Source of the DNA: Gammaproteobacteria bacterium
Lineage (GTDB): Bacteria; Pseudomonadota; Gammaproteobacteria; Eutrophobiales; Eutrophobiaceae
Assembly (NCBI GenBank): GCA_965215365.1
Contig: CBDCDS010000003.1
Coordinates: forward strand, 2,272,001-2,336,000
Direction of reading: 5' to 3'
DNA length: 64,000 nucleotides
Each line of letters begins with the position of its first letter. Within the stretch, counting starts at the first letter, position 1. Under the pieces are notes generated by a model. It was not told the origin of the DNA. It did no database searches and saw only the letters and a list, made by a program, of their open reading frames with translations. A program made the position numbers and the translations under genes. Shown here piece by piece: positions 1-64,000 of this stretch.

Positions 1-147
1 TGCGGCGAGATTTCCATTGCCCCACCCCCCGCCGCCATCGCCAACGCCATCCACGACGCCGTCGGCGTACGCCTGCACTCCATGCCCATGGCCCCGCACA
101 AGGTCTGCGCGGCGATTAAGGCCCGCAAAGCCGCCGAGTCTGTCTGA
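1..147 (+). CDS. C-terminal end (partial) of xanthine dehydrogenase/CoxL-family molybdopterin-binding subunit
   Basis: Frame 1 reads CGEISIAPPPAAIANAIHDAVGVRLHSMPMAPHKV..., the typical GE...PAAIANAI.DA.G.R C-terminal motif; stop at 145-147. Confidence 0.85.
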   Translation, partial: CGEISIAPPPAAIANAIHDAVGVRLHSMPMAPHKVCAAIKARKAAESV

Positions 148-152
148 ACACC

Positions 153-416
153 ATGCCCAAAGTCCGTATTCCCAAGTCCATGCAGTCATTCACCGGCGGC
201 AAAGACACCGTGACCGCGGCCGGACAGACGGTCAGGCGACTGGTACTGGTCCTGGACGAGGCTTATCCGGGTTTGCAGGATGCGCTAATGGACGGCGACC
301 GTCTCAAACCCGGACTCGCCGTCGCCGTCAACGGCCAAATCAGCCCACTCGGGGCGCTGCAACCGTTGCAGGAGGATAATGAAGTGTTATTCGTGCCGGC
401 CATTGGCGGCGGGTGA
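153..416 (+). CDS. MoaD/ThiS family sulfur-carrier protein
   Basis: 87 aa ubiquitin-like protein ending PAIGGG; follows a molybdoenzyme gene. Confidence 0.85.
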   Translation: MPKVRIPKSMQSFTGGKDTVTAAGQTVRRLVLVLDEAYPGLQDALMDGDRLKPGLAVAVNGQISPLGALQPLQEDNEVLFVPAIGGG

Positions 417-476
417 CGGTTGGCAGCAGCTGTCAGTAACCTGCAATCAGCAACGTAACTACCCTCCCCCCGTTTG

Positions 477-1481
477 TCATTCCTGCTCGCCCCACTTACC
501 CGCCGGCGGATGATAGCCTTCCCTGTCAGTCGTTCCCCCATTTGGGTGGTGAAATTGATCATGTCCCCCTAAAATATCCCTGGTAATGATGATCACATTC
601 TCAATTTGCTCCGTTGCCAGTATCCGCAGCTGCTCGCTGAATGCCAACAGGTTGCCCTTGTCGGCCTGCTGTAAGGCTCTGAGATAAAGTCCTCTTGCCT
701 CTGCTCTGATGAGGGGCGGTATTTCCCCCTTGCGTATATATACGTAAGCCATGAGCAAGCGCGAGATGCGCCCGTTGCCGTCCTGAAACGGATGAGTGCG
801 GGCAAAACGTTGGTGCAACCAGGCGGCTTCGACATGGGTGGGTATATTTTGCTCACGGATAACCGAGTACAGTGAAAACAGTTTGTCCATCTCCGGCTGT
901 ACCTGTTCGGGCGGACAGTATTCAAACAACACGCCATCCTCACGCAGCGGGTTGTTATCCTTTAATTTATATTCACCTTTGCGCTCAAAAGGCACCGATA
1001 CATGTTGTGCCTGTCCTGCTTCAATATGTATGCCGGGAAGAGTTCTCTGGTGCCGGGTAATCAGTTTATGCCAGGCTTTGATAGTGGCATGCGTTAATGG
1101 TTTATTATTCTTGATGTCCTTGAAAACCAGCTCCAGTGCTGTTTCCTGATCGGCAAGCAACCCTTTGATGGTGTCATCATCCACACTTTCTAGGGTGTGG
1201 GAGGAAACAACATTGCCCAGCCCCTCTGTGATCAACTGCTCGGTAATGCCGCCTTTTAAGGTATAAAGACCTTCAAGCTGTCCGGTTTCAATGGCAAAAG
1301 CCCGGCGGCGTTCCGTCAACCAGAGGTCCAGGATGGTTCTATCTACGGCTTTGTCCGTGAGCTGTTTCTGCAACTGCCGCCATTGTGATACCAGCTCATC
1401 GTAAACACGTGAATGCCATGTTTCAGCACCCTGGGGCAAGCCGGTTAAAGGCCGCCATTTTGTTTCGTCAGGGTTGTTCAA
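477..1481 (-). CDS. Fic-domain protein
   Basis: Canonical Fic motif HPFQDGNGRISR. Confidence 0.9.
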   Translation of the reverse strand: MNNPDETKWRPLTGLPQGAETWHSRVYDELVSQWRQLQKQLTDKAVDRTILDLWLTERRRAFAIETGQLEGLYTLKGGITEQLITEGLGNVVSSHTLESVDDDTIKGLLADQETALELVFKDIKNNKPLTHATIKAWHKLITRHQRTLPGIHIEAGQAQHVSVPFERKGEYKLKDNNPLREDGVLFEYCPPEQVQPEMDKLFSLYSVIREQNIPTHVEAAWLHQRFARTHPFQDGNGRISRLLMAYVYIRKGEIPPLIRAEARGLYLRALQQADKGNLLAFSEQLRILATEQIENVIIITRDILGGHDQFHHPNGGTTDREGYHPPAGKWGEQE

Positions 1482-1563
1482 AATTTGTCCCTCTTGACAG
1501 GCATTGTCGGGCGGGTTGAATAAAATGGCAGCCGGAATAATCGGTTACGGGATGAGCCGAAGT

Positions 1564-1710
1564 TCATCTATTTTCAACATCCAGCAAATGCAGCGAACGC
1601 AGTTCGCCGCCGAGTTTTACCAGTTTCCAGAACAGTTCTTTGTCGGTGGGATAGGGAACTTTCGGGAAGTCCGTTTTCAGGAACTCCTGGTAGCGTTTGC
1701 GATCGGCCAT
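1564..1710 (-). pseudogene. Fragment resembling the C-terminal specificity region of a Type ISP restriction-modification enzyme
   Basis: Hand translation MADRKRYQEFLKTDFPKVPYPTDKELFWKLVKLGGELRSLHLLDVENR matches the RY.EFLK.DFP.VP...F..L..LG.ELR.LHLL motif; only 48 codons. Confidence 0.65.
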
Positions 1711-1738
1711 AAGAGCTTTCGTGTTCCGGCGCGAAGCC

Positions 1739-2842
1739 CTACTCCAGCTTGCCCTGATGACTCGTCTGATAACTCACCCGATAAATGGCCCCGGCCTTGT
1801 CGTCCGAGATCAGCAGGCTGCCGTCCCGGGATACCAGTACGTCGTTGGGGCGACCTGAAACCTTTTCGCCTTTCAGCCAGAGGGCCAGGAACGGTTCATA
1901 CACGGGACCGGTTTCGTCAAAGCGTACTACACTGACCCGGTAGCCCACTTTGGCAGAGCGGTTCCAGGAGCCGTGCTCGGCGATGAACAAGGCGTGGCGG
2001 TAGGCTTCGGGAAATTGATCGCCGGTGTAAAACGCTAAGCCCAGGGCGGCGGAATGAGCCTGGATTTTGACTTCCGGTGCCACGTAGTCGGCAGGGTCGT
2101 GGCCGGCGCCGAACTTGGGGTCGAGGATAGCGCCGGCATGGACATAAGGGTAGCCATAGTGGGCGCCGGCTGTGGTCACGCGGTTTATTTCTTCAGGAGG
2201 CAGGTCGTCTCCCAACCAGTCCCGGCCGTTGTCGGAGAACCATAACTCGCCGGTATCCGGGTGCCAGGCCATGCCCACGGAATTACGCACGCCGGCTGCG
2301 TAAATGGTGGTCTCGCCGGTGTCCGGATCCATACGCAGGATACTGGCGAAACGCGGGTCTTCAGACTCACAGATATTGCAGGGGGCGCCCACGGGCAGGT
2401 ACAGGAAGCCATCGGGGCCGACCGACAGGTACTTCCAACCGTGGTGGCGCTTGTCCGGCAGTGCGTCGGTCACGACTTCCGGTTGCGGGTTGTCCCTGAA
2501 TGTCTGGTCGATGTCGCGGTAGCGTAATACGCGATTCAACGCGCCCACGTACAGGTCGCCGCCAATCAGCGCCAGACCGCTGGGCAGCTTCAAGCCCCGG
2601 GCAAACGTGACGACTTCTGTGGCGCCATCGGGGCCGCTTGCCACGGCATACAGGTTCCCCTGGCGCAGTGAGCCCACCAGCAACAGCCCGGCTTCCGTCT
2701 GCGCCAGCTGGCGCGCGCCGGGCACTTCAGCAGTCAGCACAGACAGCCGGAAGTCACCAACTACGGTGTCGGCGATGGTATCGGCAAAACCGGCAAGGGG
2801 CAGTAACAACAGCAATAAAACGGGTTTGATCATGGCGCGCAC
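1739..2842 (-). CDS. Secreted PQQ-dependent sugar/sorbosone dehydrogenase family protein
   Basis: Signal peptide; motifs GAPCNIC, GVRNSVG, HGSWNR, GRPNDV. Confidence 0.85.
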   Translation of the reverse strand: MRAMIKPVLLLLLLPLAGFADTIADTVVGDFRLSVLTAEVPGARQLAQTEAGLLLVGSLRQGNLYAVASGPDGATEVVTFARGLKLPSGLALIGGDLYVGALNRVLRYRDIDQTFRDNPQPEVVTDALPDKRHHGWKYLSVGPDGFLYLPVGAPCNICESEDPRFASILRMDPDTGETTIYAAGVRNSVGMAWHPDTGELWFSDNGRDWLGDDLPPEEINRVTTAGAHYGYPYVHAGAILDPKFGAGHDPADYVAPEVKIQAHSAALGLAFYTGDQFPEAYRHALFIAEHGSWNRSAKVGYRVSVVRFDETGPVYEPFLALWLKGEKVSGRPNDVLVSRDGSLLISDDKAGAIYRVSYQTSHQGKLE

Positions 2843-2961
2843 CTGGCAACAAGTTATTTGGATTACAGGCCATCTGCCACTATACCCGAACGAATCATAT
2901 TCGTTTGTCAGTTGAGTGACAAACAGTCAAGGCCGCTCCAAACCTTGTGCCGCCCGCCGGA

Positions 2962-4119
2962 TTACCCGGCTGCGTCCCGTAACTGTTCCACCTTGTCTGT
3001 CGTCTCCCAGGTGAAGTCAGGTTGCTCGCGACCGAAGTGGCCGTAGGCGGCGGTTTGCCGGTAGATGGGGCGTAACAGGTTCAGTTCACGGATGATGGCC
3101 TTGGGGCGCAGGTCGAAGAGCTCCTGCACCAGGGTTGCAAGGCGGGACTCTGGCAGGGCGCCGGTGCCGAAGGTGTTAACCATGAGGCTCACTGGCCGGG
3201 CAACGCCGATGGCGTAAGCGACCTGAAGCTCGCACTTTTCGGCCAGACCGGCGGCAACGATGTGCTTGGCCACATAGCGCGCGGCGTAGGCGGCGGAGCG
3301 GTCCACCTTGGACGGGTCCTTGCCGGAAAAGGCACCGCCGCCGTGGTGGGCAACGCCGCCGTAGGTGTCGACGATGATCTTCCTGCCGGTGAGGCCGCAA
3401 TCGCCCACGGGGCCGCCGATGACGAAACGCCCGGTGGGGTTGACCAGATAACGAGTATCATCGCCCAGCATCGCTACCGGCAGCACCGGCTTGATGATCT
3501 CCTCAATGACTGCTTCGGTCACGTCCTTATGGCTGACCTCGGCGTCATGCTGGGTTGACAGCACTACGGTATCCACTGCGGTCGGTCGGCCGTTTTCATA
3601 GCGCACGCTGACCTGGGACTTGGCATCGGGACGCAACCAGGGCAGTTGGCCGGACTTCCGGACTTCTGCCTGCTTTTGCACCAGCCGCTGCGCGTAGGTG
3701 ATGGGAAACGGCATCAGCACATCGGTCTCGTTGCAGGCATAGCCGAACATAAGACCCTGGTCACCAGCACCCTGGTCCAAGTCCATCCCTTCACCTTCAT
3801 TCACTCCCTGGGCGATATCCGGTGACTGTTTGTCCAGTGCCACCAGCACTGCGCAGCCGTTGCCGTCAAACCCCATTGCCGATGAGTCATAACCAATGTC
3901 GCAGATAGTCCGGCGCGCCACCTCCGGGTAGTCGATATTTGCCAACGAGGTGATCTCGCCGGCCAGCATGACCTGCCCGGTCGTTACCAGAGTCTCACAA
4001 GCCACCCGCGCCTGCATGTCCTGCTCCAGCAGGGCATCAAGAATGGCATCGGACACCTGGTCGGCGACCTTGTCCGGATGGCCTTCGGAGACGGATTCCG
4101 AGGTAAACAGGTAATTCAT
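2962..4119 (-). CDS. metK: S-adenosylmethionine synthetase
   Basis: [28 protein letters not shown] motifs. Confidence 0.98.
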
Positions 4120-4207
4120 TATAGGGCGCTCCCGATTGATTAACTCGCTATTCTACCCGGTTGCCGGCGAGTTTTACAGTGTCGTCAGAGTTAGCCTGAA
4201 TACGGGT

Positions 4208-4226
4208 TGGTGAGATATGCGGGTTA
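4208..4226. repeat. Dispersed repeat family A core (TGGTGAGATATGCGGGTTA)
   Basis: Same core recurs about 10 times in the window. Confidence 0.8.
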
Positions 4227-4283
4227 GAGGCGCCCGATTGATGCTATACTGCCGCCCATGCCGGAGATGGAAACTGACATCTT

Positions 4284-5186
4284 GTGGAGCCGTTGATATT
4301 GAATGACTCTGGTGAAGCGTCCGTGGCCGCACACGAGCGCTCGGTGCAGGAGTACTACGATGTTATGACCAAGGGGTTCCACCTGCAATGGAACCCCGAT
4401 CATATTCACATGGGAGTATTCGAACCCGGGGAGTGCCCTAGGCATAACGAGCACATGAAAGACTCGACCGGGCTGAACCGCGCGCTGGAGCGCATGATCG
4501 AGCTGGTGGTGGCCCCGGCCGCGATTGCGGAGCGCCACCAGGTGGTTGATGCCGGCTGCGGAGTCGGGGGGACGGCAATTCATCTGGCTCGCACGCGCGG
4601 GTGCAGGGTCACCGGCGTCAACCTGAGCAGGTTGCACCTGGAGCTGGCTGACAGGAAGGTTGCCGACGCCGGGCTGGAGGGTCGGGTTGATTTCAAGTAT
4701 GCGGATTGTTCTCAACAGCTGCCGTTCGCCGATGCTTCCGTTGACGTGCTTGTCAACATCGAAAGCGCGCGCCACTACAGCAACCGCGAGCGCTTCCTGC
4801 GGGAGGTGCGCCGCATACTCAGGCCGGGCGGAAAAATCGTTGCCTCAGACTGGATGGCGCGCGCCGGCCTGCAGCCCGAGCAGTACCAGAGATTCATTCG
4901 CCCGCTGTCCCCGGCCTGGGCACTGTGCGACTTGGAAAGTCAATCCACCTACACCCGGCTGTTACACACAAATGGCTTGGAAGTTCTGGAATTCGACGGC
5001 TTTGCCGGCGGGGAACTCGATAACCTGCAAATCATCATGAATACCTACCAGTCACTCCGGCTGTTGCGCCACAGCGGCATGAGGGCGCCCACCCTGCTTA
5101 GCCTGATAGCGCGCATAGAGAAGCTCTGCAACGCCTGGCGTAATGGTTACTTCGATATCAGGCGTTACTGTGCGGTGAAAGCGTAA
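4284..5186 (+). CDS. Class I SAM-dependent methyltransferase (sterol/tocopherol MTase-like), probable RiPP tailoring enzyme
   Basis: HIHMG and VVDAGCGVGG SAM motifs, LRPGG; directly upstream of NHLP precursor; exact start uncertain. Confidence 0.85.
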   Translation: MEPLILNDSGEASVAAHERSVQEYYDVMTKGFHLQWNPDHIHMGVFEPGECPRHNEHMKDSTGLNRALERMIELVVAPAAIAERHQVVDAGCGVGGTAIHLARTRGCRVTGVNLSRLHLELADRKVADAGLEGRVDFKYADCSQQLPFADASVDVLVNIESARHYSNRERFLREVRRILRPGGKIVASDWMARAGLQPEQYQRFIRPLSPAWALCDLESQSTYTRLLHTNGLEVLEFDGFAGGELDNLQIIMNTYQSLRLLRHSGMRAPTLLSLIARIEKLCNAWRNGYFDIRRYCAVKA

Positions 5187-5198
5187 AGCAAATAGTGA

Positions 5199-5227
5199 TT
5201 GAAAACGATCTGCTGGTATGGTAAAAT
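5199..5227 (+). promoter_or_regulatory. Sigma70-type promoter of NHLP precursor
   Basis: TTGAAA-17 bp-TAAAAT with extended TG; GGAG RBS before ATG 5257. Confidence 0.6.
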
Positions 5228-5256
5228 CGCCTTCCGGTTAATCGGAGACATTACAG

Positions 5257-5532
5257 ATGCAGAATCAGGTTGCGTCCGTCCTGAAAACGGCGGAAGACAT
5301 GCGTGCCCACCTGGTCGATAAGGCGCTTGCCGACGAGGATTTCCGGGCGCGGTTGCTCGCAGATCCCAAGGGTGTCACCGCCGCTGAGTTCGGGATACAC
5401 ATTCCGGACATCCTTGATATCCAGGTGCATGAAGCCGACAAGTACACGTTTCACGTGATACTGCCGCCCGGCCCCGAGCTGGATGAGGAGCAACTGGAAA
5501 TGATTGCAGCCGGGCTGCGCTGCTGCATTTGA
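5257..5532 (+). CDS. NHLP (nitrile hydratase-like leader) / proteusin RiPP precursor, predicted core LRCCI
   Basis: KALADEDFRARLLADPK leader motif, VILPP, and ELDEEQLEMIAAG double-glycine-type cleavage motif. Confidence 0.9.
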   Translation: MQNQVASVLKTAEDMRAHLVDKALADEDFRARLLADPKGVTAAEFGIHIPDILDIQVHEADKYTFHVILPPGPELDEEQLEMIAAGLRCCI

Positions 5533-5645
5533 CGGCACGGTGAACGCTGCCGGTCCTGGCCCCGGCACCTGTAGCATGGTCGCGCGTTTTATGTTAGTTT
5601 GCGCGCGCAGGTTTATGCGCAAGTCCGTCTTGCACTCGATTCTCC

Positions 5646-6194
5646 ATGCTGCAAAACCCTTTTTCCGAAGATCTCGCCGCCAGCAAAGGCAAGCGTCAGC
5701 AGCTTGACCGCCTGCTGCGCGTCACCACCCCGCATGAACGTTTCATGCTGGCCGGTATCGGCCTGTTGTTGTGCGCAGGTCTGGCCTGGACTTTGTTCGG
5801 CAGTGTCACCCACAGCATTGTCCGGGACGGTATCCTGCTGGGAACGAGCGCGCATGGAACGCAAAACCAGACCCTGCAAGCCCTGTTGTACTTGTCGTCT
5901 GCTCAGGCGCAGGCCTTGCAGGCGCCGGCGCCGGTCTCGATTGAGATCACCCTGCCCGATGGCTCGAGCCAACGCCTGCCGGGCGAGGTGACCGCGCTGC
6001 GAGACGGCGGTCACTGGCTGCTGCCTGCCGCTGCCGGTTCGCCGAGTCGGGTTGAGATCACCCTGCCGCGCACAGCAAACCTTGCCGTGGCAGAGGAGAT
6101 ACCGTGCCGCCTGCACATCGTCCTGGGCCGGCGGGCACCGGTGCAGCTGTTCCTGCATGGCTGGACGCGGCCACAACCGCCGCCGGGAGGCTGA
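5646..6194 (+). CDS. Short NHLP-system secretion accessory protein (HlyD-like, lacking the long coiled coil)
   Basis: N-terminal QLDRLLRVTTP plus TM helix and C-terminal P..LF typical of NHLM secretion proteins; only 182 aa. Confidence 0.65.
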   Translation: MLQNPFSEDLAASKGKRQQLDRLLRVTTPHERFMLAGIGLLLCAGLAWTLFGSVTHSIVRDGILLGTSAHGTQNQTLQALLYLSSAQAQALQAPAPVSIEITLPDGSSQRLPGEVTALRDGGHWLLPAAAGSPSRVEITLPRTANLAVAEEIPCRLHIVLGRRAPVQLFLHGWTRPQPPPGG

Positions 6195-6199
6195 CAACG

Positions 6200-8389
6200 G
6201 TGCCTCGAAAACCAGCCGCAACGCCACGCGCGCGGCGTGTGGTCACCCCCCTGCGGTTGCAAACGCATACGACCGAATGCGGCGCTGCCTGCATCAGCAG
6301 CGTGTTGGCTTTTTTCGGCTACAATGCGCCGCTCAGCGAGCTGCGCGAACACTGTGAAGTAAACCGTGACGGCTCCTCGGCCGCAGCCCTGATGCGGGCC
6401 GCCAGGCACTACGGTCTTGATTGCAAGGGGCGCCTGACACAGGCGTCGGACTTTTGGAAGCTGCCACTGCCGCTGATCCTGTTCTGGGAGTTCAATCATT
6501 TCCTCATTCTGGAAGGTCTTGACCAGAATCAGGTGTACCTCAACGATCCGGCCTCGGGCCGGCGCAAGTTGTCCTGGGCCGAATTCAACCAGAGCTTTTC
6601 CTGGGTTGCGCTACACTTCAAACCCAAGCCGGAATTCCGGCCGGGAGGCGTGCGTCACAGCATGGCACAACGGCTTTCGGTCTGGCTGCAGGGCGCCTGG
6701 GGCGCGCTGGCGTATGCCTTGGCATGTGGCCTGATGCTGGTTGTGCTGGCCCTGGTCACACCGGTGGCGCTGGGACTATTCGTGGATCATATCCATGCCG
6801 GTAATGAATCCTGGGGCGCCTTCCTGGCCGCAGCACTGGCCGCAGCGGCGCTACTGGCGGCGGGGCTGACCTGGCTGCAACAGCGCTGCCTGCTGCGGTT
6901 GTCCACACGCATTTCAATCGTCGCCGGCGATCATGTCGTCACCCGGCTACTGTCTCTGCCGGTGGAATATTTCAACCACCGGATGATTGGCGATCTGGTC
7001 GCCCGCGTCGGGTCTATCGACAGAATTGCCAAGGCGCTGTCGGAACAGTTTGTAGCACTGGTCATCGAAATAGTTATGAGCGTGGTCTTGCTCGCGGTGA
7101 TGCTGGTCTATGACGTGATGCTGGCCGTTACCGTGCTGACGCTGGCGGCGCTGATGCTGGCGCTGATGCAGCTGCTCAGGCGTCGCCGGACTGAGGCCAA
7201 TTATGCCTTGCGACATGAACAGGACCTGCTGCTCGGCATTGGCTCCCTGTTGTTGAATCAGATAGAAAAGCTGCGCATCAAGGGCGAAGACGACAACGCC
7301 TTCTCCCGCTGGGGCGGCCACCAGGCCCGGGAACTGGCAGCGCGCCAGCGCCACGCCGAACTCGGCCTGCTGGACTCTGCCATACCGACGCTGTTCCTGC
7401 TGCTGGTCAACGCGGTGGTGTTGGCGTTGGCGGCAACACAGGTTATTGCCGGCGCCATGACTCTGGGCGCGCTGGTGAGCTTTTATCTCCTGGCCGCCAT
7501 GTTCCTGGAATCTGTGGGACGCTGGGCGGAACTGTCCCGATGGCGCCGGACACTTGAGACCGACATGCAGTGTCTAGATGACATTACGGAAGCGGCGCCA
7601 GACCGGACTCCACAGCGCGTAGGGCGACCGACGGGCGCCATTGCCACCTTAAACGGCCGGCTGCGACTGGCTGGGCGGCTGGAACTGCGCAACCTCAGCT
7701 ACGGCTATAATCGCCAGCGACCGCCATTGGTCAAGGCTTTTAACCTGACCATTGAACCGGGGCAACGCATCGCCGTGGTGGGGCCAAGTGGTTCAGGCAA
7801 ATCGACCCTGGCGCGCCTGGTGGCTGGCGTCTATCAGCCCTGGTCGGGCGAGATCCTGTTCGACGGTTTCCCGCGGCGGGAGATTCCCGACGAGGTCATG
7901 TCCCGCTCACTGGCCATGGTTGACCAGGATGTCATCCTGTTTTCCGGCAGCGTGAGAGATAACATTACCCTGTGGGACAGCGCCGTACCGGATGACGACC
8001 TGATCGCCGCGGCCCGGGACGCCCACATCCACGATGACATCATCAGTCGTGCGCGCGGCTATGCCACGCAGATTACCGAAGACGGGAGTAATTTCAGCGG
8101 CGGCCAGCGCCAGCGGCTGGAAATTGCCCGGGCCTTAGTCAGGAACCCGACGCTGTTGATACTTGATGAGGCCAGCAGCGCGCTGGACACCGTGACTGAA
8201 ATGGGCGTGGAAAATGCCCTGCGGCGGCGCGGCGTGAGTTCCCTCATCATCGCCCACCGGCTGAGTACGGTGCGTGACTGCGACCTGATCATCGTACTCG
8301 ACAAGGGCGAACAAGTGCAGCGCGGCAGCCATGATGAACTGGTGGCAGACAAAGACGGGCTGTATCACCGGTTGCTGCTGGCAGACTAA
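6200..8389 (+). CDS. NHLP export ABC transporter, C39 peptidase/permease/ATPase
   Basis: QTHTTECGAAC and FNHF (Cys/His dyad), Walker A GPSGSGKS, FSGGQRQR; GTG 6200 preceded by GGGAGG. Confidence 0.92.
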   Translation: MPRKPAATPRARRVVTPLRLQTHTTECGAACISSVLAFFGYNAPLSELREHCEVNRDGSSAAALMRAARHYGLDCKGRLTQASDFWKLPLPLILFWEFNHFLILEGLDQNQVYLNDPASGRRKLSWAEFNQSFSWVALHFKPKPEFRPGGVRHSMAQRLSVWLQGAWGALAYALACGLMLVVLALVTPVALGLFVDHIHAGNESWGAFLAAALAAAALLAAGLTWLQQRCLLRLSTRISIVAGDHVVTRLLSLPVEYFNHRMIGDLVARVGSIDRIAKALSEQFVALVIEIVMSVVLLAVMLVYDVMLAVTVLTLAALMLALMQLLRRRRTEANYALRHEQDLLLGIGSLLLNQIEKLRIKGEDDNAFSRWGGHQARELAARQRHAELGLLDSAIPTLFLLLVNAVVLALAATQVIAGAMTLGALVSFYLLAAMFLESVGRWAELSRWRRTLETDMQCLDDITEAAPDRTPQRVGRPTGAIATLNGRLRLAGRLELRNLSYGYNRQRPPLVKAFNLTIEPGQRIAVVGPSGSGKSTLARLVAGVYQPWSGEILFDGFPRREIPDEVMSRSLAMVDQDVILFSGSVRDNITLWDSAVPDDDLIAAARDAHIHDDIISRARGYATQITEDGSNFSGGQRQRLEIARALVRNPTLLILDEASSALDTVTEMGVENALRRRGVSSLIIAHRLSTVRDCDLIIVLDKGEQVQRGSHDELVADKDGLYHRLLLAD

Positions 8390-8407
8390 CCCGCAGAGCT
8401 CACCAAT

Positions 8408-11311
8408 ATGAACTCGCCACAAACCTGCAAACATGCCATAACAGTCGGTACGCCGGTGCCCTGTGCCGCCAACCTGCCGTTGGACATGGATGATTCGCAA
8501 TCCGTGTGGTTTGTCGAACACGGCGCCATAGACGTGTTTCTGGTCGAGCGCCAGGACGGTATCGATCAAACCGCGCCGCAACACTTGTTACGCGCCGCGG
8601 CCGGCCGCCTGTTGCCCGGCGTCGCTGCGCAACGGCAAGACACCACCCTGGGCCTGATCGCCAAAGGTTTACCCGGCACGGTATTGCGGCGGCTGCCGGT
8701 TTCCGGGCTGGCCGCGTTGGCCGCCGACGAACTGGCGCAACAGGTCGATGCCTGGGTGATGGACTTGTCCGCCGCCTTGTCCCGCGACCTGGTGACCCCC
8801 CCGCGTGCGGACCTGCTCATCGAACCGGCGCCGGCGCCGGCGGCAATGACCGGCCGGCTGTCAACGCGCCGCGACGTAGTCTGGCTGAGGCAACCGCCGC
8901 CGGGCGCGAGTTTGTACATGGAACTGGTGGACCCGGCGCTTGGCGATAGCGCCGACACAAGCGCCATACTGGCGCTGACGCCCCATGTCTGGCTGACCCT
9001 GCTGGAAGCGGCAGAGCTGCCCGTTTACGCGTCCGCAACGCTGGCCGCCGAGCAGCGGCTGTTGCCGGCCCTGGCAGACTTCCACGCCCTAGCGTTCGCG
9101 ACGGCGCGGCTCAACCGCAGTCTGGCGCTCATCGATCAGGCCAATCTGGAACGGGAACGCACGGCCGGGCGGCGTAGCGATGAAGAAGATGCCCGGTGGC
9201 GCCTGTTCAACCTGTACGGCTTGGCGCAACAGCAACCGGACACCGCCCCGGGCGCGGCGCTGTTTGAGGCGCTGAAACTTATCGGCCAGCACGAGGGTAT
9301 CGAATTCGTCTGGCCCGCGCCGCGGCCTGAGGACGCTCCCGACATTGATCTGGAGCAGGTACTGCAGGCCTCCGCCACGCGCCGGCGCCAGGTGCGTCTC
9401 ATGCCTGAGGACAAGTGGTGGACCGGCGACAGCGGCGCGCTGCTGGCGTTCCGCAATGATAACGGCGAGCCGGTGGTATTATTGCCCGGCGACCTCGGTG
9501 GTTACCGGGAAGTCGAGCCGCGCACCCGGCGCCAGGCCCGGGTAACGGCTGCACGCGCAGCCGCGTTGCGGGCGCAGGCCTGGCAGTTCTACCCGGCGCT
9601 GCCGGCCGGGCGCGTTGGCATACGCGAGCTGCTGCAGGTCGCCGGGAAGGGTTTGCCGGCAGCTTTGACACTGTGCACACTGGCCGGATTGGCGGGCGGC
9701 CTGATCATGCTGTTACCGGCCGTGTTGGCAGGCATTATCGCCGACCGGGTTATCCCGGGCGGCGAGCTCAGCGTGTTGTATCTGTCCGCCACCCTACTGG
9801 CCTTGCTGGCGCTGCCGGCGGCGTTGCTGTATGTGCTGCGCGGCAGCGCCCTGATGCGTCTGGAAGGGCGTGCTGCGTCCCGTCTGGAAGCGGCTTTCTG
9901 GGACCGTTTGTTGCGGCTGCCGCCGCATTTTCTGGAACGCTATAACACCGGCGACACCGCGCTGCGCAGCCGCGCCTTCCAGCGTGTGCGCGATGCACTG
10001 CAAGAGACGCTGACCAGCGCCGTGCTGGCGGTGATTTTCCTGTCACCGGCGTTATTGCTCATCTCCTGGTACGACGCCAGACTGGGCGCAGTATGCACAG
10101 CCCTGGCGCTGCTGTCGCTGTTGCTGACGGTGGCATTAGGTTTGAGCCAGCTGCGGCCGCGCGGCCGCGCGCTACGAGTTGCCAGCCACCTCAGCGGCAG
10201 GCTCAACCAGCTCATAAACGGCATTGTCAAACTGCGCGTGACCGGGGCGGAAGGATCTGCGTTCGGGGTGTGGGCGCAACACTACCATGACCAGAAACGC
10301 GCCGAGTTGCGCCACGGCGCCAGAGACGCGCACTTACAAGCTTTCAGCGCGGCGTTGCCATTTCTGGCCGCCGCCGTACTGCTGCTGGCGGCCACCCTGC
10401 CAGGGCCAGCGGCTATTCCGGTCGGGGAGTTTCTGACCGTGTTCATGCTGTTCCTGCTGTTCCAGTCGGCAGTGGCGCGGCTGGGTGCCTCATTCAGTAC
10501 GCTGGCCACCGTCATTACCGCGCTGGACCAGGTGCGGCCATTCCTCGACGAACCCCCGGAACTCAGCGTCGGCGGGGAATCCGCCGGGGAGTTGCGCGGG
10601 GCAATACGGGTTGACCATGTCAGCTTTCGTTATGACTCCGACAGTCCACTGGTGCTCGACGATGTATCAATAGATGCCCGCCCCGGTGAATTCATCGCCA
10701 TTACCGGCGAGTCCGGCTGCGGCAAGAGTACGCTGTTCAAACTTCTGACCGGCTTGGAGCAGCCGGATACCGGTTCGATATACTACGACGGACGCGAGCT
10801 CAGGCGCCTGAATATCAAACAGGTGCGGCGCCAGCTTGGCGTGGTGCCACAGAAAATTCAGTTGCACCCGCTGGACTTGTGGGACAACATCGTCGGCAGC
10901 CATGAACAGGCCAGTGACGAGGACGTCTGGCACGCAGCCGGTCTCGCTTGCGTGGATACCGATATCAAATCCATGCCGATGAAGATGTTGACGACGGTGG
11001 GTCATAACCTCATATCGGGCGGCGAGGCGCAATGTGTGAGCATTGCCCATATACTGCTGCGCAACCCCCGGATTCTGCTGCTCGACGAAGCGACCAACCT
11101 GCTGGACAATGCGCGCCAGACGACCATCATGGAAAACGTGGAGAGGCTGAACACCACCCGGATCGTCATCGCGCACCGGATATCCACCCTGCGGCAAGCC
11201 GACCGCATCTATGTGCTGAAAGACGCCAGGGTCATCCAGACCGGGACTTTTGAGGAGCTATCGGCAATGCCAGGAGCTTTCCGCGACCTGATACAACGAC
11301 AGCTTGTCTGA
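8408..11311 (+). CDS. NHLP export ABC transporter permease/ATPase (second subunit, N-terminal cNMP-like region)
   Basis: WW..DSGALLAF motif, Walker A GESGCGKS, LLLDEAT; paired with the C39 transporter. Confidence 0.88.
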   Translation: MNSPQTCKHAITVGTPVPCAANLPLDMDDSQSVWFVEHGAIDVFLVERQDGIDQTAPQHLLRAAAGRLLPGVAAQRQDTTLGLIAKGLPGTVLRRLPVSGLAALAADELAQQVDAWVMDLSAALSRDLVTPPRADLLIEPAPAPAAMTGRLSTRRDVVWLRQPPPGASLYMELVDPALGDSADTSAILALTPHVWLTLLEAAELPVYASATLAAEQRLLPALADFHALAFATARLNRSLALIDQANLERERTAGRRSDEEDARWRLFNLYGLAQQQPDTAPGAALFEALKLIGQHEGIEFVWPAPRPEDAPDIDLEQVLQASATRRRQVRLMPEDKWWTGDSGALLAFRNDNGEPVVLLPGDLGGYREVEPRTRRQARVTAARAAALRAQAWQFYPALPAGRVGIRELLQVAGKGLPAALTLCTLAGLAGGLIMLLPAVLAGIIADRVIPGGELSVLYLSATLLALLALPAALLYVLRGSALMRLEGRAASRLEAAFWDRLLRLPPHFLERYNTGDTALRSRAFQRVRDALQETLTSAVLAVIFLSPALLLISWYDARLGAVCTALALLSLLLTVALGLSQLRPRGRALRVASHLSGRLNQLINGIVKLRVTGAEGSAFGVWAQHYHDQKRAELRHGARDAHLQAFSAALPFLAAAVLLLAATLPGPAAIPVGEFLTVFMLFLLFQSAVARLGASFSTLATVITALDQVRPFLDEPPELSVGGESAGELRGAIRVDHVSFRYDSDSPLVLDDVSIDARPGEFIAITGESGCGKSTLFKLLTGLEQPDTGSIYYDGRELRRLNIKQVRRQLGVVPQKIQLHPLDLWDNIVGSHEQASDEDVWHAAGLACVDTDIKSMPMKMLTTVGHNLISGGEAQCVSIAHILLRNPRILLLDEATNLLDNARQTTIMENVERLNTTRIVIAHRISTLRQADRIYVLKDARVIQTGTFEELSAMPGAFRDLIQRQLV

Positions 11312-11347
11312 AACACAACCGGCCAGCGGGCGAGAAGAGAAATTCCC

Positions 11348-11422
11348 TAACCCGCATATCTCACCAAGTCGCTTGTTGCCTTGTGAAACATAATTGCTCT
11401 CAATAAGTTTACGATAGCTACT
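11348..11422. repeat. Repeat family A, long (~75 bp) copy
   Basis: Near-identical to the reverse complement of 42451-42526. Confidence 0.85.
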
Positions 11423-11527
11423 ACCAATGATTTATTGACCGGCCGCGGCGGGCTGGTGAAACTTGCATGGCAAATATGATACGCTGTGCCTTCGATTCTC
11501 CAGCCCAATACAATCAAAACAAGTTAT

Positions 11528-11764
11528 ATGACGATGCAGAAAAATGTGGAAGAGGTACTGGCGCCCTTGGCCGGCGCGGTATGGAAAATTACGGTGGCTG
11601 TTGATGAAGCAGTCGAAGAAGATGATGAAGTGCTTATCATCGAAGCCATGAAGATGGAAACGCCTGTGTTTGCGCCCGGTGACGGTAAAGTGAAGGAGGT
11701 TTACGTCAGTGCAGGCGATCAAGTGGAAGAAGATCAGCCACTACTGTCTATCGAAACGGGATAA
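11528..11764 (+). CDS. Biotin carboxyl carrier protein (stand-alone)
   Basis: EAMKM biotinylation motif; start codon uncertain. Confidence 0.9.
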   Translation: MTMQKNVEEVLAPLAGAVWKITVAVDEAVEEDDEVLIIEAMKMETPVFAPGDGKVKEVYVSAGDQVEEDQPLLSIETG

Positions 11765-11765
11765 C

Positions 11766-12923
11766 ATGTTTTTTGAGCTGACCGAAGAGCAGCAACTGGT
11801 GCAAGACACTGCCCGGCGTTTTGCGCTGGAGGACATTGCGCCGACCCTGGAGGAAGAAGAACGCAACCACGAGTTTCGGCTGGAACGGGTGGCGCGCATG
11901 GGCGAGCTTGGTTTTTTCTCCTGCGCGTTACCGGAGACGCTGGGCGGCAACGGCATGGGCTTCCTGGAATCCGCCCTCATGGCGGAACAGGTCGCCCGGG
12001 TATCGGCCTCCTGGCGCCTGCCGTTCAACATGCAGAACCTGGGTCCGGCCTTGTCGGTGGCGCAATTCGGCACGCCAGAGCAACAGCAACAATACATCCC
12101 AGGCTGGATTAACGGGACGAAGATAGGCTTCTTTGCCATGACCGAGCCCGATACCGGTTCGGACGTAGCCAGTATGAAGACCTATGCCATTGACAAGGGC
12201 GACCACTTTGAGCTGCACGGCAACAAGCTGTGGATTTCCAATGCCCATATCGGCGATGCCGGACTGTTGTATGCCTACACCAACCGAAAGCTGGGCAACA
12301 AGGGCATCAGTTGCTTTATCATCGAGCCAAAAACGCTGGAGGGCTGCACCACGCGCCCCATCGAAACCAAGCTGGGGCTGCACTGCTCGCCCACGGGCGA
12401 GTTTGTCTTCGTCGGGGCAAAGATACCCAAAAGTGCCCTGCTCGGCGAGTTGAACGACGGCTTTAAGATGTGCATGTGGCAGCTGGGCAATACCCGCATC
12501 GGTTGTGCTGCCGGCGCCCTAGGCGTGGCTGGCGGCGCGTTGCAACTTGCCATCGACTATGCCAACGAGCGCAAGCAGTTCGGCCAGCCCATCGCCAAAC
12601 ACCAGATGATCCAGGCCCAGCTCGCCGACATGGTGGTGGAACATCAGGCCGCGCAGCTGCTGGTCTATAAGGCGGCCTGGCTCAAAGACCAGGGCACGCC
12701 CAACCAGTACGAGACGTCCGTGGCCAAGCTGGCGGCCTCGGAAGCGGCCGTCCATGCCGCGAACGAGTGCATGAAGATCTTCGGTTCCTACGGTTACTCC
12801 ACCGAATACCCGGCAGAACGATTTTACCGTGACGCCAAGTCCCTGCAGGTGGTGGAAGGCACCTCCAATATCCAGCGAGTGATCATCGCCAGCATGGCCT
12901 GCGGGCACAGTTCCAATCGGTGA
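11766..12923 (+). CDS. Acyl-CoA dehydrogenase, resembling non-decarboxylating glutaryl-CoA dehydrogenase
   Basis: TEPDTGSD, RKQFG, GYSTEYPAERFYRDA, EGTSNI motifs. Confidence 0.85.
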   Translation: MFFELTEEQQLVQDTARRFALEDIAPTLEEEERNHEFRLERVARMGELGFFSCALPETLGGNGMGFLESALMAEQVARVSASWRLPFNMQNLGPALSVAQFGTPEQQQQYIPGWINGTKIGFFAMTEPDTGSDVASMKTYAIDKGDHFELHGNKLWISNAHIGDAGLLYAYTNRKLGNKGISCFIIEPKTLEGCTTRPIETKLGLHCSPTGEFVFVGAKIPKSALLGELNDGFKMCMWQLGNTRIGCAAGALGVAGGALQLAIDYANERKQFGQPIAKHQMIQAQLADMVVEHQAAQLLVYKAAWLKDQGTPNQYETSVAKLAASEAAVHAANECMKIFGSYGYSTEYPAERFYRDAKSLQVVEGTSNIQRVIIASMACGHSSNR

Positions 12924-12945
12924 GGCATCATTTCATCTCCGGCAC

Positions 12946-14259
12946 ATGAAAGTTGCGCTTAAATCCCTGGGTTGTCGCCTGAACGAAGCTGAGCTGGAGC
13001 ATTGGGCGGCGGGGTTCGGGGCGCACGGCCATCAACTGGTCGAGGTCACGGAGCGCGCCGATCTGGTCGTCATCAACACCTGCGCGGTGACCGCTGAGGC
13101 GGCAAAAAAATCCAGACAACTGATCCGGCGCACGCAACGCCATAATGCCACGGCCAAGCTGGTGGTAAGCGGCTGCTACGCCAGTCTGCAACCACGGCAG
13201 GCGGCGCAACTGCCCGGCGTTGACCTAGTGGTGGACAACCTCGACAAGGAGCGTCTGGTTGACATCGTGACCAGCAAATTTGCCGGAGAACTGGCCGTTG
13301 ACACCCTGCCCGCCACTGCCACCGAACCCGGCGCCAATGCCCTGTTTGCGCGCGGGCGCAATCGGGCCTTCATCAAAGTGCAGGATGGTTGCCGGCACAA
13401 ATGCACCTTCTGTATCGTTACCGTCGCCCGCGGCACCGAGCGCAGCCGCCCGACGCCGGCGCTCGTGGATGAGGTTAACCGGGTGCACTCGGACGGCGTG
13501 CTGGAAGTCATTCTCACCGGCGTGCACCTCGGTGGCTACGGGCGCGAGGCAGGTACAGATCTGGCAGGCCTGATCAAAACCCTGCTTGCTGAAACCGATA
13601 TACCAAGAATACGCCTGGGCTCACTGGAACCCTGGAACATACCTGATACTTTCGTCACCTTGTTCGAGAACCCCAGATTGATGCCGCACTTACACCTGCC
13701 CTTGCAGAGCGGCAGCGATACCGTGCTGCGGCGCATGGGCCGGCGCTGCCGGCGGGCGGAGTTTGTGCGTCTGGCGAGAACTCTGAAAGAGCATGTGCCG
13801 AAGCTGAATATTACCACCGACATCATCGCCGGCTTCCCCGGCGAAACCGCGTCGGAATGGCAACAAACCCTGGATTTCTGTCGGGAAAACAGGTTTTCCC
13901 ACATCCACATCTTTCCCTATTCAGCTCGGACCGGCACCCGCGCGGCGACGCTGCCGACCCAGGTGTCAGCAACGACAAAGAAACAGCGCTGCCAGGAATT
14001 ACAGCGTCTGGGACAACGGCTGAAACACGATTATATGCGACAGCACCTAGGACAGCGCTGTGAAGTACTGGTGGAAAACGATGCCGGCAGGATTAACGGC
14101 CAACAGGTGTATTTCGGTTACTCACCGAACTACCTGCGCACCGCCATCCCGCGCTCAGGCAAGGTGCCACGCCCCAACAGTATCATCGAAGTACAACTCA
14201 GAGACTATGCTGAGGACATGGCCACGCTGGTGTCAGCTCAGCTGCATTCCGTAGAATAA
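12946..14259 (+). CDS. mtaB: tRNA t6A37 methylthiotransferase (radical SAM)
   Basis: LGCRLN, INTCAVT, KVQDGCRHKCTFC motifs. Confidence 0.9.
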   Translation: MKVALKSLGCRLNEAELEHWAAGFGAHGHQLVEVTERADLVVINTCAVTAEAAKKSRQLIRRTQRHNATAKLVVSGCYASLQPRQAAQLPGVDLVVDNLDKERLVDIVTSKFAGELAVDTLPATATEPGANALFARGRNRAFIKVQDGCRHKCTFCIVTVARGTERSRPTPALVDEVNRVHSDGVLEVILTGVHLGGYGREAGTDLAGLIKTLLAETDIPRIRLGSLEPWNIPDTFVTLFENPRLMPHLHLPLQSGSDTVLRRMGRRCRRAEFVRLARTLKEHVPKLNITTDIIAGFPGETASEWQQTLDFCRENRFSHIHIFPYSARTGTRAATLPTQVSATTKKQRCQELQRLGQRLKHDYMRQHLGQRCEVLVENDAGRINGQQVYFGYSPNYLRTAIPRSGKVPRPNSIIEVQLRDYAEDMATLVSAQLHSVE

Positions 14260-14270
14260 AGGCCACCTCC

Positions 14271-14395
14271 ATGTTGCATAAGGCAACAAGCGACTAGGTG
14301 AGATATGCGGGTTAGGATGGTCCTGATTGGAAAACCCTCGCGCTTGAATAATTTCGGCGCGCGGTATATTCTGGGTTTAACCCGCATATCTCACC
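14271..14395. repeat. Two family A copies in inverted orientation (14271-14314, 14378-14395)
   Basis: GGTGAGATATGCGGGTTA ... TAACCCGCATATCTCACC. Confidence 0.8.
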
Positions 14396-14492
14396 CAGTG
14401 ATGGGGGTTAGTTACCATAAGCATAATGCTGCAAAGGCACCGCCGGCTTTTAGAGGTGCCTGTATGATTACCATGATGCAGAGGAAGACTGT

Positions 14493-15632
14493 ATGTCTGT
14501 CAGAAATATGAAAACTTTTATGGGGGCGCTGAGTGCCGTACTGTTACTGGCGCCGCCGCTGGCTTGGGCGGAATACGCGTTGAACCTCACCGAGGGTGTG
14601 ACCCCGCTGAGCCGGAACATCTACGACCTGCACATGACGATATTTTATATCTGTTGTGTGATCGCAGTGATTGTGTTTGGTGTCATGTTCTGGTCCATCT
14701 TCCACCATCGCAAGTCCCGCGGCGCGCAGCCGGCGAAGTTCCACCACAACACCACCATAGAAATAATCTGGACCGCCATCCCCATAGTGATTCTGGTGGT
14801 TATGGCTATTCCCGCTACCAAGTCCCTGGTGTTAATTGAATCCACCGGTGACTCCGACCTGACCATCAAGATCACCGGCCACCAGTGGCGTTGGCAGTAT
14901 GAGTATATTGAGGAGGAGATCGAATTTTTCAGCAGCCTAGATGCCAACAGCAACGAGGCGCGGCAACTCAAGTCCGGCATCGACCCCAGCGAGATAGATA
15001 ATTACCTGTTGGAAGTGGATAATCCGGTGGTGGTACCGGTCGGACAGAAAATCCGCTTTATGACAACGGCCGCAGATGTCATCCACTCCTGGTGGGTGCC
15101 CGACCTGGGCTGGAAACGGGACTCCATTCCTGGCTTTATCAATGAATCTTGGGCAATTATCGAGGAAGAAGGCACCTATCGCGGCCAGTGTGCGGAACTG
15201 TGCGGGCGCGACCATGCGTTCATGCCCATCGTCCTTAAGGCCGTCAGCGAAGATGAATATTACGACTGGGTGGGAGAGATGATGATGGTGGCCATGGAAG
15301 CGGAAGCCGGCGCCGATCGTGAGTGGAGCATGGCCGAGTTAATGGAACGTGGCGAGCAGGTCTATGGCACGTTTTGTGTCGCCTGTCACCAGGTCAACGG
15401 CATGGGTATCCCCGGTGCCTTCAAACCCCTGGTCGGCAGCCCGATCGCCACAGGGCCGGTGGAAGGCCATATCGAGGTCTTGATGAACGGCGTGCCCGGC
15501 ACCGCCATGGCTTCGTTCGGTATGCAGCTGAATGATGTGGACATCGCCGCGGTCATTACCTACGAGCGCAACGCCTGGGGTAACGACATGGGTGACCTGG
15601 TGCAGCCGTCCACGATTGCCGCCATGCGCTAA
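14493..15632 (+). CDS. coxB: Cytochrome c oxidase subunit II with C-terminal cytochrome c domain
   Basis: CuA motif CAELCGRDHAFM; heme motif CVACH. Confidence 0.96.
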   Translation: MSVRNMKTFMGALSAVLLLAPPLAWAEYALNLTEGVTPLSRNIYDLHMTIFYICCVIAVIVFGVMFWSIFHHRKSRGAQPAKFHHNTTIEIIWTAIPIVILVVMAIPATKSLVLIESTGDSDLTIKITGHQWRWQYEYIEEEIEFFSSLDANSNEARQLKSGIDPSEIDNYLLEVDNPVVVPVGQKIRFMTTAADVIHSWWVPDLGWKRDSIPGFINESWAIIEEEGTYRGQCAELCGRDHAFMPIVLKAVSEDEYYDWVGEMMMVAMEAEAGADREWSMAELMERGEQVYGTFCVACHQVNGMGIPGAFKPLVGSPIATGPVEGHIEVLMNGVPGTAMASFGMQLNDVDIAAVITYERNAWGNDMGDLVQPSTIAAMR

Positions 15633-15656
15633 CGCGCAGCGCATCCAAGAACATAA

Positions 15657-15808
15657 GGTCACCTCTCACAAACACGAGGTGACCGTGCAGCATAAGGATG
15701 TGCTGCCATTTTTAGTCACGTAAGTGACTGAAAATGAAGGAAATGAAAAATCGCATTTTTTCATTTCCGTGTCTAAAAATGCTACGGAGGGCATTTTTAC
15801 AGGTGACC
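15657..15808. repeat. Multi-hairpin intergenic element (family B related), homologous to 51313-51420
   Basis: Five consecutive inverted repeats; shares GCAGCATAAGGA..TGCTGCCA and CAC-GTMA-GTG..GAAAATGA modules with 51341-51396. Confidence 0.7.
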
Positions 15809-15830
15809 ATAAGAATACGAGGGTAACAGC

Positions 15831-17432
15831 ATGAGCGACGTTGCAGTACACGAACACCACCAAGACGACCACGATCACAAGCCGACCGGCCTTGGCCGCT
15901 GGCTGTTTTCCACCAACCACAAAGACATTGGCACCATGTACCTGGTGTTCTCGCTGATTATGTTCTTCGTCGGCGGCGCCATGGCCATGGTGATACGCGC
16001 CGAGTTATTTCAGCCGGGCCTGCAATTTGTTGACCCGCAGTTTTTTAATGCCATGACCACCATGCACGCGCTGATCATGATATTCGGCGTGATCATGCCG
16101 GCGGGTGTCGGTCTGGCTAACTGGATGATCCCGATTATGATCGGCGCGCCGGACATGGCGCTGCCGCGCATGAACAATATGAGCTTCTGGATCCTGCCGT
16201 TTGCCTTTGCCATGCTGTTGGCGACATTTTTTATGGAAGGCGGCGCCCCGAACGGCGGCTGGACTATGTATCCGCCGCTGGTCACGCAACTAGGCGAGGG
16301 TTTCCCATACCTGATTTTCACGGTGCATTTTTTGGGTGTTTCATCCATTATGGGCGCTATCAATATCATCGCCACCGTGTTTAATATGCGCGCGCCGGGC
16401 ATGGGCTTCATGCGGCTGCCATTGTTCGTATGGACTTGGATCATCACCGCATTCCTGCTCATTGTGTCGATGCCGGTGCTGGCCGGGGCGGTGACCATGC
16501 TGCTCACCGACAAGTATTTCGGTACCAGCTTTTTTGCTGCAGCCGGTGGCGGCGACCCGGTCATGTTCCAGCATATTTTCTGGTTCTTCGGCCATCCTGA
16601 GGTGTATATCCTGATCCTGCCGGCGTTTGGTATCGTCTCGCAGATCATCCCGACATTTGCCCGCAAACCGCTGTTTGGCTACGAGTCCATGGTGTACGCC
16701 ACCGCAGCCATTGCCTTCCTGTCGTTTTTCGTGTGGGCGCACCACATGTTTACCGTCGGCATGCCGTTGGCCGGCGAGTTGTTTTTCATGTATGCCACCA
16801 TGTCCATCGCGGTGCCTACCGGGGTTAAGATCTTCAACTGGCTGGCGACCATGTGGCGCGGCAGCATGACGTTTGAGACGCCCATGCTGTTCGCCCTGGC
16901 GTTCGTGATCCTGTTTTCTATCGGCGGCTTCTCCGGGTTGATGCTGGGCATTACCCCGGCGGACTTCCAATACCATGATACCTATTTTGTCGTGGCCCAC
17001 TTCCACTATGTGCTGGTGACCGGCGCCCTGTTTGCGCTGATGGCCGCCACCTATTTCTGGCTGCCCAAGTGGACTGGCCACATGTATGACGAAACCCTGG
17101 GTCAAGCCCATTTCTGGCTGTCCACGATCTCGGTCAACGTGCTGTTTTTCCCGCAACATTTCCTGGGGCTGGCGGGCATGCCGCGCCGTATCCCTGATTA
17201 TGCGGTGCAATTTACCGAGTGGAACATGATCTCCAGCCTGGGCGGCTTTGCGTTTGGCCTCAGCCAGTTGCTGTTTGTTTGGGTCATTATCAAGTGCGTG
17301 CGTGCCGGCAAGCAAGCAGACGAGCAGGTGTGGGAAGGCGCGCGTGGCCTGGAGTGGATCTTGCCCTCACCGCCGCCGTTCCACTCGTTTACGGTGCCGC
17401 CCAAAGTAGATGCTTCAGTTGCACATTCATGA
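15831..17432 (+). CDS. coxA: Cytochrome c oxidase subunit I (A1 type)
   Basis: TNHKDIG, WFFGHPEVY, WAHH, AHFHY motifs. Confidence 0.98.
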   Translation: MSDVAVHEHHQDDHDHKPTGLGRWLFSTNHKDIGTMYLVFSLIMFFVGGAMAMVIRAELFQPGLQFVDPQFFNAMTTMHALIMIFGVIMPAGVGLANWMIPIMIGAPDMALPRMNNMSFWILPFAFAMLLATFFMEGGAPNGGWTMYPPLVTQLGEGFPYLIFTVHFLGVSSIMGAINIIATVFNMRAPGMGFMRLPLFVWTWIITAFLLIVSMPVLAGAVTMLLTDKYFGTSFFAAAGGGDPVMFQHIFWFFGHPEVYILILPAFGIVSQIIPTFARKPLFGYESMVYATAAIAFLSFFVWAHHMFTVGMPLAGELFFMYATMSIAVPTGVKIFNWLATMWRGSMTFETPMLFALAFVILFSIGGFSGLMLGITPADFQYHDTYFVVAHFHYVLVTGALFALMAATYFWLPKWTGHMYDETLGQAHFWLSTISVNVLFFPQHFLGLAGMPRRIPDYAVQFTEWNMISSLGGFAFGLSQLLFVWVIIKCVRAGKQADEQVWEGARGLEWILPSPPPFHSFTVPPKVDASVAHS

Positions 17433-17441
17433 CAGGCGCGC

Positions 17442-17573
17442 GTGAACCGGGAGTCTGACAACAATGACCGTGAGTTCATGACCCGCCGCCGCAAGGCCAA
17501 TGTGCGTCTGGCGCTGGCGCTGGCGTTGCTCGTGGTGGCAATTTACGTCGGCTTCATATTGAGCTACCTGTAG
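17442..17573 (+). CDS. Small single-TM cytochrome oxidase-associated protein (not in ORF track)
   Basis: ...MTRRRKANVRLALALALLVVAIYVGFILSYL between coxA and ctaG; start GTG 17442 or ATG 17478. Confidence 0.65.
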   Translation: MNRESDNNDREFMTRRRKANVRLALALALLVVAIYVGFILSYL

Positions 17574-17578
17574 TCGTC

Positions 17579-18157
17579 ATGGCGGACCGCAACGTCAACA
17601 AAACCGTGCGCCGGCTGCTGCTGGTGACCGTGGCCATGTTTGGCTTCGGCTATGCGCTGGTGCCGTTGTACCGGGTCTATTGCGACCTGACCGGGCGTGG
17701 CAGCAACCGCGCCATCAGCGCAGCTGAGGTCGGCAGCGAGGTGGACCGCGAGCGCCTAGTGACGGTGGTGCTGGACACCAATATCAGGGATATCCCCTGG
17801 ACATTCGAGGCGGAAAGCCACAAGACTAGGGTGCGTCCGGGTGAGTTATCCGAAGCCATGTTCACGGTGGAAAACCATTCGGCGCACACGGTAACCGGGC
17901 GCGCAATACCCAGCATCTCGCCGGTGCAGGCCGGCATTTACGTCAGCAAGATGGACTGTTTCTGCTTCACCGAACAGGTGCTGGCGCCGGGCGAGAGCAA
18001 GGCCATGCCGGTGCGGTTTATCGTCGATACCGACCTGCCGGAGCGGTTTTCATCATTAACGCTGTCGTACACCTTTTTTGACGTGGGGGAAAACAAGGCG
18101 CTGGCTGCCGCACAATCAGCGCCCGCAGCATCGGCGCCAACCGCCAATCCTTCCTGA
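17579..18157 (+). CDS. ctaG: Cytochrome c oxidase assembly protein CtaG/Cox11
   Basis: MFGFGYALVPLY and CFCF motifs. Confidence 0.93.
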   Translation: MADRNVNKTVRRLLLVTVAMFGFGYALVPLYRVYCDLTGRGSNRAISAAEVGSEVDRERLVTVVLDTNIRDIPWTFEAESHKTRVRPGELSEAMFTVENHSAHTVTGRAIPSISPVQAGIYVSKMDCFCFTEQVLAPGESKAMPVRFIVDTDLPERFSSLTLSYTFFDVGENKALAAAQSAPAASAPTANPS

Positions 18158-18179
18158 TAACGATACCTGAGGAGCAAAC

Positions 18180-19094
18180 ATGTCCACTCAGCAAGACACT
18201 TATTTTATTCCCGAACCGAGCAAATGGCCGGTGTTGTTTTCCCTGGCCCTGTTCATCGCGTTTTGCGGCACGGCGTCCATGTTCAATTATTACCTCGCCA
18301 ACGGGGAGATGGCGAGTTTCGGTTCGCACCTGCTGTTGCTGGGATTTGTTGCGGTGTTCTACATGTTTTTCGTCTGGTTCCGCGACGTCATCGACGAAAG
18401 CCTGAGCGGCGCTTACAACAAACAAGTGGATATCAGCTTCCGCTGGGGCATGAGCTGGTTCATTATTTCAGAAGTTATGTTCTTTGCGGCATTTTTCGGC
18501 GCCTTGTTCTATGCCCGGGTGTACTCGGTGCCGTGGCTGGGCGGCGAAGGTTCCGGCGCGGCCACCAATGAATTTTTGTGGCCGGCCTTTGAGAACACCT
18601 GGCCGCTGCTGCTGACCCCGGATATGACCATAGAGGGTCTCTCCACCAAATTCACCGAGATCAAGGAGGTTATCCCGGCCTTTGGCATCCCCGCCATCAA
18701 CACCCTTATCCTGCTGTCCAGCGGCGCCACCGTGACCTTTGCCCACTGGGCCTTGAAGAAGAACCAGCGCGCGGCGCTGTGCTGGTGGCTGTTCGCCACA
18801 GTCCTGCTGGGTGCCGTGTTTATCTATTTGCAGGGCATAGAGTATGTGCACGCTTATCACGACCTGGGGCTGACCCTGAACTCCGGCATCTACGGCTCCA
18901 CGTTTTTCATGCTGACCGGCTTCCACGGTTTCCACGTGACTATGGGCGCAGTCATGCTGACCGTGATCCTGTTGCGTTCCATGCAGGGCCATTTCACCAA
19001 AGAGAACCACTTCGCGTTCGAAGCGGTGGCCTGGTACTGGCACTTCGTCGATGTCGTCTGGCTGGGCCTGTTTATCTTCGTGTATTGGTTGTAA
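18180..19094 (+). CDS. coxC: Cytochrome c oxidase subunit III
   Basis: SEVMFF, TGFHGFHV, WYWHFVDVVW motifs. Confidence 0.96.
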   Translation: MSTQQDTYFIPEPSKWPVLFSLALFIAFCGTASMFNYYLANGEMASFGSHLLLLGFVAVFYMFFVWFRDVIDESLSGAYNKQVDISFRWGMSWFIISEVMFFAAFFGALFYARVYSVPWLGGEGSGAATNEFLWPAFENTWPLLLTPDMTIEGLSTKFTEIKEVIPAFGIPAINTLILLSSGATVTFAHWALKKNQRAALCWWLFATVLLGAVFIYLQGIEYVHAYHDLGLTLNSGIYGSTFFMLTGFHGFHVTMGAVMLTVILLRSMQGHFTKENHFAFEAVAWYWHFVDVVWLGLFIFVYWL

Positions 19095-19139
19095 GCGGCG
19101 CCAAACTACCGACGCGCGCCACGACCGGCGGCGGGGGGA

Positions 19140-19388
19140 TTACGGCGATGCTGCGGGCGGGGCTGCCGGGTTGATGCCGTGAGGTTTGATCAGGCCGGTG
19201 GCGAAGCCGATAAATAACAGGGCGAACAACGCAATGGATAACACTATCCGCAGCGTCAGTGACTTGACCGTGCGCTCGCTTTGACCTTTGTCCTTGACCA
19301 GAAACACCATGCCCGAAGCCAGGGAGACCAGGATGACAAGCAATAACACGACGATGACTATTTTGAATATTAACGCACCGCTGAACAT
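19140..19388 (-). CDS. Twin-TM-helix small protein (DUF2909/HIG1-like)
   Basis: Two hydrophobic helices, SLTLRI motif, usual position between coxC and SURF1. Confidence 0.8.
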   Translation of the reverse strand: MFSGALIFKIVIVVLLLVILVSLASGMVFLVKDKGQSERTVKSLTLRIVLSIALFALLFIGFATGLIKPHGINPAAPPAASP

Positions 19389-19457
19389 GGCAATATCGGG
19401 TTGAGATATGCGGGTTAGTATAGCCTGTTTTTCCCCGCTACCATATTTTCGTCCAAA

Positions 19458-20210
19458 TTGGCGCGCCTGAATTTCACTCCCTCGTTATGGCCCAGCCTGG
19501 TCGCGCTGGCGGTGTTTGCCTTGTTTATCCGGTTGGGATTCTGGCAACTGGAACGGGCGGATGAGAAGCTGGCGCTGGAAACCATCTACCGCAACCATAT
19601 CGAGGCCGAACCCGTTGAGCTGACACAAGGTGGGCCGCTACGCGCACAGTCAGGCTGGATGCACTGGCGCAGATGTGTGCTGGACGGAGCCTTCGACCCC
19701 GAGACCGTGTTGTTGCTGGACAACCAGGTCTATAGAGGTACGGTGGGCTACCAGGTGTTCTCCCGCTTTGTGCTGGAGGATGGCGCCGCGGTACTGGTCG
19801 ATCGCGGCTGGGTGGCAGCGCCCGCAACCCGCCGCGCGGCGCCGCGCCTGACCACCCCGGCCGGGCGGCTGACGCTGTCCGGCGTCGCCAAACCGGTGCC
19901 GGTCGCCGGTATAAAACTGGGGCAGGAGCTCCCGGAGCTTCTGGGCGACAACCTGCTACGGCTGCAGCGCATCGACCTGACACAAATCGCCACCCGCAAC
20001 GACTGGGAGCTGCTCCCCTACGTGGTGCGCCTGGACCCCGACGCCAGCGGCGGCTTCACCTGGAACGGCACTGAGCCCGGCTTCAACCGCGAACGGCACC
20101 TGGGCTACGCCTTTCAATGGTTCGCCCTGGCCGCGGCGTTATTGGTCATTCTGGTGGTGACTGTGAAGAGAGGGAAGCGGCAGTCTGGTCACACAGCCGA
20201 TGACACCTGA
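19458..20210 (+). CDS. SURF1 family protein
   Basis: LGFWQLERA, VDRGWV, HLGYAFQWF motifs. Confidence 0.92.
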   Translation: MARLNFTPSLWPSLVALAVFALFIRLGFWQLERADEKLALETIYRNHIEAEPVELTQGGPLRAQSGWMHWRRCVLDGAFDPETVLLLDNQVYRGTVGYQVFSRFVLEDGAAVLVDRGWVAAPATRRAAPRLTTPAGRLTLSGVAKPVPVAGIKLGQELPELLGDNLLRLQRIDLTQIATRNDWELLPYVVRLDPDASGGFTWNGTEPGFNRERHLGYAFQWFALAAALLVILVVTVKRGKRQSGHTADDT

Positions 20211-21249
20211 AAACCTCGCCACACAGATAAAGACCTGGGGAGCCGAACTCGGCTTCCAACAGGTCGGCATCACCGGCATTGACCTCAAGGAAGATGAACG
20301 CCACCTGCATAACTGGCTGGAGCAGGACCTGCACGGGGACATGGCGTACATGCAGCGCCACGGCAACAAACGCACCCGGCCGGAACAGTTGCACCCGGGC
20401 ACCATCCGGGTTATCTCCGCCCGTATGGACTACCTGCCGCCCCGCGCCAAGCCCATACAGTCGGTGCTGGCCGACGGCAAGCTGGCGTTCATATCCCGCT
20501 ACGCGCTGGGTCGGGACTACCACAAGGTCATGCGCGCGCGTCTGAAAAAACTGGCGCAACGGATAACAGAAGAAGCCCGCCCACACGGCTGGCGTGTCTT
20601 CACCGACTCGGCGCCGGTGCTGGAAAAAGCGCTGGCGCGCAATGCCGGGCTGGGCTGGATCGGCAAGCACAGCAATCTGTTGCACCCGCAGGCGGGTTCC
20701 TGGTTCTTTCTGGGGGAAATCTATACCGACCTGCCGCTGCCGACAGACGAGAAGTTCGCCGGGGAACACTGCGGCGCCTGCACCGCCTGTATCGACGTCT
20801 GTCCCACCCGAGCCATTGTCGGCCCCTACCGGGTGGATGCCCGCCGTTGCATCTCCTACCTCACCATCGAGTACCGCGGCGTCATCCCGGAGGAATTCCG
20901 CCGCGCCCTGGGCAACCGCATCTACGGCTGTGACGACTGCCAGCTGGTCTGCCCCTGGAACCGATTCGCGCAATATACCTCAGAGCCGGACTACCAGCCC
21001 CGCCACAGGCTGGACGAGCTGAGTCTGGTCGAGTGCTTCCTGTGGAGTGAAGACAAATTCAAAGAAAAGACCGAAGGCGGCGCCATAAGACGCATCGGCT
21101 ACGAAAGCTGGCTACGCAACATCGCCGTCGCCTTGGGCAACGCCCCCACCTCGACAACAGTCATCAACGCCTTAAACCAGCGCAAGAACCATCCTTCATC
21201 CCTGATACGCGAACATGTGAGTTGGGCATTGGCACAGCACGCAGTGTAG
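20200..21249 (+). CDS. queG: Epoxyqueuosine reductase
   Basis: SRYALGRDYH, CGACTACIDVCP, GCDDCQLVCPWN motifs. Confidence 0.95.
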   Translation: MTPENLATQIKTWGAELGFQQVGITGIDLKEDERHLHNWLEQDLHGDMAYMQRHGNKRTRPEQLHPGTIRVISARMDYLPPRAKPIQSVLADGKLAFISRYALGRDYHKVMRARLKKLAQRITEEARPHGWRVFTDSAPVLEKALARNAGLGWIGKHSNLLHPQAGSWFFLGEIYTDLPLPTDEKFAGEHCGACTACIDVCPTRAIVGPYRVDARRCISYLTIEYRGVIPEEFRRALGNRIYGCDDCQLVCPWNRFAQYTSEPDYQPRHRLDELSLVECFLWSEDKFKEKTEGGAIRRIGYESWLRNIAVALGNAPTSTTVINALNQRKNHPSSLIREHVSWALAQHAV

Positions 21250-21381
21250 TCTTTGCGCGGACAAACTTCTTTTAACCCGAATATCTCACCGAAGTGGTTC
21301 AATGATGAACTGGCGCAGTATTGGGCGTGTGCGCCCGGACCTTCCGGCATTACGTCGACCGGTATGTTGTTCGGAGTTTGC

Positions 21382-22062
21382 TTAGGCCGCAAGGGTTTCG
21401 ATGACATCGCCCTTGCGTTGCAGTACGGTCACGCCCTGCGCTAAGGCCGCCTGCTTCAGCTCGTCATGGAAGTGGAAGGCGGCCAGTGCCAAGCGCTGCC
21501 GGCGGTCGGCGTGTTCCGGGAATAAGCGCCGGAAGTTGGGCGCCTTCTGGTCCAGCAGGCGCGCTAAGTCGTTCTCATGTGCCTTGTACTTCACTTCCAC
21601 GACAAATACCTCGCGACCGTTCACTAACAGCAGGTCGAACTCGTCCTCAAGGCCGGCGCGGCTGCGCGTGATGTTCCGGTCGACGAAGTCGAAGCGCACC
21701 CCGGCCAGCGTCGGATTGGCCTTGAGGCTGTTGTGGTAGAACTCCTCAGCCGCCGCCCCCAGGCTGTTGCCGACGCCGCCGTACATTTCCGCCAGACGGT
21801 TCAGCTTGGCATCGGTCTTCGCCAGCTGGGCATCGGTCTTCGCCAGCTGGGCATCGGTCTTCGCCAGCTGGGCATCGGTCTTCGCCAGCTGGGCATCGGT
21901 CTTCGCCTGCTGCGCGGCGTTTTTTTCAATCAGGGCTTCGGTCTTCGCCAGCTTGGCCTCGGTCTTCGCCTGCTGCGCGGCGTTTTTCGCCAGCTGGGCA
22001 TCAGTACGGTCTTGCGCGGCGGCCAAGCCGGCAACCAGCGCTTTCAGTTCTTCATCGGTCAT
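21382..22062 (-). CDS. Coiled-coil repeat protein with C-terminal PD-(D/E)XK nuclease-like domain (DUF3782-like)
   Basis: KTDAQLA heptads, then EFDLLL...VVEVK. Confidence 0.7.
   Translation of the reverse strand: MTDEELKALVAGLAAAQDRTDAQLAKNAAQQAKTEAKLAKTEALIEKNAAQQAKTDAQLAKTDAQLAKTDAQLAKTDAQLAKTDAKLNRLAEMYGGVGNSLGAAAEEFYHNSLKANPTLAGVRFDFVDRNITRSRAGLEDEFDLLLVNGREVFVVEVKYKAHENDLARLLDQKAPNFRRLFPEHADRRQRLALAAFHFHDELKQAALAQGVTVLQRKGDVIETLAA
21802..21906. repeat. 21-bp coding tandem repeat, 5 copies plus degenerate extension to ~22008
   Basis: (CAGCTGGGCATCGGTCTTCGC)n. Confidence 0.9.
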
Positions 22063-22095
22063 GGCAAAATCCTCTCAGTGAAGCGGCGGCTCAGT

Positions 22096-23019
22096 CTATC
22101 CTGTCGGTGTTTCAGCCTGATCCTTGCAAGCCGAGATTCTCGTTTCGGCCAGTTTAATGTATTCCGGGGCGATGTCATAGGCCACATAGTTTCTATGGTT
22201 CTTTAGTGCCGACAGGCACACCGTGCCGCTGCCGGCAAACGGGTCGAGAACCACATCGTCCCTGAACGAATACAACTGAATCAGCCGGTGCGGCAATTCT
22301 TCCGGGAACGGCGCCGCATGGCCGATCTTTTTTGCTGATACCGCAGGAAAATCCCAGACGCTTTTCGTCCATTCCAGAAATTCTTCTTTCTTAATCGTGT
22401 TCTCCTTGTCTCCCCGTTTTCTTGAAAATGACTGCTTGGAAAACACCAAGATATATTCATGCACATCCCGCAACACCGGGTTGGCCGCCGACTGCCAACT
22501 GCCCCAGGCCGTGGAGGGACTGGCGCTGGAACCCTTGTTCCAGAGGATCTCCCCGCGCATCAGGTAGCCAAGCTCCTGCATCCCGTCAATAATATAACTG
22601 TGCAACGGGATATATGGCTTACGCCCAAGATTGGCCACATTGATACAAGCCCGCCCACCCGGCACCAGCACCCGATAGGTTTCCCGCCAAACAGCATTGA
22701 GCAACGTCAGGTACTCGGCAAGGCTCAAATCCTCGTCATATTCCTTGGCGACGTTATAAGGCGGCGAGGTAATCATCAGGTGCACACTGTTGTCCGGCAG
22801 CTCGCTCATCGCCTCACTGGATTTACAGAAGATTTTATTCAGATGCTCTGGCGGAACAGCATTCTCAATATAATCTACCTTCCCCCCGCTATCCAATCCT
22901 TCATATAGTCTGGCATTGTAAAATTTCGAGGAATCATGGCTGACCCTGCCGACTGTTCCGAACGCGCTCGTTTCGGTTCCTCGCCTGCGCTTGGCCTGGG
23001 TTTGCGATTGAGTTGCCAT
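22096..23019 (-). CDS. Site-specific DNA methyltransferase (beta class, probably N4-C)
   Basis: TSPPY catalytic motif precedes DPFAGSG SAM motif. Confidence 0.9.
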   Translation of the reverse strand: MATQSQTQAKRRRGTETSAFGTVGRVSHDSSKFYNARLYEGLDSGGKVDYIENAVPPEHLNKIFCKSSEAMSELPDNSVHLMITSPPYNVAKEYDEDLSLAEYLTLLNAVWRETYRVLVPGGRACINVANLGRKPYIPLHSYIIDGMQELGYLMRGEILWNKGSSASPSTAWGSWQSAANPVLRDVHEYILVFSKQSFSRKRGDKENTIKKEEFLEWTKSVWDFPAVSAKKIGHAAPFPEELPHRLIQLYSFRDDVVLDPFAGSGTVCLSALKNHRNYVAYDIAPEYIKLAETRISACKDQAETPTG

Positions 23020-23033
23020 AACTATTCCCGAAT

Positions 23034-23144
23034 TAAGGACGCCTCTAAACCTTCATGATCAGGGCACTGCACACCCCGACAATATGTAAATCTGAAAAAT
23101 TTACACAGCAAAAATACCACGGAGGGCATTTTTGGAGGTTGTTA
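23034..23144. repeat. Dispersed MITE-like repeat family B (~110 bp)
   Basis: Ends GG..CCTCTAAA / TTT.GAGG; internal sequence shared with 24675-24744, 31408-31516, 54589-54700. Confidence 0.75.
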
Positions 23145-23190
23145 TAATACTATGGAACCTCCGACTTAATCGCAGGTTTCTGATTCGATA

Positions 23191-23829
23191 ATGTCTGATA
23201 CAAGTTTACGCGCCGCCATCATCGCCGCTGCCCGCTCCCTGCATGAACGGCAACTCGGTATCGGCACAGCCGGTAACGTCAGTGCCAAAATCGCGCAGGG
23301 TTACCTGATCACGCCCACGGGGGTGGACTATGAGACGCTGACGCCTGTGCATATCGTCAGCATGGACTTGCGCGGCAACCGCGCAAAAGGCGATCTCAAG
23401 CCTTCAAGCGAATGGCGTTTCCACCAGGACATCTATATTGCGCGGGCGGAGGTGAACGCCATTGTCCATACTCATTCCCCTTACGCCACGGCGCTGGCCT
23501 GTACCCGCCAGGACTTACCGGCGTTTCACTACATGGTGGCCGGCGCCGGCGGTGCCTCCATCCGTTGCACCGAGTATGCAACCTATGGCACCCAGGCCCT
23601 GTCCGATCACGCCCTGGCTGCCTTGTCCGGGCGGCACGCCTGCCTGCTCGCCAACCACGGGGTCATCGCGTTGGGCGCCGATGTCACCGCGGCCATGAAC
23701 ATGGCGCAGCTGGTAGAGGAGCTGGCCAAGCAATACCTGCTGAGCCGCATGGCCGGCGCGCCGGTGCTGCTGAACGATGCCGAAATGGAGGTCAATCTGG
23801 AAAAGTTCAAGGATTATGGCAAACAGTGA
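23191..23829 (+). CDS. Class II aldolase (FucA/methylthioribulose-phosphate aldolase-like)
   Basis: GTAGNVS, PSSEWRFH, HTHS, NHG motifs. Confidence 0.9.
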   Translation: MSDTSLRAAIIAAARSLHERQLGIGTAGNVSAKIAQGYLITPTGVDYETLTPVHIVSMDLRGNRAKGDLKPSSEWRFHQDIYIARAEVNAIVHTHSPYATALACTRQDLPAFHYMVAGAGGASIRCTEYATYGTQALSDHALAALSGRHACLLANHGVIALGADVTAAMNMAQLVEELAKQYLLSRMAGAPVLLNDAEMEVNLEKFKDYGKQ

Positions 23830-23853
23830 TGTGTCCGCAGCGGACGTGATGTA

Positions 23854-24606
23854 ATGGAAATCTGGCAATACCTCATCCTGTTACTGGTGGGTATCGTAGT
23901 CGGCTTTGTGAACGTGATGGCCGGCGGCGGGTCACTGTTGAGTATTCCGGTGATGTTGTTCATGGGAGTGCCGGCACCGGTGGCGAATGGCACCAACCGG
24001 ATTGCGATACTGGCGCAGATGGCCACGGCGACCATTGCCTTCTTCAGAAAGGGTTATTCCGACTTCAAGCTCAGCTTGACCCTGGCCCTGGCCGCGCTGC
24101 CCGGTGCCGTAGTCGGCGCGCTGCTCGGCACCCGTCTGGAGGGGGTCTGGTTTAATCGTATCCTGGCTGTCATCATGCTGGCGGTAATGCTGGTCATGGC
24201 CACGGAAAAACGCACCCCGGACTATGCTCGGACACCGCCACCGAGACCGCGCCTGGCACTGGCGCACATACTGATGGCGTTGGTGGGAATCTGGGGAGGG
24301 TTCATACAGGTAGGGGCCGGTTTCCTGTTCATGCCGATTCTGTACAAGACTCTGGGCCTGGACCTGGTGCGGGTGAACATGCACAAGACCTTTATCATCA
24401 CCTTCTATACCACGGCGGCCCTGATCGTATTTGCCTGGCAAGTGGAGCTGTTCTGGGTGCTGGGTTTAAGTTTGGCCGTGGGCACTTCCATCGGTGCCTG
24501 GCTCAGCGCGCAGGTGCAGGTCAGCCAGGGGGAAAGGCTTATCAAGGGGGTGCTGAATACCGTACTCGCGCTGTTCATCGTCAAGCTGCTGTTCTTTAAC
24601 GGATAG
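23854..24606 (+). CDS. TauE/SafE family sulfite exporter
   Basis: AGGGSLL, ANGTN motifs; multi-TM. Confidence 0.85.
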   Translation: MEIWQYLILLLVGIVVGFVNVMAGGGSLLSIPVMLFMGVPAPVANGTNRIAILAQMATATIAFFRKGYSDFKLSLTLALAALPGAVVGALLGTRLEGVWFNRILAVIMLAVMLVMATEKRTPDYARTPPPRPRLALAHILMALVGIWGGFIQVGAGFLFMPILYKTLGLDLVRVNMHKTFIITFYTTAALIVFAWQVELFWVLGLSLAVGTSIGAWLSAQVQVSQGERLIKGVLNTVLALFIVKLLFFNG

Positions 24607-24608
24607 CT

Positions 24609-24661
24609 CAGCAGTTCCCGTTAACCCCACCTCATTTTGCCGATGTTAGCGGGAACCACTG
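24609..24661. repeat. Imperfect 17-bp inverted repeat (terminator or mini-element)
   Basis: CAGCAGTTCCCGTTAAC ... GTTAGCGGGAACCACTG directly after the TauE stop. Confidence 0.5.
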
Positions 24662-24712
24662 CCCGCAAGCCTATGCCACGGAGGGTATTTTTGCTATGTA
24701 AATTTTACAGAT

Positions 24713-24970
24713 TTACATACTGTCGGGGTGCGCAACGCCCTGATAGCGTTGGACGCAGCGGCGGAATGCTTTCATGGGTAGGTGGGCCATGACTTGCGAG
24801 AAGACAAATTGGCCGGTGGGCATGGTGATTTCTCCTGATGATGATGAACATCGGGAGGGTAACATCAAGCGGCGGCGGCAGTTTTAATCGATACCCCTGA
24901 AAAATCTCTGATTTATGAACAAAATGAATGAGTTATACTACATCAATGCGATTTTCTTGGGACACTAGTG
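24713..24970 (-). mobile_element. IS4-family remnant: left end plus N-terminus of a DUF4372-type transposase
   Basis: Terminus CACTAGTGTCCCAA at 24970; AGGAG RBS; MPTGQFVFSQVMAHLPMKAFRRCVQRYQG (ATG 24823), then runs into a family B repeat. Confidence 0.7.
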
Positions 24971-25006
24971 CACAGCAGGCATTGATCAGGTAAACTGTCT
25001 GCCATT

Positions 25007-26095
25007 ATGGCATGTTACCATCGGCACTTTTACACTTTCCTCGTATCGGCGCTGGCAATCACGTTGTCCGGTTGCCAGTCGGCGTTTGGGCCGCAGGCGT
25101 TGGAGAGTACGCATCCTGCCTATAATGAGGCGATTATTGCTTCGATTAACGAGCAAATGTTGCAGAACCTGGTGCGTATGCGTTACCGGGATGTGCCGTT
25201 TTTCCTGGAAATCGGCAGCGTGACCGCGAGCCTGTCGCTGGGAGCCAATGCCGGGGTCGATGCCGGGGTTGATTTCGGTGGCAGTGAAAACCTCAGCCCC
25301 AACCTGGGCCTCTCATACGCCGACAGGCCAACTATTTCCTACACGCCTTTGCAGGGCGAGGATCTGTTGAAAAGCCTTCTTAGCCCCCTGCAACTGGAAG
25401 ACATCCTGGTGTTGACGCAGTCCGGCTGGAATATCAGCCGGGTGTTCGGGCTGTGTTTTGAGAGGATCAACAACCTGTACAACGCGCCCAATGCCTCCGG
25501 GCCAACACCAGACACCGAGCCGAACCATGAAGCATTCAACCGGCTCATGGACGCGCTGCGCATATTGCAGAAAAACCAGCTCATGGAAATTGGCTCTGAT
25601 GGAGAGGACGGGATCATTATCAAGCTCATCAGGGATAGCACCAGATACAGGGCTGAAATCGACCGGGTGTATGATTTGCTGGAGCTGGACCGGAACCGGG
25701 ATAAATTCAGTCTGGCCACCGATTTTCTGACCATGGACAATACCCAATGGACTGTGCGCACCCGTTCCATTTCCGGCCTGCTGTATTACCTGTCACACAA
25801 TGTGCAAGCGCCGCCGCCGCATCGGGGCGCGCTGGTAACGGACACCCGGCTCAGGGCCGGTGGCGGCTCATTCAACTGGAGCGACACCCCGGCAGGACGC
25901 CTGTTTAGGGTCAATACCAGCACCGAACAACCCGCGCACGCCTACATCGCCACCCGCTACCGCGGCCACTGGTTTTACATTCAAGACTCCGATCTGGAAA
26001 CCAAATCCACCTTCAGCCTGCTGCGCCAGTTATTCGACCTGCAAGCCGGGCAAAAACAGTCAACCGGGCCGGCGTTGACGCTGCCGGTGAGGTGA
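25007..26095 (+). CDS. Putative lipoprotein of unknown function
   Basis: Lipobox LSGC; 362-aa ORF. Confidence 0.7.
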   Translation: MACYHRHFYTFLVSALAITLSGCQSAFGPQALESTHPAYNEAIIASINEQMLQNLVRMRYRDVPFFLEIGSVTASLSLGANAGVDAGVDFGGSENLSPNLGLSYADRPTISYTPLQGEDLLKSLLSPLQLEDILVLTQSGWNISRVFGLCFERINNLYNAPNASGPTPDTEPNHEAFNRLMDALRILQKNQLMEIGSDGEDGIIIKLIRDSTRYRAEIDRVYDLLELDRNRDKFSLATDFLTMDNTQWTVRTRSISGLLYYLSHNVQAPPPHRGALVTDTRLRAGGGSFNWSDTPAGRLFRVNTSTEQPAHAYIATRYRGHWFYIQDSDLETKSTFSLLRQLFDLQAGQKQSTGPALTLPVR

Positions 26096-26127
26096 CCTGA
26101 CAGGGGGTTGCAGCCGATCATAACGGT

Positions 26128-26715
26128 ATGGCTCACTCTGAACAACTTATCTTAGCCTCTTCGTCGGTGCATCGCCGGGCGTTGCTGGAACGGTTGCGGC
26201 TGCCGTTCCGGTGTCATGCGCCGGGGATAGACGAAACTCCGCAGCCGGGGGAAGCGCCGCCGGCTTTGGTAGAGCGCCTGGCACTGGCAAAAGCCCGCGC
26301 GGTTGCCCGGTTCTATCCGCAGGCGCTGATCATTGGCTCAGACGAGGTGGCGGCGCTGGACGGGCGCATTTTCCCGAAGCCGGCAGACCCTACAGCCGCG
26401 CGGCGCCAGCTCGAAACCATGTCCGGCCGTGAGGTGGAGTTCCTGACAAGCGTGTGCCTTCTCAACAATGCCACCGGACGCCACCAACTCGACACGGTGG
26501 CCGTACAAGTCCGGTTCAGGCCGTTGACACAAGCCGAGATACGACGCTATCTGGATATCGACAAACCCTACGACTGCGCCGGCAGCTTCCGCTCCGAAGC
26601 CGGCGGCATCACTCTGGTGCACCGCATCAGCAGTAATGACAACACCGCGCTACTAGGCCTGCCGTTGATAACCCTGCAAGAGATGTTGCGCAACGAGGGT
26701 TATGAGATTCCTTGA
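26128..26715 (+). CDS. maf: Maf/YceF nucleotide pyrophosphatase
   Basis: LILASSS..RR, IGSD, LLGLP motifs. Confidence 0.9.
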   Translation: MAHSEQLILASSSVHRRALLERLRLPFRCHAPGIDETPQPGEAPPALVERLALAKARAVARFYPQALIIGSDEVAALDGRIFPKPADPTAARRQLETMSGREVEFLTSVCLLNNATGRHQLDTVAVQVRFRPLTQAEIRRYLDIDKPYDCAGSFRSEAGGITLVHRISSNDNTALLGLPLITLQEMLRNEGYEIP

Positions 26716-26838
26716 AGTAAGCCGAGTCAGCTATTGGGATTACTCACTTTTCCCTGTAAGGCGAGAATACGATAGGGTGCCTCTATTACACCAGGTGACC
26801 TCATGTCTCTTATCCTCATTGCTCTCGGGCTACAACTG

Positions 26839-27795
26839 CTAAAATATCCTTGCGCTGTTCCTGAATAAGGTGCCCAGTTCCTTTGAGAACTGTTCCAGCA
26901 GGGTGTCGCGGTAGGTGAAATCCACAATATCTTCGGCGCCAATGAGCTCACGGGCGACATAGTCGGCGTTGCCCAGGCCATCGATCAGGCCCAGCCCCAG
27001 CGACTGCTCGCCGGTCCATATCAGCCCGGAGAAAATCCGCTCATCTTCACTCAGGCGGTCGCCACGGGCCTGCCTGACGGTTTCCACAAATTGCTGATAG
27101 ACATTATCCAGCAATGCGTTCACGTGTGCGACTTCTTCATCTTGTGTCGGCTGGAAAGGATCCAAAAATGCCTTATTGGCGCCGGCGTGATAGACGCGCC
27201 GTTCCATGCCCAGTTTGTTCAGCGTATCAACGAAACCGAAACCGCCCATGACCACCCCGATGGAGCCGACTAGACTGGCCTTGTCGGCGTAAATCCGGTC
27301 CGCAGCCACGGCGACGTAGTAGCCGCCTGAGGCGCACAGGTCGCCGATGACTGCATACACCGGAATGTCCGGATGTTCGCTTTTCAGACGGTTGATTTCA
27401 TCATTGACATAACCGGCCTGCACCGGACTGCCGCCGGGGCTGTTGATGCGGAGAATAATGCCGGCCGTCTTGTCGTCTTCATAAGCGGCGCGCAAACCGG
27501 CCGCCACGTAGTCGGCACCGGCGGGTTCACTACCGATAATCACGCCTTGAATATCTATCAACGCAGTATGCTGTGCGCGCTCCAAACGGGCGCTGGAAAT
27601 ATCCGTGCCGTCGCTGAGGAAAATGACCAGCAACAGGATCACCACCCCGGTGCCGAACAGTTTGAAGGCGATACCCCAGCGGCGCGCGCGCCGCTGTTCG
27701 GCCAGGAACTCCCGGGCAATACCGTTTACCAGGTCCTGTTCGATGCGTGCATCGGCTTCCTTCCTGCTGTCATTCTCTAGCCAGGGAGCACTCAT
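26839..27795 (-). CDS. sppA: S49 family signal peptide peptidase
   Basis: INSPGGSP, ASGGYY, GSIGV motifs. Confidence 0.88.
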   Translation of the reverse strand: MSAPWLENDSRKEADARIEQDLVNGIAREFLAEQRRARRWGIAFKLFGTGVVILLLVIFLSDGTDISSARLERAQHTALIDIQGVIIGSEPAGADYVAAGLRAAYEDDKTAGIILRINSPGGSPVQAGYVNDEINRLKSEHPDIPVYAVIGDLCASGGYYVAVAADRIYADKASLVGSIGVVMGGFGFVDTLNKLGMERRVYHAGANKAFLDPFQPTQDEEVAHVNALLDNVYQQFVETVRQARGDRLSEDERIFSGLIWTGEQSLGLGLIDGLGNADYVARELIGAEDIVDFTYRDTLLEQFSKELGTLFRNSARIF

Positions 27796-27810
27796 ATCAG
27801 GCCCGTTTTA

Positions 27811-29832
27811 TCAGCTTTCCTCAGCGCTTGCGGTGGCTGTGGCTGCCTTTTCTTCAGCCGGTTTCGTCTTCGCTTCCGCAGCTTTGTCTGACTGTCTCCG
27901 ATTGCGGCTGTTGCGCCCCCGCCCGGACTGTCGGGATTGCCGTTTGTCGCCCCCCCTCTGCTCGCGCCCGCCCTGCCGCTGCTGACCGCCAGAGCCTGAA
28001 CCGTCGTTTCTACGCGCAGAACTCCGGCGTTGTGGTTGCCTGCCTGAACTGCCACCTGAATGCCTGCCTCTGCCTCTGTTGCCAGAGGCCGGGCGCCGCG
28101 GTTGCTCCGGTTCCGGGGGCGGGGCTTGTTGTTGCGTTTCTGCCTCAGCGTGGAACAGCTTGTCCAGCAGTCTGCTCACCAGTCCTTTGTCCTTGACCGC
28201 CCGGGCCGATGGCGCCGGACGGGCCGGCATAATCTGGGTTAATGCGGGCTTCTCCCGAGGCCTGCGTTTGTCGCCGGGCGTGGCGTCAACAGCTTTGCTC
28301 TGTTTTACCTCGGCAAACTTATAGCTCTCCTGACGGGACTCATCCGATACAGAATCGGACAGGTTAATACGCTGAATCTGGTATTGCGGCGTTTCCATGT
28401 CCGGGTTCGGACTGATAATGATTTGCACATCAAGACGTTGTTCTATGTCCCTGATATCCTGTCGTTTTTCATTCAATAAATAGGTGGCGGCATCCACCGG
28501 CAACTGTGCAACCACTTTGGCGGTCAGCTCTTTCATGGCCTCTTCCTGAATAATCCTCAACACGGCCAGAGACAATGATTTTATGTCCCGGATGCTGCCC
28601 TGGCCGTCGCAACGCGGACAAGGGATATGGCTGGATTCTCCCAGGGACGGGCGTAACCGCTGACGCGACATTTCCAACAGTCCGAAGCGTGAGATGCGCC
28701 CCGTTTGTACTCGGGCGCGGTCCACCTTTAACCCCTCCCGCAGCCGGCTCTCAACCGCGCGCTGGTTTCTGCTGCTCGTCATGTCGATGAAATCAATGAC
28801 AAACAGGCCGCCCAGGTCGCGCAGGCGTAATTGCCGGGCAATCTCGTCGGCGGCCTCAAGGTTGGTCGTCAACGCGGTTTCTTCAATGTCCTCGCCGCGG
28901 GTTGCGCGCGCCGAATTGATGTCTATTGAGGTCAGCGCTTCGGTGTGGTCAATAATCAGCACGCCGCCGGAGGGGAGTTGCACTTCCCGGGAAAAAGCAG
29001 TTTCGATTTGCCCTTCGATCTGGTAGCGACTGAACAGCGGGTCACTGCCGGAATACAGTTTCAGCTTTGGCAGGTTATGGGGCATGACCTGTTCCATGAA
29101 GTCCCGGGCGCGATGGAACACGTCATTGTCGTCAATCCGGATTTCAGCTATATCATTTCTGAGATAATCGCGAATGGCCCGGATAATGACTTCACTCTCT
29201 TGGTAGATGAGAAACGGGGCGGCCTTGTCGTTGGAGGTTGATTTGACGGACTCCCAGAGCATCTTCAGATAGTCCAGGTCCCACTGCAATTCCTCGGCGC
29301 TTTTACCCACGCCGGCAGTGCGCAGGATCAGCCCCATGCCTTGTGGTATTTCCAGGGTGCTCAGCGCCTCGCGCGCGTCACTGCGGTCATTGCCTTCAAT
29401 TTGTCTGGATACGCCTCCGGCTCTGGGGTTATTGGGCATCAGCACCAGGTAGCGCCCGGCCAGACTGATGAACGTAGTCAGTGCCGCGCCCTTGTTGCCG
29501 CGCTCTTCCTTCTCTACCTGGACAATGTACTCCTGCCCCACCTCCAGGGCTTCCTTGACAATGGCGCGGCTGTGGCCGTTGTCGCCATTTTTGGGTTTGA
29601 GCAGGGTGCGGGCGATTTCCTTAAAAGGCAAAAACCCGTGACGCTCGGCACCGAAATCCACAAATGCGGCTTCAAGACTGGGCTCAATCCTGACAATCCG
29701 ACATTTGTAGATGTTTGACTTTTTCTGTTCCCGTCCTGTCGATTCTATATCAAGATCATACAGGCGTTGGCCGTCCACTAGCGCCACCCGCAACTCTTCC
29801 GGTTGAGTCGCGTTTATCAACATTCTTTTCAT
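27811..29832 (-). CDS. rne: Ribonuclease E (short C-terminal scaffold)
   Basis: [31 protein letters not shown]-terminus; CPRC Zn link. Confidence 0.97.
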
Positions 29833-30275
29833 GGTAAATGTCCGTTACGCAATGGCTCAGCGCCGCTCCGGTCTGTGGCCGGGGCAGCACCCGGGCCAGC
29901 CACCGGCCGGGAGCCATGTTAATCTGTTAGCGCGCAGCCGTCTCGCAGCAGCGACTTCAAGTCCGGAGCGGCCCTGACACGGCCTGTTCAGGCCTGACCT
30001 GGAGGCGCCGCTAAAAATCAGAGACACCATCAATACCGTTCCCGGGCTATCGAATATATAGGCCACCTCTAACAATCAGAGGCACCTCAAACATGTCCAT
30101 CGTGGAATTGTCAGGGCGGGACTGAATTCTCTAACCGGTGAAGGTCAGTCGTTCTATCTCAAATTCTACAGTTGTTGCAGACAAGTGCCCTGATATGGCC
30201 TATCCTAGCAGGATAGTTCGATTGTCAACTCAAGCGCGCATACTGTAACATATCCGCCGCGCTACCACAATAAGG

Positions 30276-31407
30276 TGTCCAGGTTCAATACATATGAGAC
30301 TCAGAGGCAGGCTGTGTGAGTTGTTGATAATACTCCATTGGGGTTAATAAACCAATACCGTCATGCGGGCGGTAGGTATTGTAGTATTGCTGATACTCTG
30401 CCAGTTTGCGGTTGATGGCGGCCACGGTCAGTGGGCCCTCGTAGAACGGATAGAACTCATAGCGGCTGGTGGCATTGGCGCGTTCTACACAGCCGTTGTA
30501 TTCGGGTTTTTTCGGGGGCAGCACGTACAGGGGGATTCCTAAGTCCTGGCAAGCCTGCTCGAACTCATCTCGGAACTCCGAGCCGCCATCGACCTGGATA
30601 GAACGGATGGGAAACGGCGCCTCACCGAGCAGCGCTTTTAAGAAGCGCCGGGCATTGCCACTGGTGGCCCGACTGTAGGCTCGCAGCGCACTCCATTTGC
30701 TCACCGGACAGACGGCCTTGAACTCCTTCACCGTGATGCCGTCCGTGAAGCCGACACTCATGTGGTCTATCTGCATCAACTCCCCTGGCGCCTTAGCCTT
30801 CATCCCGTAGCGCCAGCGCTTGGCATGATGGGTAAACGCCCGGCGGCGCTTAGGCTTCACCCGGCCATAGTAAAACGCCACCGGCTTGACCCGACCCAGC
30901 CGCACCAGCTTCGCCACGATGCGCCCGACCGTACTCTCGCTCAAAGTCCAGCCCTGCTCGCGCACCCCCACCCGCCAGAGCTTACGCTTACCCCATAACG
31001 GATAACGTTGGCGAAGGTGCAAGACCTGCTGCTCGTGCTGGCGCGTCCATTGCGGCACACGCCGCCGCCGCGGCGCACGAGAGCCACACCCCAGACCCTT
31101 CAGCCCATGTTCACGATACCGCTTCAACCAACGGTAGTAGGTCGCCCTCGACCAACCTACTGCTGCCAGTGCCGTCGCCTCACCACACCCATCCTCGCGT
31201 AACGTCGCAACCAATTCCAACTGCTTCAAACGACCGCGCGCGTCAGCATCGGTAGTATCATCGACGCGCCAACTGCGATATGATTTCACCCGCAGGCTTT
31301 TGATCTGCATCGGGTAGTCCTCCTGTGTCAATTAGTTGAGATTAATTCACACACAGACTACCCGATTTCTTTATCTAAAGAGTCTCACTTGTTTCTGAAC
31401 CCGGACA
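30276..31407 (-). mobile_element. IS481-family insertion sequence, 1132 bp, 5-bp target duplication TAAGG
   Basis: Imperfect TIRs TGTCCAGGTTCAATACATATGAGACTC / TGTCCGGGTTCAGAAACAAGTGAGACTC; TAAGG at 30271-30275 and 31408-31412. Confidence 0.88.
30285..31331 (-). CDS. DDE transposase (IS481 family, rve integrase core)
   Basis: HTH, QIDH, QVDGGSEF, NGCVER, YNTYRPH motifs. Confidence 0.9.
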   Translation of the reverse strand: MTQEDYPMQIKSLRVKSYRSWRVDDTTDADARGRLKQLELVATLREDGCGEATALAAVGWSRATYYRWLKRYREHGLKGLGCGSRAPRRRRVPQWTRQHEQQVLHLRQRYPLWGKRKLWRVGVREQGWTLSESTVGRIVAKLVRLGRVKPVAFYYGRVKPKRRRAFTHHAKRWRYGMKAKAPGELMQIDHMSVGFTDGITVKEFKAVCPVSKWSALRAYSRATSGNARRFLKALLGEAPFPIRSIQVDGGSEFRDEFEQACQDLGIPLYVLPPKKPEYNGCVERANATSRYEFYPFYEGPLTVAAINRKLAEYQQYYNTYRPHDGIGLLTPMEYYQQLTQPASESHMY

Positions 31408-31516
31408 TAAGGCATCTGTAAAAATGTCTGGAAGGCATTTTTGCTGTGTAAATTTTCAAAATTTATATACTGTCGGGGTGTGCAGCACCCCCGATCATGG
31501 GAGTTTAGAGATTCCC
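31408..31516. repeat. Repeat family B copy abutting the IS481 end
   Basis: Reverse-complement similarity to 23034-23144. Confidence 0.7.
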
Positions 31517-31543
31517 AATATCATTTTCGCGATGTCGTTGAGC

Positions 31544-32494
31544 ATGTCACAACCAACGCATAAAAAAACCAGGGCCGGCAATATCACCATTGACGCGGAG
31601 CAGTCTGGCCGGCGTATTGATAACTTCCTGGTCTCCTTTTTCAAGCGGATGCCCAGAAGTCGCATCTATCAAATGCTGAGACGCGGCGAGGTCAGGGTCA
31701 ACGGCGGTCGTATCAAGCCGGAATATCGCCTGCAGGCGGGGGATGCCATCCGTATCCCGCCGGCGTATGAGATCAAGCCCGACGCGCCCGAGACTGCGCC
31801 GGCGCGCTTGGTTGACATGCTCGGGCGTTGCGTCATCCATGAGGACGCACGGGTTATCGTCATCAATAAACCTGCAGGATTGCCCGTACATGCCGGCAGC
31901 GGGAGTTATTTCGGCGTGATAGAGTTGTTGCGAACATTGTTCCAGCGGGAGGACGGCTTGAATCTGATCCATCGTCTGGACAAGGAAACTTCCGGCTGCC
32001 TGATGGTGGCAAGAACCATGCCGGTGCTACGCCAACTCAACCAGGCGTTACGCAGCGGCCAGGTTCGCAAAGAATATGATGCCCTGCTACAGGGGCGGCT
32101 GGAGCAAAAGTTGATCAAGGTGGACAGCCCGTTGCGGCGCTACGGGAATCGTTCTGGAGGCGGCAAGGTCAGACCTGATGCTCAAGGCAAAGCCGCCCGG
32201 TCTGAATTTACCGCGCGCGCCTCATTTCAGGAGGCCACCCGGGTCAGGGTCAGCATCGGCACCGGGCGCACCCACCAGATCAGGGCTCATGCCGCTGCCA
32301 TTGGTCACCCGTTGGCCGGCGATGACAAATACGGGAGCCGGGAATTTAACAGGAAAATGCGTAGCCTGGGCCTCAAACGCATGTTTTTGCATGCCGCCCG
32401 ACTCGCCGTGCCGGTACTGCAGGAAACCGGAAAATATCGCTTCAGCGCGCCGCTGCCCGCTGATCTTGAGGCGGTATTGAGGCGTATACCTTGA
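31544..32494 (+). CDS. rluC: 23S rRNA pseudouridine synthase RluC
   Basis: S4 domain, HRLDKETSG, GRTHQIR; divergent from rne; start uncertain. Confidence 0.9.
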   Translation: MSQPTHKKTRAGNITIDAEQSGRRIDNFLVSFFKRMPRSRIYQMLRRGEVRVNGGRIKPEYRLQAGDAIRIPPAYEIKPDAPETAPARLVDMLGRCVIHEDARVIVINKPAGLPVHAGSGSYFGVIELLRTLFQREDGLNLIHRLDKETSGCLMVARTMPVLRQLNQALRSGQVRKEYDALLQGRLEQKLIKVDSPLRRYGNRSGGGKVRPDAQGKAARSEFTARASFQEATRVRVSIGTGRTHQIRAHAAAIGHPLAGDDKYGSREFNRKMRSLGLKRMFLHAARLAVPVLQETGKYRFSAPLPADLEAVLRRIP

Positions 32495-32502
32495 GGGCAA
32501 CT

Positions 32503-33234
32503 CTAACGTCTGCTCTCAGCCAGCAGGATTTTCATGTCCCTGACTGCCTGGTGCAGACCGGAAAATATGGCCCGGGCAATGATAGCATGGCCGATGTTAA
32601 GTTCGGCAACCTGTTCCAGCGCCGCGATGGGTGGCACATTGTGGTAATGCAAGCCATGGCCGGCGTTGATTTGCAGCGGTGTTTGCGCCGCATGCTCGAC
32701 GGCGCGGGCAATTTTATCAAGCTCGGCGGCGCAGCCTGCGGCGTCTGCGCAGTCTGCATAACGGCCGGTATGGATTTCTATCATGTCTGCGCCGGCGGCC
32801 ACGGCCGCGTCTATTTGTGCGGCATCGGCGGCAATGAACAGCGATACCTTAGCACCGCCGGCGCGCAGTCTGGCGCAGGCCGCGCGTAGTTTCTGCAGCT
32901 GACCGGCCACCTCCAGGCCGCCCTCGGTCGTCAATTCTGCGCGCCGCTCCGGCACAAAACAGCAGTACTGCGGGCGCAGTTTTTCTGCCAACGCCAGCAT
33001 GTCAGCAGTCACCGCCAGCTCCAGGTTGACGGGAATGGTCAATACCTCCTGAATCATCTTTACGTCTCGCGCCTGGATATGGCGGCGGTCTTCGCGCAGA
33101 TGTACCGTAATAGAGTCGGCGCCGGCCTGTTCGGCAACCAGCGCGGCGTGCGCCGGTTCCGGGTAACGCGTCAGCCGAGCCTGACGCAATGTCGCCACGT
33201 GGTCGATGTTGACTCCCAGTTTTATCGGTTTCAT
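32503..33234 (-). CDS. pdxJ: Pyridoxine 5'-phosphate synthase
   Basis: [24 protein letters not shown] motifs. Confidence 0.97.
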
Positions 33235-33243
33235 GGTATTGCG

Positions 33244-33957
33244 TTACTCCTGTTTGCCCGCATTGAATTGATATAACGCCCGGCTCTGCAAAGGTTTATC
33301 TCCCAACAACCGGCCCAATGAGCTGCGCATCAGTTGTTTAGCCTCTGCCAGCACGATCTTATCAGCCAGATCTTCGTGCGCCAGACCCAGCAGGGTGCGA
33401 CCGGATACTTTCAGGCTGTCGGGAACCGCCGCGTCCCCCGGCAGCGGGCCGCGCTCGGGCAGATAATTATAATCCTGATCCGGCCTGATGGCATTGCCGG
33501 CGGTGTCCGCATCCAGTGCCAGCCCGTAACCCAGCGCTTTTAACAGCCGTTTTTCAAAGACTCTGAGGGTTGGCTGTTCGCGCGCGCGGTCGCTGAGCCG
33601 GCACAGTGCGGTTTCATAAGCATCAAACAGTTCCGGGTGCGGTTCATGTCGGTGCAGCAGCCTGACCAGCAGTTCATTGATATAAAACAGGGCGAACAGA
33701 CCAGCCGCCATATTGGTGTCATTATCCGGGCAGGGTTCCGCCCCGCTCAGCGTCCCTAATTCCCGGCGCATACTCCAGGCGATATTGACCTTGCGCCCCG
33801 GCTGCAGCAACGCCCGGCTGGCATTTTTCTGCGTTCTGCCGCCCTTGGCGACCAGACTGACCCGGCCGTGTCGGCGTGAGAACACATCCAGCAACAGACT
33901 GCTCTCGCGGTAGTTGCGACTGTGCAGGATGTAGCAGGGGTTCAGTTCGGCGCGCAT
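33244..33957 (-). CDS. recO: DNA repair protein RecO
   Basis: ILHSRNYRESSLL motif; operon position. Confidence 0.93.
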   Translation of the reverse strand: MRAELNPCYILHSRNYRESSLLLDVFSRRHGRVSLVAKGGRTQKNASRALLQPGRKVNIAWSMRRELGTLSGAEPCPDNDTNMAAGLFALFYINELLVRLLHRHEPHPELFDAYETALCRLSDRAREQPTLRVFEKRLLKALGYGLALDADTAGNAIRPDQDYNYLPERGPLPGDAAVPDSLKVSGRTLLGLAHEDLADKIVLAEAKQLMRSSLGRLLGDKPLQSRALYQFNAGKQE

Positions 33958-33975
33958 TGTGATGGGTGTCAGAGT

Positions 33976-34893
33976 TCAGGGATGCTGGTATCCCAGAGTC
34001 TGCAACGCCTGCATATCCTCTGTCCAGTCCCGTTTGATTTTCACCCAGGTTTGCAGATAGACCTTTTTGGCGAAGAACTTTTCCAGCTCCACGCGTGCAT
34101 CGTAACCTATCAATTTCAGCATCTTGCCGTTTGCGCCGATAAGGATAGCGCGTTGTGAGCGGCGCTCCACCCAGACGGTAGCATACAGGGTCAGCAATGA
34201 TTTTTCTTCCTTGAATTGCTCAATGGTAATCGCTGTGCGATACGGCAATTCATCACCTAGGTGTGTCATAACCTGCTCCCTGATATATTCGGCTGCCAGA
34301 AAACGGGCACTTTTATCACTGATCTGATCCGGCGGGAACAGCGGCTCTCCCGCCGGCAACAGGCCGGCCAACCGCTGTTCCAGCCGCGCGACATCACGCC
34401 GGCGCCGGGCACTGATGGGTATAATTTCAGCGCAAGACAGCTGTTCCTTGAGGAAGTCAATGTACGGCAGCAATGCGGCGCGCTCCTTGAGCAGGTCCAG
34501 TTTGTTGATCACCAGCGCCAGTGGCGCGGCCACATCCTGCAGTAGCTCAGCAACCAGACTGTCTGCGCGTTCCCATTTTAGCGCTTCGACTACAAACACC
34601 ACTACGTCAATATGCGCCAGCGCGTTGACGACCTCCCTGTTCATAAAGCGGTTCAGACCGGACTTGTAAGTATGCTGATAACCCGGAGTATCCGTGAACA
34701 CGATCTGGTACTCAGGTGTGGACTTGATCCCGCGCAGTTGCCAGCGCGTGGTTTGTGGTTTTCTGGTAACGATGCTGACCTTGTGTTCAACCAGTTGGTT
34801 GAGCAGGGTGGATTTACCCACGTTGGGCCGGCCGGTGATGGTCACATAACCGGCTTTGAAGGCAGGCACTTGTTTCAGGTCGCTAACCGGCAT
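33976..34893 (-). CDS. era: GTPase Era
   Basis: GRPNVGKST, DTPG, NKLD motifs and KH domain; start likely 34893. Confidence 0.95.
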   Translation of the reverse strand: MPVSDLKQVPAFKAGYVTITGRPNVGKSTLLNQLVEHKVSIVTRKPQTTRWQLRGIKSTPEYQIVFTDTPGYQHTYKSGLNRFMNREVVNALAHIDVVVFVVEALKWERADSLVAELLQDVAAPLALVINKLDLLKERAALLPYIDFLKEQLSCAEIIPISARRRRDVARLEQRLAGLLPAGEPLFPPDQISDKSARFLAAEYIREQVMTHLGDELPYRTAITIEQFKEEKSLLTLYATVWVERRSQRAILIGANGKMLKLIGYDARVELEKFFAKKVYLQTWVKIKRDWTEDMQALQTLGYQHP

Positions 34894-35575
34894 CCGGCGC
34901 AATGATTTCCAGTGCCGCGTCAGCCGCAGCCTGCTCTGCGTCGCGTTTGTTTTTGCCGCTCGCGCGGACCGGTTTGGCAATACCTTCGACATGGCACTCT
35001 ATGGTGAACAAGCGGTCATGCGCGACACCGGTTTCTGCCACAACCTGGTAGCTGGGCAACGGTTTTTTATTGGCTTGAAGATATTCCTGTAACCGGGACT
35101 TCGGATCTTTGGGGATATTCTCCACAGTCAACTCTGCCAGCAGGCGGGAAAATAATGTCTGCACAAAACTGCGGCACTGTTCCAGATCGGAATCCAGATA
35201 TACCGCGCCGACCAGAGCCTCCATGGAGTTAGCCAGCAGCGACTGTTTGCGCCACCCGGCGCTTTTGTGTTCGCCCAGGCCCAGCCTGAGGTGTCGGCCC
35301 AGATCCAGTTGTGATGCCAGACCTGCCAGCGTTTGCTTTTTAACCAGCGCTGCGCGTAAGCGGGTCAGGTCGCTTTCCGTTGCCTCGGGAAATTTTGCAA
35401 ACAAGGCGTCGGCGATGAACAGCCCCAGCAGCGCATCGCCCAGAAACTCAAGTCGTTCATTATGTTCCTTGCCGAAACTGCGGTGCGTGAAAGCCAGGTC
35501 CAATAACGGGGTGTTGCGAAAGTTGTAGCTCAGCAGCCCGCTTATATGTCGTTGCAGTTCGCTGTCGATACTCAT
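34883..35575 (-). CDS. rnc: Ribonuclease III
   Basis: NERLEFLGDA signature and dsRBD. Confidence 0.97.
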   Translation of the reverse strand: MSIDSELQRHISGLLSYNFRNTPLLDLAFTHRSFGKEHNERLEFLGDALLGLFIADALFAKFPEATESDLTRLRAALVKKQTLAGLASQLDLGRHLRLGLGEHKSAGWRKQSLLANSMEALVGAVYLDSDLEQCRSFVQTLFSRLLAELTVENIPKDPKSRLQEYLQANKKPLPSYQVVAETGVAHDRLFTIECHVEGIAKPVRASGKNKRDAEQAAADAALEIIAPDAG

Positions 35576-35602
35576 CGTCGGTACTCTTGTAAAGGACGCC
35601 TG

Positions 35603-36406
35603 CTATTCTATCGCAGACCCAATCCGGCCCCAGTCCACATCCCAGCTGGCCAAGTCAAGCAAGCCGTCGTTGCTCCAGTTCATCCAGATATAAAACGCCC
35701 GTCCCACCAGGTTTTCATCAGGCACCAGGCCCCAGTAACGGCTGTCGCGGCTGTTGTCACGGTTATCACCCAGCACAAAGTAATGGCCCTCGGGGATGTG
35801 CCTGTCGATTGCCAGCGGCGAGGCATACAGCGGATTGACCAGGATCTGATGCGGCGTCTCAGTCAGGCCTTCCTCCAGCAGATAGGAGCCGTTCTCCCGG
35901 CTGGCTACGCCGTCGCGCTGATAGACCTCCTGCAGCTCCACCTTGACCTCCTGCCCGTTGATAATCAGTTGCTTGTCCTGGTATTGCAGGTGATCTCCGG
36001 GCACACCCACTACCCGCTTGATAAACGGCACTGCCGGGTCTTCGGGATAACGGAATACGATCACGTCGCCGCGCTGAGGTTGGCCGCGACCGAATACTTT
36101 GGTGTTCAGCGCCGGCAGCCGGATACCGTAGTCATACTTGTTGACGAGAATGAAATCGCCGCGTAACAGGGTCGGCATCATGGATGCGGACGGAATGCGG
36201 AACGGTTCAATGACAAACGAGCGTAGCGTCAGCACGATAAAAAAGACCGGGAATAACGAACGGGCATAATCGACGATCAGGGGTTCTGCGCGTCCCTGAC
36301 CGGTGGATGGTTTTCTGCGACGCGCAAAAAACAGCGCGTCAACAGCCCAGATGATGCCGCTGAGTGCCGTCAGCAGGACCAGCAAGGTGGTAAAATCCAA
36401 GGTCAT
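35603..36406 (-). CDS. lepB: Signal peptidase I
   Basis: [27 protein letters not shown]; ATG overlaps lepA stop. Confidence 0.96.
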
Positions 36407-38199
36407 TGCTCCCCTCCCACATGCAGTATGGCCATGAATGCCGACTGCGGAATTTCGACCGAACCCAGTTGTTTCATTCGTTTCTTCCCCGCTTTTTGCT
36501 TCTCGAGCAGTTTTCTCTTGCGCGTGACATCGCCGCCGTAACACTTGGCTGTGACGTTCTTGCGCAGTGCTTTTACCGATTCTCTGGCAATGATTTTTGA
36601 ACCTATGGCGGCCTGTATCGCCACCTCATACATCTGACGCGGCACCAGCTGTTTCATTTTCGCGGTCAGTTCCCGGCCGCGTCGTTGCGCCAGATTGCGG
36701 TGCACGATACAGGACAGGGCATCGACCCGAGCGCCGTTAATGAGCATATCCAGTTTCACCAGCGGCGCCTCTTGGTAGCGTTCGAAATGGTAATCAAAGG
36801 ACGCATAACCCTTGCTCACTGATTTCAGCCGATCGAAAAAATCCAGCACCACCTCGCTCAGCGGCAATTCAAAGGCAATCGCCACCTGGCGCCCGGCATA
36901 GTGCAACTTCTTCTGTTCCCCCCGTTTCTCGATACACAGGGAGATGACGTTGCCCAAGTACTCCTGGGGCGTTAGTATATCAGCCCGCACCACCGGTTCG
37001 CGAATCGCCTGCAGCTGGTCGGTGCCGGGCAGGTCTGCCGGGTTGTCGATATACAACGTGGCACCGGCCGTGGTGGCCACTTCATACACCACGGTAGGCG
37101 CGGTGGTAATCAGGTTCATGTTGTATTCGCGCTCTAAGCGTTCCTGCACAATCTCCATGTGCAACATGCCCAGGAACCCGCAACGGAAGCCAAAGCCCAG
37201 TGCCTGTGAAGTTTCCGGTTCATAGTACAGTGCCGCGTCGTTCAGCCTGAGCTTGGCCAGTGCCTCCCGAAAGTCTTCGAAATCGCTGGAATCAATGGGG
37301 AACATGCCGGCGAACACCCGCGGTTTAGCCGGCTGAAAGCCAGGCAGCGGGCATGCCGTCGGGCGTTTCGCGCAAGTAATGGTATCACCCACCGGCGCGC
37401 CGAGTATGGCCTTGATGCCGGCCACCACGTAACCGACCTCGCCGGTCTTCAGGCAGGTTCCCGGCGTGCGTTTCGGGGTAAATGCGCCCACGCCGTCAAC
37501 CACGTAGTCCTGCCCGGTGGAAAATATTTTAATGCGGTCGCCAACACTCAAGGTGCCGGCGATGATGCGCACCAGAGAAATGACGCCCAGGTAGTTGTCG
37601 AACCAGGAATCGATAATCAACGCGGTCAACGGCGCCGCGGTATCACCGGTCGGCGGCGGAATGCGCGCAATGAGCGCGTCAAGCAGGTCATCCAGCCCGG
37701 CGCCGGTCTTGGCGCTGACCCGGATGGCATCCATGGCCTCGATGCCGATCAACTCCTCTATATCCTGTATCGTTTTGTCCGGGTCCGCCGCCGGCAGGTC
37801 AATTTTGTTCAGCACCGGCACCACTTCCAGCCCGTTGTCGATGGCCGCAAAACAATTTGCCACCGTCTGCGCCTCCACACTCTGGGAGCAATCCACCACC
37901 AACAAAGCACCTTCGCAGGCCGACAGCGAGCGCGATACCTCATAGCTGAAATCAACATGGCCGGGGGTGTCGATGATATTAAACTGATACACTTTGCCAC
38001 CCTGGCGCGCATAATGCAGGCGCACGCTCTGCGACTTGATGGTAATGCCGCGTTCTCTTTCCAAGTCCATGGAATCGAGCACCTGCGCCGACATCTCCCG
38101 CTCACTCAACCCACCACAAACCTGAATAAACCGGTCCGCCAGTGTGGACTTGCCGTGGTCAATATGCGCAATAATAGAAAAGTTCCTGATCCGCTCCAT
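36403..38199 (-). CDS. lepA: Elongation factor 4
   Basis: [20 protein letters not shown]; [14 protein letters not shown]. Confidence 0.98.
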
Positions 38200-38327
38200 G
38201 GAGCTACCGGGTGGTTATGGTTGAATAACGGAGAGGTGATTTTACCCCATTTGCAGGTGCCCCGCTACAAATAGAATCTTCTTACCCAGTGGGTTCAGGG
38301 AAAATAGTATTCGCCTAAGAGTAACAC

Positions 38328-38356
38328 TTGACTATCGAACTATTTTGTTCGAAACT
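38328..38356 (+). promoter_or_regulatory. hicAB promoter with palindromic operator
   Basis: TTGACT-17 bp-GAAACT; TCGAAC-N6-GTTCGA palindrome at 38335-38352. Confidence 0.55.
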
Positions 38357-38363
38357 TACGGCC

Positions 38364-38577
38364 ATGTAAGGGAGGCGAATTTATTAAACGGGTGAAAAAA
38401 CTGGCTAAAGCTAAGGGATTGCCGTTTGAGATAAACCGGGAACGTGGAAAGGGCAGCCATATAACCCTGTATTATGCTGGTCGGTATACAATTCTGAGAA
38501 ATCGGAAAGATGAAATGAAAACAGGCACTTATCATGCCATGTTGAAACAGCTTGGGATTGATAAAGCGGAGATATAG
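38364..38577 (+). pseudogene. hicA: HicA-family toxin, apparent +1 frameshift right after ATG (or truncated product from GTG 38392)
   Basis: GKGSH motif; ATG-T-AAG GGA GGC GAA TTT ATT AAA CGG puts the ATG one base out of frame with KGGEFIKRVKKL. Confidence 0.7.
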
Positions 38578-38580
38578 AGC

Positions 38581-39006
38581 ATGAAATATACTTATCCTGT
38601 CCTTCTCACCGAGGACCCGGATGACGGCGGATACGTTGTTACCTGCCGTGACATCCCGGAAGCAATCACCCAGGGCGATACGGTTGCAGAGGCGCTTGCT
38701 GATGCGGCTGATGCGCTGGACGAGGCCTTATGTGGCCGTATCAATCACGGCAGGGATATTCCTGTGCCTTCGGCAAAACAGGCCGGGGAACGGTGGGTTC
38801 CGGTACCGGTGATCACTGCGTTAAAGGCGGCGGCTTACATAAAATTCCGCGCATCCGGTCAGACCAAGGTGGCAATTGCCGAAGCTCTGGATTTGAAAGA
38901 AAGCGAAGTGCGCCGTATTCTTGATCCGCGCCACGGCACCAAGGCTGCCACCCTGGAACGGTTTATTCGTTCACTAGGGGGCGAGGTGCTGGTCAGTATG
39001 AGTTAG
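38581..39006 (+). CDS. hicB: HicB-family antitoxin
   Basis: YVVTCRDIPEAITQGDT..EAL motif plus C-terminal HTH. Confidence 0.9.
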   Translation: MKYTYPVLLTEDPDDGGYVVTCRDIPEAITQGDTVAEALADAADALDEALCGRINHGRDIPVPSAKQAGERWVPVPVITALKAAAYIKFRASGQTKVAIAEALDLKESEVRRILDPRHGTKAATLERFIRSLGGEVLVSMS

Positions 39007-39010
39007 ATCA

Positions 39011-39178
39011 GCTTACGAGGCACTGGGCATCAGCACCGCACCGGGAGGAGTCCGAAAGAACATCGTCTGAGCCCGGCAACACGTATTCCAGTACCCACTT
39101 GTAGTGCCACTCGGCCCGCCAGAACTGCGTAACCGGCTGATATACAACAAGTTCGTCCAGGCCTATGTTAAACTTGGG
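39011..39178 (+). mobile_element. Probable IS1634-family right-end remnant
   Basis: AYEALGISTAPGGVRKNIV-stop (39011-39070), then GTAGTGCCAC and terminal GTTAAACTTGGG; family recognised from memory. Confidence 0.5.
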
Positions 39179-39180
39179 TT

Positions 39181-39354
39181 AGTGTAGAAGAAATTCGTGA
39201 GGCGATGCATTCACCTGAACTTATTGAGAACTATCCTGAAGCTAAATACGGCCCATGCTGCCTTATCCTTGGATACACAAAAGTTGGTCGACCGCTACAT
39301 GTTCACTGCAGTCATGCATCACGGGAACTCGTAGATAACCATGCTAAACATTGA
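39181..39354 (+). pseudogene. Internal fragment of a DUF4258-family protein
   Basis: SVEEIREAMHSPELIENYPEAKYGPCCLILGYTKVGRPLHVHCS; N-terminal region missing. Confidence 0.65.
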
Positions 39355-40627
39355 CAACCGCACTATTTTCTGTGATGACAATATTGATACTCTGCCGGGT
39401 ATCAATTCAGATAGTGTTGACTTGATTTATCTTGATCCGCCATTTAACAAAAACAAGAAATTTACGGCGCCTATCGGCACCAGCGCCGAGGGCGCGAGTT
39501 TTAAGGATATTTTTCGTGAAGATGATCTCAAAGACGAATGGGTGCGGACGATAGCGGAAGATGAACCCGAACTGTTCCGCTACCTGAGCGGAATTAGGGG
39601 CGTAGGCAAGCCTTATAACTTTGCCTATCTGGCCTATATGGCTATTCGGCTGATTGAATGCCGGCGTATCCTGAAGCCCGCCGGGTCTGTTTATCTGCAT
39701 TGCGACCCTACCATGTCGCACTACCTTAAAACGACTATGGATTACATATTCGGGGAGGAGAATTTCAGGAATGAAGTGGTATGGTGTTATCGTGGTGGTG
39801 GGGTGCCAAAATATGATTTTGCTCGCAAGCACGACATTATCCTTCGGTATTCCATGAATAAAACGCCCACTTTTAACGTTGACGATGTGCGCATCCCCTA
39901 TTCGGATGATGTTAACGGGTCGCATCCCAGCCGCTACGATAAATCTTATCGAACAAACAAGGTATATGAAGGATACAAGCCAAATGAAAAGGGCAAACAT
40001 CCTGAAGATTGGTGGACGATCCAACCTTTAATGCCCTCAGACAAGAAGGAACGCACCGGCTACCCGACACAGAAACCCCTTGCCTTACTAGAGCGCGTCA
40101 TACTGGCATCCACTAGGGCGGGCGATGTCGTGCTGGACCCGTTCTGTGGATGTGCTACGACCTGCATAGCGGCTGAAAGACTGGGACGTTCATGGATCGG
40201 CATCGATATATCAATTAAGGCGTATGAACTGGTTAAAGAGCGACTTGCAAAAGAAACAGCCAGCATCTTGAGCGGGGATGTTATCGTCGATCTGAAAACT
40301 GATCCCCCGGTACGCACGGACCAGGGGCGCGGACATAAAGAAACAAAATATGTCTATGTCATCTCCCATCCAAATTACCCGGGGGAGTACAAGGTGGGCA
40401 TTGCAAAGAACTGGAAATCCAGATTAAACTCATATCAGACTTCCGACCCTGACCGTCGGTACAAACTGGAATACAAGCTGACCACGCCCTGGTTCAGGGA
40501 AACGGAACAACACATCCATAATACCTTCCCAAGCAAGCACGAGTGGGTGCAAGGGAAACTGCACGACATAACCGAGGCCATCAGGATACACAAGCCCGAA
40601 GCGACCGAGGCACCAGCGCAGCCTTGA
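39341..40627 (+). CDS. DNA methyltransferase fused to a GIY-YIG/T5orf172-like domain
   Basis: YLDPPFN, YPTQKP, DPFCGC; C-terminal YVYVI...YKVGIA..R...E...H....EW. Confidence 0.85.
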   Translation: MLNIDNRTIFCDDNIDTLPGINSDSVDLIYLDPPFNKNKKFTAPIGTSAEGASFKDIFREDDLKDEWVRTIAEDEPELFRYLSGIRGVGKPYNFAYLAYMAIRLIECRRILKPAGSVYLHCDPTMSHYLKTTMDYIFGEENFRNEVVWCYRGGGVPKYDFARKHDIILRYSMNKTPTFNVDDVRIPYSDDVNGSHPSRYDKSYRTNKVYEGYKPNEKGKHPEDWWTIQPLMPSDKKERTGYPTQKPLALLERVILASTRAGDVVLDPFCGCATTCIAAERLGRSWIGIDISIKAYELVKERLAKETASILSGDVIVDLKTDPPVRTDQGRGHKETKYVYVISHPNYPGEYKVGIAKNWKSRLNSYQTSDPDRRYKLEYKLTTPWFRETEQHIHNTFPSKHEWVQGKLHDITEAIRIHKPEATEAPAQP

Positions 40628-40711
40628 CCTGTATCATGGCGCTTCAGATAACAGCCGTTGCGGAGAAAGCGGGTTGCAGCAGGATTAATTTCGATACGGG
40701 ACAAACCTGCC

Positions 40712-41440
40712 ATGACATTGTTGTCGTCAACCCCTGCCAATCCTGAGGCGGAATTGAACAGCGCGCGCCCTGACAGGTGTATCACCCCGCCCCGGTCGGA
40801 AGCGGAGTTGTTGCAGCGTTGTCGCGCCCTGGCGGGCAGGTCGCTGGGGCAGGTGGCGGCCGAGTTGGATATTGCCGCGCCCGCTTCGCGCACCCGGGGT
40901 AAGGGCTGGGCCGGGCAGCTGGTCGAGCGTTATCTGGGCGCCAGCGCCGGTTCGCAGCCGCAGCCGGACTTCGTGTCGCTGGGCATTGAGCTGAAAACCA
41001 TACCTGTGAACCGGCAAGGCCGAGCCGGGGAGTCGACTTTCGTTTGTATGGTGCCGCTGACGGGCGCCGCCGGCTTGCGCTGGCCTGATTCGACCGTGAG
41101 ACGCAAACTTGACCGGGTGTTATGGGTGCCGCTGGAGGCCGACCCGACGATCCTGCCGCAACACAGCCGGGTCGGCAATGCCTTTCTCTGGAGTCCGTCG
41201 CCGCAACAGGCGCGCATCCTCGAACAGGACTGGCAGGAACTGATGGAGCTGCTCTGTTTCGGTCATTTTGATCAGGTCAGCGCAAAACATGGGGAATACC
41301 TGCAAATCAGGCCCAAAGCAGCCAACGCCGCGAGCCTGGCCCGGGCCACCTTGGCCGACGGCAACAGTGGCCACACTCTCCCCCGCGGGTTTTACCTGCG
41401 CGCGCGCTTTACCAATATGCTACTGGACAGTTATTTGTGA
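40712..41440 (+). CDS. mutH: DNA mismatch repair endonuclease MutH
   Basis: KGWAGQLVE.YLGA.AGS...PDF..LGIELKTIP, LQIRPKAAN, RGFYLR motifs; start uncertain. Confidence 0.9.
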   Translation: MTLLSSTPANPEAELNSARPDRCITPPRSEAELLQRCRALAGRSLGQVAAELDIAAPASRTRGKGWAGQLVERYLGASAGSQPQPDFVSLGIELKTIPVNRQGRAGESTFVCMVPLTGAAGLRWPDSTVRRKLDRVLWVPLEADPTILPQHSRVGNAFLWSPSPQQARILEQDWQELMELLCFGHFDQVSAKHGEYLQIRPKAANAASLARATLADGNSGHTLPRGFYLRARFTNMLLDSYL

Positions 41441-42426
41441 AATTAAGCCACAAATTCTGTGTGGCGCCGATGATGGCGCATACCGATCGGCATTTTCGTT
41501 ATCTGCTGCGCCTGCTTTCAGGACAAGCCATGTTATATACGGAAATGCTGACTACCGGCGCCTTGTTGCATGGGGATACCGAGCAACATATCCGCTTCAA
41601 TGCCGCCGAACGCCCGCTCGGGATACAGCTGGGCGGCAGTGACCCCGAAGCACTGGCAAGGTGCGCCGGGCATGCCGCACAGTACGGCTATAACGAGGTT
41701 AACCTGAACGTGGGTTGCCCCAGCGCGCGGGTGCAGTCCGGTCGCTTTGGTGCCTGCCTCATGACCGAACCGGAACTGGTTGCAGACTGCGTCCGGGCCA
41801 TGACTGAGGCCAGCGCGATGCCGGTCACGGTGAAAGCCCGTACCGGCATAGACCGGCATGACGATTATGGCTACCTGCAACGGTTTGTCGGCACGGTTGC
41901 ACAAGCCGGTTGCCGCACCTTCATCATCCACGCCCGCAAGGCCTGGTTGCAAGGGCTGAGCCCACACCAGAACCGCACGCTGCCGCCCCTGCAATATGAC
42001 CGGGTGTACCGCCTGAAACAGGATTTCCCGGCCCTGGAAATTATTATTAACGGTGGCATCAACAGTCTGGATGAGACGCAAGCGCATCTGCACCATGTTG
42101 ATGGAGTCATGCTGGGCCGGGCCTTGTGCAACAACCCTTATCTGCTGACAGGGGTGGACAAAGCCCTGTTTGACATGAACAATAGGACGCTTTCCCGCAT
42201 GGAAGCGCTGCAACACTACCTGGACTACATGGAGACGGAACTGGCGCAAGGCGAGCGGTTGTATGCCATGGCGCGACACTTGCTTGGGCTGTTTCGCGGA
42301 CAACATGGCGCGCGCGCATTCCGACGCCACCTGACCACACAGGCGCTGCAGAAAAACGCCGGGGCGGAGGTGGTGCGGGAAGCGGCGGCGTTGCTTGGGG
42401 GTTTAGAGGTAGCCGCTAATTTTTAG
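41437..42426 (+). CDS. dusA: tRNA-dihydrouridine(20/20a) synthase
   Basis: VAPMM, NLNVGCPS, FGACLM, HARKAWLQGLSP motifs. Confidence 0.93.
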   Translation: MKLSHKFCVAPMMAHTDRHFRYLLRLLSGQAMLYTEMLTTGALLHGDTEQHIRFNAAERPLGIQLGGSDPEALARCAGHAAQYGYNEVNLNVGCPSARVQSGRFGACLMTEPELVADCVRAMTEASAMPVTVKARTGIDRHDDYGYLQRFVGTVAQAGCRTFIIHARKAWLQGLSPHQNRTLPPLQYDRVYRLKQDFPALEIIINGGINSLDETQAHLHHVDGVMLGRALCNNPYLLTGVDKALFDMNNRTLSRMEALQHYLDYMETELAQGERLYAMARHLLGLFRGQHGARAFRRHLTTQALQKNAGAEVVREAAALLGGLEVAANF

Positions 42427-42450
42427 AAGTGGCCTATAGTGGAAAGAGCA

Positions 42451-42526
42451 GCAGTATTATCATCACTTATTGAGAACAATCATGTTTCACAAGGCAACAA
42501 GCGACTTGGTGAGATATGCGGGTTAA
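42451..42526. repeat. Repeat family A, long copy
   Basis: Reverse complement of 11348-11422. Confidence 0.85.
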
Positions 42527-42551
42527 CCCGCTCACAGCCGGGGAGACGCTT

Positions 42552-42950
42552 ATGGCCGCGCTGCTGGTGCTGAGTCCGAGCGGTAGCGGCGGGGCCTTCG
42601 ACAACCCGCTGGTGGCCGGTATTGCCGCCTATCATGACGGTGACTACCGTGCCGCGGCAGACCGCTTTGCCGAGGCCGTGACGGCCGCGCCGCAGGATTC
42701 GAGGCGACATCACTGGCTGGGCAAGAGCTACGGCAGAATCGCCGAACATGGCAACTGGTTCGTCTCCATGTCCTACGCAAAAAAGACGCTGCAACAATTT
42801 CGCACTGCGGTAGCGTTGGATAAGGATAACTACGAGGCAGTACGCGACCTGGCCGATTACCTGGAATCCGCCCCGCGTTTTCTGGGCGGCGACAAGCAGG
42901 AAGCCGCACGCCTGAAACAACGGCTGCAACAGTTACGGGACGCTCCATGA
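42552..42950 (+). CDS. Small TPR-like protein, probably exported
   Basis: TPR-type helices (HHWLGKSYG); GGGAG RBS before ATG 42552. Confidence 0.65.
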   Translation: MAALLVLSPSGSGGAFDNPLVAGIAAYHDGDYRAAADRFAEAVTAAPQDSRRHHWLGKSYGRIAEHGNWFVSMSYAKKTLQQFRTAVALDKDNYEAVRDLADYLESAPRFLGGDKQEAARLKQRLQQLRDAP

Positions 42951-45046
42951 GCAAGACGCGCGCCACGGCGCTGCTGTTGCCTTGGCTGTGGCTGACTGAC
43001 GCCCAGGCAATCCCCCCCGCAGTAACGGATGCGGAATTGCACGCAGCAGAGCGTCACCGGCGCGCCACGCTGATCATTACTCACATCATGGATGAATACC
43101 ATTACCGCAACAAGCCGCTGGATGACGAGCTGTCCGCGCGTATCCTGGATTCCTACCTTGATAGCCTGGACGGTAATCGCAGTTACTTCCTGGCACAGGA
43201 TGTGGCGGACTTTGCGCACTACCGCCAGCGGCTCGACGAAGCGCTGGCGGAGGCGCAGCTTGAACCTGCCTTCGAGATCTTCCGGCGCTACCGGCAACGG
43301 GTTGCCGAGCGTGTTGAGTATGCCCGGCAACTGCTGCAAACGGAATTTGACTTCAGCATTGAGGAGGAATATCTGTTCGACCGGCGCGCCGGCGACTGGG
43401 CGGCCAGCCCGGCAGAGTTGGATGAAATCTGGCGCAAAAAGGTAAAGAATGACTACCTGATGTTATTGCTGGCAGACCAGGAGCATGACGAGATAAAGGC
43501 GCTGCTGGACCAACGCTATACCCGTTTACAAACCAGCGCCTGGCAAATCAAGCCCAACGACGTATTCCAATCGTTCATCAATGCCTACACCTCAACCATA
43601 GAACCGCACTCTTACTATTTTACTCCGCGCTCCTCGGAAAATTTCGACATCACCATGAAACTCTCTTTAGAGGGTATCGGCGCGGTGTTGCGTGCGGAAA
43701 ACGAATACACGGTAGTACAGAAAATCATCCCCGGCGGTCCGGCGGAGCACGGCGGCGAGCTACGCGCTGAAGACCGGATTATTGGCGTCGGCCAGGGCCT
43801 GCAAGGCGACATCACGGACGTGGTAGGCTGGCGCTTGGATGACGTGGTTGACATGATCCGGGGGGCGAAGGGTTCCGTAGTAAGGCTGGAAGTCCTGCCG
43901 CAACGGGCGGCTGCCAAGGGCCTCAGCAAAATTATCGCCATCACCCGTGACAAAATCAGGCTGGAAGATCAGGCTGCCAAATCGGAGATTATACAACTGG
44001 ACGGTGGCGGCGCCATCGGTGTTATCAAGGTGCCGACGTTCTACAGCGACTACACTGCCCAGCAGGCTGGCAAGCAGGATTACCGCAGCACCGCCCGTGA
44101 TGTGCGGCGCTTGCTTGAGGAGCTGCAACAGAGTGACCTGGACGGCCTGGTGATGGACCTGCGCGGCAACGGCGGCGGCTCGCTGACCGAAGCGCTGGAA
44201 CTGACCGGACTGTTCATAGCAACCGGCCCCATCATCCAGACCCGGGACTACTCCGGCAACATCGAGATCAACGGCGACCCTTACCCGGATATCAGTTACG
44301 GCGGCCCGCTGGCGGTACTGGTCAACCGCAACAGCGCCTCGGGTTCCGAAATTTTTGCCGGCGCCATCCAGGACTACCGGCGCGGCATTATTATCGGCGA
44401 TCCGACTTTCGGAAAGGGCACGGTACAGAATATCATCGACCTGAACCAGTTCACCGAAACGCAGACGGAAGACCATGGCCGACTGAAGGCAACGGTGGCG
44501 CAGTTTTACCGAGTCAGCGGCGGCAGTAACCAGTACCGCGGCGTGACCCCAGACATCATCTATCCCACGGCCCGCTACAACGAGGACTACGGCGAGCGCA
44601 TGTTGGACAATGCCCTGCCCTGGGACCAGGTGCGCCCGGTACATTTCGTGCCGACCAGCGCACCGGTGCAGCACTTTGCCCGGGTCAGGGCGCAGCATGA
44701 GCAACGCCTGCGCGACAACCGGCTGATCAACCTGCTGCTCCGCGATCTGGAAGCCGCAAAATCTACCGCGGACATCAAGCGCGTGAGCCTACAAGAGCAG
44801 CAACGCCGGGCGGAACGGGAACAACGGCGACTTGAGACCGAGGCCATCCGCAATGAAATACGTCTGGCCGCGGGCCTGCCACCCGTCGCCGCAGCTGGCG
44901 CTGAACCCGCAGCTGCCGAGGTGCTGGAACAACTGGACCCGTTCCTAGAAGAAGCCGCCCGCATCCTCTACGATCTGGTCGTGCCGATACCTCAGCCCGC
45001 GCCGCAACAAACGGCATTGACCTCATGGCATAAAATATTGCACTAA
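42947..45046 (+). CDS. prc: Carboxy-terminal processing protease Prc/Tsp
   Basis: LSLEGIGAVL PDZ region, DLRGNGGG, SASGSEI, FGKGTVQ. Confidence 0.93.
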   Translation: MSKTRATALLLPWLWLTDAQAIPPAVTDAELHAAERHRRATLIITHIMDEYHYRNKPLDDELSARILDSYLDSLDGNRSYFLAQDVADFAHYRQRLDEALAEAQLEPAFEIFRRYRQRVAERVEYARQLLQTEFDFSIEEEYLFDRRAGDWAASPAELDEIWRKKVKNDYLMLLLADQEHDEIKALLDQRYTRLQTSAWQIKPNDVFQSFINAYTSTIEPHSYYFTPRSSENFDITMKLSLEGIGAVLRAENEYTVVQKIIPGGPAEHGGELRAEDRIIGVGQGLQGDITDVVGWRLDDVVDMIRGAKGSVVRLEVLPQRAAAKGLSKIIAITRDKIRLEDQAAKSEIIQLDGGGAIGVIKVPTFYSDYTAQQAGKQDYRSTARDVRRLLEELQQSDLDGLVMDLRGNGGGSLTEALELTGLFIATGPIIQTRDYSGNIEINGDPYPDISYGGPLAVLVNRNSASGSEIFAGAIQDYRRGIIIGDPTFGKGTVQNIIDLNQFTETQTEDHGRLKATVAQFYRVSGGSNQYRGVTPDIIYPTARYNEDYGERMLDNALPWDQVRPVHFVPTSAPVQHFARVRAQHEQRLRDNRLINLLLRDLEAAKSTADIKRVSLQEQQRRAEREQRRLETEAIRNEIRLAAGLPPVAAAGAEPAAAEVLEQLDPFLEEAARILYDLVVPIPQPAPQQTALTSWHKILH

Positions 45047-46204
45047 ATCATTCAGGTAGCGCGCGCCTTTTTCTGTTGCCTGCAACAACCCCGGCTCCGG
45101 CTCCAGCAAACCATCAGCTCTGGCGGCATCGACCTGGGCGGCAATAGTATCCGGCTCTAACCCGGTGCTGGCGCTGAACGCGGACAACGGCACGCCGTCT
45201 TTAAGCCGCAATGCATTGAGCATGAACTCTAGGATGCAATCGTCCTGTGTCAACGCCTTGCGCTCGGCAATGGCGGCGTCACTGCCGGCATGGTGGATAT
45301 AAGCTGCCGGCAGGCGTCGGCGTGATTGTCGCGTGATCGTCGGCCGTAACGGGGCGCCCCCGTCCGTGAATGTGGTGAGTTTGCTGTGCGCGCCGGCGCC
45401 GATGCCGAGATAGTCGCCAAACTGCCAGTAGTTCAGGTTGTGCCGACATTCACTACCCGACCGGGACCAGGCGGACACCTCATAGCGCCGGTAGCCATGT
45501 CGCGCCAGATAGTCGCCGCCGCGCGCCTGCATGTCCCAGGTGCGATCGTCATCCGGCAACGCCGGCGGTCTGGCATGGAACACGGTATTGGGTTCGATGG
45601 TGAGCTGGTACCAAGAGATATGCGCCGGTTCCAGGCTGACTGCCGCGGCGAGGTCGGACAGGGCCGCTTGCACCGACTGGCCGGGCAGTCCATACATCAG
45701 GTCGATATTGATATTGGCAAACCCTGCCTTAGCTGCCATAGCCAGCGCCGCGCGCGCGTCGGCGGCGCTGTGAATCCTGCCTATCGCCTTGAGGCTGTCG
45801 TCATCGAAACTCTGCACGCCAATAGACAGCCGGTTCACGCCCAGGGCGCGATAATCGGCAACGCGCTGCGCGTCGCTGATGCCGGGGTTCGCCTCCAGAG
45901 TAATTTCCGCGTCGGCGGCAAGCTCCAACCGGGAAGCCGCCGCCTCTAGGATGGCGCCGATACCGCTTGCTGAGAGCAGACTTGGCGTGCCGCCGCCAAG
46001 GAAAACAGTCTCAAGCCTGTTGCCTGCCAACGAGCCACGGCTGAACTCAAGGTCGCGCGCCAACGCCACCACGTACTCCTGCTCCGGGAAGGAACCGCCC
46101 GTTATTTCATGGGAATTGAAATCACAATAAGGGCACTTCCTGACACACCAGGGCAGGTGTACGTACAACGTCAACGGCAGGTCAGTTAATCCTGTAGTTT
46201 GCAC
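45023..46204 (-). CDS. hemW: Radical SAM heme chaperone HemW
   Basis: YVHLPWCVRKCPYCDFNS, HNLNYW motifs. Confidence 0.92.
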   Translation of the reverse strand: MQTTGLTDLPLTLYVHLPWCVRKCPYCDFNSHEITGGSFPEQEYVVALARDLEFSRGSLAGNRLETVFLGGGTPSLLSASGIGAILEAAASRLELAADAEITLEANPGISDAQRVADYRALGVNRLSIGVQSFDDDSLKAIGRIHSAADARAALAMAAKAGFANINIDLMYGLPGQSVQAALSDLAAAVSLEPAHISWYQLTIEPNTVFHARPPALPDDDRTWDMQARGGDYLARHGYRRYEVSAWSRSGSECRHNLNYWQFGDYLGIGAGAHSKLTTFTDGGAPLRPTITRQSRRRLPAAYIHHAGSDAAIAERKALTQDDCILEFMLNALRLKDGVPLSAFSASTGLEPDTIAAQVDAARADGLLEPEPGLLQATEKGARYLNDLVQYFMP

Positions 46205-46278
46205 AGCTTATGTCGGGGTTGGCCCGCAGATCTCACCAAGTGATGCGAAGATCGCGCCGGATTGGTTCTGCCTGCGGG

Positions 46279-47376
46279 TTAAAGTCTTTGCAGCAACGGC
46301 TCAACCTGCTTGAGCAACGCATCCTGGTGTGGCTGCAACGGCTGACCGCCCAGGCCTGCCAGCACCGGTTCGAAGGGGTCTGCAACGCCGGTGTTGATGC
46401 CGGACAACTGTTCCAGCACCGCCAGACCGAAGAACGGTACCGTATGGCCGCTGTAGCCGCCTTCGTGGCACAGCGCCAGACGACCGTCGCAGACTTCGGC
46501 TGCAACCTGCATCATCTTTGCCGTGAGGCTGCGAAAACCTTCACTGGTCAGCAGCTGCCGACCCAGCGGGTCGTGCGCTCCGGCATCGAAACCGGACGGG
46601 ATAATGATGAAATCGGGCCGGTATTTCTGTAGTGCGGGGATAACGATGCGATCGAACGCCGCCTGATAGGCACCCACACCTGAGCCCGGCGGCAGCGGCA
46701 CATTGATGTTATAGCCGGCGCCGGCACCCTCCCCGGTCTCACTCATGTGGCCGGAATCAGGCGGGAAGCAGTTGTCCTGGTGTATTGAGATGGTCAGTGC
46801 TGCGGGGTTGTCCCAGAATGCGGCCTGGGTGCCGTTGCCGTGGTGCACATCCCAATCCACGATGGCAATACGGTCGAGCTTGCGCGCGGCGAGCAGGTGC
46901 ATCCCGGCAATAGCGGCGTTGCCGAAGATACAAAACCCCATGCCCATATCGGGCAAGGCATGGTGTCCCGGCGGGCGCACTAGGGCGTAGGCATTATCCA
47001 CCTTGCCGTCCAGCACTGCATCCACCGCCTCGAGCACCCCGCCGGCAGCGAGGCGCGCGATCTCGAAGCTGCCGCGCCCCATTGCCGTAAAAAAACCCGT
47101 CTCCGACAGATACTGCTCATTCTGTGCCTTGATCTTCTGGTAATGCTCAACCGTATGGAACCGACAGATTTCCTCTTGCGTTGCCTCCCGCGGCTCGATA
47201 TGCGCCAATTCCTTGAGGATACCGCTGACCTCCAGCAGGTTACGAATGCGCCGCTTGGTTTCCTGGTGCTCGGCATGAATGTATGGCTGCACCGGGTTGC
47301 CAAACGGCATCATCGCGGCAAAATTGCCGTTCTCATGCCACATGTAAAGTTCGTGATAGACAAAGCCTGTTGCCAT
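46279..47376 (-). CDS. Class II histone deacetylase-like amidohydrolase
   Basis: RPPGHH, DWDVHHGNGTQ, HEGGY motifs. Confidence 0.9.
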   Translation of the reverse strand: MATGFVYHELYMWHENGNFAAMMPFGNPVQPYIHAEHQETKRRIRNLLEVSGILKELAHIEPREATQEEICRFHTVEHYQKIKAQNEQYLSETGFFTAMGRGSFEIARLAAGGVLEAVDAVLDGKVDNAYALVRPPGHHALPDMGMGFCIFGNAAIAGMHLLAARKLDRIAIVDWDVHHGNGTQAAFWDNPAALTISIHQDNCFPPDSGHMSETGEGAGAGYNINVPLPPGSGVGAYQAAFDRIVIPALQKYRPDFIIIPSGFDAGAHDPLGRQLLTSEGFRSLTAKMMQVAAEVCDGRLALCHEGGYSGHTVPFFGLAVLEQLSGINTGVADPFEPVLAGLGGQPLQPHQDALLKQVEPLLQRL

Positions 47377-47442
47377 GACGGGCTCCTCAAGATTTCAGTA
47401 TTTTTGCAATAGTATGATTATTCTCGCCCGTTAGAGGTGACC

Positions 47443-49572
47443 TTAAGTGTGTAACGTCATTTCGATTGACTTATTATTTTGACCATCGCCACTGTCAACG
47501 ATTTTGCTACCCCGGGGGCAGGTCGCGGTCACTTCCACCCAGGCATCATAGGCTGACTGGCCGACGCTGAACGGGAACAGGTCAACGGCGGCGTCCGGCA
47601 CGCAGCGCGCGCTGGACGTGAGCCGGTTGAACCCCGGCCAGCCGTCGTGGATCCAGACCGTGCCCGGCAATACTTCGTCAGTCACCCGGGCCCGGGCGCG
47701 GCAGGTGGCGCGCTGGTTGTGTACGGTGATCTCGGCACCGTCGGCGATGCCGCGTGCTTCGGCATCTGCCCGCGCAATCCACAGGGTCGGCCCCGCTTCC
47801 AGCTTGTGCAGCGACGGCAGCGCCCGGCCATGGTCGTAGAAGGCATGAAAATGGGTCAGCGTGCGCCCGTTGCGCAGTTCCAACGGGTAGTCCGCCGCGG
47901 CCGGACGTTCCCGGTATTCGGGCAGGGCCGGCAGGCCGTGCTGCGCGGCGCGGGCGGAATAAAACTCCAGCTTGCCGGAGGGCGTGGCATAGCGATGGTC
48001 CGGGTAGGCTACATGGGAAATATGCAAGGCACCGATACCGCCTTGGGCGCGCAATGACGCGACCGTGGCATGGCCGGTGCGGGGATGATCCAGCACCGCG
48101 TCGATATGCCCGTGATCGGACTCCCACGGATAGAAATCCTCCAGCCCCAGGCGCGCGGCCAGGTCTCTGACCAGGGCGCTTAAGGGGCGCGCTTCCCCGG
48201 GTGCCGGCAAGGCTTTATCCATCAGGTACAAGTGGGTGTGGGTGGCCTTTACCCCCACATCTTCCAGCCATGCAGTAGCCGGCAACACTACATCCGCATG
48301 CTGGTGCAGCATGTCATTCATAAACAGGTCGTAGCCGACCACCAGGTCCATGTTGTTGAGGCCGGCTGCGACGCGCCCGGCGTCGGCGAAGGACGACAAC
48401 ATGTTGGTGCCCAGCAGCATGAACGCCCGCAACCGTCCCTGCTCCATGGCCTCCAGGATGGCCGGCATCTGGTTGGGAATATACGCGCCAGGCGGGCGGG
48501 CGGCCAGATCACGGATAGGGTTGGTGGCAAAGCCGTGTGCGGGCGCGGCGTGACGCGGCCCCAGGCCACAGCCCGGCTTGCCGGATTTGCCGGTCAGCGC
48601 CGGCAGGCAGGACACCGCCCGAGCCGCCTGCCAGCCGTGCTCATCCTTGAACAGGGAACTGCCGCCCAGCACAATCATAGCGCGTTCGGTGTTGGCGTAG
48701 GCGTGCGCCAGGGCCACGATACGCGCCGCCTCCAGGCCGGTGATCGCCTCGGCCCAGGCCGGGGTAAAGTCCCGCACATGCTCGCTGAGCTCGACAAACC
48801 CGGTGGTGTGCCGCTCAATAAAATCCCGGTCGGTCAGGTCTGCGCTGATGAGCACATGCATCAGGGCCAGGGCCAGGGCCGCGTCCGTGCCGGGCTTGAC
48901 CAAGAAATACTCGTCCGCCTGCTTGCAGGACTCGCTCACGCGCACATCAATAACAAGCAGTTGCGCCCCGCGCCGCCGCGCCGCGGCGACATGGCGTCCG
49001 CTATTGGGCTGGCTGGCAATATTGGCGCCCCAGAACAGGATCAGATCGGCGTGTTCCCCCATGTCCTCCTTGGTGTTGGCTTCCAGCAACCCGGTCAAGC
49101 CCAGGCCGAAGCCACCCAACCCCCAGCAGATCATACTGCCGTCCCACCAGTGGCAACCGTAGCGGTTGGCGAATCGCAGCAATAGTTCAATGTGGGCAAA
49201 GACGCCGTAGTCATTGGCCAGGGTCCCGTGCCCGGCCCAGAACCCCACTGCGTCCCGGCCGACGCGCCGGAAGCCATCGACGATGCGCGCCAGTGCCTCG
49301 TCCCAGCTCACCACATCCCACTCGTCACGGCCGCGCGTCCTGCGCAGCATGGGATACAAAAGACGCCGCGGGTTATTGATGAGCTCTGCGGCAGCCTGGC
49401 CGCGCACGCACAGAAAGCCGCGGCTGTCCGGGTTGTCCTTGTCACCGGTGATGCCCAGCAGTTGCTCATTCTCCACCGTCACCTGCATCCCGCAAAACGT
49501 GGGATGGCAGTTCATGGGGCACATGGTGCGCACGGTATGGGGCGCTTGCGTAGCTGCGGCGGTCATTTGCAT
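47443..49572 (-). CDS. Molybdopterin (DMSO reductase family) oxidoreductase
   Basis: N-terminal Fe-S motif CPMNC....C...C; DVVLPA; C-terminal molydop-binding domain; start uncertain. Confidence 0.88.
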   Translation of the reverse strand: MQMTAAATQAPHTVRTMCPMNCHPTFCGMQVTVENEQLLGITGDKDNPDSRGFLCVRGQAAAELINNPRRLLYPMLRRTRGRDEWDVVSWDEALARIVDGFRRVGRDAVGFWAGHGTLANDYGVFAHIELLLRFANRYGCHWWDGSMICWGLGGFGLGLTGLLEANTKEDMGEHADLILFWGANIASQPNSGRHVAAARRRGAQLLVIDVRVSESCKQADEYFLVKPGTDAALALALMHVLISADLTDRDFIERHTTGFVELSEHVRDFTPAWAEAITGLEAARIVALAHAYANTERAMIVLGGSSLFKDEHGWQAARAVSCLPALTGKSGKPGCGLGPRHAAPAHGFATNPIRDLAARPPGAYIPNQMPAILEAMEQGRLRAFMLLGTNMLSSFADAGRVAAGLNNMDLVVGYDLFMNDMLHQHADVVLPATAWLEDVGVKATHTHLYLMDKALPAPGEARPLSALVRDLAARLGLEDFYPWESDHGHIDAVLDHPRTGHATVASLRAQGGIGALHISHVAYPDHRYATPSGKLEFYSARAAQHGLPALPEYRERPAAADYPLELRNGRTLTHFHAFYDHGRALPSLHKLEAGPTLWIARADAEARGIADGAEITVHNQRATCRARARVTDEVLPGTVWIHDGWPGFNRLTSSARCVPDAAVDLFPFSVGQSAYDAWVEVTATCPRGSKIVDSGDGQNNKSIEMTLHT

Positions 49573-49630
49573 TGCGTTGTTACTCACCTGACTTGCAGGC
49601 GATAGACGAACTGCGGGCACAGATGCCCTT

Positions 49631-49690
49631 TTACATCGTCGAGGGAATTTGATTTTCTTCCCACTTCTCATGCCAGAATTGATGTTCCAT
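49631..49690 (-). pseudogene. N-terminal stub of thiopurine S-methyltransferase
   Basis: MEHQFWHEKWEENQIP then stop after 19 aa; matches the TPMT start M...FW..KW..NQI. Confidence 0.55.
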
Positions 49691-49857
49691 GGCGCGCAGT
49701 ATATCCGAAATTGACCAAGGCGCCCGTGAAAATGCCACAGAAATGGTTGGGTCGGAGTAAAAACTCATCGGAATATGCGCTATTATAGAACGTCTCAAGG
49801 GTTTTTGTGAGCCCGGCATTTGCGGTTAAACAACTTACAGGAACTGCTGAAGCAGCA

Positions 49858-50649
49858 ATGATCGTCGAACAAATCTGGACCGGCAACGTCTGGCGTAACT
49901 TCAATTATCTCATTGCCTGCGCGGAAACCGGCGAGGCGCTGGCCATCGACCCGTTGGCTTACGAGATGTGTCTGGAACGAGCCCAGGACCGGGGCTGGGA
50001 AATCACCCGGATATTAAATACCCATGAGCACCACGACCATACCGGCGGCAACGCCGCATTGATAGCCGCTACCGGCGCACAATTGCTGGCGCATAAAAAT
50101 GCCTGGGATCGGATCATCGGCATAGACCGGCCGTTGGCCGCCGGCGATGTAATCAAGGTTGGCAAGACGGTGGAACTGGAGGCGCTGGATACTCCGGGGC
50201 ACACCATGAGCCATATCTGCCTGCTCTCCCATAGCGATCAGCCGGCCTTGTTCTGCGGCGATACCCTGTTCAACGCTGGCGCCGGCAACTGCCACAACGG
50301 CGGCCATCCCAACCAGTTGTACCTGACGTTTTCCAGCCAGTTAGCCAGATTGCCGGACGCCACCCTGGTCTATCCGGGCCACGATTACATTATCAACAAC
50401 CTGCAGTTCACCCTGAACCGCGAGCCCGGCAATACCGAGGCGCAAACGCTGCACGATAAAATTATCGATCAGGACCCGGGCGCGGCACTGGTTACTACCA
50501 TCGGCCTGGAAAAAGCGGTCAACACATTCTTCCGGCTGCACAACCCCGAAGTTATAGAGAAACTGCGCGAGATGTTTCCCGACCTGCCCGCCAACCCGGA
50601 TGAGAAAACGGTCTTTCTGAAACTGCGGGAACTGCGTAACGACTGGTGA
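49858..50649 (+). CDS. gloB: Hydroxyacylglutathione hydrolase (glyoxalase II, metallo-beta-lactamase fold)
   Basis: THEHHDH, TPGHT, GDTLF, PGHDY motifs. Confidence 0.88.
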   Translation: MIVEQIWTGNVWRNFNYLIACAETGEALAIDPLAYEMCLERAQDRGWEITRILNTHEHHDHTGGNAALIAATGAQLLAHKNAWDRIIGIDRPLAAGDVIKVGKTVELEALDTPGHTMSHICLLSHSDQPALFCGDTLFNAGAGNCHNGGHPNQLYLTFSSQLARLPDATLVYPGHDYIINNLQFTLNREPGNTEAQTLHDKIIDQDPGAALVTTIGLEKAVNTFFRLHNPEVIEKLREMFPDLPANPDEKTVFLKLRELRNDW

Positions 50650-50669
50650 GATATGCGGGAATGGCTGCG

Positions 50670-51311
50670 TCATTCCTGTACAAACAAGCCGGGGTTATCA
50701 ATCAGGTAACGCCAGGTACGGTTGCCTGCGGGCTGCCGCCGCAATGCCAGCAGATCTGCCGGCCGGTCCAGGTCGCAGGTTAGACCCGGGGGGGCGACTA
50801 CGTTGACGGGGATGCGGTGCTGTTCCGCTTCCCGGCAAAATTCAGCAAGGCTGTGCGCGCCGTACTTCAGGTCTATGGGTAAGGGTGGGGTAAATACCAG
50901 GCCGTTGGTGCCACCGTCTCTAAGCGCGGGACACAGGGTAACGCCATCTTGATGCGCTCGCTCCAGCAGCAGCAGATCTTCGTTGCTGAGCTCCGGCACA
51001 TCGGCAGGTAGCACCAGCACCTTGTTGACGCATTTCCCGCTGAGATACTCGATGCCTTTCAAAACGTCCGCGGCATAACCGCTATCGGCGCCGGTATCCA
51101 GCACCTCAGCGCCCTGCTCCCGCGCGCCGGAGATAACGTCCGCATCGCAACTGAGCACCGTAACGCCAGCGATGACCGCAGAACCGATTAGAACGTCAAG
51201 CACATCTTCCAACATATACCAGCTGAGCTGGCGCCGCTGCCCCGGCGTCAACACCCCGGCCAGACGCAACTTGGCCTGCTCCAGCCGCTTCAGCGGGAGT
51301 AGCGCCCACAT
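50670..51311 (-). CDS. cofC: 2-phospho-L-lactate/PEP guanylyltransferase (F420 biosynthesis)
   Basis: MWALLPLKRLEQAKLRL, PADVP, GGTNGL, DLDRPADL; ATG at 51311 with AGAGGTGG SD. Confidence 0.85.
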   Translation of the reverse strand: MWALLPLKRLEQAKLRLAGVLTPGQRRQLSWYMLEDVLDVLIGSAVIAGVTVLSCDADVISGAREQGAEVLDTGADSGYAADVLKGIEYLSGKCVNKVLVLPADVPELSNEDLLLLERAHQDGVTLCPALRDGGTNGLVFTPPLPIDLKYGAHSLAEFCREAEQHRIPVNVVAPPGLTCDLDRPADLLALRRQPAGNRTWRYLIDNPGLFVQE

Positions 51312-51312
51312 G

Positions 51313-51341
51313 TGGCCACCTCTAAAAATTAGAGGTGGCCA
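51313..51341. repeat. Perfect 13-bp inverted repeat (minimal family B element) covering the cofC SD
   Basis: TGGCCACCTCTAA-AAA-TTAGAGGTGGCCA. Confidence 0.85.
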
Positions 51342-51419
51342 TGCAGCATAAGGACATGCTGCCAGTAACAGCAAGCACGTCAGTGCTTGAAAATGACAAA
51401 TCGTCAGGATAGACGATTT

Positions 51420-52211
51420 GCAAACTACATCCGTGTAGTTTGCCCCGATGGGGCCAGCTGCGCTGTCCAAATTCGTTCCAGACGAATTTGTGCAAACTAC
51501 ATCCGTGTAGTTTGCCCCGATGGGGCCAGCTGCGCTGTCCAAATTCGTTCCAGACGAATTTGTGCAAACTACATCCGTGTAGTTTGCCCCGATGGGGCCA
51601 GCTGCGCTGTCCAAATTCGTTCCAGACGAATTTGTGCAAACTACATCCGTGTAGTTTGCCCCGATGGGGCCAGCTGCGCTGTCCAAATTCGTTCCAGACG
51701 AATTTGTGCAAACTACATCCGTGTAGTTTGCCCCGATGGGGCCAGCTGCGCTGTCCAAATTCGTTCCAGACGAATTTGTGCAAACTACATCCGTGTAGTT
51801 TGCCCCGATGGGGCCAGCTGCGCTGTCCAAATTCGTTCCAGACGAATTTGTGCAAACTACATCCGTGTAGTTTGCCCCGATGGGGCCAGCTGCGCTGTCC
51901 AAATTCGTTCCAGACGAATTTGTGCAAACTACATCCGTGTAGTTTGCCCCGATGGGGCCAGCTGCGCTGTCCAAATTCGTTCCAGACGAATTTGTGCAAA
52001 CTACATCCGTGTAGTTTGCCCCGATGGGGCCAGCTGCGCTGTCCAAATTCGTTCCAGACGAATTTGTGCAAACTACATCCGTGTAGTTTGCCCCGATGGG
52101 GCCAGCTGCGCTGTCCAAATTCGTTCCAGACGAATTTGTGCAAACTACATCCGTGTAGTTTGCCCCGATGGGGCCAGCTGCGCTGTCCAAATTCGTTCCA
52201 GACGAATTTGT
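51420..52211. repeat. Tandem array of 11 identical 72-bp multi-hairpin units
   Basis: Unit GCAAACTACATCCGTGTAGTTTGCCCCGATGGGGCCAGCTGCGCTGTCCAAATTCGTTCCAGACGAATTTGT; no variable spacers. Confidence 0.97.
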
Positions 52212-52268
52212 GCACAGCGATAGCTGCCCGAAGGGTTGCGTCCATGGATGGATGCAATGAGGGATCTG

Positions 52269-52928
52269 TCAGATGCCGGTGATACAGATACCGGAATGGG
52301 AGGTCTTGTAGGTCCTGTTGATGTGGATAAGCAGGCTGGTCAGGGCTTCGGTGGCGGCGGCGTTGGCAAGTTTGCCGGCATTGATGGCGCGACAACCGCT
52401 GTCCTGCACCAGTTGCATGACCTCCTTGCGGGTTGCCGGGTCGTCCCCGGTCACCAGGATGTCGCAGTCTATGTCCACATCCTGCTCCAGCAGGTTGGCG
52501 GCGACATTGTGGTAGGCGGCGCAGACCCGCGCCTGTGCGCCCACCAGTTGCTGCGTGATCACTGCTGCGCTGCCCTGTTCCGGCAACCGTACCACGGCCA
52601 CCTTGGGCGGCGCCAGCGGCACCGTGGTGTCTATCAGCAGCTGTCCGGACAGGGCCGGCAGGATGTCCTCCAGGGTGGCTGCATGGGCGGCAAACGGCAC
52701 CGTCAGCGTCACCACCTCCGCCTGACGGGTGGCGCCGAGGTTATCGGCACCGGTAATCGTCTCCACGCCCTGCTTGCCATTGAGTTCGGCAGCTACGCGT
52801 TGCGCCTTGTCCGCCACCCGGGAACCGATGATCACCTCATGCCCGGCCCGGGCCCAGCGCCAGGCCAGACCGTAACCCAGGTTGCCGGTGCCGCCGAGGA
52901 TAGCTATTTTTTTTCTGTTACAATGCAA
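52269..52928 (-). CDS. npdG: NADPH-dependent F420 reductase
   Basis: IAILGGTGNLGYGLA.R.A.AG..V.IGSR, GSAA, C-terminal GI.ITG; next to cofC. Confidence 0.88.
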   Translation of the reverse strand: MHCNRKKIAILGGTGNLGYGLAWRWARAGHEVIIGSRVADKAQRVAAELNGKQGVETITGADNLGATRQAEVVTLTVPFAAHAATLEDILPALSGQLLIDTTVPLAPPKVAVVRLPEQGSAAVITQQLVGAQARVCAAYHNVAANLLEQDVDIDCDILVTGDDPATRKEVMQLVQDSGCRAINAGKLANAAATEALTSLLIHINRTYKTSHSGICITGI

Positions 52929-52944
52929 ACCTGTTACTCCAAAT

Positions 52945-53018
52945 TGGGGGCTCGTCTAACGGTAGGACAGCGGACTCTGACTCCGCCGGTAGAGGTTCGA
53001 ATCCTCTGCCCCCAGCCA
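52945..53018 (+). tRNA. tRNA-Gln(CUG)
   Basis: Cloverleaf with acceptor TGGGGGC/GCCCCCA, anticodon CTG at 52977-52979, TTCGAAT loop, encoded CCA. Confidence 0.95.
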
Positions 53019-53031
53019 GTTCCACGTTCAT

Positions 53032-53514
53032 CTACAGGTTGGCCAGGACGTTCTCAGCCGAACTGACCTTGAATTGCATGGGCGCTTCGACATGGAGTTG
53101 AGTGACTACGCCGTCATCCACCACCATGGCGAAACGCTGGCCGCGGGTAGCCATGCCCGAATCGGCAAAGTCCTGTTCCAGCCCCAACGCCGCGGCGTAG
53201 GCACCGTTGCCGTCAGCCAGCATCAACACCTTGTCGCCGGCGCCGACGCGCTGGCCCCAGGCCTCCATTACAAACATATCGTTCACCGCCATGCAGGCGA
53301 TGGTATCCACGCCTTTGGCCTTGATGGCTGCGGCCTGTTCGATGAAGCCAGGCAAGTGCTCTTTATGGCAAGTCGGGGTAAACGCGCCCGGCGTAGAAAA
53401 CACCACGACCTTCTTGCCGCCAAACAATTCATCGGTACTGACCGAACCCGGCCCGTCTGCATTGATGACGTGAAACCGCCCGTCAGGGGCTTTATCTCCA
53501 ACTTGTATTGTCAC
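53032..53514 (-). CDS. Peroxiredoxin (Prx5 type)
   Basis: PGAFTPTCHKEHLPG motif; GGAGG before GTG 53514. Confidence 0.92.
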   Translation of the reverse strand: MTIQVGDKAPDGRFHVINADGPGSVSTDELFGGKKVVVFSTPGAFTPTCHKEHLPGFIEQAAAIKAKGVDTIACMAVNDMFVMEAWGQRVGAGDKVLMLADGNGAYAAALGLEQDFADSGMATRGQRFAMVVDDGVVTQLHVEAPMQFKVSSAENVLANL

Positions 53515-53598
53515 TTTGACCTCCACTCAGGGTTGCTGGTTATTGACGCAGATCATTATAACAGGGAATAATAGCTGGAATCATTCCCGGCGCACAAT

Positions 53599-54591
53599 TT
53601 GACTACCCCATTCACAACAGCAATAGCCCTGCAGCAGGTCCAGGCCCTGGTCAGGGAGGACCTGCAGGCGGTGAATGCACTGGTACAGGAAAAACTGCAT
53701 TCCGAGATCGGGTTGATCGACCAACTCGGCCACTACATCGTCAACAGTGGCGGCAAGCGCCTGCGGCCGGCGCTGGTGTTGCTCAGCGCCCGGTGTTTTG
53801 GTTATCGCGGCAATCTGCATATCCTGCTGGCGGCGGTCATCGAATTTATTCATACCGCCACCTTGCTGCACGATGACGTAGTCGATGCTTCCAAGTTGCG
53901 CCGCGGCAAGGCCAGCGCCAACCAGCGCTGGGGCAACGAAGCCAGCGTGCTGGTGGGTGATGTTCTCTATTCCTGCGCCTTTCGGATGATGGTCGAGGCC
54001 GGCGACATACGCGTCATGGACATCATGGCGGAGGCCACTCAGACCATTGCCGAGGGCGAGGTGTTACAACTCATCAACCGCCATGACCCGGACACTACGC
54101 AACAGCGCTACCTGCATGTCATCCACAATAAAACGGCCAAGCTGTTCGAGGCCGCAGCCCGGGTTGGCACAGTGCTTGCCGACCAGGACCGGGACACCGA
54201 GCAGGCGCTGGCCGATTACGGCCGGCGCCTGGGCGTCGCCTACCAGCTGATTGACGATGTGCTGGATTACGACGCGCCCGGCGCCGCACTGGGGAAAAAT
54301 ATCGGCGACGATCTGGCCGAAGGTAAACCCACCCTGCCGCTGTTATATGCCCTGTGGCAGTCCCCGGCACCACAAGCTGCGCTGCTCAAAAACGCAATCA
54401 CCCAGGGCAGCCTGGAGAACCTGGAGCAAGTACGCGCCGCCATCACGGACACCGGCGCCATTGAGTACACGCGCACGCTGGCGCAACGGGAGGCAGAACA
54501 GGCGCGCCAATCCCTCGCCGACCTGCCCGCCTCAGACTACCTGCAAGCCTTGCACACCCTGACCCACTTTGCGGTGGAGCGGAGCTATTAG
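53599..54591 (+). CDS. ispB: Octaprenyl-diphosphate synthase
   Basis: GGKRLRP, LHDDVVD, DDVLD, GDDLAEGK motifs. Confidence 0.93.
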   Translation: MTTPFTTAIALQQVQALVREDLQAVNALVQEKLHSEIGLIDQLGHYIVNSGGKRLRPALVLLSARCFGYRGNLHILLAAVIEFIHTATLLHDDVVDASKLRRGKASANQRWGNEASVLVGDVLYSCAFRMMVEAGDIRVMDIMAEATQTIAEGEVLQLINRHDPDTTQQRYLHVIHNKTAKLFEAAARVGTVLADQDRDTEQALADYGRRLGVAYQLIDDVLDYDAPGAALGKNIGDDLAEGKPTLPLLYALWQSPAPQAALLKNAITQGSLENLEQVRAAITDTGAIEYTRTLAQREAEQARQSLADLPASDYLQALHTLTHFAVERSY

Positions 54592-54700
54592 GAAACCTCT
54601 GGTAACCTCTAACAATGCCCTCCGTGGTATTTTTAGAGGTTCCCTTTACATACATTCGGGGTGTGCAGTAACCCGATCATGAGCGTTTAGAGGCGCTCTT
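54589..54700. repeat. Repeat family B copy
   Basis: Shares GCCCTCCGTGGTATTTTT and CGGGGTGTGCAG...GATCATG..GTTTAGAGG modules with other copies. Confidence 0.7.
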
Positions 54701-54719
54701 CAGTCTGTTTTGACCATAT

Positions 54720-54753
54720 TTGACAAAACCTGAATTAAATTTTAGATTTGTCA
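54720..54753 (+). promoter_or_regulatory. Sigma70 promoter, probably giving a leaderless mRNA, bracketed by an inverted repeat
   Basis: TTGACA-17 bp-TAGATT, ATG 6 nt later; TGACAAA...TTTGTCA. Confidence 0.55.
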
Positions 54754-54754
54754 G

Positions 54755-55939
54755 ATGTATCAGAACAGACGGCTCATAAAACCGCTTGCTGCGGCATTAT
54801 CTCAATTTCCGGCGGTGTTGATTACCGGCCCGCGGCAATCCGGAAAAACCACCTTTCTCAGAACGGAGCTGGGCTCAGCTTATCAGTACGTTTCCTTTGA
54901 TGCGCCGGTCGAACGGGAATTTGCTCTGCATGATCCGAACGGCTTTCTGGAACAGTTTGCCGACGGACCGGTGATACTGGATGAGATTCAATACCTGCCG
55001 GAACTCCTGCCGTACCTGAAGATACGTATTGATCGGCGGCGGGATGAATACGGCCGCTGGCTGTTGACCGGGTCGCAGCAGTTTTCCCTCATGCAGAACG
55101 TCAGTGAGTCCCTAGCGGGGCGTATCGCCTTGCTGGAACTGCTTCCCTTCAGCCTCACAGAGTTGCAGCCCGGACGCAGCGACCTGCCACATTTTATCTG
55201 GTATGGCGGCTACCCGGAACCGGCCCTGCAAACCGACAAGCGGGAGCTGTGGATGAACTCTTATATCCGGACCTACATCGAGAGGGATATCAGGCTGTTG
55301 CAAAATGTCCGGGATATTCGTGCATTTGAAACCTTCATTGCCTTGTGTGCAGGGCGCCATGGGCAAGTGTTCAACAATGCCGCCATAGCCAGACAGTGCG
55401 GTGTCTCCGAGCCGACGGTAAAATCCTGGGGGAGCTTGTTGCAGGCTTCTTATATCGCCTGGTTCCTGCCGCCTTATTTCCGCAACTACAATAAAAGGAT
55501 AATTCGCTCTCCGAAGTTTTATATTATTGATTCGGGGTTGGTTTGCGCCCTGACCAGACAGCCGGATGCGCACTCCGCCCTAGCCGGTCAAATGGGGGGC
55601 GCGCTATTTGAAGGAATGATTGTTATGGAAGCTGTAAAAGTGTTCATCAATCGGGGGCTGAGACCCGACTTGTATTGCTGGCGCTCCCATGACGGCCTGG
55701 AGGTTGATTTGCTCATCCGCCTGAACGGGCGTTTGCTACCTGTTGAGATCAAGTTGACCGCAACGCCGACCAACGGTTTTTTTAAGCCAATCAACAAATT
55801 CAGGGCCTTGGCCGGTAATGATGCCAGTGATACAGGTGTGCTGGTGTGCCGGACCGAGCAGCCAAGACAAATGCCGAACGGCAACATTGCGCTGCCGTGG
55901 CGCCAATTCCCGACCTGGCTGGACGGTTTGCTCGCTTGA
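54755..55939 (+). CDS. AAA_14 ATPase with DUF4143 domain
   Basis: GPRQSGKT, LDEIQ, LTGS, ESLAGR, EVD...PVEIK motifs. Confidence 0.9.
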   Translation: MYQNRRLIKPLAAALSQFPAVLITGPRQSGKTTFLRTELGSAYQYVSFDAPVEREFALHDPNGFLEQFADGPVILDEIQYLPELLPYLKIRIDRRRDEYGRWLLTGSQQFSLMQNVSESLAGRIALLELLPFSLTELQPGRSDLPHFIWYGGYPEPALQTDKRELWMNSYIRTYIERDIRLLQNVRDIRAFETFIALCAGRHGQVFNNAAIARQCGVSEPTVKSWGSLLQASYIAWFLPPYFRNYNKRIIRSPKFYIIDSGLVCALTRQPDAHSALAGQMGGALFEGMIVMEAVKVFINRGLRPDLYCWRSHDGLEVDLLIRLNGRLLPVEIKLTATPTNGFFKPINKFRALAGNDASDTGVLVCRTEQPRQMPNGNIALPWRQFPTWLDGLLA

Positions 55940-55964
55940 CACCAGGCCTTGCCACTGCTACGCT
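55936..55964 (+). promoter_or_regulatory. tRNA promoter
   Basis: TTGACA-17 bp-TACGCT with GC-rich discriminator. Confidence 0.6.
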
Positions 55965-55975
55965 TGCGCCGCAAT

Positions 55976-56052
55976 CGGGGTGTAGCTCAGTCTGGTAGAG
56001 CACTGCCTTCGGGAGGCAGGGGCCGGAGGTTCAAATCCTCTCACCCCGACCA
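55976..56052 (+). tRNA. tRNA-Pro(CGG)
   Basis: Acceptor CGGGGTG/CACCCCG, anticodon arm CTGCC-TTCGGGA-GGCAG, encoded CCA. Confidence 0.95.
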
Positions 56053-56094
56053 GCATTCAGGCCGGCACTTCGCACAGATGTTTTGCGCTGAGCG

Positions 56095-59000
56095 CTACTT
56101 TGCGCGCAGATGGATTGCCATTATCGCCGGCACCAGCAGCATCAGTATGACCGTGGTAAAGAGGATGCCGAAACCGAGTGATGCGGCAAAGGGAGTCAGA
56201 AACTTGGCGTGAATAGCCCGTTCCAGGATGATCGGCATGAAGCCCAGAAACGTAGTGATAGAGGTCAGGAAGATGGGACGAAAACGCATTTTGGCGCCAT
56301 CGATAATCGCCTCACGCGCTGGCGCGCCCTCGCGTAAACGCTGATTGATAAAGTCGATCATCACCAGGGAATCATTCACCACCACCCCGCTAAGGCCAAT
56401 GAAACCAAAGGCGGACGCGCTGCTGAAGGGTAAACCCAGGATCAGGTGCCCCAGAATCGCCCCCGCCAGACCAAATGGAATAACAGCCATGATGATAAAC
56501 GGCTTACTGTAGGAACGAAGCGGCGCCGCCAGCAAGCAGTAAATCACGAATATGGCGATAATCATGCTGCGATTCAGTGCGTCAAACGACTCTACTTGTT
56601 GTTGTTGTTCACCCCCCAGCCGGTACGTCAGCCCGGGGTTGGCGGCTATGAGTTGCGCCAGGATGGTATCCTCCAAGATTTTATTTGCTTCAGCGCCGGA
56701 AATGATGGATTGATCGACATCCGCAGTCACCGTGATAGCCCGTTGCCGGTCCCGGCGCTTGATCGCCGACGGTGAAATGCCCTGTGTCAGCTCGGCTATC
56801 TGGCTCAAGGGTACCTCAACACCGCCCGGGGTGCGGATCAGGTAGCCTTCGACATCGGTAATGGCCTGGCGCTCGGCCTCGGGCAGGCGCACATAAGCGC
56901 GCACTTCCTCGCGGCCTCTTTGTATGCGTAGCGCCTCGGCGCCAAAAAAAGCGGCGCGTGCCTGATGGGCCACGTCATCAAGACTGAGCCCGAGCGTGCG
57001 CGCCTCCGGCCGCATTTCGATCTGAATCTCCCTGACCCCGGAAGCATTGTCCGAACGCACATCGAAGACACCGCCCATAGCGCGCAGTTCGTCTGCCACG
57101 GAACTGACAATTTGCGTCAAACGCGCAGGGTCGGGGTGCGACAAAATGGCCTCAATAGGGTTGCCCCAATCAACCAGTTCGCTACTGAAGATAAGGTTGC
57201 GCACCTGTGGCAGCAGCCCCACTTCCGCGCGCCATAGCTGCAGGAACTGCTCGCTGGTCACGGTGCGCTGCTGTGCGCTCAGCAATTTGAATTCAACGGT
57301 GGCGATGTTGGCTTCGGGATTCAGCGTCGGCGTCGGCGTCACTCCGCCTCCCATGATACGCGCGCGCTGACCGACCACCACCGTGACACCGTCAAGCAGC
57401 AGCGACGCGTGCTCCGGGCGCGTGCGCTCGAGGCGTTCAATGACCCGCCGCCCGGCTGCTTCCAGAGCGCTCGCCACTTTATATGTTTGCCCGGCGGTCG
57501 TGCCTTCGGGCATCTCCAGGCTGGCCGTTACAAAGTCGCCTGCCACCTCCTCTGCGAACGCGGTCTTAATAATGCCGGCCGGGAACATGGAGACACAGAC
57601 TATGAGTGTACCAATGGCGCCAGCGATAATGATAACAGGCTGCCGAATGGCAAAGCCTAACGCCCGCTCCAATGGCCCCTGCAGGAACCGCTCCAGCCCC
57701 CGGTCAACATGGCCTTGCGTCCAGTGAAAGAAGCGGTCCGGCGCACGGCGGGGAGTCCACTCCGGGCCCGGCAGATGTGACAGATGATTGGGCAGGATTA
57801 ACAACGATTCAACCAGGGAAATCAGCAGCATTGAAATCAGCACGATAGGCACCGGGCGCATGATGTCACCAATCCCGCCGGGCAGGAACAGCAGTGGGGC
57901 AAATGCCACGACCGAGGTCAGCACGGCGAACGTCAACGGCCCCTTGATACGGCGCGCGCCACGGATCGCAGCCACGACACCCGGCGTGCCCTGTTTACGT
58001 TCATGGTGGATATGCTCGGCAACCACGATGGCATCATCGACTACTATGCCGATGGCCAGCACGAACGTGAACAGAGAAATGGAACTGAGTGACAGGTCGA
58101 ACACCAGCATAACGGCCAGGGCGCCAATACCCGACAGGGCCAGTCCCACGGCTACCCACAAGGCCAGCCGAATCTCCAGGAACAGCGTCAGGGCGATGAA
58201 CACCAGTAGCAGACCCAGTAGGCCGTTCTTTACCAGCAGGTTGGCGCGCTCCGAATAAATCAGGGATTCATCATTCCAGACCGTAATCCCGACACCCTCC
58301 GGCAGCGCCGGCTGCACCACCTTGGCGAGGTGCTCGCGCACTGCCTCGGCAACACCTGTCACCGGCTCGCCGTCAGCGCGGTACACCTCAATGAATGCGG
58401 CCGGCCGGTTCTGATGACGGACGATCAGGTCGCTCTTGCTGAAATCGTCGCGCACCCGGGCTATATCACCCAGCCGCACTACCGTACCGTCGCTACGGCT
58501 GAGGATGACGATATCCTCAAAATCCTGCTGGGTGTAACGTTGTCCCAGCGTACGCACGCGTACCTGGGTCGTGTTGGTATCCAGGCTGCCGGCCGACAGG
58601 TCCAGCGAACTTTGACGCACCGTTGCCGCGATATCCTCCAGAGTCAGGCTCAGCGCCCGCAAGCGTTGTAATGGCACTTCGATGGAAATTTCATAGTCGC
58701 GGATGCCGGTCACCTCGACCTCGGATACATCCGGCAGCGTTGTCAGCTTATCCTCGACCTGATAGGCCAACTCCTTGAGTGCGCGCGCCGGGATCTGACC
58801 ATGGATAATCAGGCGGATGATACTCTGGCGGTTGGTCATTTCCCTGATCACGGCGCGTTCGGCGGCGGCCGGGAAGGACTGGATGCGATCCACCGCGGCT
58901 TTGATTTCGTCCAACGCGGCGCCGACATCCGCGCCCGATTTTAATTGCGCCCGGACCGACCCCATGCCCGGGGCGGCTACGGACTTCAGCGTTTTTACGT

Positions 59001-59259
59001 CTTCCAGTCCACCGATATGATCTTCAATTTTGACAACAATGGCCTCCTCCACCTCGTCCGGGGTGGCGCCGGGATACGCCACGGAGACCTCAATATGGTT
59101 AAACGGTATGGTTGGCCACGCCTCTCGCTCCAGGCCCGTCAGCGCCACCAGTCCTGCGGCAATGATAGCAATCATCAACAGGTTGGCGGCAACGCCATTG
59201 CCGGCCATGTAAGCGATGGGGCCGGGGCGCTCGCCGTAGTGACTGTTGCTTTGGCTCAC
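56095..59259 (-). CDS. RND efflux permease (AcrB family)
   Basis: GIVVDDAIVV, VVVNDSLV, RFRPIFLTS motifs. Confidence 0.93.
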   Translation of the reverse strand: MSQSNSHYGERPGPIAYMAGNGVAANLLMIAIIAAGLVALTGLEREAWPTIPFNHIEVSVAYPGATPDEVEEAIVVKIEDHIGGLEDVKTLKSVAAPGMGSVRAQLKSGADVGAALDEIKAAVDRIQSFPAAAERAVIREMTNRQSIIRLIIHGQIPARALKELAYQVEDKLTTLPDVSEVEVTGIRDYEISIEVPLQRLRALSLTLEDIAATVRQSSLDLSAGSLDTNTTQVRVRTLGQRYTQQDFEDIVILSRSDGTVVRLGDIARVRDDFSKSDLIVRHQNRPAAFIEVYRADGEPVTGVAEAVREHLAKVVQPALPEGVGITVWNDESLIYSERANLLVKNGLLGLLLVFIALTLFLEIRLALWVAVGLALSGIGALAVMLVFDLSLSSISLFTFVLAIGIVVDDAIVVAEHIHHERKQGTPGVVAAIRGARRIKGPLTFAVLTSVVAFAPLLFLPGGIGDIMRPVPIVLISMLLISLVESLLILPNHLSHLPGPEWTPRRAPDRFFHWTQGHVDRGLERFLQGPLERALGFAIRQPVIIIAGAIGTLIVCVSMFPAGIIKTAFAEEVAGDFVTASLEMPEGTTAGQTYKVASALEAAGRRVIERLERTRPEHASLLLDGVTVVVGQRARIMGGGVTPTPTLNPEANIATVEFKLLSAQQRTVTSEQFLQLWRAEVGLLPQVRNLIFSSELVDWGNPIEAILSHPDPARLTQIVSSVADELRAMGGVFDVRSDNASGVREIQIEMRPEARTLGLSLDDVAHQARAAFFGAEALRIQRGREEVRAYVRLPEAERQAITDVEGYLIRTPGGVEVPLSQIAELTQGISPSAIKRRDRQRAITVTADVDQSIISGAEANKILEDTILAQLIAANPGLTYRLGGEQQQQVESFDALNRSMIIAIFVIYCLLAAPLRSYSKPFIIMAVIPFGLAGAILGHLILGLPFSSASAFGFIGLSGVVVNDSLVMIDFINQRLREGAPAREAIIDGAKMRFRPIFLTSITTFLGFMPIILERAIHAKFLTPFAASLGFGILFTTVILMLLVPAIMAIHLRAK

Positions 59260-60461
59260 GGCGTCGGGTCAGCCTCAGTGCGCACCTGCATGCCCTCGGT
59301 GGCAAACTGTATGCCGCCGGTAATCACCGCCTGACCGCCTTCCAGGTTGCCGGTCACATACACTTTATCATCGGCGCGTTGCAGGACCTGAACAGGAATA
59401 ATACTGACCTTGCCGCCGGGCGTTACGAGCCACAGTTCATTGCCTGCTTGCAAGGCTGCGCGCGGCGCCTGGAAAAAGCTCTGCGGCGCCAGACCGGTAA
59501 TCTCCACCTCCACAAACTTGCCAAGCAGCAGGGGCGGGGCAGTAGCGGCGCTCACATCCGCACCGACCGGGATACCGGCGCTGAACGGCGCCGGCACGCG
59601 CACGACCACATCTATGGTGCGCGTCGCCTCGTCCACGGCCGTCTCAGCCCGATCCACATAGCCTTTCCAGACATATTTACCAGCGCCGTAGCGAGCCGCC
59701 ACCAAGGCCGGGACTCTCGCTTCTTCATCACCGGCCTTAAGTTCCCACAAGCCAGGGATCAGAGCCGCATCACTGTCGGACAGGGATACCACCACTTCTG
59801 ACTGCTCCGAACCAAACAATCGACCGACGGTCTGCCCCGCGGTCACGACCTGCCCCACATCTACGGCTTCGGCGCGCACATGGCCGTCGAAAGGCGCCGT
59901 GACCCGAGTTCTGGATAATGCCAATCTGGCGTCGGCAAGCAGCGCTTCGGCGCGTTTTAACCCGGCGCGGGCCGCTTCCAGTTGCGGTTCTCTCAGCGCC
60001 AATGGACTGACGCCAACCTCGCCCTGCCGGCGGCTGGAATAACGTTCATATTCGGCCCGGGCAATCTCTGCCTGTTCCTGCTCTTCCAGCAGGGCCACCC
60101 GGCGCGCGGCGAGATTAGCCTCTGCTTCCTGTAGCCGGTAGAGGTAGTCCGCTTGTTCGATACGGAACAGCGTTTGGCCGCTCTGCACCCGTCCGCCGCT
60201 TTGGAATCCGGCCTCCACCCAAACGATTTTGCCGCCGACTTGTGGCGTGATATCGACTTCAGCGCCGGCCCTGACCGTGCCGGCGCCGTACACCGGTATG
60301 GCGCCGGCGCCGGCAATGACTGTGCCAGTCTGTGCATGAGGAATTTGCGGGGGCGGCTCAACGCGCTCCGGTTCCGGCGCCCTGGACACCAGCAACGAGG
60401 CCACGGCCACGGCCGCAACGATAATGACAATGGCAATCAGAAAACTGAAAAAACGGGACAT
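59256..60461 (-). CDS. RND periplasmic adaptor (MFP)
   Basis: N-terminal TM, lipoyl-hairpin fold, APFDG; ATG 60461. Confidence 0.9.
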   Translation of the reverse strand: MSRFFSFLIAIVIIVAAVAVASLLVSRAPEPERVEPPPQIPHAQTGTVIAGAGAIPVYGAGTVRAGAEVDITPQVGGKIVWVEAGFQSGGRVQSGQTLFRIEQADYLYRLQEAEANLAARRVALLEEQEQAEIARAEYERYSSRRQGEVGVSPLALREPQLEAARAGLKRAEALLADARLALSRTRVTAPFDGHVRAEAVDVGQVVTAGQTVGRLFGSEQSEVVVSLSDSDAALIPGLWELKAGDEEARVPALVAARYGAGKYVWKGYVDRAETAVDEATRTIDVVVRVPAPFSAGIPVGADVSAATAPPLLLGKFVEVEITGLAPQSFFQAPRAALQAGNELWLVTPGGKVSIIPVQVLQRADDKVYVTGNLEGGQAVITGGIQFATEGMQVRTEADPTP

Positions 60462-60462
60462 G

Positions 60463-61953
60463 TTATAGCTCCTCCCCGGTCCAGGCGCCGCCCAGTGCGC
60501 GGTGCAACGCCAGACGCGCATAGCCGAGGTCGCGCCGTGCCGCCGCCAGCCCGGATTGCGCGGCCAGCAGCTGTTGTGAAGCACTCAGAAAGGCGTCGTA
60601 CTCACCCACGCCGGAGACGTAACGCTGTTCTTGCAGCGCGGTTTCAGCCTCGACCTCTGCAGCCAGGGAGGCCAGCAGCGCATGACGGCGGCGGCTGGCC
60701 TGCAGCCGCGCCAGCGCGGCCTCCACCTCCTGCACCGCGGTGACCACGCTACGCCCGTAGGCGGCGATGGCCTCATCCAGTCTGGCTTCAGCCAGGGCGA
60801 CATTGCTGCGTAATCTGGAACCCTGCAACACCGGCCCCAGCAGATTGAAACTCAGGTTGCGAAACCATTGGTCCGGGTCGAACCATTCGCCGCCCTCGGT
60901 ACTTTGCAGGCCGATGGAACCATACAGCGACAGGCTTGGCCACAGGTCGGCGCGGCGCGCGCCCACCGTGAAACGAGCTGCTTCCACACGCTGCCGGGCC
61001 GCGCTCACATCGGGACGCTGCACCAGCAGATCAGCCGGGATGCCAACCGGCGCCGGCGCCGGCACAGCGGCCGTCAAGGCCTCGGGCAGCAATGCCTCCA
61101 GCTCGGGCCGGTGACCACCCAGTAACGTCCGCAGGCGTGCCCGGGCCGCCGCCAGCGAGGCGTCGAGCTGTGGTAATTGCGCCTCGAGGTGGCGTAGCTC
61201 ACGGCGCGCGCGGTGGCGCGCCGGCGCATTGATAAGCCCGCGCTCATAACGCAACCCCGCCAGCGCCGCGCGCTGGCGGGACAGCTCCACATTGGCCTCA
61301 GTCAGGCGCCGTTGCCGGCGCAGATCCACAAGCTCCAGGTAGGTGCGCACGGTCTCCGCCAGCACGCCCATGCGGGCGGTCAGGTAATCCGCCTCTTGCG
61401 CCAGCCGCGTGGCCGCGGCCGCACGCGCGTCGCTGCGGTTACGCCCCCAGAAGTCCAGTTCATAAGAAAACTGTGCGCTCAGGGTATAAGTGGTGAGCTG
61501 CAGGCGCTGCGGCAGTTCAATACCGAAATTACTGTAAACATCTTCTCCCAGGCCCACTTCGTCCAGTTGCGCAGCAATACCGGCATTGGTGGGAATATCG
61601 GTGTCGGTAATATCCAGCGCCGGCTGCAGCAACGGAAATGCCGGCGCCTTGACGATACGTTCGCGCGCGCGCGCCTGTTCGACCCGCGCCACCGCCTCGG
61701 CCAGATCAAAGTTGGCAGCCAACGCGGCTTCAATGAGCCGGTCCAGCGCCGGATCGGCAAACGCCTTCCACCAGGTGCGCGGTTGATAGGCGCCGGCAAC
61801 CTTGCTGCCGGCAAACTCCTGCGGCAGGTCAGCCACGGGGGCCGGCGGCGGCGCCATATCCACCAGGCTGGTCTTCATAACACAGCCGCACACAAGCCCG
61901 CCGGCAAAGACGGCCACCGACAATTCAAGCAGTCGTTTCGAGGCGTGTTTCAT
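60463..61953 (-). CDS. TolC/NodT-family outer membrane efflux lipoprotein
   Basis: Lipobox VCGC, WWKAFADP.L, YELDFWG, RPDV motifs; start uncertain. Confidence 0.9.
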   Translation of the reverse strand: MKHASKRLLELSVAVFAGGLVCGCVMKTSLVDMAPPPAPVADLPQEFAGSKVAGAYQPRTWWKAFADPALDRLIEAALAANFDLAEAVARVEQARARERIVKAPAFPLLQPALDITDTDIPTNAGIAAQLDEVGLGEDVYSNFGIELPQRLQLTTYTLSAQFSYELDFWGRNRSDARAAAATRLAQEADYLTARMGVLAETVRTYLELVDLRRQRRLTEANVELSRQRAALAGLRYERGLINAPARHRARRELRHLEAQLPQLDASLAAARARLRTLLGGHRPELEALLPEALTAAVPAPAPVGIPADLLVQRPDVSAARQRVEAARFTVGARRADLWPSLSLYGSIGLQSTEGGEWFDPDQWFRNLSFNLLGPVLQGSRLRSNVALAEARLDEAIAAYGRSVVTAVQEVEAALARLQASRRRHALLASLAAEVEAETALQEQRYVSGVGEYDAFLSASQQLLAAQSGLAAARRDLGYARLALHRALGGAWTGEEL

Positions 61954-62035
61954 GGGACAGAAAAATAAATTATCCCGCCGCAAGCGGACCGGGCAGCGGT
62001 TTATGATTACTTAACAGAGTTGTTACCTGGAGAGG

Positions 62036-64000
62036 TCATGCAGCTCCGGTGACGGGGCAGGTGGCGGCCTCGGCAGAGGCAGCGTTGGCAGACGCGCGCG
62101 GCGGGCGGCTGGACGCTGGCTTTAGCTCATGCCGCTGCTCTGCAATCCGGAGCTTCATCTTGCGGGTTGGCTTCATCGTCGGGATGGGATGGATCCGAAG
62201 CTGGTAGTCGGTGGGCACCATCTCGAAGCGGAAGTAGTGAATGAGCATCAGCAGACTGACGGCCAGGTGGAGTTCCACCCACCGCAAGCCCAGACACGTG
62301 TGGGTGCCCAGGCCGAAGGGAGCATAGCTGGTACTCCACTGGGTCTTGTTATCCTCCTTCTGGTGTCGTTCGATGTCGAAGGAAAGGGGATCGGGGAAGA
62401 CGTCTTCCATATAGTGCGTGGCCGCATGGACAAGGTGGATTTTTGCGCCTGCCGGGAGTTCGTAGCCCTCGACTACGCAGGCATTCATCACCGTTCTGAT
62501 GCTCATCGGGATGATCGGGTAGAGACGTTGGGACTCCATGAAGAAGCGGTAGGTGAGATCGATTTCCGATTTGCTCAGGTGATCCGCGTCGGGGTCGCCC
62601 GCGGCAAAGACTCTGTCAGCTTCATCTTGAATCCGCCGGTACAACTCGGGCTGACGCAGCAGGTTGTAGAGCGCAAAACTCATCGCATTGCCCATATAGA
62701 GGCTGACGATCAGGGGAGAAATCAGCGAGAAGGGAAGATCCGTCTCGGGCAGAAACTGCGGATCGGCAGCATGTAAACTCAGCACATCGTCCACAATGTC
62801 GCGCGGGCAGCCGGTGCGCTGGGTCGGCGTATGCACAGCCATAATGCGGCTCACCAAATCGCCGATGCGCTTCTTGCGCCGCCTCATGCCTGGAGTTTTC
62901 AGCATGAATTCCGGGAACGCCCGCAGCACATGCGTCGCCAGCGAACGCTCCTTGAACCTGATCAAATCCCGGAATTCGTCTTGGGTGTTGACACCGACTG
63001 AGAGCTGAGAAAATGTTCCATTGATGAAATCCTGGCAGGCCCGAACGGTGGGTAAAATATCGCCGACCTTCCATTTTGCCAGGTGTTCGCGGGAGTAGTG
63101 GTACAACTCGTCGAGGCGGTCAGCCAGTGCGGTGCGCGAGTAGGTTGCCTGAATAGCCTTGCGCATGCGGAAGTGATCGGCGCCATCCATCGAGGGCAGA
63201 ATACGCGAGGCGCCATACACCTGCTCGAATCCCGACAGGTAGTCCTTCGAGCGCAAGTAGCTGCGACCGACCCGCTGCATCCAGTGATTGGCTTCGGGCC
63301 CCACGAGAACGAGCATCCCCCCCTTCTGGAAGGGTGCCTTAAGCCTGAAGACAGGTCCGTTCTTGCGGGCTATGTCGGCAAAGAGCGCGGGGATATTTCC
63401 AGTCCGCAACAGCGGATTGAAGAGTACATCACGCAGCGGAGCCGTGGGAATCGGCTTGGTGCCCAGAACACGGCGAAACTGCGGCTGGGTGATGCTCTTG
63501 GCGGTTGCCTCGCCAATGGAGCGGCCGACGATATCAAGTTTGCAAACAAAGTCGATGCGCCGGGTGGCTTCCTCGTCCAAAGGGAAAATTAAATGAAGCA
63601 CCTCGCACGAATTGGCGAGTGCGACCAGAATTGCGTCCGTCGGATGGGGGATGTCGCCCACGAGCAGAACCTTGGCGATCCGCTCCTTGACGAATTCACT
63701 CGGTATGTGGTCGGGCGTGGCGTAGGCATCCGTCTGCCAGGTGCCTTGGGAGAGAGACCAGAAACCGCCGCTATGGTAGTTCAGGATTCCATTTTTCTCA
63801 AGGCTATCCAAGGTGGCTGCCATGATCTCTTCGGAGCGCGGCGAGAGGTGTTCGATCCAGTACCGGGTGTCTCGCTTCTGCGACTCGTCGCCGATCTCCT
63901 TCAGGATGGAATCCAAATGGGGATCTTCGGTAGTAGTTGGGTCAACGACGAAGAGGTGCTCCAGATCCATGTCAATGCGCCCCAGAAGCGACAGTTCGGC
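62036..64000 (-). CDS. GPP34(GOLPH3/Vps74)-like domain fused to cytochrome P450 (5' end outside window)
   Basis: Frame open to the window edge (AELSLLGRIDMDL...DP.LD..L..I...WI); P450 ExxR (ESQR) and FGLGTHTCLG heme motif. Confidence 0.85.
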   Translation of the reverse strand, partial: AELSLLGRIDMDLEHLFVVDPTTTEDPHLDSILKEIGDESQKRDTRYWIEHLSPRSEEIMAATLDSLEKNGILNYHSGGFWSLSQGTWQTDAYATPDHIPSEFVKERIAKVLLVGDIPHPTDAILVALANSCEVLHLIFPLDEEATRRIDFVCKLDIVGRSIGEATAKSITQPQFRRVLGTKPIPTAPLRDVLFNPLLRTGNIPALFADIARKNGPVFRLKAPFQKGGMLVLVGPEANHWMQRVGRSYLRSKDYLSGFEQVYGASRILPSMDGADHFRMRKAIQATYSRTALADRLDELYHYSREHLAKWKVGDILPTVRACQDFINGTFSQLSVGVNTQDEFRDLIRFKERSLATHVLRAFPEFMLKTPGMRRRKKRIGDLVSRIMAVHTPTQRTGCPRDIVDDVLSLHAADPQFLPETDLPFSLISPLIVSLYMGNAMSFALYNLLRQPELYRRIQDEADRVFAAGDPDADHLSKSEIDLTYRFFMESQRLYPIIPMSIRTVMNACVVEGYELPAGAKIHLVHAATHYMEDVFPDPLSFDIERHQKEDNKTQWSTSYAPFGLGTHTCLGLRWVELHLAVSLLMLIHYFRFEMVPTDYQLRIHPIPTMKPTRKMKLRIAEQRHELKPASSRPPRASANAASAEAATCPVTGAA

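What the first reader, a model, noticed from the sequence alone, without database searches (positions are those of the whole stretch)
4284..11311. Minimal proteusin/NHLP RiPP cluster with a five-residue core (LRCCI) and only a methyltransferase as tailoring enzyme
Seen: MTase, precursor with its own strong promoter, short HlyD-like protein, C39 ABC and second ABC. The 86-aa leader ends ELDEEQLEMIAAG, leaving LRCCI. Established: C39 transporters cut after GG/AG-type motifs; proteusin clusters usually encode YcaO, radical SAM or LanM enzymes; from memory, short Cys-rich cores (LCCCW type) occur in sponge-microbiome clusters with a YcaO and a halogenase. None of those is present here. Inference: a new methylated pentapeptide (signal or metal-binding dithiol), a product matured in trans, or a decaying cluster. 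metK lies divergently next to it.
Basis: partly seen in the sequence, partly recalled or inferred. Interest (0 to 1): 0.75.

Follow-up and report, generated by a model that had tools for sequence, protein, structure and literature searches.

The report
Split sponge-type peptide gene cluster
These tiny-peptide genes are real but only half of a pathway: 390 kb away the same genome carries a ring-forming enzyme and a predicted lipid-attaching enzyme that sit beside these genes in close relatives, so the product is likely a methylated, ring-containing, possibly lipid-tagged pentapeptide resembling a known sponge-microbiome family, not a methyl-only peptide.

Summary
All five genes are real: methyltransferase (MT), NHLP precursor with core LRCCI, short HlyD-like protein, C39-ABC and second ABC. 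"Only a methyltransferase" holds for the window, not the genome. About 390 kb away lie a second precursor (FGVALCC), the genome's only YcaO (LynD/TruD type) and a protein whose predicted fold is an ABBA prenyltransferase (PT) barrel. In the nearest relative both enzymes (92% and 86% identical) lie in one cluster with the window genes. The core is not truncated: all 26 aligned precursors have 4-7-residue cores. LRCCI is one base from LCCCI and recurs in a second strain. dN/dS of 0.13-0.25 argues against decay, except for HlyD (0.62). The MT accompanies YcaO in 13 of 13 relatives and shares its tree with the window precursor. Verdict: a split, reduced variant of sponge-microbiome srp-type proteusin clusters, without Trp or halogenase. 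Likely product: bis-thiazoline LRCCI, methylated (site unknown), possibly prenylated; no chemistry was shown. This scan already noted the partner locus and the srp-plus-PT theme on other DNA (49 notes, at least 33 genomes). Its value is a minimal three-enzyme set for finding the family's unknown end product.

The parts
2962..4119 (-). metK (SAM synthetase), single copy; flanks the cluster in this genus
   Evidence: adjacent to a cluster gene in 12 of 13 YcaO-positive relatives
4299..5186 (+). Class I SAM methyltransferase of the RebM/AtmM/MitM/TleD/GPP-MT structural clade; likely start TTG 4299 (alternative GTG 4284); target site unknown
   Evidence: co-occurrence; tree; dN/dS 0.13
5199..5227 (+). 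Sigma-70-like promoter site (10 of 12, TG extension) before the precursor; function not shown
   Evidence: 1 found, 0.7 expected; largely kept in G006
5257..5532 (+). NHLP/proteusin precursor E1, 91 aa; leader with L(X)4L motif (LDEEQL) and AG cleavage site
   Evidence: TIGR03793 over cut-off; dN/dS 0.22
5515..5529 (+). Core peptide LRCCI (one T>C change from LCCCI; same stop position as in G006)
   Evidence: second strain with LRCCI
5646..6194 (+). Short HlyD-like adaptor lacking about 117 central residues (helical hairpin/lipoyl region) present in 296-305-aa relatives; relaxed selection
   Evidence: dN/dS 0.62
6200..8389 (+). C39 peptidase-containing ABC transporter (NHLM ABC1 type); predicted leader protease, likely also for the second precursor
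   Evidence: only such gene in the genome; dN/dS 0.16
8408..11311 (+). Second ABC transporter (NHLM ABC2 type). In relative G006 the YcaO follows directly; here DNA similarity breaks at about 11320 and resumes outside the window at G000:C3:1,885,131-1,881,729 (minus strand), where precursor E2 (FGVALCC), YcaO and the prenyltransferase-fold gene lie
   Evidence: dN/dS 0.22

Best explanation
The window holds the precursor, methyltransferase and protease/export half of an srp-like proteusin pathway whose YcaO, second precursor and prenyltransferase-fold gene lie about 390 kb away, and the two halves likely work together to make a methylated, possibly prenylated, bis-thiazoline pentapeptide from LRCCI. 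Shown: the genes, the split, orthology of the remote YcaO and PT with genes inside the cluster of the nearest relative, short cores across the family, purifying selection, and predicted folds. Inferred steps: (1) the YcaO binds the L(X)4L leader motif and cyclodehydrates both Cys (-36.02 Da; thiazolines, since no oxidase was found); (2) the MT adds a methyl to this peptide, at the C-terminal carboxylate as my first choice (about 40%), else the freed N-terminus (about 25%), a prenyl group (about 20%) or a Cys sulfur/other (about 15%); (3) the PT adds an isoprenyl group to a non-indole acceptor (about 50% that it acts on this peptide); (4) ABC1 cuts after AG and serves both precursors. It would work like aeruginosamide end-capping but with different enzymes.
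For: The genome has one YcaO and two NHLP precursors; the remote operon is E2-YcaO-PT. The YcaO is a full LynD/TruD/MusD-type enzyme (E 5e-166; over TIGR03604 and TIGR03882 cut-offs). It is 92% identical and sister (100/100) to the YcaO directly after ABC2 in G006, and the DNA breakpoint maps to the ABC2 end. Precursor and YcaO lie within 11.2 kb in 10 of 11 relatives where both were placed; G018 (same genus) and G424 (another family) are also split. The MT is in 13 of 13 YcaO-positive and 1 of 9 YcaO-negative relatives, the one being a 77%-complete genome with the MT at a contig end. MT, E1 and ABC1 recover the same four-genome clade (UFBoot 97, 92, 100). PT fold: pLDDT 91.9; all top 19 VIA hits are prenyltransferase barrels (best Z 16.6, rmsd 4.5, 302 aligned; next fold Z 5.9), Foldseek agrees; the family keeps E62, K124, R213, K338, K350, Y352. 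dN/dS vs G006 is 0.13-0.25 for MT, E1, ABC1, ABC2, YcaO and PT, against 0.11-0.26 for three control genes. Precedents: SrpC thiazoline formation on LCCCW (PMC10286304); LahSB C-terminal methyl esters on Met/Ile/Val and aeruginosamide (PMC11285071); AgeMTPT (PMC10496146).
Against: No chemistry or expression was shown. The remote YcaO has its own adjacent precursor (E2), so it may not accept E1; Arg before Cys is untested as a substrate context. The remote PT does not group with the PT that lies beside E1-type precursors in G005, G020 and G008 (not a split), although the AU test does not reject that grouping (p 0.138). The PT shows a longer G000 branch (0.14 vs 0.03), 7 synonymous to 7 non-synonymous changes on that branch (weak outgroup) and a 15-residue longer, low-confidence C-terminus. 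This genome lacks the desaturase fusion found in most fetched clusters, so the pathway may be incomplete. The MT is only distantly like LahSB (rank 35 of 35, E 8e-9), and its structural neighbours include O-, N- and C-methyltransferases within about 1 Z. G424 has YcaO and PT but no MT hit.
Confidence: 0.62

Rival explanations
1. The window is self-sufficient: the MT alone modifies LRCCI (for example S-, N- or C-terminal methylation) and the peptide is exported with free or oxidised thiols; the remote operon serves only FGVALCC.
For: MT, E1 and ABC1 share one history. The remote YcaO has its own precursor and promoter-like site. Cys S-methylation by a proteusin MT (PtyS) is described (PMC11285071).
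Against: No complete relative has the MT without a YcaO. G005, G006 and G020 also have one YcaO for two precursors in one cluster. E1 keeps the L(X)4L motif used by LynD-type enzymes.
Confidence: 0.14
2. The real product comes from E2 (FGVALCC). The window supplies the shared protease/exporter and MT, while E1 is drifting (Cys to Arg) after loss of partner enzymes, or the whole system is in early decay.
For: Loss of desaturase, second MT, second PT and amine oxidase relative to G006; HlyD dN/dS 0.62 with 10 non-synonymous to 3 synonymous changes on the G000 branch; Arg to Cys change next to the ABC2 signature only in G000; Arg at core position 2 in only 2 of 26 aligned precursors.
Against: E1 dN/dS 0.22 (few sites); LRCCI also stands in a strain whose other cluster proteins are 90-97% identical; all frames are open; the short HlyD is shared with G006 and with a separate clade.
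Confidence: 0.13
3. The MT does not touch the peptide backbone but C-methylates the isoprenoid (the prenyl diphosphate, like BezA/GPP-MT, or the attached prenyl chain, like TleD), pairing with the PT.
For: GPP C-methyltransferase (Z 29.3), BezA (27.9), FPP-MT (27.3) and TleD are among the structural neighbours; the PT's top hit MpnD and TleC are indolactam PTs; MT copy number equals PT copy number in 20 of 20 genus genomes at least 90% complete; one distant MT homologue is fused to a polyprenyl-synthase domain (P0289).
Against: O- and N-methyltransferases (AtmM Z 30.6, MitM 29.6) tie or rank higher. The copy-number match is 7 genomes with 0/0, 10 with 1/1 and 3 related genomes with 2/2; the three less complete genomes mismatch. 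No MT-PT fusion among 150 representatives. The MT tree follows E1, not the PT. In split genomes G000 and G018 MT and PT lie apart.
Confidence: 0.08
4. The MT is an unrelated small-molecule methyltransferase that sits beside metK for SAM supply.
For: It is divergent from metK in G000, G005, G006, G011 and G020; its fold is that of small-molecule MTs.
Against: In eight other relatives it lies far from metK, 1.6-2.8 kb from the YcaO; it is absent from all 7 complete cluster-less relatives; it lies in the cluster in another family and in metagenome contigs.
Confidence: 0.03

Closest known systems
srp clusters (sponge-derived RiPP proteusins: SrpE core LCCCW, SrpC YcaO, SrpI brominase; Nguyen et al. 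2021, not held, known from citing papers PMC10286304, PMC10858898, PMC12615548, bioRxiv 2023.06.09.544420)
   Same: NHLP leader with L(X)4L motif, five-residue Cys-rich core, YcaO, two ABC transporters. Seven same-genus relatives carry the exact LCCCW core, and five relatives carry a Trp halogenase beside the YcaO.
   Different: Core LRCCI without Trp, no halogenase in the genome, YcaO in a separate operon 390 kb away with a second precursor. The papers I could read assign no function to an MT or PT of these clusters; the original paper may annotate them.
'LCCC' proteusin families of mesophotic sponge bacteria (PMC11832590, passages)
   Same: Two transporter genes, YcaO, precursor and genes of unknown function; conserved LCCC motif with variable ends.
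   Different: Split layout and Arg in the core here; that paper names no enzyme function for the unknown genes in the passages seen.
Linear cyanobactins (aeruginosamide B; AgeMTPT)
   Same: Short linear thiazol(in)e peptide with a predicted prenyltransferase plus SAM methyltransferase; LynD/TruD-type cyclodehydratase.
   Different: NHLP leader and C39 transporter instead of PatA/PatG proteases; MT and PT are separate genes; the PT has no sequence match to solved PTs; no azoline oxidase found.
LahSB C-terminal carboxy-methyltransferase (lah cluster)
   Same: Class I SAM MT in a double-glycine RiPP pathway; reported substrates end in Met, Ile or Val, and this core ends in Ile.
   Different: Only weak sequence likeness (E 8e-9, last of 35 hits); not among the top 50 structural neighbours.
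Leader-dependent ABBA peptide prenyltransferase MppC (PMC12715784, part 1 of 3) and proteusin PT-terpene cyclases (Hubrich et al. 2024, not held, recalled)
   Same: ABBA-fold PT in a pathway with a long structured leader; relatives here add a squalene-cyclase-like protein.
   Different: MppC prenylates Trp indole; neither core in this genome has Trp, and this genome lacks the cyclase-like gene.

Membership tests
NHLP/proteusin RiPP system | Nitrile-hydratase-like leader over the TIGR03793 cut-off | tested here: met
   63.9 bits vs 50.9
NHLP/proteusin RiPP system | Double-glycine-type cleavage site and C39 peptidase ABC transporter | tested here: met
   AG site, G86 invariant in 26 rows; Peptidase_C39 E 3e-31
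NHLP/proteusin RiPP system | NHLM export trio (TIGR03794/03796/03797) over cut-offs | tested here: inconclusive
   Best models for each gene but under cut-off: 30/156, 815/853, 653/709
srp clusters (strict) | LCCCW core with C-terminal Trp | tested here: not met
   Cores are LRCCI and FGVALCC
srp clusters (strict) | Flavin-dependent brominase SrpI | tested here: not met
   No PF04820 hit and no tblastn hit with a relative's halogenase in a 97.6% complete genome
srp clusters (strict) | Thiazoline-forming YcaO cyclodehydratase | tested here: met
   Present in the genome but outside the cluster; about 60% identical to YcaO of LCCCW relatives; activity not tested
srp clusters (strict) | L(X)4L leader recognition motif | tested here: met
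   LDEEQL in E1, LSEEQL in E2; published motif LTEEQL/ITEEQL
srp clusters (strict) | Direct sequence orthology to published SrpC/SrpE | not testable with these tools
   Original paper not held; no named Srp sequence was returned by any search
srp clusters (strict) | Sponge-microbiome host | not tested
   Habitat inferred only from likeness to the family; related records are titled Gammaproteobacteria MAGs
Linear cyanobactins | PatE-type precursor with PatA/PatG proteases | tested here: not met
   NHLP leader and C39 transporter; no such protease gene in either locus
Linear cyanobactins | Fused MT-PT end-capping enzyme | tested here: not met
   Separate genes 393 kb apart; no PT-profile match in 150 MT representatives
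ABBA prenyltransferases (remote gene) | Ten-stranded PT-barrel fold | tested here: met
   Predicted model
ABBA prenyltransferases (remote gene) | Sequence membership of a curated PT family | tested here: inconclusive
   No Pfam, NCBIfam or PDB sequence hit; Atlas leads under 0.9 to Trp_DMAT and PTase_Orf2 clusters
ABBA prenyltransferases (remote gene) | Prenyl transfer activity | not testable with these tools
   Needs an assay

The most novel reading that the evidence does not exclude
The widespread sponge-symbiont LCCC(X) proteusins are not simple brominated azoline peptides but lipid-capped, methylated mini-peptides made by an unnamed prenyltransferase family that does not need an indole and a dedicated methyltransferase family. 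This genome carries the smallest working set (YcaO + PT + MT) spread over two operons, one protease-transporter serves two precursors, and an adaptor that lost its hairpin twice implies release by a route other than a classical type I tunnel.
Probability: 0.25. Interest if true: 0.7.

Novelty: new variant of a known kind. Interest (0 to 1): 0.45.

Why it matters
srp-type clusters are widespread and highly transcribed in sponge microbiomes, yet their ecological role is described as elusive (bioRxiv 2023.06.09.544420) and several of their genes as of unknown function (PMC11832590). This genome has shed the halogenase, cyclase-like, desaturase-like and oxidase genes but kept YcaO, PT and MT under purifying selection. 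Three enzymes and two Trp-less cores are therefore enough to ask what the conserved PT and MT do, and any prenylation here cannot be on indole. It is also a caution for genome mining: a 'minimal' cluster can be half of a split one (seen here, in G018 and in G424).

Tried and rejected
Premature stop in the core: rejected. Arg as a one-assembly error: unlikely, since a distinct strain has it; no read-level check was obtained. Halogenase, LanC/LanM or SagB-type oxidase in trans: none found (one weak SagB hit at 18 bits vs cut-off 78). Radical SAM: 14 matches in the genome; none lies in either cluster, the nearest (window 12946-14259) is beyond two unrelated genes; they were not classified one by one. 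MT-PT fusion as a Rosetta stone: none in 150 representatives; the other fusions point in several directions. Fold and Atlas searches could not fix the MT's acceptor; LahSB is not among the 50 VIA rows, which does not exclude it. Complex prediction of PT with E1: no answer (score 0.11, mark 0.32), not used either way. 'The remote unit came from another family': first suggested, whose support labels were displaced by re-rooting; re-read values are 56 and SH-aLRT 81, and the AU test gave p 0.138, so it is not claimed. metK as a needed SAM supply: not supported outside the genus (no metK in the stretches fetched from G076 and G424). Papers not held: Nguyen 2021 and Hubrich 2024. Eight library searches listed no paper on the MT or PT of srp clusters; supplements of PMC10858898 gave 0 hits; bioRxiv supplements were closed and may bear on this.
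Full report
Observation. The five genes are present as described: a class I SAM methyltransferase (MT; likely start TTG 4299), a 91-aa precursor E1 over the TIGR03793 cut-off with leader ending IAAG and core LRCCI, a 182-aa HlyD-like protein, a C39-ABC transporter and a second ABC transporter, whose best models are the NHLM export models, each under cut-off. metK is divergent. A sigma-70-like site precedes E1, but one site against 0.7 expected shows no strength.

The missing enzymes are elsewhere in the genome. The assembly (2.73 Mb, 3 contigs, 97.6% complete) has two NHLP precursors and one YcaO. On the same contig about 390 kb away lies an operon of precursor E2 (core FGVALCC), YcaO and a 387-aa gene without Pfam, NCBIfam or PDB sequence match. 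The YcaO is a full LynD/TruD/MusD-type enzyme. The unknown protein folds with pLDDT 91.9, and all 19 top structural matches are ABBA prenyltransferase (PT) barrels (best Z 16.6, rmsd 4.5, 302 aligned; next fold Z 5.9; Foldseek agrees). Its family keeps basic and aromatic residues on the barrel strands; their role in diphosphate binding is my inference. No halogenase, LanC domain or SagB-type oxidase over cut-off was found. Two polyprenyl synthases are present.

The two loci are one system in relatives. In G006 the order is metK, MT (94%), three unrelated genes, E1 (92%), HlyD, ABC1, ABC2, YcaO (92%), second MT, second precursor (RCCC), desaturase fusion, PT (86%), second PT. DNA similarity to the window ends just after ABC2 and resumes at the remote YcaO and PT; the two YcaOs are sisters at 100/100 in a 17-row tree. 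Precursor and YcaO are within 11.2 kb in 10 of 11 relatives where both were placed. G018 is split differently (YcaO, halogenase, MT and desaturase 324 kb from precursor, PT and transporters), and G424 in another family has its precursor far from YcaO and PT. Which layout is ancestral is not settled.

The core is not truncated. All 10 database homologues have 4-5-residue cores (LCCCI, LCCCV, LCCCA, LCCI, MCTCI, VCCI, FCCCI, LCCC twice, LSCCL). The 26 precursors I aligned have 4-7; two longer ones (G007, G025) and one duplicate-type G020 core were left out. LRCCI is one T>C change from G006's LCCCI with the same stop. It also stands in a second database sequence. No read-level check was obtained.

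The MT belongs to the pathway. Among 22 same-genus relatives, 13 have a YcaO and all 13 have the MT; of the 9 without, only a 77%-complete genome has it, at a contig end. Kin are not independent, but the MT also lies in such clusters in another family (G076) and in metagenome contigs, while G424 lacks it. MT, E1 and ABC1 recover the same four-genome clade (97, 92, 100; trees used 17, 16 and 13 selected rows, not all fetched). The PT does not recover it, although the AU test does not reject a grouping with the E1-adjacent PTs (p 0.138). MT and PT copy numbers match in 20 of 20 genomes at least 90% complete (7 with 0/0, 10 with 1/1, 3 related ones with 2/2) and mismatch in the 3 less complete ones. 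The MT fold ties between O-, N- and C-methyltransferases of small molecules (AtmM Z 30.6, MitM 29.6, GPP-MT 29.3); LahSB is only a weak hit. The acceptor cannot be read from sequence.

Decay. Pairwise dN/dS against G006 is 0.13 (MT), 0.22 (E1), 0.16 (ABC1), 0.22 (ABC2), 0.17 (YcaO) and 0.25 (PT), against 0.11-0.26 for metK, RND and MFP; HlyD is 0.62 (one pair, simple counting). The short HlyD lacks about 117 central residues, as in G006 and, with low identity, in the LCCCW clade, while five aligned relatives keep 296-305 aa. Signs of relaxation exist: the PT's longer branch and longer C-terminus, one change beside the ABC2 signature, and loss of the desaturase, second MT, second PT and amine oxidase genes.

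metK. A cluster gene abuts metK in 12 of 13 YcaO-positive relatives (G016 undetermined), but which gene differs, and the stretches fetched from the other family show no metK. It is most simply an old insertion site.

Mechanism (inferred). The YcaO binds the L(X)4L motif, as described for LynD (PMC10858898, section 12), and forms two thiazolines. The MT methylates the peptide; I favour the C-terminal carboxylate because it is free while the leader is attached in the cytoplasm and because LahSB and aeruginosamide are precedents (PMC11285071 passages; PMC10496146 passages). The PT may add an isoprenyl group to a non-indole acceptor. ABC1 cuts after AG for both precursors. Overall confidence 0.62; rivals are a methyl-only peptide (0.14), E1 drift or early decay (0.13), methylation of the prenyl group (0.08) and an unrelated MT (0.03).

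Comparison with what is known. It works like srp clusters: SrpC makes thiazolines in LCCCW and SrpI brominates Trp (PMC10286304, part 1 of 3; PMC12615548 passages). Seven relatives have LCCCW; five relatives have a halogenase, two LCCCW genomes show short remnants, and none of six genomes with Trp-less cores has one. Strict membership fails on core and halogenase, so I call it an srp-like variant. Related LCCC clusters with unknown genes are reported as widespread (PMC11832590 passages; PMC9426513 passages) and highly transcribed (bioRxiv 2023.06.09.544420, part 1 and section 10). Leader-dependent ABBA prenylation is known for MppC (PMC12715784, part 1 of 3). PMC12426817 and PMC13290415 gave reference-list passages only. 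Nguyen 2021 and Hubrich 2024 were not held; what I say of them comes from citing papers or recall. Eight searches listed no paper on the MT or PT of these clusters.

Earlier notes of this scan. After my own fold result I found that the partner operon had been reported with the same reading and that 49 notes in at least 33 genomes mention srp, proteusin and prenyltransferase. These are not independent support.

Verdict. Real feature, first reading partly right. New variant of a known kind; interest 0.45, resting on the minimal, Trp-less enzyme set as a test system.

Noticed in passing
window 51419-52214: Perfect tandem array, 72-bp unit, 11.1 copies, 100% identical; related copies elsewhere in this genome and near the G006 cluster.
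   Followed up: no
window 21802-22002: 21-bp repeat, 9.6 copies, 80% matches; probably coding, not examined.
   Followed up: no
window 5646-6194; L047:9576-10127: The same central part of the HlyD-like adaptor is missing in two lineages that are only about 37% identical, suggesting two separate losses; an RND/MFP pair flanks most related clusters and sits at 456-460 kb in this genome.
   Followed up: partly
L047:3101-4411 and orthologues: Relatives encode an NHLP-leader-like domain fused to a squalene-cyclase-like domain (weak hits); absent here.
   Followed up: partly
L047:15051-17504 and orthologues: Fatty-acid-desaturase domain fused to a GlnE/GlnD-like nucleotidyltransferase region in most related clusters; absent here.
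   Followed up: partly
L052:5721-6107; L059:11856-12152: Halogenase reduced to short N-terminal remnants in LCCCW genomes G015 and G014; no halogenase hit in G019 either.
   Followed up: partly
L153:13114-18868 (G025): A different NHLP cluster in another family: precursor, radical-SAM-like gene, and distant homologues of the PT (25%) and cyclase-like domain (27%).
   Followed up: no
P0271, P0289, P0324, P0348: Distant members of the MT family are fused to cNMP-binding, polyprenyl-synthase, nitroreductase or PatG-type domains, several of them RiPP- or isoprenoid-linked.
   Followed up: partly
L012:15900-18800: The remote operon is bordered by a DNA methylase-like gene and restriction/helicase-like ORFs (labels from my reading of the sequence), a possible trace of mobile DNA at the breakpoint.
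   Followed up: no

Follow-up and report, generated by a model that had tools for sequence, protein, structure and literature searches.

The array of eleven identical 72-bp units between npdG and cofC in the window (the whole 64,000-nt stretch of DNA that was analysed) sits inside a truncated copy of a composite MITE; the insertion is confined to the window's lineage and is not conserved at the locus. The unit itself belongs to a 72-nt module that is older and wider than the MITE, being found across the class and linked to tRNA genes. The reading preferred here, to which we assign a probability of about 0.7, is that the array is a MITE-borne tandem amplification of this RtT-like, tRNA-linked module and a recent passenger in the npdG-cofC spacer. 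In the window's lineage, a composite MITE would have inserted at a site 2 nt ahead of the cofC ATG; the MITE end facing npdG would have been lost later; and the internal module would have expanded, presumably via slippage or unequal recombination, to eleven identical copies, giving the expanded element the layout of pneumococcal BOX. The array would most likely be tolerated selfish DNA, neutral at the F420 locus and read through in the npdG-cofC transcript. Such a transcript would display 22 GGA-loop hairpins, and the array might, incidentally and without having evolved to do so, bind CsrA or disturb the expression of cofC.

The array and its flanking genes

Eleven identical 72-bp units had been placed at 51420-52211 by the initial annotation, and TRF bears them out with the register shifted by one base (window 51419-52214; period 72, 11.1 copies, 100% matches, 0 indels; Table 1). 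The minus-strand hairpins reported for the unit (a 10-bp stem with a CGGA loop, a 9-bp stem with a CUGGA loop, and a small GC stem) all return in the single-unit fold, which adds a fourth, with a 4-bp CAGC/GCUG stem. Read along the minus strand, the unit consists of CAAAUUCGU-CUGGA-ACGAAUUUG (hairpin 1, 9-bp stem), CAGC-GCA-GCUG (hairpin 2), a small CCC/GGG stem (hairpin 3), and GCAAACUACA-CGGA-UGUAGUUUGC (hairpin 4, 10-bp stem). Its MFE is -29.1 kcal/mol (z = -4.2), a value that 0 of 200 shuffles equal, and the plus-strand unit folds as well as the minus strand (-29.3 kcal/mol). Per unit, the minus strand offers a single (A/U)CANGGANG(U/A) hairpin, a single CUGGA hairpin, and a single GGA that is unpaired. 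The earlier figure of 33 GGA in the array agrees with our count on this strand, 22 of them in hairpin loops and 11 unpaired; across 51314-52267 there are 34 GGA on the minus strand (33 within the array) and five on the plus strand.

Table 1 Features of the npdG-cofC region, with positions counted from the first letter of the window
Feature	Position	Strand	Basis
cofC (2-phospho-L-lactate guanylyltransferase-like), 213 aa	50670..51311	-	PF01983, E = 2.2e-18
MITE backbone end with TIR	51314..51418	.	TIR pattern match, dispersed repeat, fold
Four-hairpin 72-nt modules, 11 identical copies	51419..52210	-	TRF, fold, R1 98.2 bits per unit
Inner right-hand module of the composite element, ending 4 nt past the npdG stop	52211..52267	.	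Comparison with sister elements, empty-site joint
npdG-like F420-dependent NADP oxidoreductase, 219 aa	52269..52928	-	PF03807, E = 3.6e-17
tRNA gene outside the element, upstream of npdG and oppositely oriented	52945..53015	+	Rfam RF00005, 60.2 bits

The identification of both flanking genes as F420 genes (npdG and cofC) is upheld by Pfam, and the window cofC product is 87% identical to its relative at L039 in the same genus. The inserted element ends 2 nt short of the cofC ATG. The segment of the element nearest to cofC holds a 16-nt TIR (51314-51329, the single match to the TIR pattern between 50000 and 54000), a 27-nt palindrome, and three more hairpins, and folds with -49.3 kcal/mol (z = -8.8); GAGG inside the palindrome could act as the Shine-Dalgarno sequence of cofC.

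Four of the six frames of the unit are open, one of them in frame with cofC. A coding repeat was considered and rejected: in terms of codon usage all six frames score negatively (-1.8 to -10.8 per unit, compared with +5.3 per 24 codons for cofC and +8.2 for npdG), so the open frames are not genes. Promoter-like and terminator-like sites both numbered zero in 50600-53100. As no such site separates npdG, the array, and cofC, a read-through mRNA that contains the array, and with it the co-transcription of all three, is plausible.

A truncated copy of a composite MITE

The window genome (G000) holds 37 BLAST matches to the unit, single copies included, and a second perfect array (6 x 72) lies 203 kb from the window array. 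Matches were also found in 16 of 22 other genomes of the genus; G006 has the most units (68 matches), its roughly 20 loci each carrying between 1 and 20 of them. The sequences that flank the arrays are themselves repeated, the segment 51314-51418 recurring in the window genome more than 50 times in whole or in part, and alignment of the loci resolves them into one composite element: a backbone of about 150 bp with 16-nt TIRs, a pair of modules nested inside it, and the units between the members of this pair. Between the same flanking modules, elements of the family carry 0, 1, 2, 3, 4, 6, 7, 11, and 20 units; the copies with inner modules and zero units are at C3:829709 and C3:2257387 of G000.

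The six-unit sister array lies within a complete element of 730 bp (G000 C3:2120217-2120946) with both TIRs and the TSD TTAT/TTAT, and a 4-bp target-site duplication accompanies 10 of the 24 TIR pairs in G000. Among 20 unit-bearing loci of G006, nine have both TIRs (perfect 4-bp duplications in five of these nine), six have one TIR, as in the window copy, and five have neither TIR and a different backbone. Members of the element family are small, non-coding, and multi-copy, with empty sites in relatives, as is usual for a MITE.

Compared with two complete sisters (C3:2120217-2120946 and C3:1193234-1193603 of G000) and with the G006 copies, the right side of the window element lacks about 70 nt of backbone including the second TIR. 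The truncated end makes the TSD of the window copy unreadable; with the one TIR that it retains, its arrival by transposition is inferred from the sister copies. The right boundary was set by the empty-site joint 51313->52268: contigs in runs X6 and X7 join 51313 to 52268, skipping 954 nt and having 18 other letters between the two positions.

In 23 of 23 genomes of the genus npdG stands beside cofC on the same strand. The spacer measures 13-240 nt in 22 of the 23 other genus loci (L121 is not measurable), and at L039 there are 33 nt and no array from the npdG stop to the cofC ATG; the unit was found in the spacer at 0 of these 23 loci. Several relatives have different small inverted-repeat elements in the same spacer, which indicates that it tolerates insertions.

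No transposase with matching ends was found within the five TIR pairs spaced 1-1.8 kb apart, which enclose host genes. Mobilisation by RAYT or IS200/IS605 proteins was rejected on the phyletic pattern of Y1_Tnp (PF01797), which is absent from G006 with its 68 unit matches and occurs twice in G003, a genome with no unit; the single Y1_Tnp match of G000 adjoins a different 48-bp repeat.

The count of eleven is that of the assembly, as Logan contigs stop at the repeat edges; those of X1, X5, X6, and X7 do not span the array, and word depths summed over the unit do not amount to a copy number. That the unit number, or the array as a whole, is an assembly artefact would fit the inability of short reads to resolve identical 72-bp units and the Logan contigs of X1 and X5, which end at the repeat edges. 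Against this, the genome is assembled in three contigs and has a second perfect array, the independently assembled G006 has arrays of 2-20 units at about 20 loci, and junction contigs of X1 and X5 cover both edges of the window array with 0 differences; we consider an artefact very improbable.

The orientation of the dispersed copies to genes was counted with an in-house ORF caller based on codon usage, not with curated annotation. In G006, eight of 21 distinct loci lie between co-directional genes, with the GGA strand sense in four and antisense in four; the others are in convergent (six) or divergent (seven) spacers. Of the full-length G000 copies that lie between co-directional genes and are not tRNA-linked (n = 4), one is sense (the F420 copy) and three are antisense. 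Array length in G006 is the same in sense and antisense, with seven units each at L058 and L057. In an alignment of 35 distinct variants of the unit from the genus (A1), the GGA strand has 5 G.U cells as against 5 A.C cells, i.e., no strand asymmetry. For the dispersed copies, neither the orientation counts nor the comparison of strands speaks in favour of a role as RNA.

GGA loops and the Csr system

The resemblance of the loop to the CsrA consensus, pointed out in the initial annotation, is borne out: the 10-bp hairpin agrees with RUACARGGAUGU at 10 of 12 positions and with the RsmE consensus (A/U)CANGGANG(U/A) at 10 of 10 (consensus sequences as quoted in passages of PMC7652899 and PMC6849547). 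The consensus 10-mer occurs eleven times on the minus strand of the array and not on the plus strand; with 0.097 per kb per strand genome-wide, the array has about 119 times the genome density. A check of the genome for csrA, which had been proposed, was positive, the gene being canonical, with canonical N-terminal 60 residues.

Pairing holds for 97.1% of the cells of A1, and both sides change in 10 of 26 pairs; 0 of 500 shuffles reach the real value, and in slid controls pairing falls to 20-45%. The first loop has GGA in all 35 variants and the last loop in 33, and the triloop of the small stem varies freely. Of 12 loop columns, conservation of at least 90% is seen in six of six GGA columns compared with one of the six others. 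The motif (A/U)CANGGANG(U/A) is kept in 28 of 35 variants, and both N positions vary. That GGA is kept while other loop positions vary suggests a constraint on the sequence itself, for which pure neutrality offers no explanation. Hairpin loops with GGA are no general property of the genome: weighted by copy, GGA is the top triplet of G000 hairpin loops (259/904), and among distinct hairpins it ties with CCG (107 vs 106 of 596).

These loops raise the question whether the array is an evolved, copy-number-tunable CsrA/RsmA sponge or platform in the npdG-cofC mRNA, which would titrate CsrA or put cofC under Csr control. A canonical csrA is present, the minus strand of the array offers eleven perfect (A/U)CANGGANG(U/A) hairpins and 22 further GGA, and npdG leads to cofC with no terminator-like site in between. 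The GGA sites are spaced 25 and 47 nt apart, within the CsrA bridging range of 10-63 nt given in a passage of PMC7652899. The Rfam models of CsrB, RsmZ, and RsmY (RF00018, RF00166, and RF00195) had 0 matches in the whole genome or on the array, so that a sponge role is not visibly filled. Scans of the genome de novo, by ANGGA density and for GacA boxes, gave no candidate for a canonical Csr sRNA; intergenic GacA-box-like sites with at most two mismatches number six in the genome and zero at the array locus.

Several observations speak against an evolved sponge or platform. The site is empty in all examined relatives, the MITE carrier has copies in both orientations to genes, and arrays are equally long in sense and antisense in G006. 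The stems of the array, at 9-10 bp, are long in comparison with the hairpins of CsrA SELEX ligands, mostly of at most 4 contiguous pairs according to a passage of PMC7652899. The array is without a promoter, GacA box, or terminator of its own, and its wobble pairs have no strand asymmetry. We regard this explanation as quite unlikely, and a dedicated CsrA sponge is not supported. The initial annotation, which had proposed such a sponge or platform, is right as to the hairpins, the GGA loops, csrA, and a conserved resemblance to CsrA sites. Neither a regulatory platform of the F420 operon nor a Csr-sponge gene is supported: the array is a lineage-specific insertion, part of a truncated MITE with sister copies in both orientations, has no promoter or terminator of its own and no Rfam Csr/Rsm match, and has long stems and symmetric wobble pairs. 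Under the preferred reading, of a passenger element, binding of CsrA by the array as a side effect is plausible, judging from the loop sequences.

The order csrA then tRNA-Ser(GCT) was found at 21 of 22 genus loci. A conserved autoregulatory operon of csrA, tRNA-Ser(GCT), and unit was considered and rejected, as units are present there only in G000 and G006.

A class-wide, tRNA-linked module and known systems

In G000, three tRNA-Ser genes (GGA, TGA, and GCT) are followed immediately on their 3' side by tandem units of 173 nt, which contain variants 85-87% identical to the 72-bp unit. Each 173-nt unit is composed, in this order, of a trailer hairpin, a degenerate T-arm half ending GGGTTCGA, the module, and ATCCCTCTCTCTCCGCCA, the last being the tRNA 3' end. 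Of 14 divergent genus loci, ten adjoin a tRNA-Ser gene.

A covariance model (R1) was built from A1 and searched in 150 other genomes of the class, one per family. Full-length matches, of up to 80 bits, were obtained in 61 of 150 genomes (59 of 148 if the unpublished genomes G063 and G165 are excluded). The 49 class loci that were fetched hold 77 module matches, 68 of them distinct. Among these class-level copies two-sided changes are seen in 26 of 26 pairs and 93.2% of cells pair, a figure that leans towards structure because the class alignment was fitted to the R1 model. GGA is present in the first loop of 65 of the 68 distinct copies, and CANGGANG in the last hairpin of 43 (a regex count that includes a few spurious cases). 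A class-wide association of the module with csrA was looked for and rejected: csrA is present in 52 of the 61 genomes with the module and in 70 of the 89 without it, and no csrA match was obtained in G156, a genome that is 90% complete and contains 11 modules.

A tRNA or tmRNA gene lies within 300 nt at 23 of the 49 loci (Ser, Arg, Gly, Glu, Leu, Gln, and tmRNA), on the strand of the module in 20 of the 23; the three exceptions all belong to one genome. TTCGA precedes 29 of the 77 modules and ATCC follows 25, and the module usually splits the T-loop sequence of a duplicated tRNA 3' fragment (GGTTCGA-module-ATCC...CCA). Since the module is embedded in a direct copy of the tRNA end, its sense orientation is not independent evidence for an RNA role. 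In G014 the module follows the D-arm of tRNA-Ser 5' fragments, unlike the T-loop sites.

At L158 and L170, seven of seven modules lie inside sub-threshold matches to RtT (RF00391; 30.3-38.5 bits vs a gathering score of 45), and one of these modules matches AaHKsRNA22 above threshold. The RtT model has no match on the window array, nor on the G000 tRNA-Ser arrays even at E <= 10. In the distal repeats of tyrV/tyrT of E. coli K-12 (rttR), GGTTCGA is followed by a 68-nt hairpin insert including CCCGAAGGG and then by ATCCTTCCCCCACCACCA; R1 scores 8 bits on these repeats, the loops of which are without GGA. Because the G000 arrays miss the RtT model and R1 is weak on the E. coli repeats, the relation to RtT is one of architecture and of intermediates. 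In plasmid and E. coli collections there was one match, of 29 nt beside pduE in the Salmonella pdu operon (E = 1e-3), which is taken as chance. A full-text literature search, supplementary files aside, found no paper on such an element.

The sharp boundaries of the module would also fit a signal at the level of DNA: a small mobile or recombinogenic element recognised as folded ssDNA, with the conserved loops as recognition sites of an enzyme. It would target the T-loop-like T[T/C]GA^AT and its own 3' end, TGCA^A, and repeated insertion would yield head-to-tail arrays. The boundaries coincide in three settings, namely the MITE, the split T-loop of tRNA 3' fragments, and, in G014, tRNA-Ser 5' fragments, where the module follows the D-arm; TTCGA before 29 of 77 modules, the equal folding of both strands, the symmetric wobble pairs, and a loop of one hairpin that is inverted in one G006 copy are likewise in keeping with it. 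Against it, no such enzyme came to light: the distribution of Y1 (HUH) transposases does not follow that of the element (none in G006, two in G003), a search for an integrase at the tRNA-Ser arrays found three tyrosine recombinases in G000, none of them near a tRNA-Ser gene, and slippage explains perfect arrays just as well. We hold this explanation to be unlikely.

A broader proposal would make the module the core of an RtT-like RNA family that is co-transcribed with tRNA and tmRNA genes across many families of marine Gammaproteobacteria. Its two conserved GGA loops would be bona fide CsrA sites, and its members CsrA decoys derived from tRNA operons. In this genus a MITE would have captured the module and would spread decoy cassettes into mRNAs such as npdG-cofC, dosing them by tandem amplification. 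We put this forward tentatively, as possible but rather improbable; the conservation of GGA loops at the level of the family is the part worth experiment.

For the F420 genes, the preferred reading makes the array a recent passenger and not a conserved regulator, which at most alters cofC expression in one lineage. The wider interest is in the module: it is a 72-nt structure of four hairpins with strong covariation, it turned up in 61 of the 150 families sampled from the class, it is linked to tRNA and tmRNA genes just as the unexplained RtT repeats of E. coli are, and its loops fit the CsrA/RsmE consensus. If its RNA form binds CsrA, the output of tRNA operons would be linked to the Csr network, and the MITE would be an example of a transposon that scatters regulator-binding cassettes through a genome; if the tRNA-linked decoys are real, they would form a new class of Csr antagonist and give RtT-type repeats a first function. 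If it does not bind CsrA, the module family would still be a well-defined entry to the origin of tRNA-linked repeats.

With CsrB, CsrC, RsmX, RsmY, and RsmZ the array shares a repetitive RNA with many GGA in hairpin loops and the fit of the loop to the consensus. It differs from RNAs of the CsrB/RsmZ type in not being a separate gene (it lacks a promoter, a GacA box, and a terminator), and in its long stems, its mobility, its occurrence in both orientations, its lack of conservation at the locus, and the absence of an Rfam match. A MITE backbone copy (G000 C3:946143-946273) matches TwoAYGGAY (RF01731) with 34.2 bits vs a gathering score of 43, its two hairpins with CA(C)GGA(U/G)G loops aligning to the two AYGGAY hairpins of the motif (described in a passage of PMC2864571); this match runs antisense to the GGA strand of the units, and the 72-nt unit itself has no match.

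The MITE Chunjie of Geobacter uraniireducens, inserted in an operon (as summarised in a passage of the review PMC10969869), is likewise a recently active MITE between operon genes, its other genomic copies being full, shortened, or partial; it differs in that none of its internal parts is amplified, and the two elements are unrelated in sequence.

The layout of the composite element is that of BOX: a MITE-like composite with conserved terminal modules and a tandem internal module of variable number, its size differing by locus and strain, with insertion of elements into each other and into operons, and a folded RNA predicted if transcribed. The unit here, of 72 nt with four hairpins and copy numbers of up to 11-20, differs from boxB, which is 45 nt long; the internal module is also found outside the MITE, beside tRNA genes, and a sequence relationship is not expected. 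BOX of Streptococcus pneumoniae is given in a passage of PMC3049150 as boxA-(boxB)n-boxC with a variable number of boxB, the longer arrays varying most.

For the module, the nearest counterpart in layout is found in the RtT or tyrT-distal 178-bp repeats (RF00391, rttR). These are reportedly the subject of older papers by Egan and Landy and by Bosl and Kersten. The F420 array differs from them in having neither a tRNA fragment nor a tRNA neighbour, the E. coli insert differs in having no GGA loops, and the gathering score of 45 bits is reached by none of the sequences tested. According to bioRxiv 10.1101/2024.07.17.603846, RtT arises by processing of the tyrT transcript and influences the stringent response in a way that is not known. 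The RtT layout is that of the G000 tRNA-Ser arrays and their relatives: tandem units of 173-178 nt stand 3' of a tRNA on the same strand, every unit ends in a copy of the tRNA 3' end, an insert of about 70 nt with several hairpins, including CCCGAAGGG, splits GGTTCGA from ATCC, and intermediate relatives score on both the R1 and the RtT models.

Small elements in the npdG-cofC spacer

The npdG-cofC spacer is a recurrent landing site for small elements. Two further small inverted-repeat elements are found in it in different species (Table), besides the truncated miniature element (MITE) that carries the 72-nt units here. The terminal palindrome of this MITE (window 51312-51345) supplies a GAGG 7 nt ahead of the cofC ATG, though within a 12-bp stem, and this motif could act as a putative, element-borne Shine-Dalgarno sequence; the ancestral spacer has been replaced, and the translation signals of cofC are therefore now element-derived. 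A change within a single unit is seen in a genome of the same genus (G006, locus L053, 1540-1611), where the 10-bp hairpin keeps its stem but carries an inverted loop (TCCA for TGGA), the trace left by a hairpin flip or a template switch.

Other repeats and transposable elements of the genome

A 2.28-kb element occurs at least 14 times at 99.7-100% identity (example C3:1190790-1193072; C3, the contig of the window); three of these copies run on to 3.6 kb, with one 72-nt unit in each. Its product is presumably an IS66-type transposase, and the open reading frame after the six-unit 72-nt array is taken to encode an integrase-core protein (IS481/IS3-like), both judged by reading the sequence. The genome has a single Y1_Tnp (RAYT-like) match (33.5 bits). 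It adjoins a 48-bp array of 7.9 copies, with which it likely forms a REPIN-RAYT pair that has no relation to the 72-nt unit. Arrays with a period of 122-128 bp have ends similar to GTTAAAA/TTTTAAC, and pieces of the 242-243-bp unit flank some 72-nt fragments (C3:609274, 1122783).

Table. Repeat elements and module-bearing loci. G000, genome of the window; G075 and G174, genomes of two other families of the class; L104-L120, npdG-cofC loci from other species; TRF, Tandem Repeats Finder.
Feature	Genome or loci	Coordinates	Remarks
First spacer inverted-repeat element	L104-L120		Ends ATCCGCAGAT...ATCTGCGGAT
Second spacer inverted-repeat element	L104-L120		Ends GGGGTCAGAGTAAAAAT...ATTTTTACTCTGACCCC
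Y1_Tnp match	G000	C3:1056890-1057120	
48-bp array	G000	C3:1057201-1057579	Two-hairpin units
Tandem arrays, period 122-128 bp	G000	C3:461821-462310, 2045502-2045800, 2070474-2071243, 2072845-2073230	Perfect or near-perfect, 99-100% matches
3-copy arrays, period 242-243 bp	G000	C3:104494-105228, 178762-179493, 785014-785750, 1858829-1859660	
Two CRISPR-like arrays	G000	C3:474884-477364, C3:1081905-1083307	36-37-nt repeats, period ~73 nt; TRF
173-nt tandem units	G000, outside window	C3:2343043-2343955	3' of tRNA-Ser gene
173-nt tandem units	G000, outside window	C3:1814684-1814929	3' of tRNA-Ser gene
173-nt tandem units	G000, outside window	C3:11218-11474	3' of tRNA-Ser gene, directly downstream of csrA-tRNA-Ser(GCT)
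Modules <500 nt from csrA	G075 (L149)	C1:398190-398904	Between csrA and tRNA, same strand
Modules <500 nt from csrA	G174 (L163)	C1:1152915-1153676	

Modules beside tRNA-Ser genes and csrA

Within each 173-nt unit, the 72-nt module is preceded by a trailer hairpin and a degenerate half of a T-arm, and the unit closes with 18 nt that copy the tRNA 3' end. A second split-tRNA context, unlike that of the tRNA 3' end, is found in another genome of the genus (G014, L036 1440-2000, minus strand), where each of four tRNA-Ser(TGA) 5' fragments upstream of the intact gene (the initial 22 nt, acceptor plus D-arm) is followed by the module. The proximity of modules to csrA in G075 and G174 is due to the csrA-tRNA-Ser(GCT) linkage. 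The tRNA-Ser arrays of 173-nt units are RtT-like in architecture, RtT being the tyrT-distal repeats of E. coli (RF00391), in which a hairpin insert splits the T-loop sequence in a tRNA 3' fragment.
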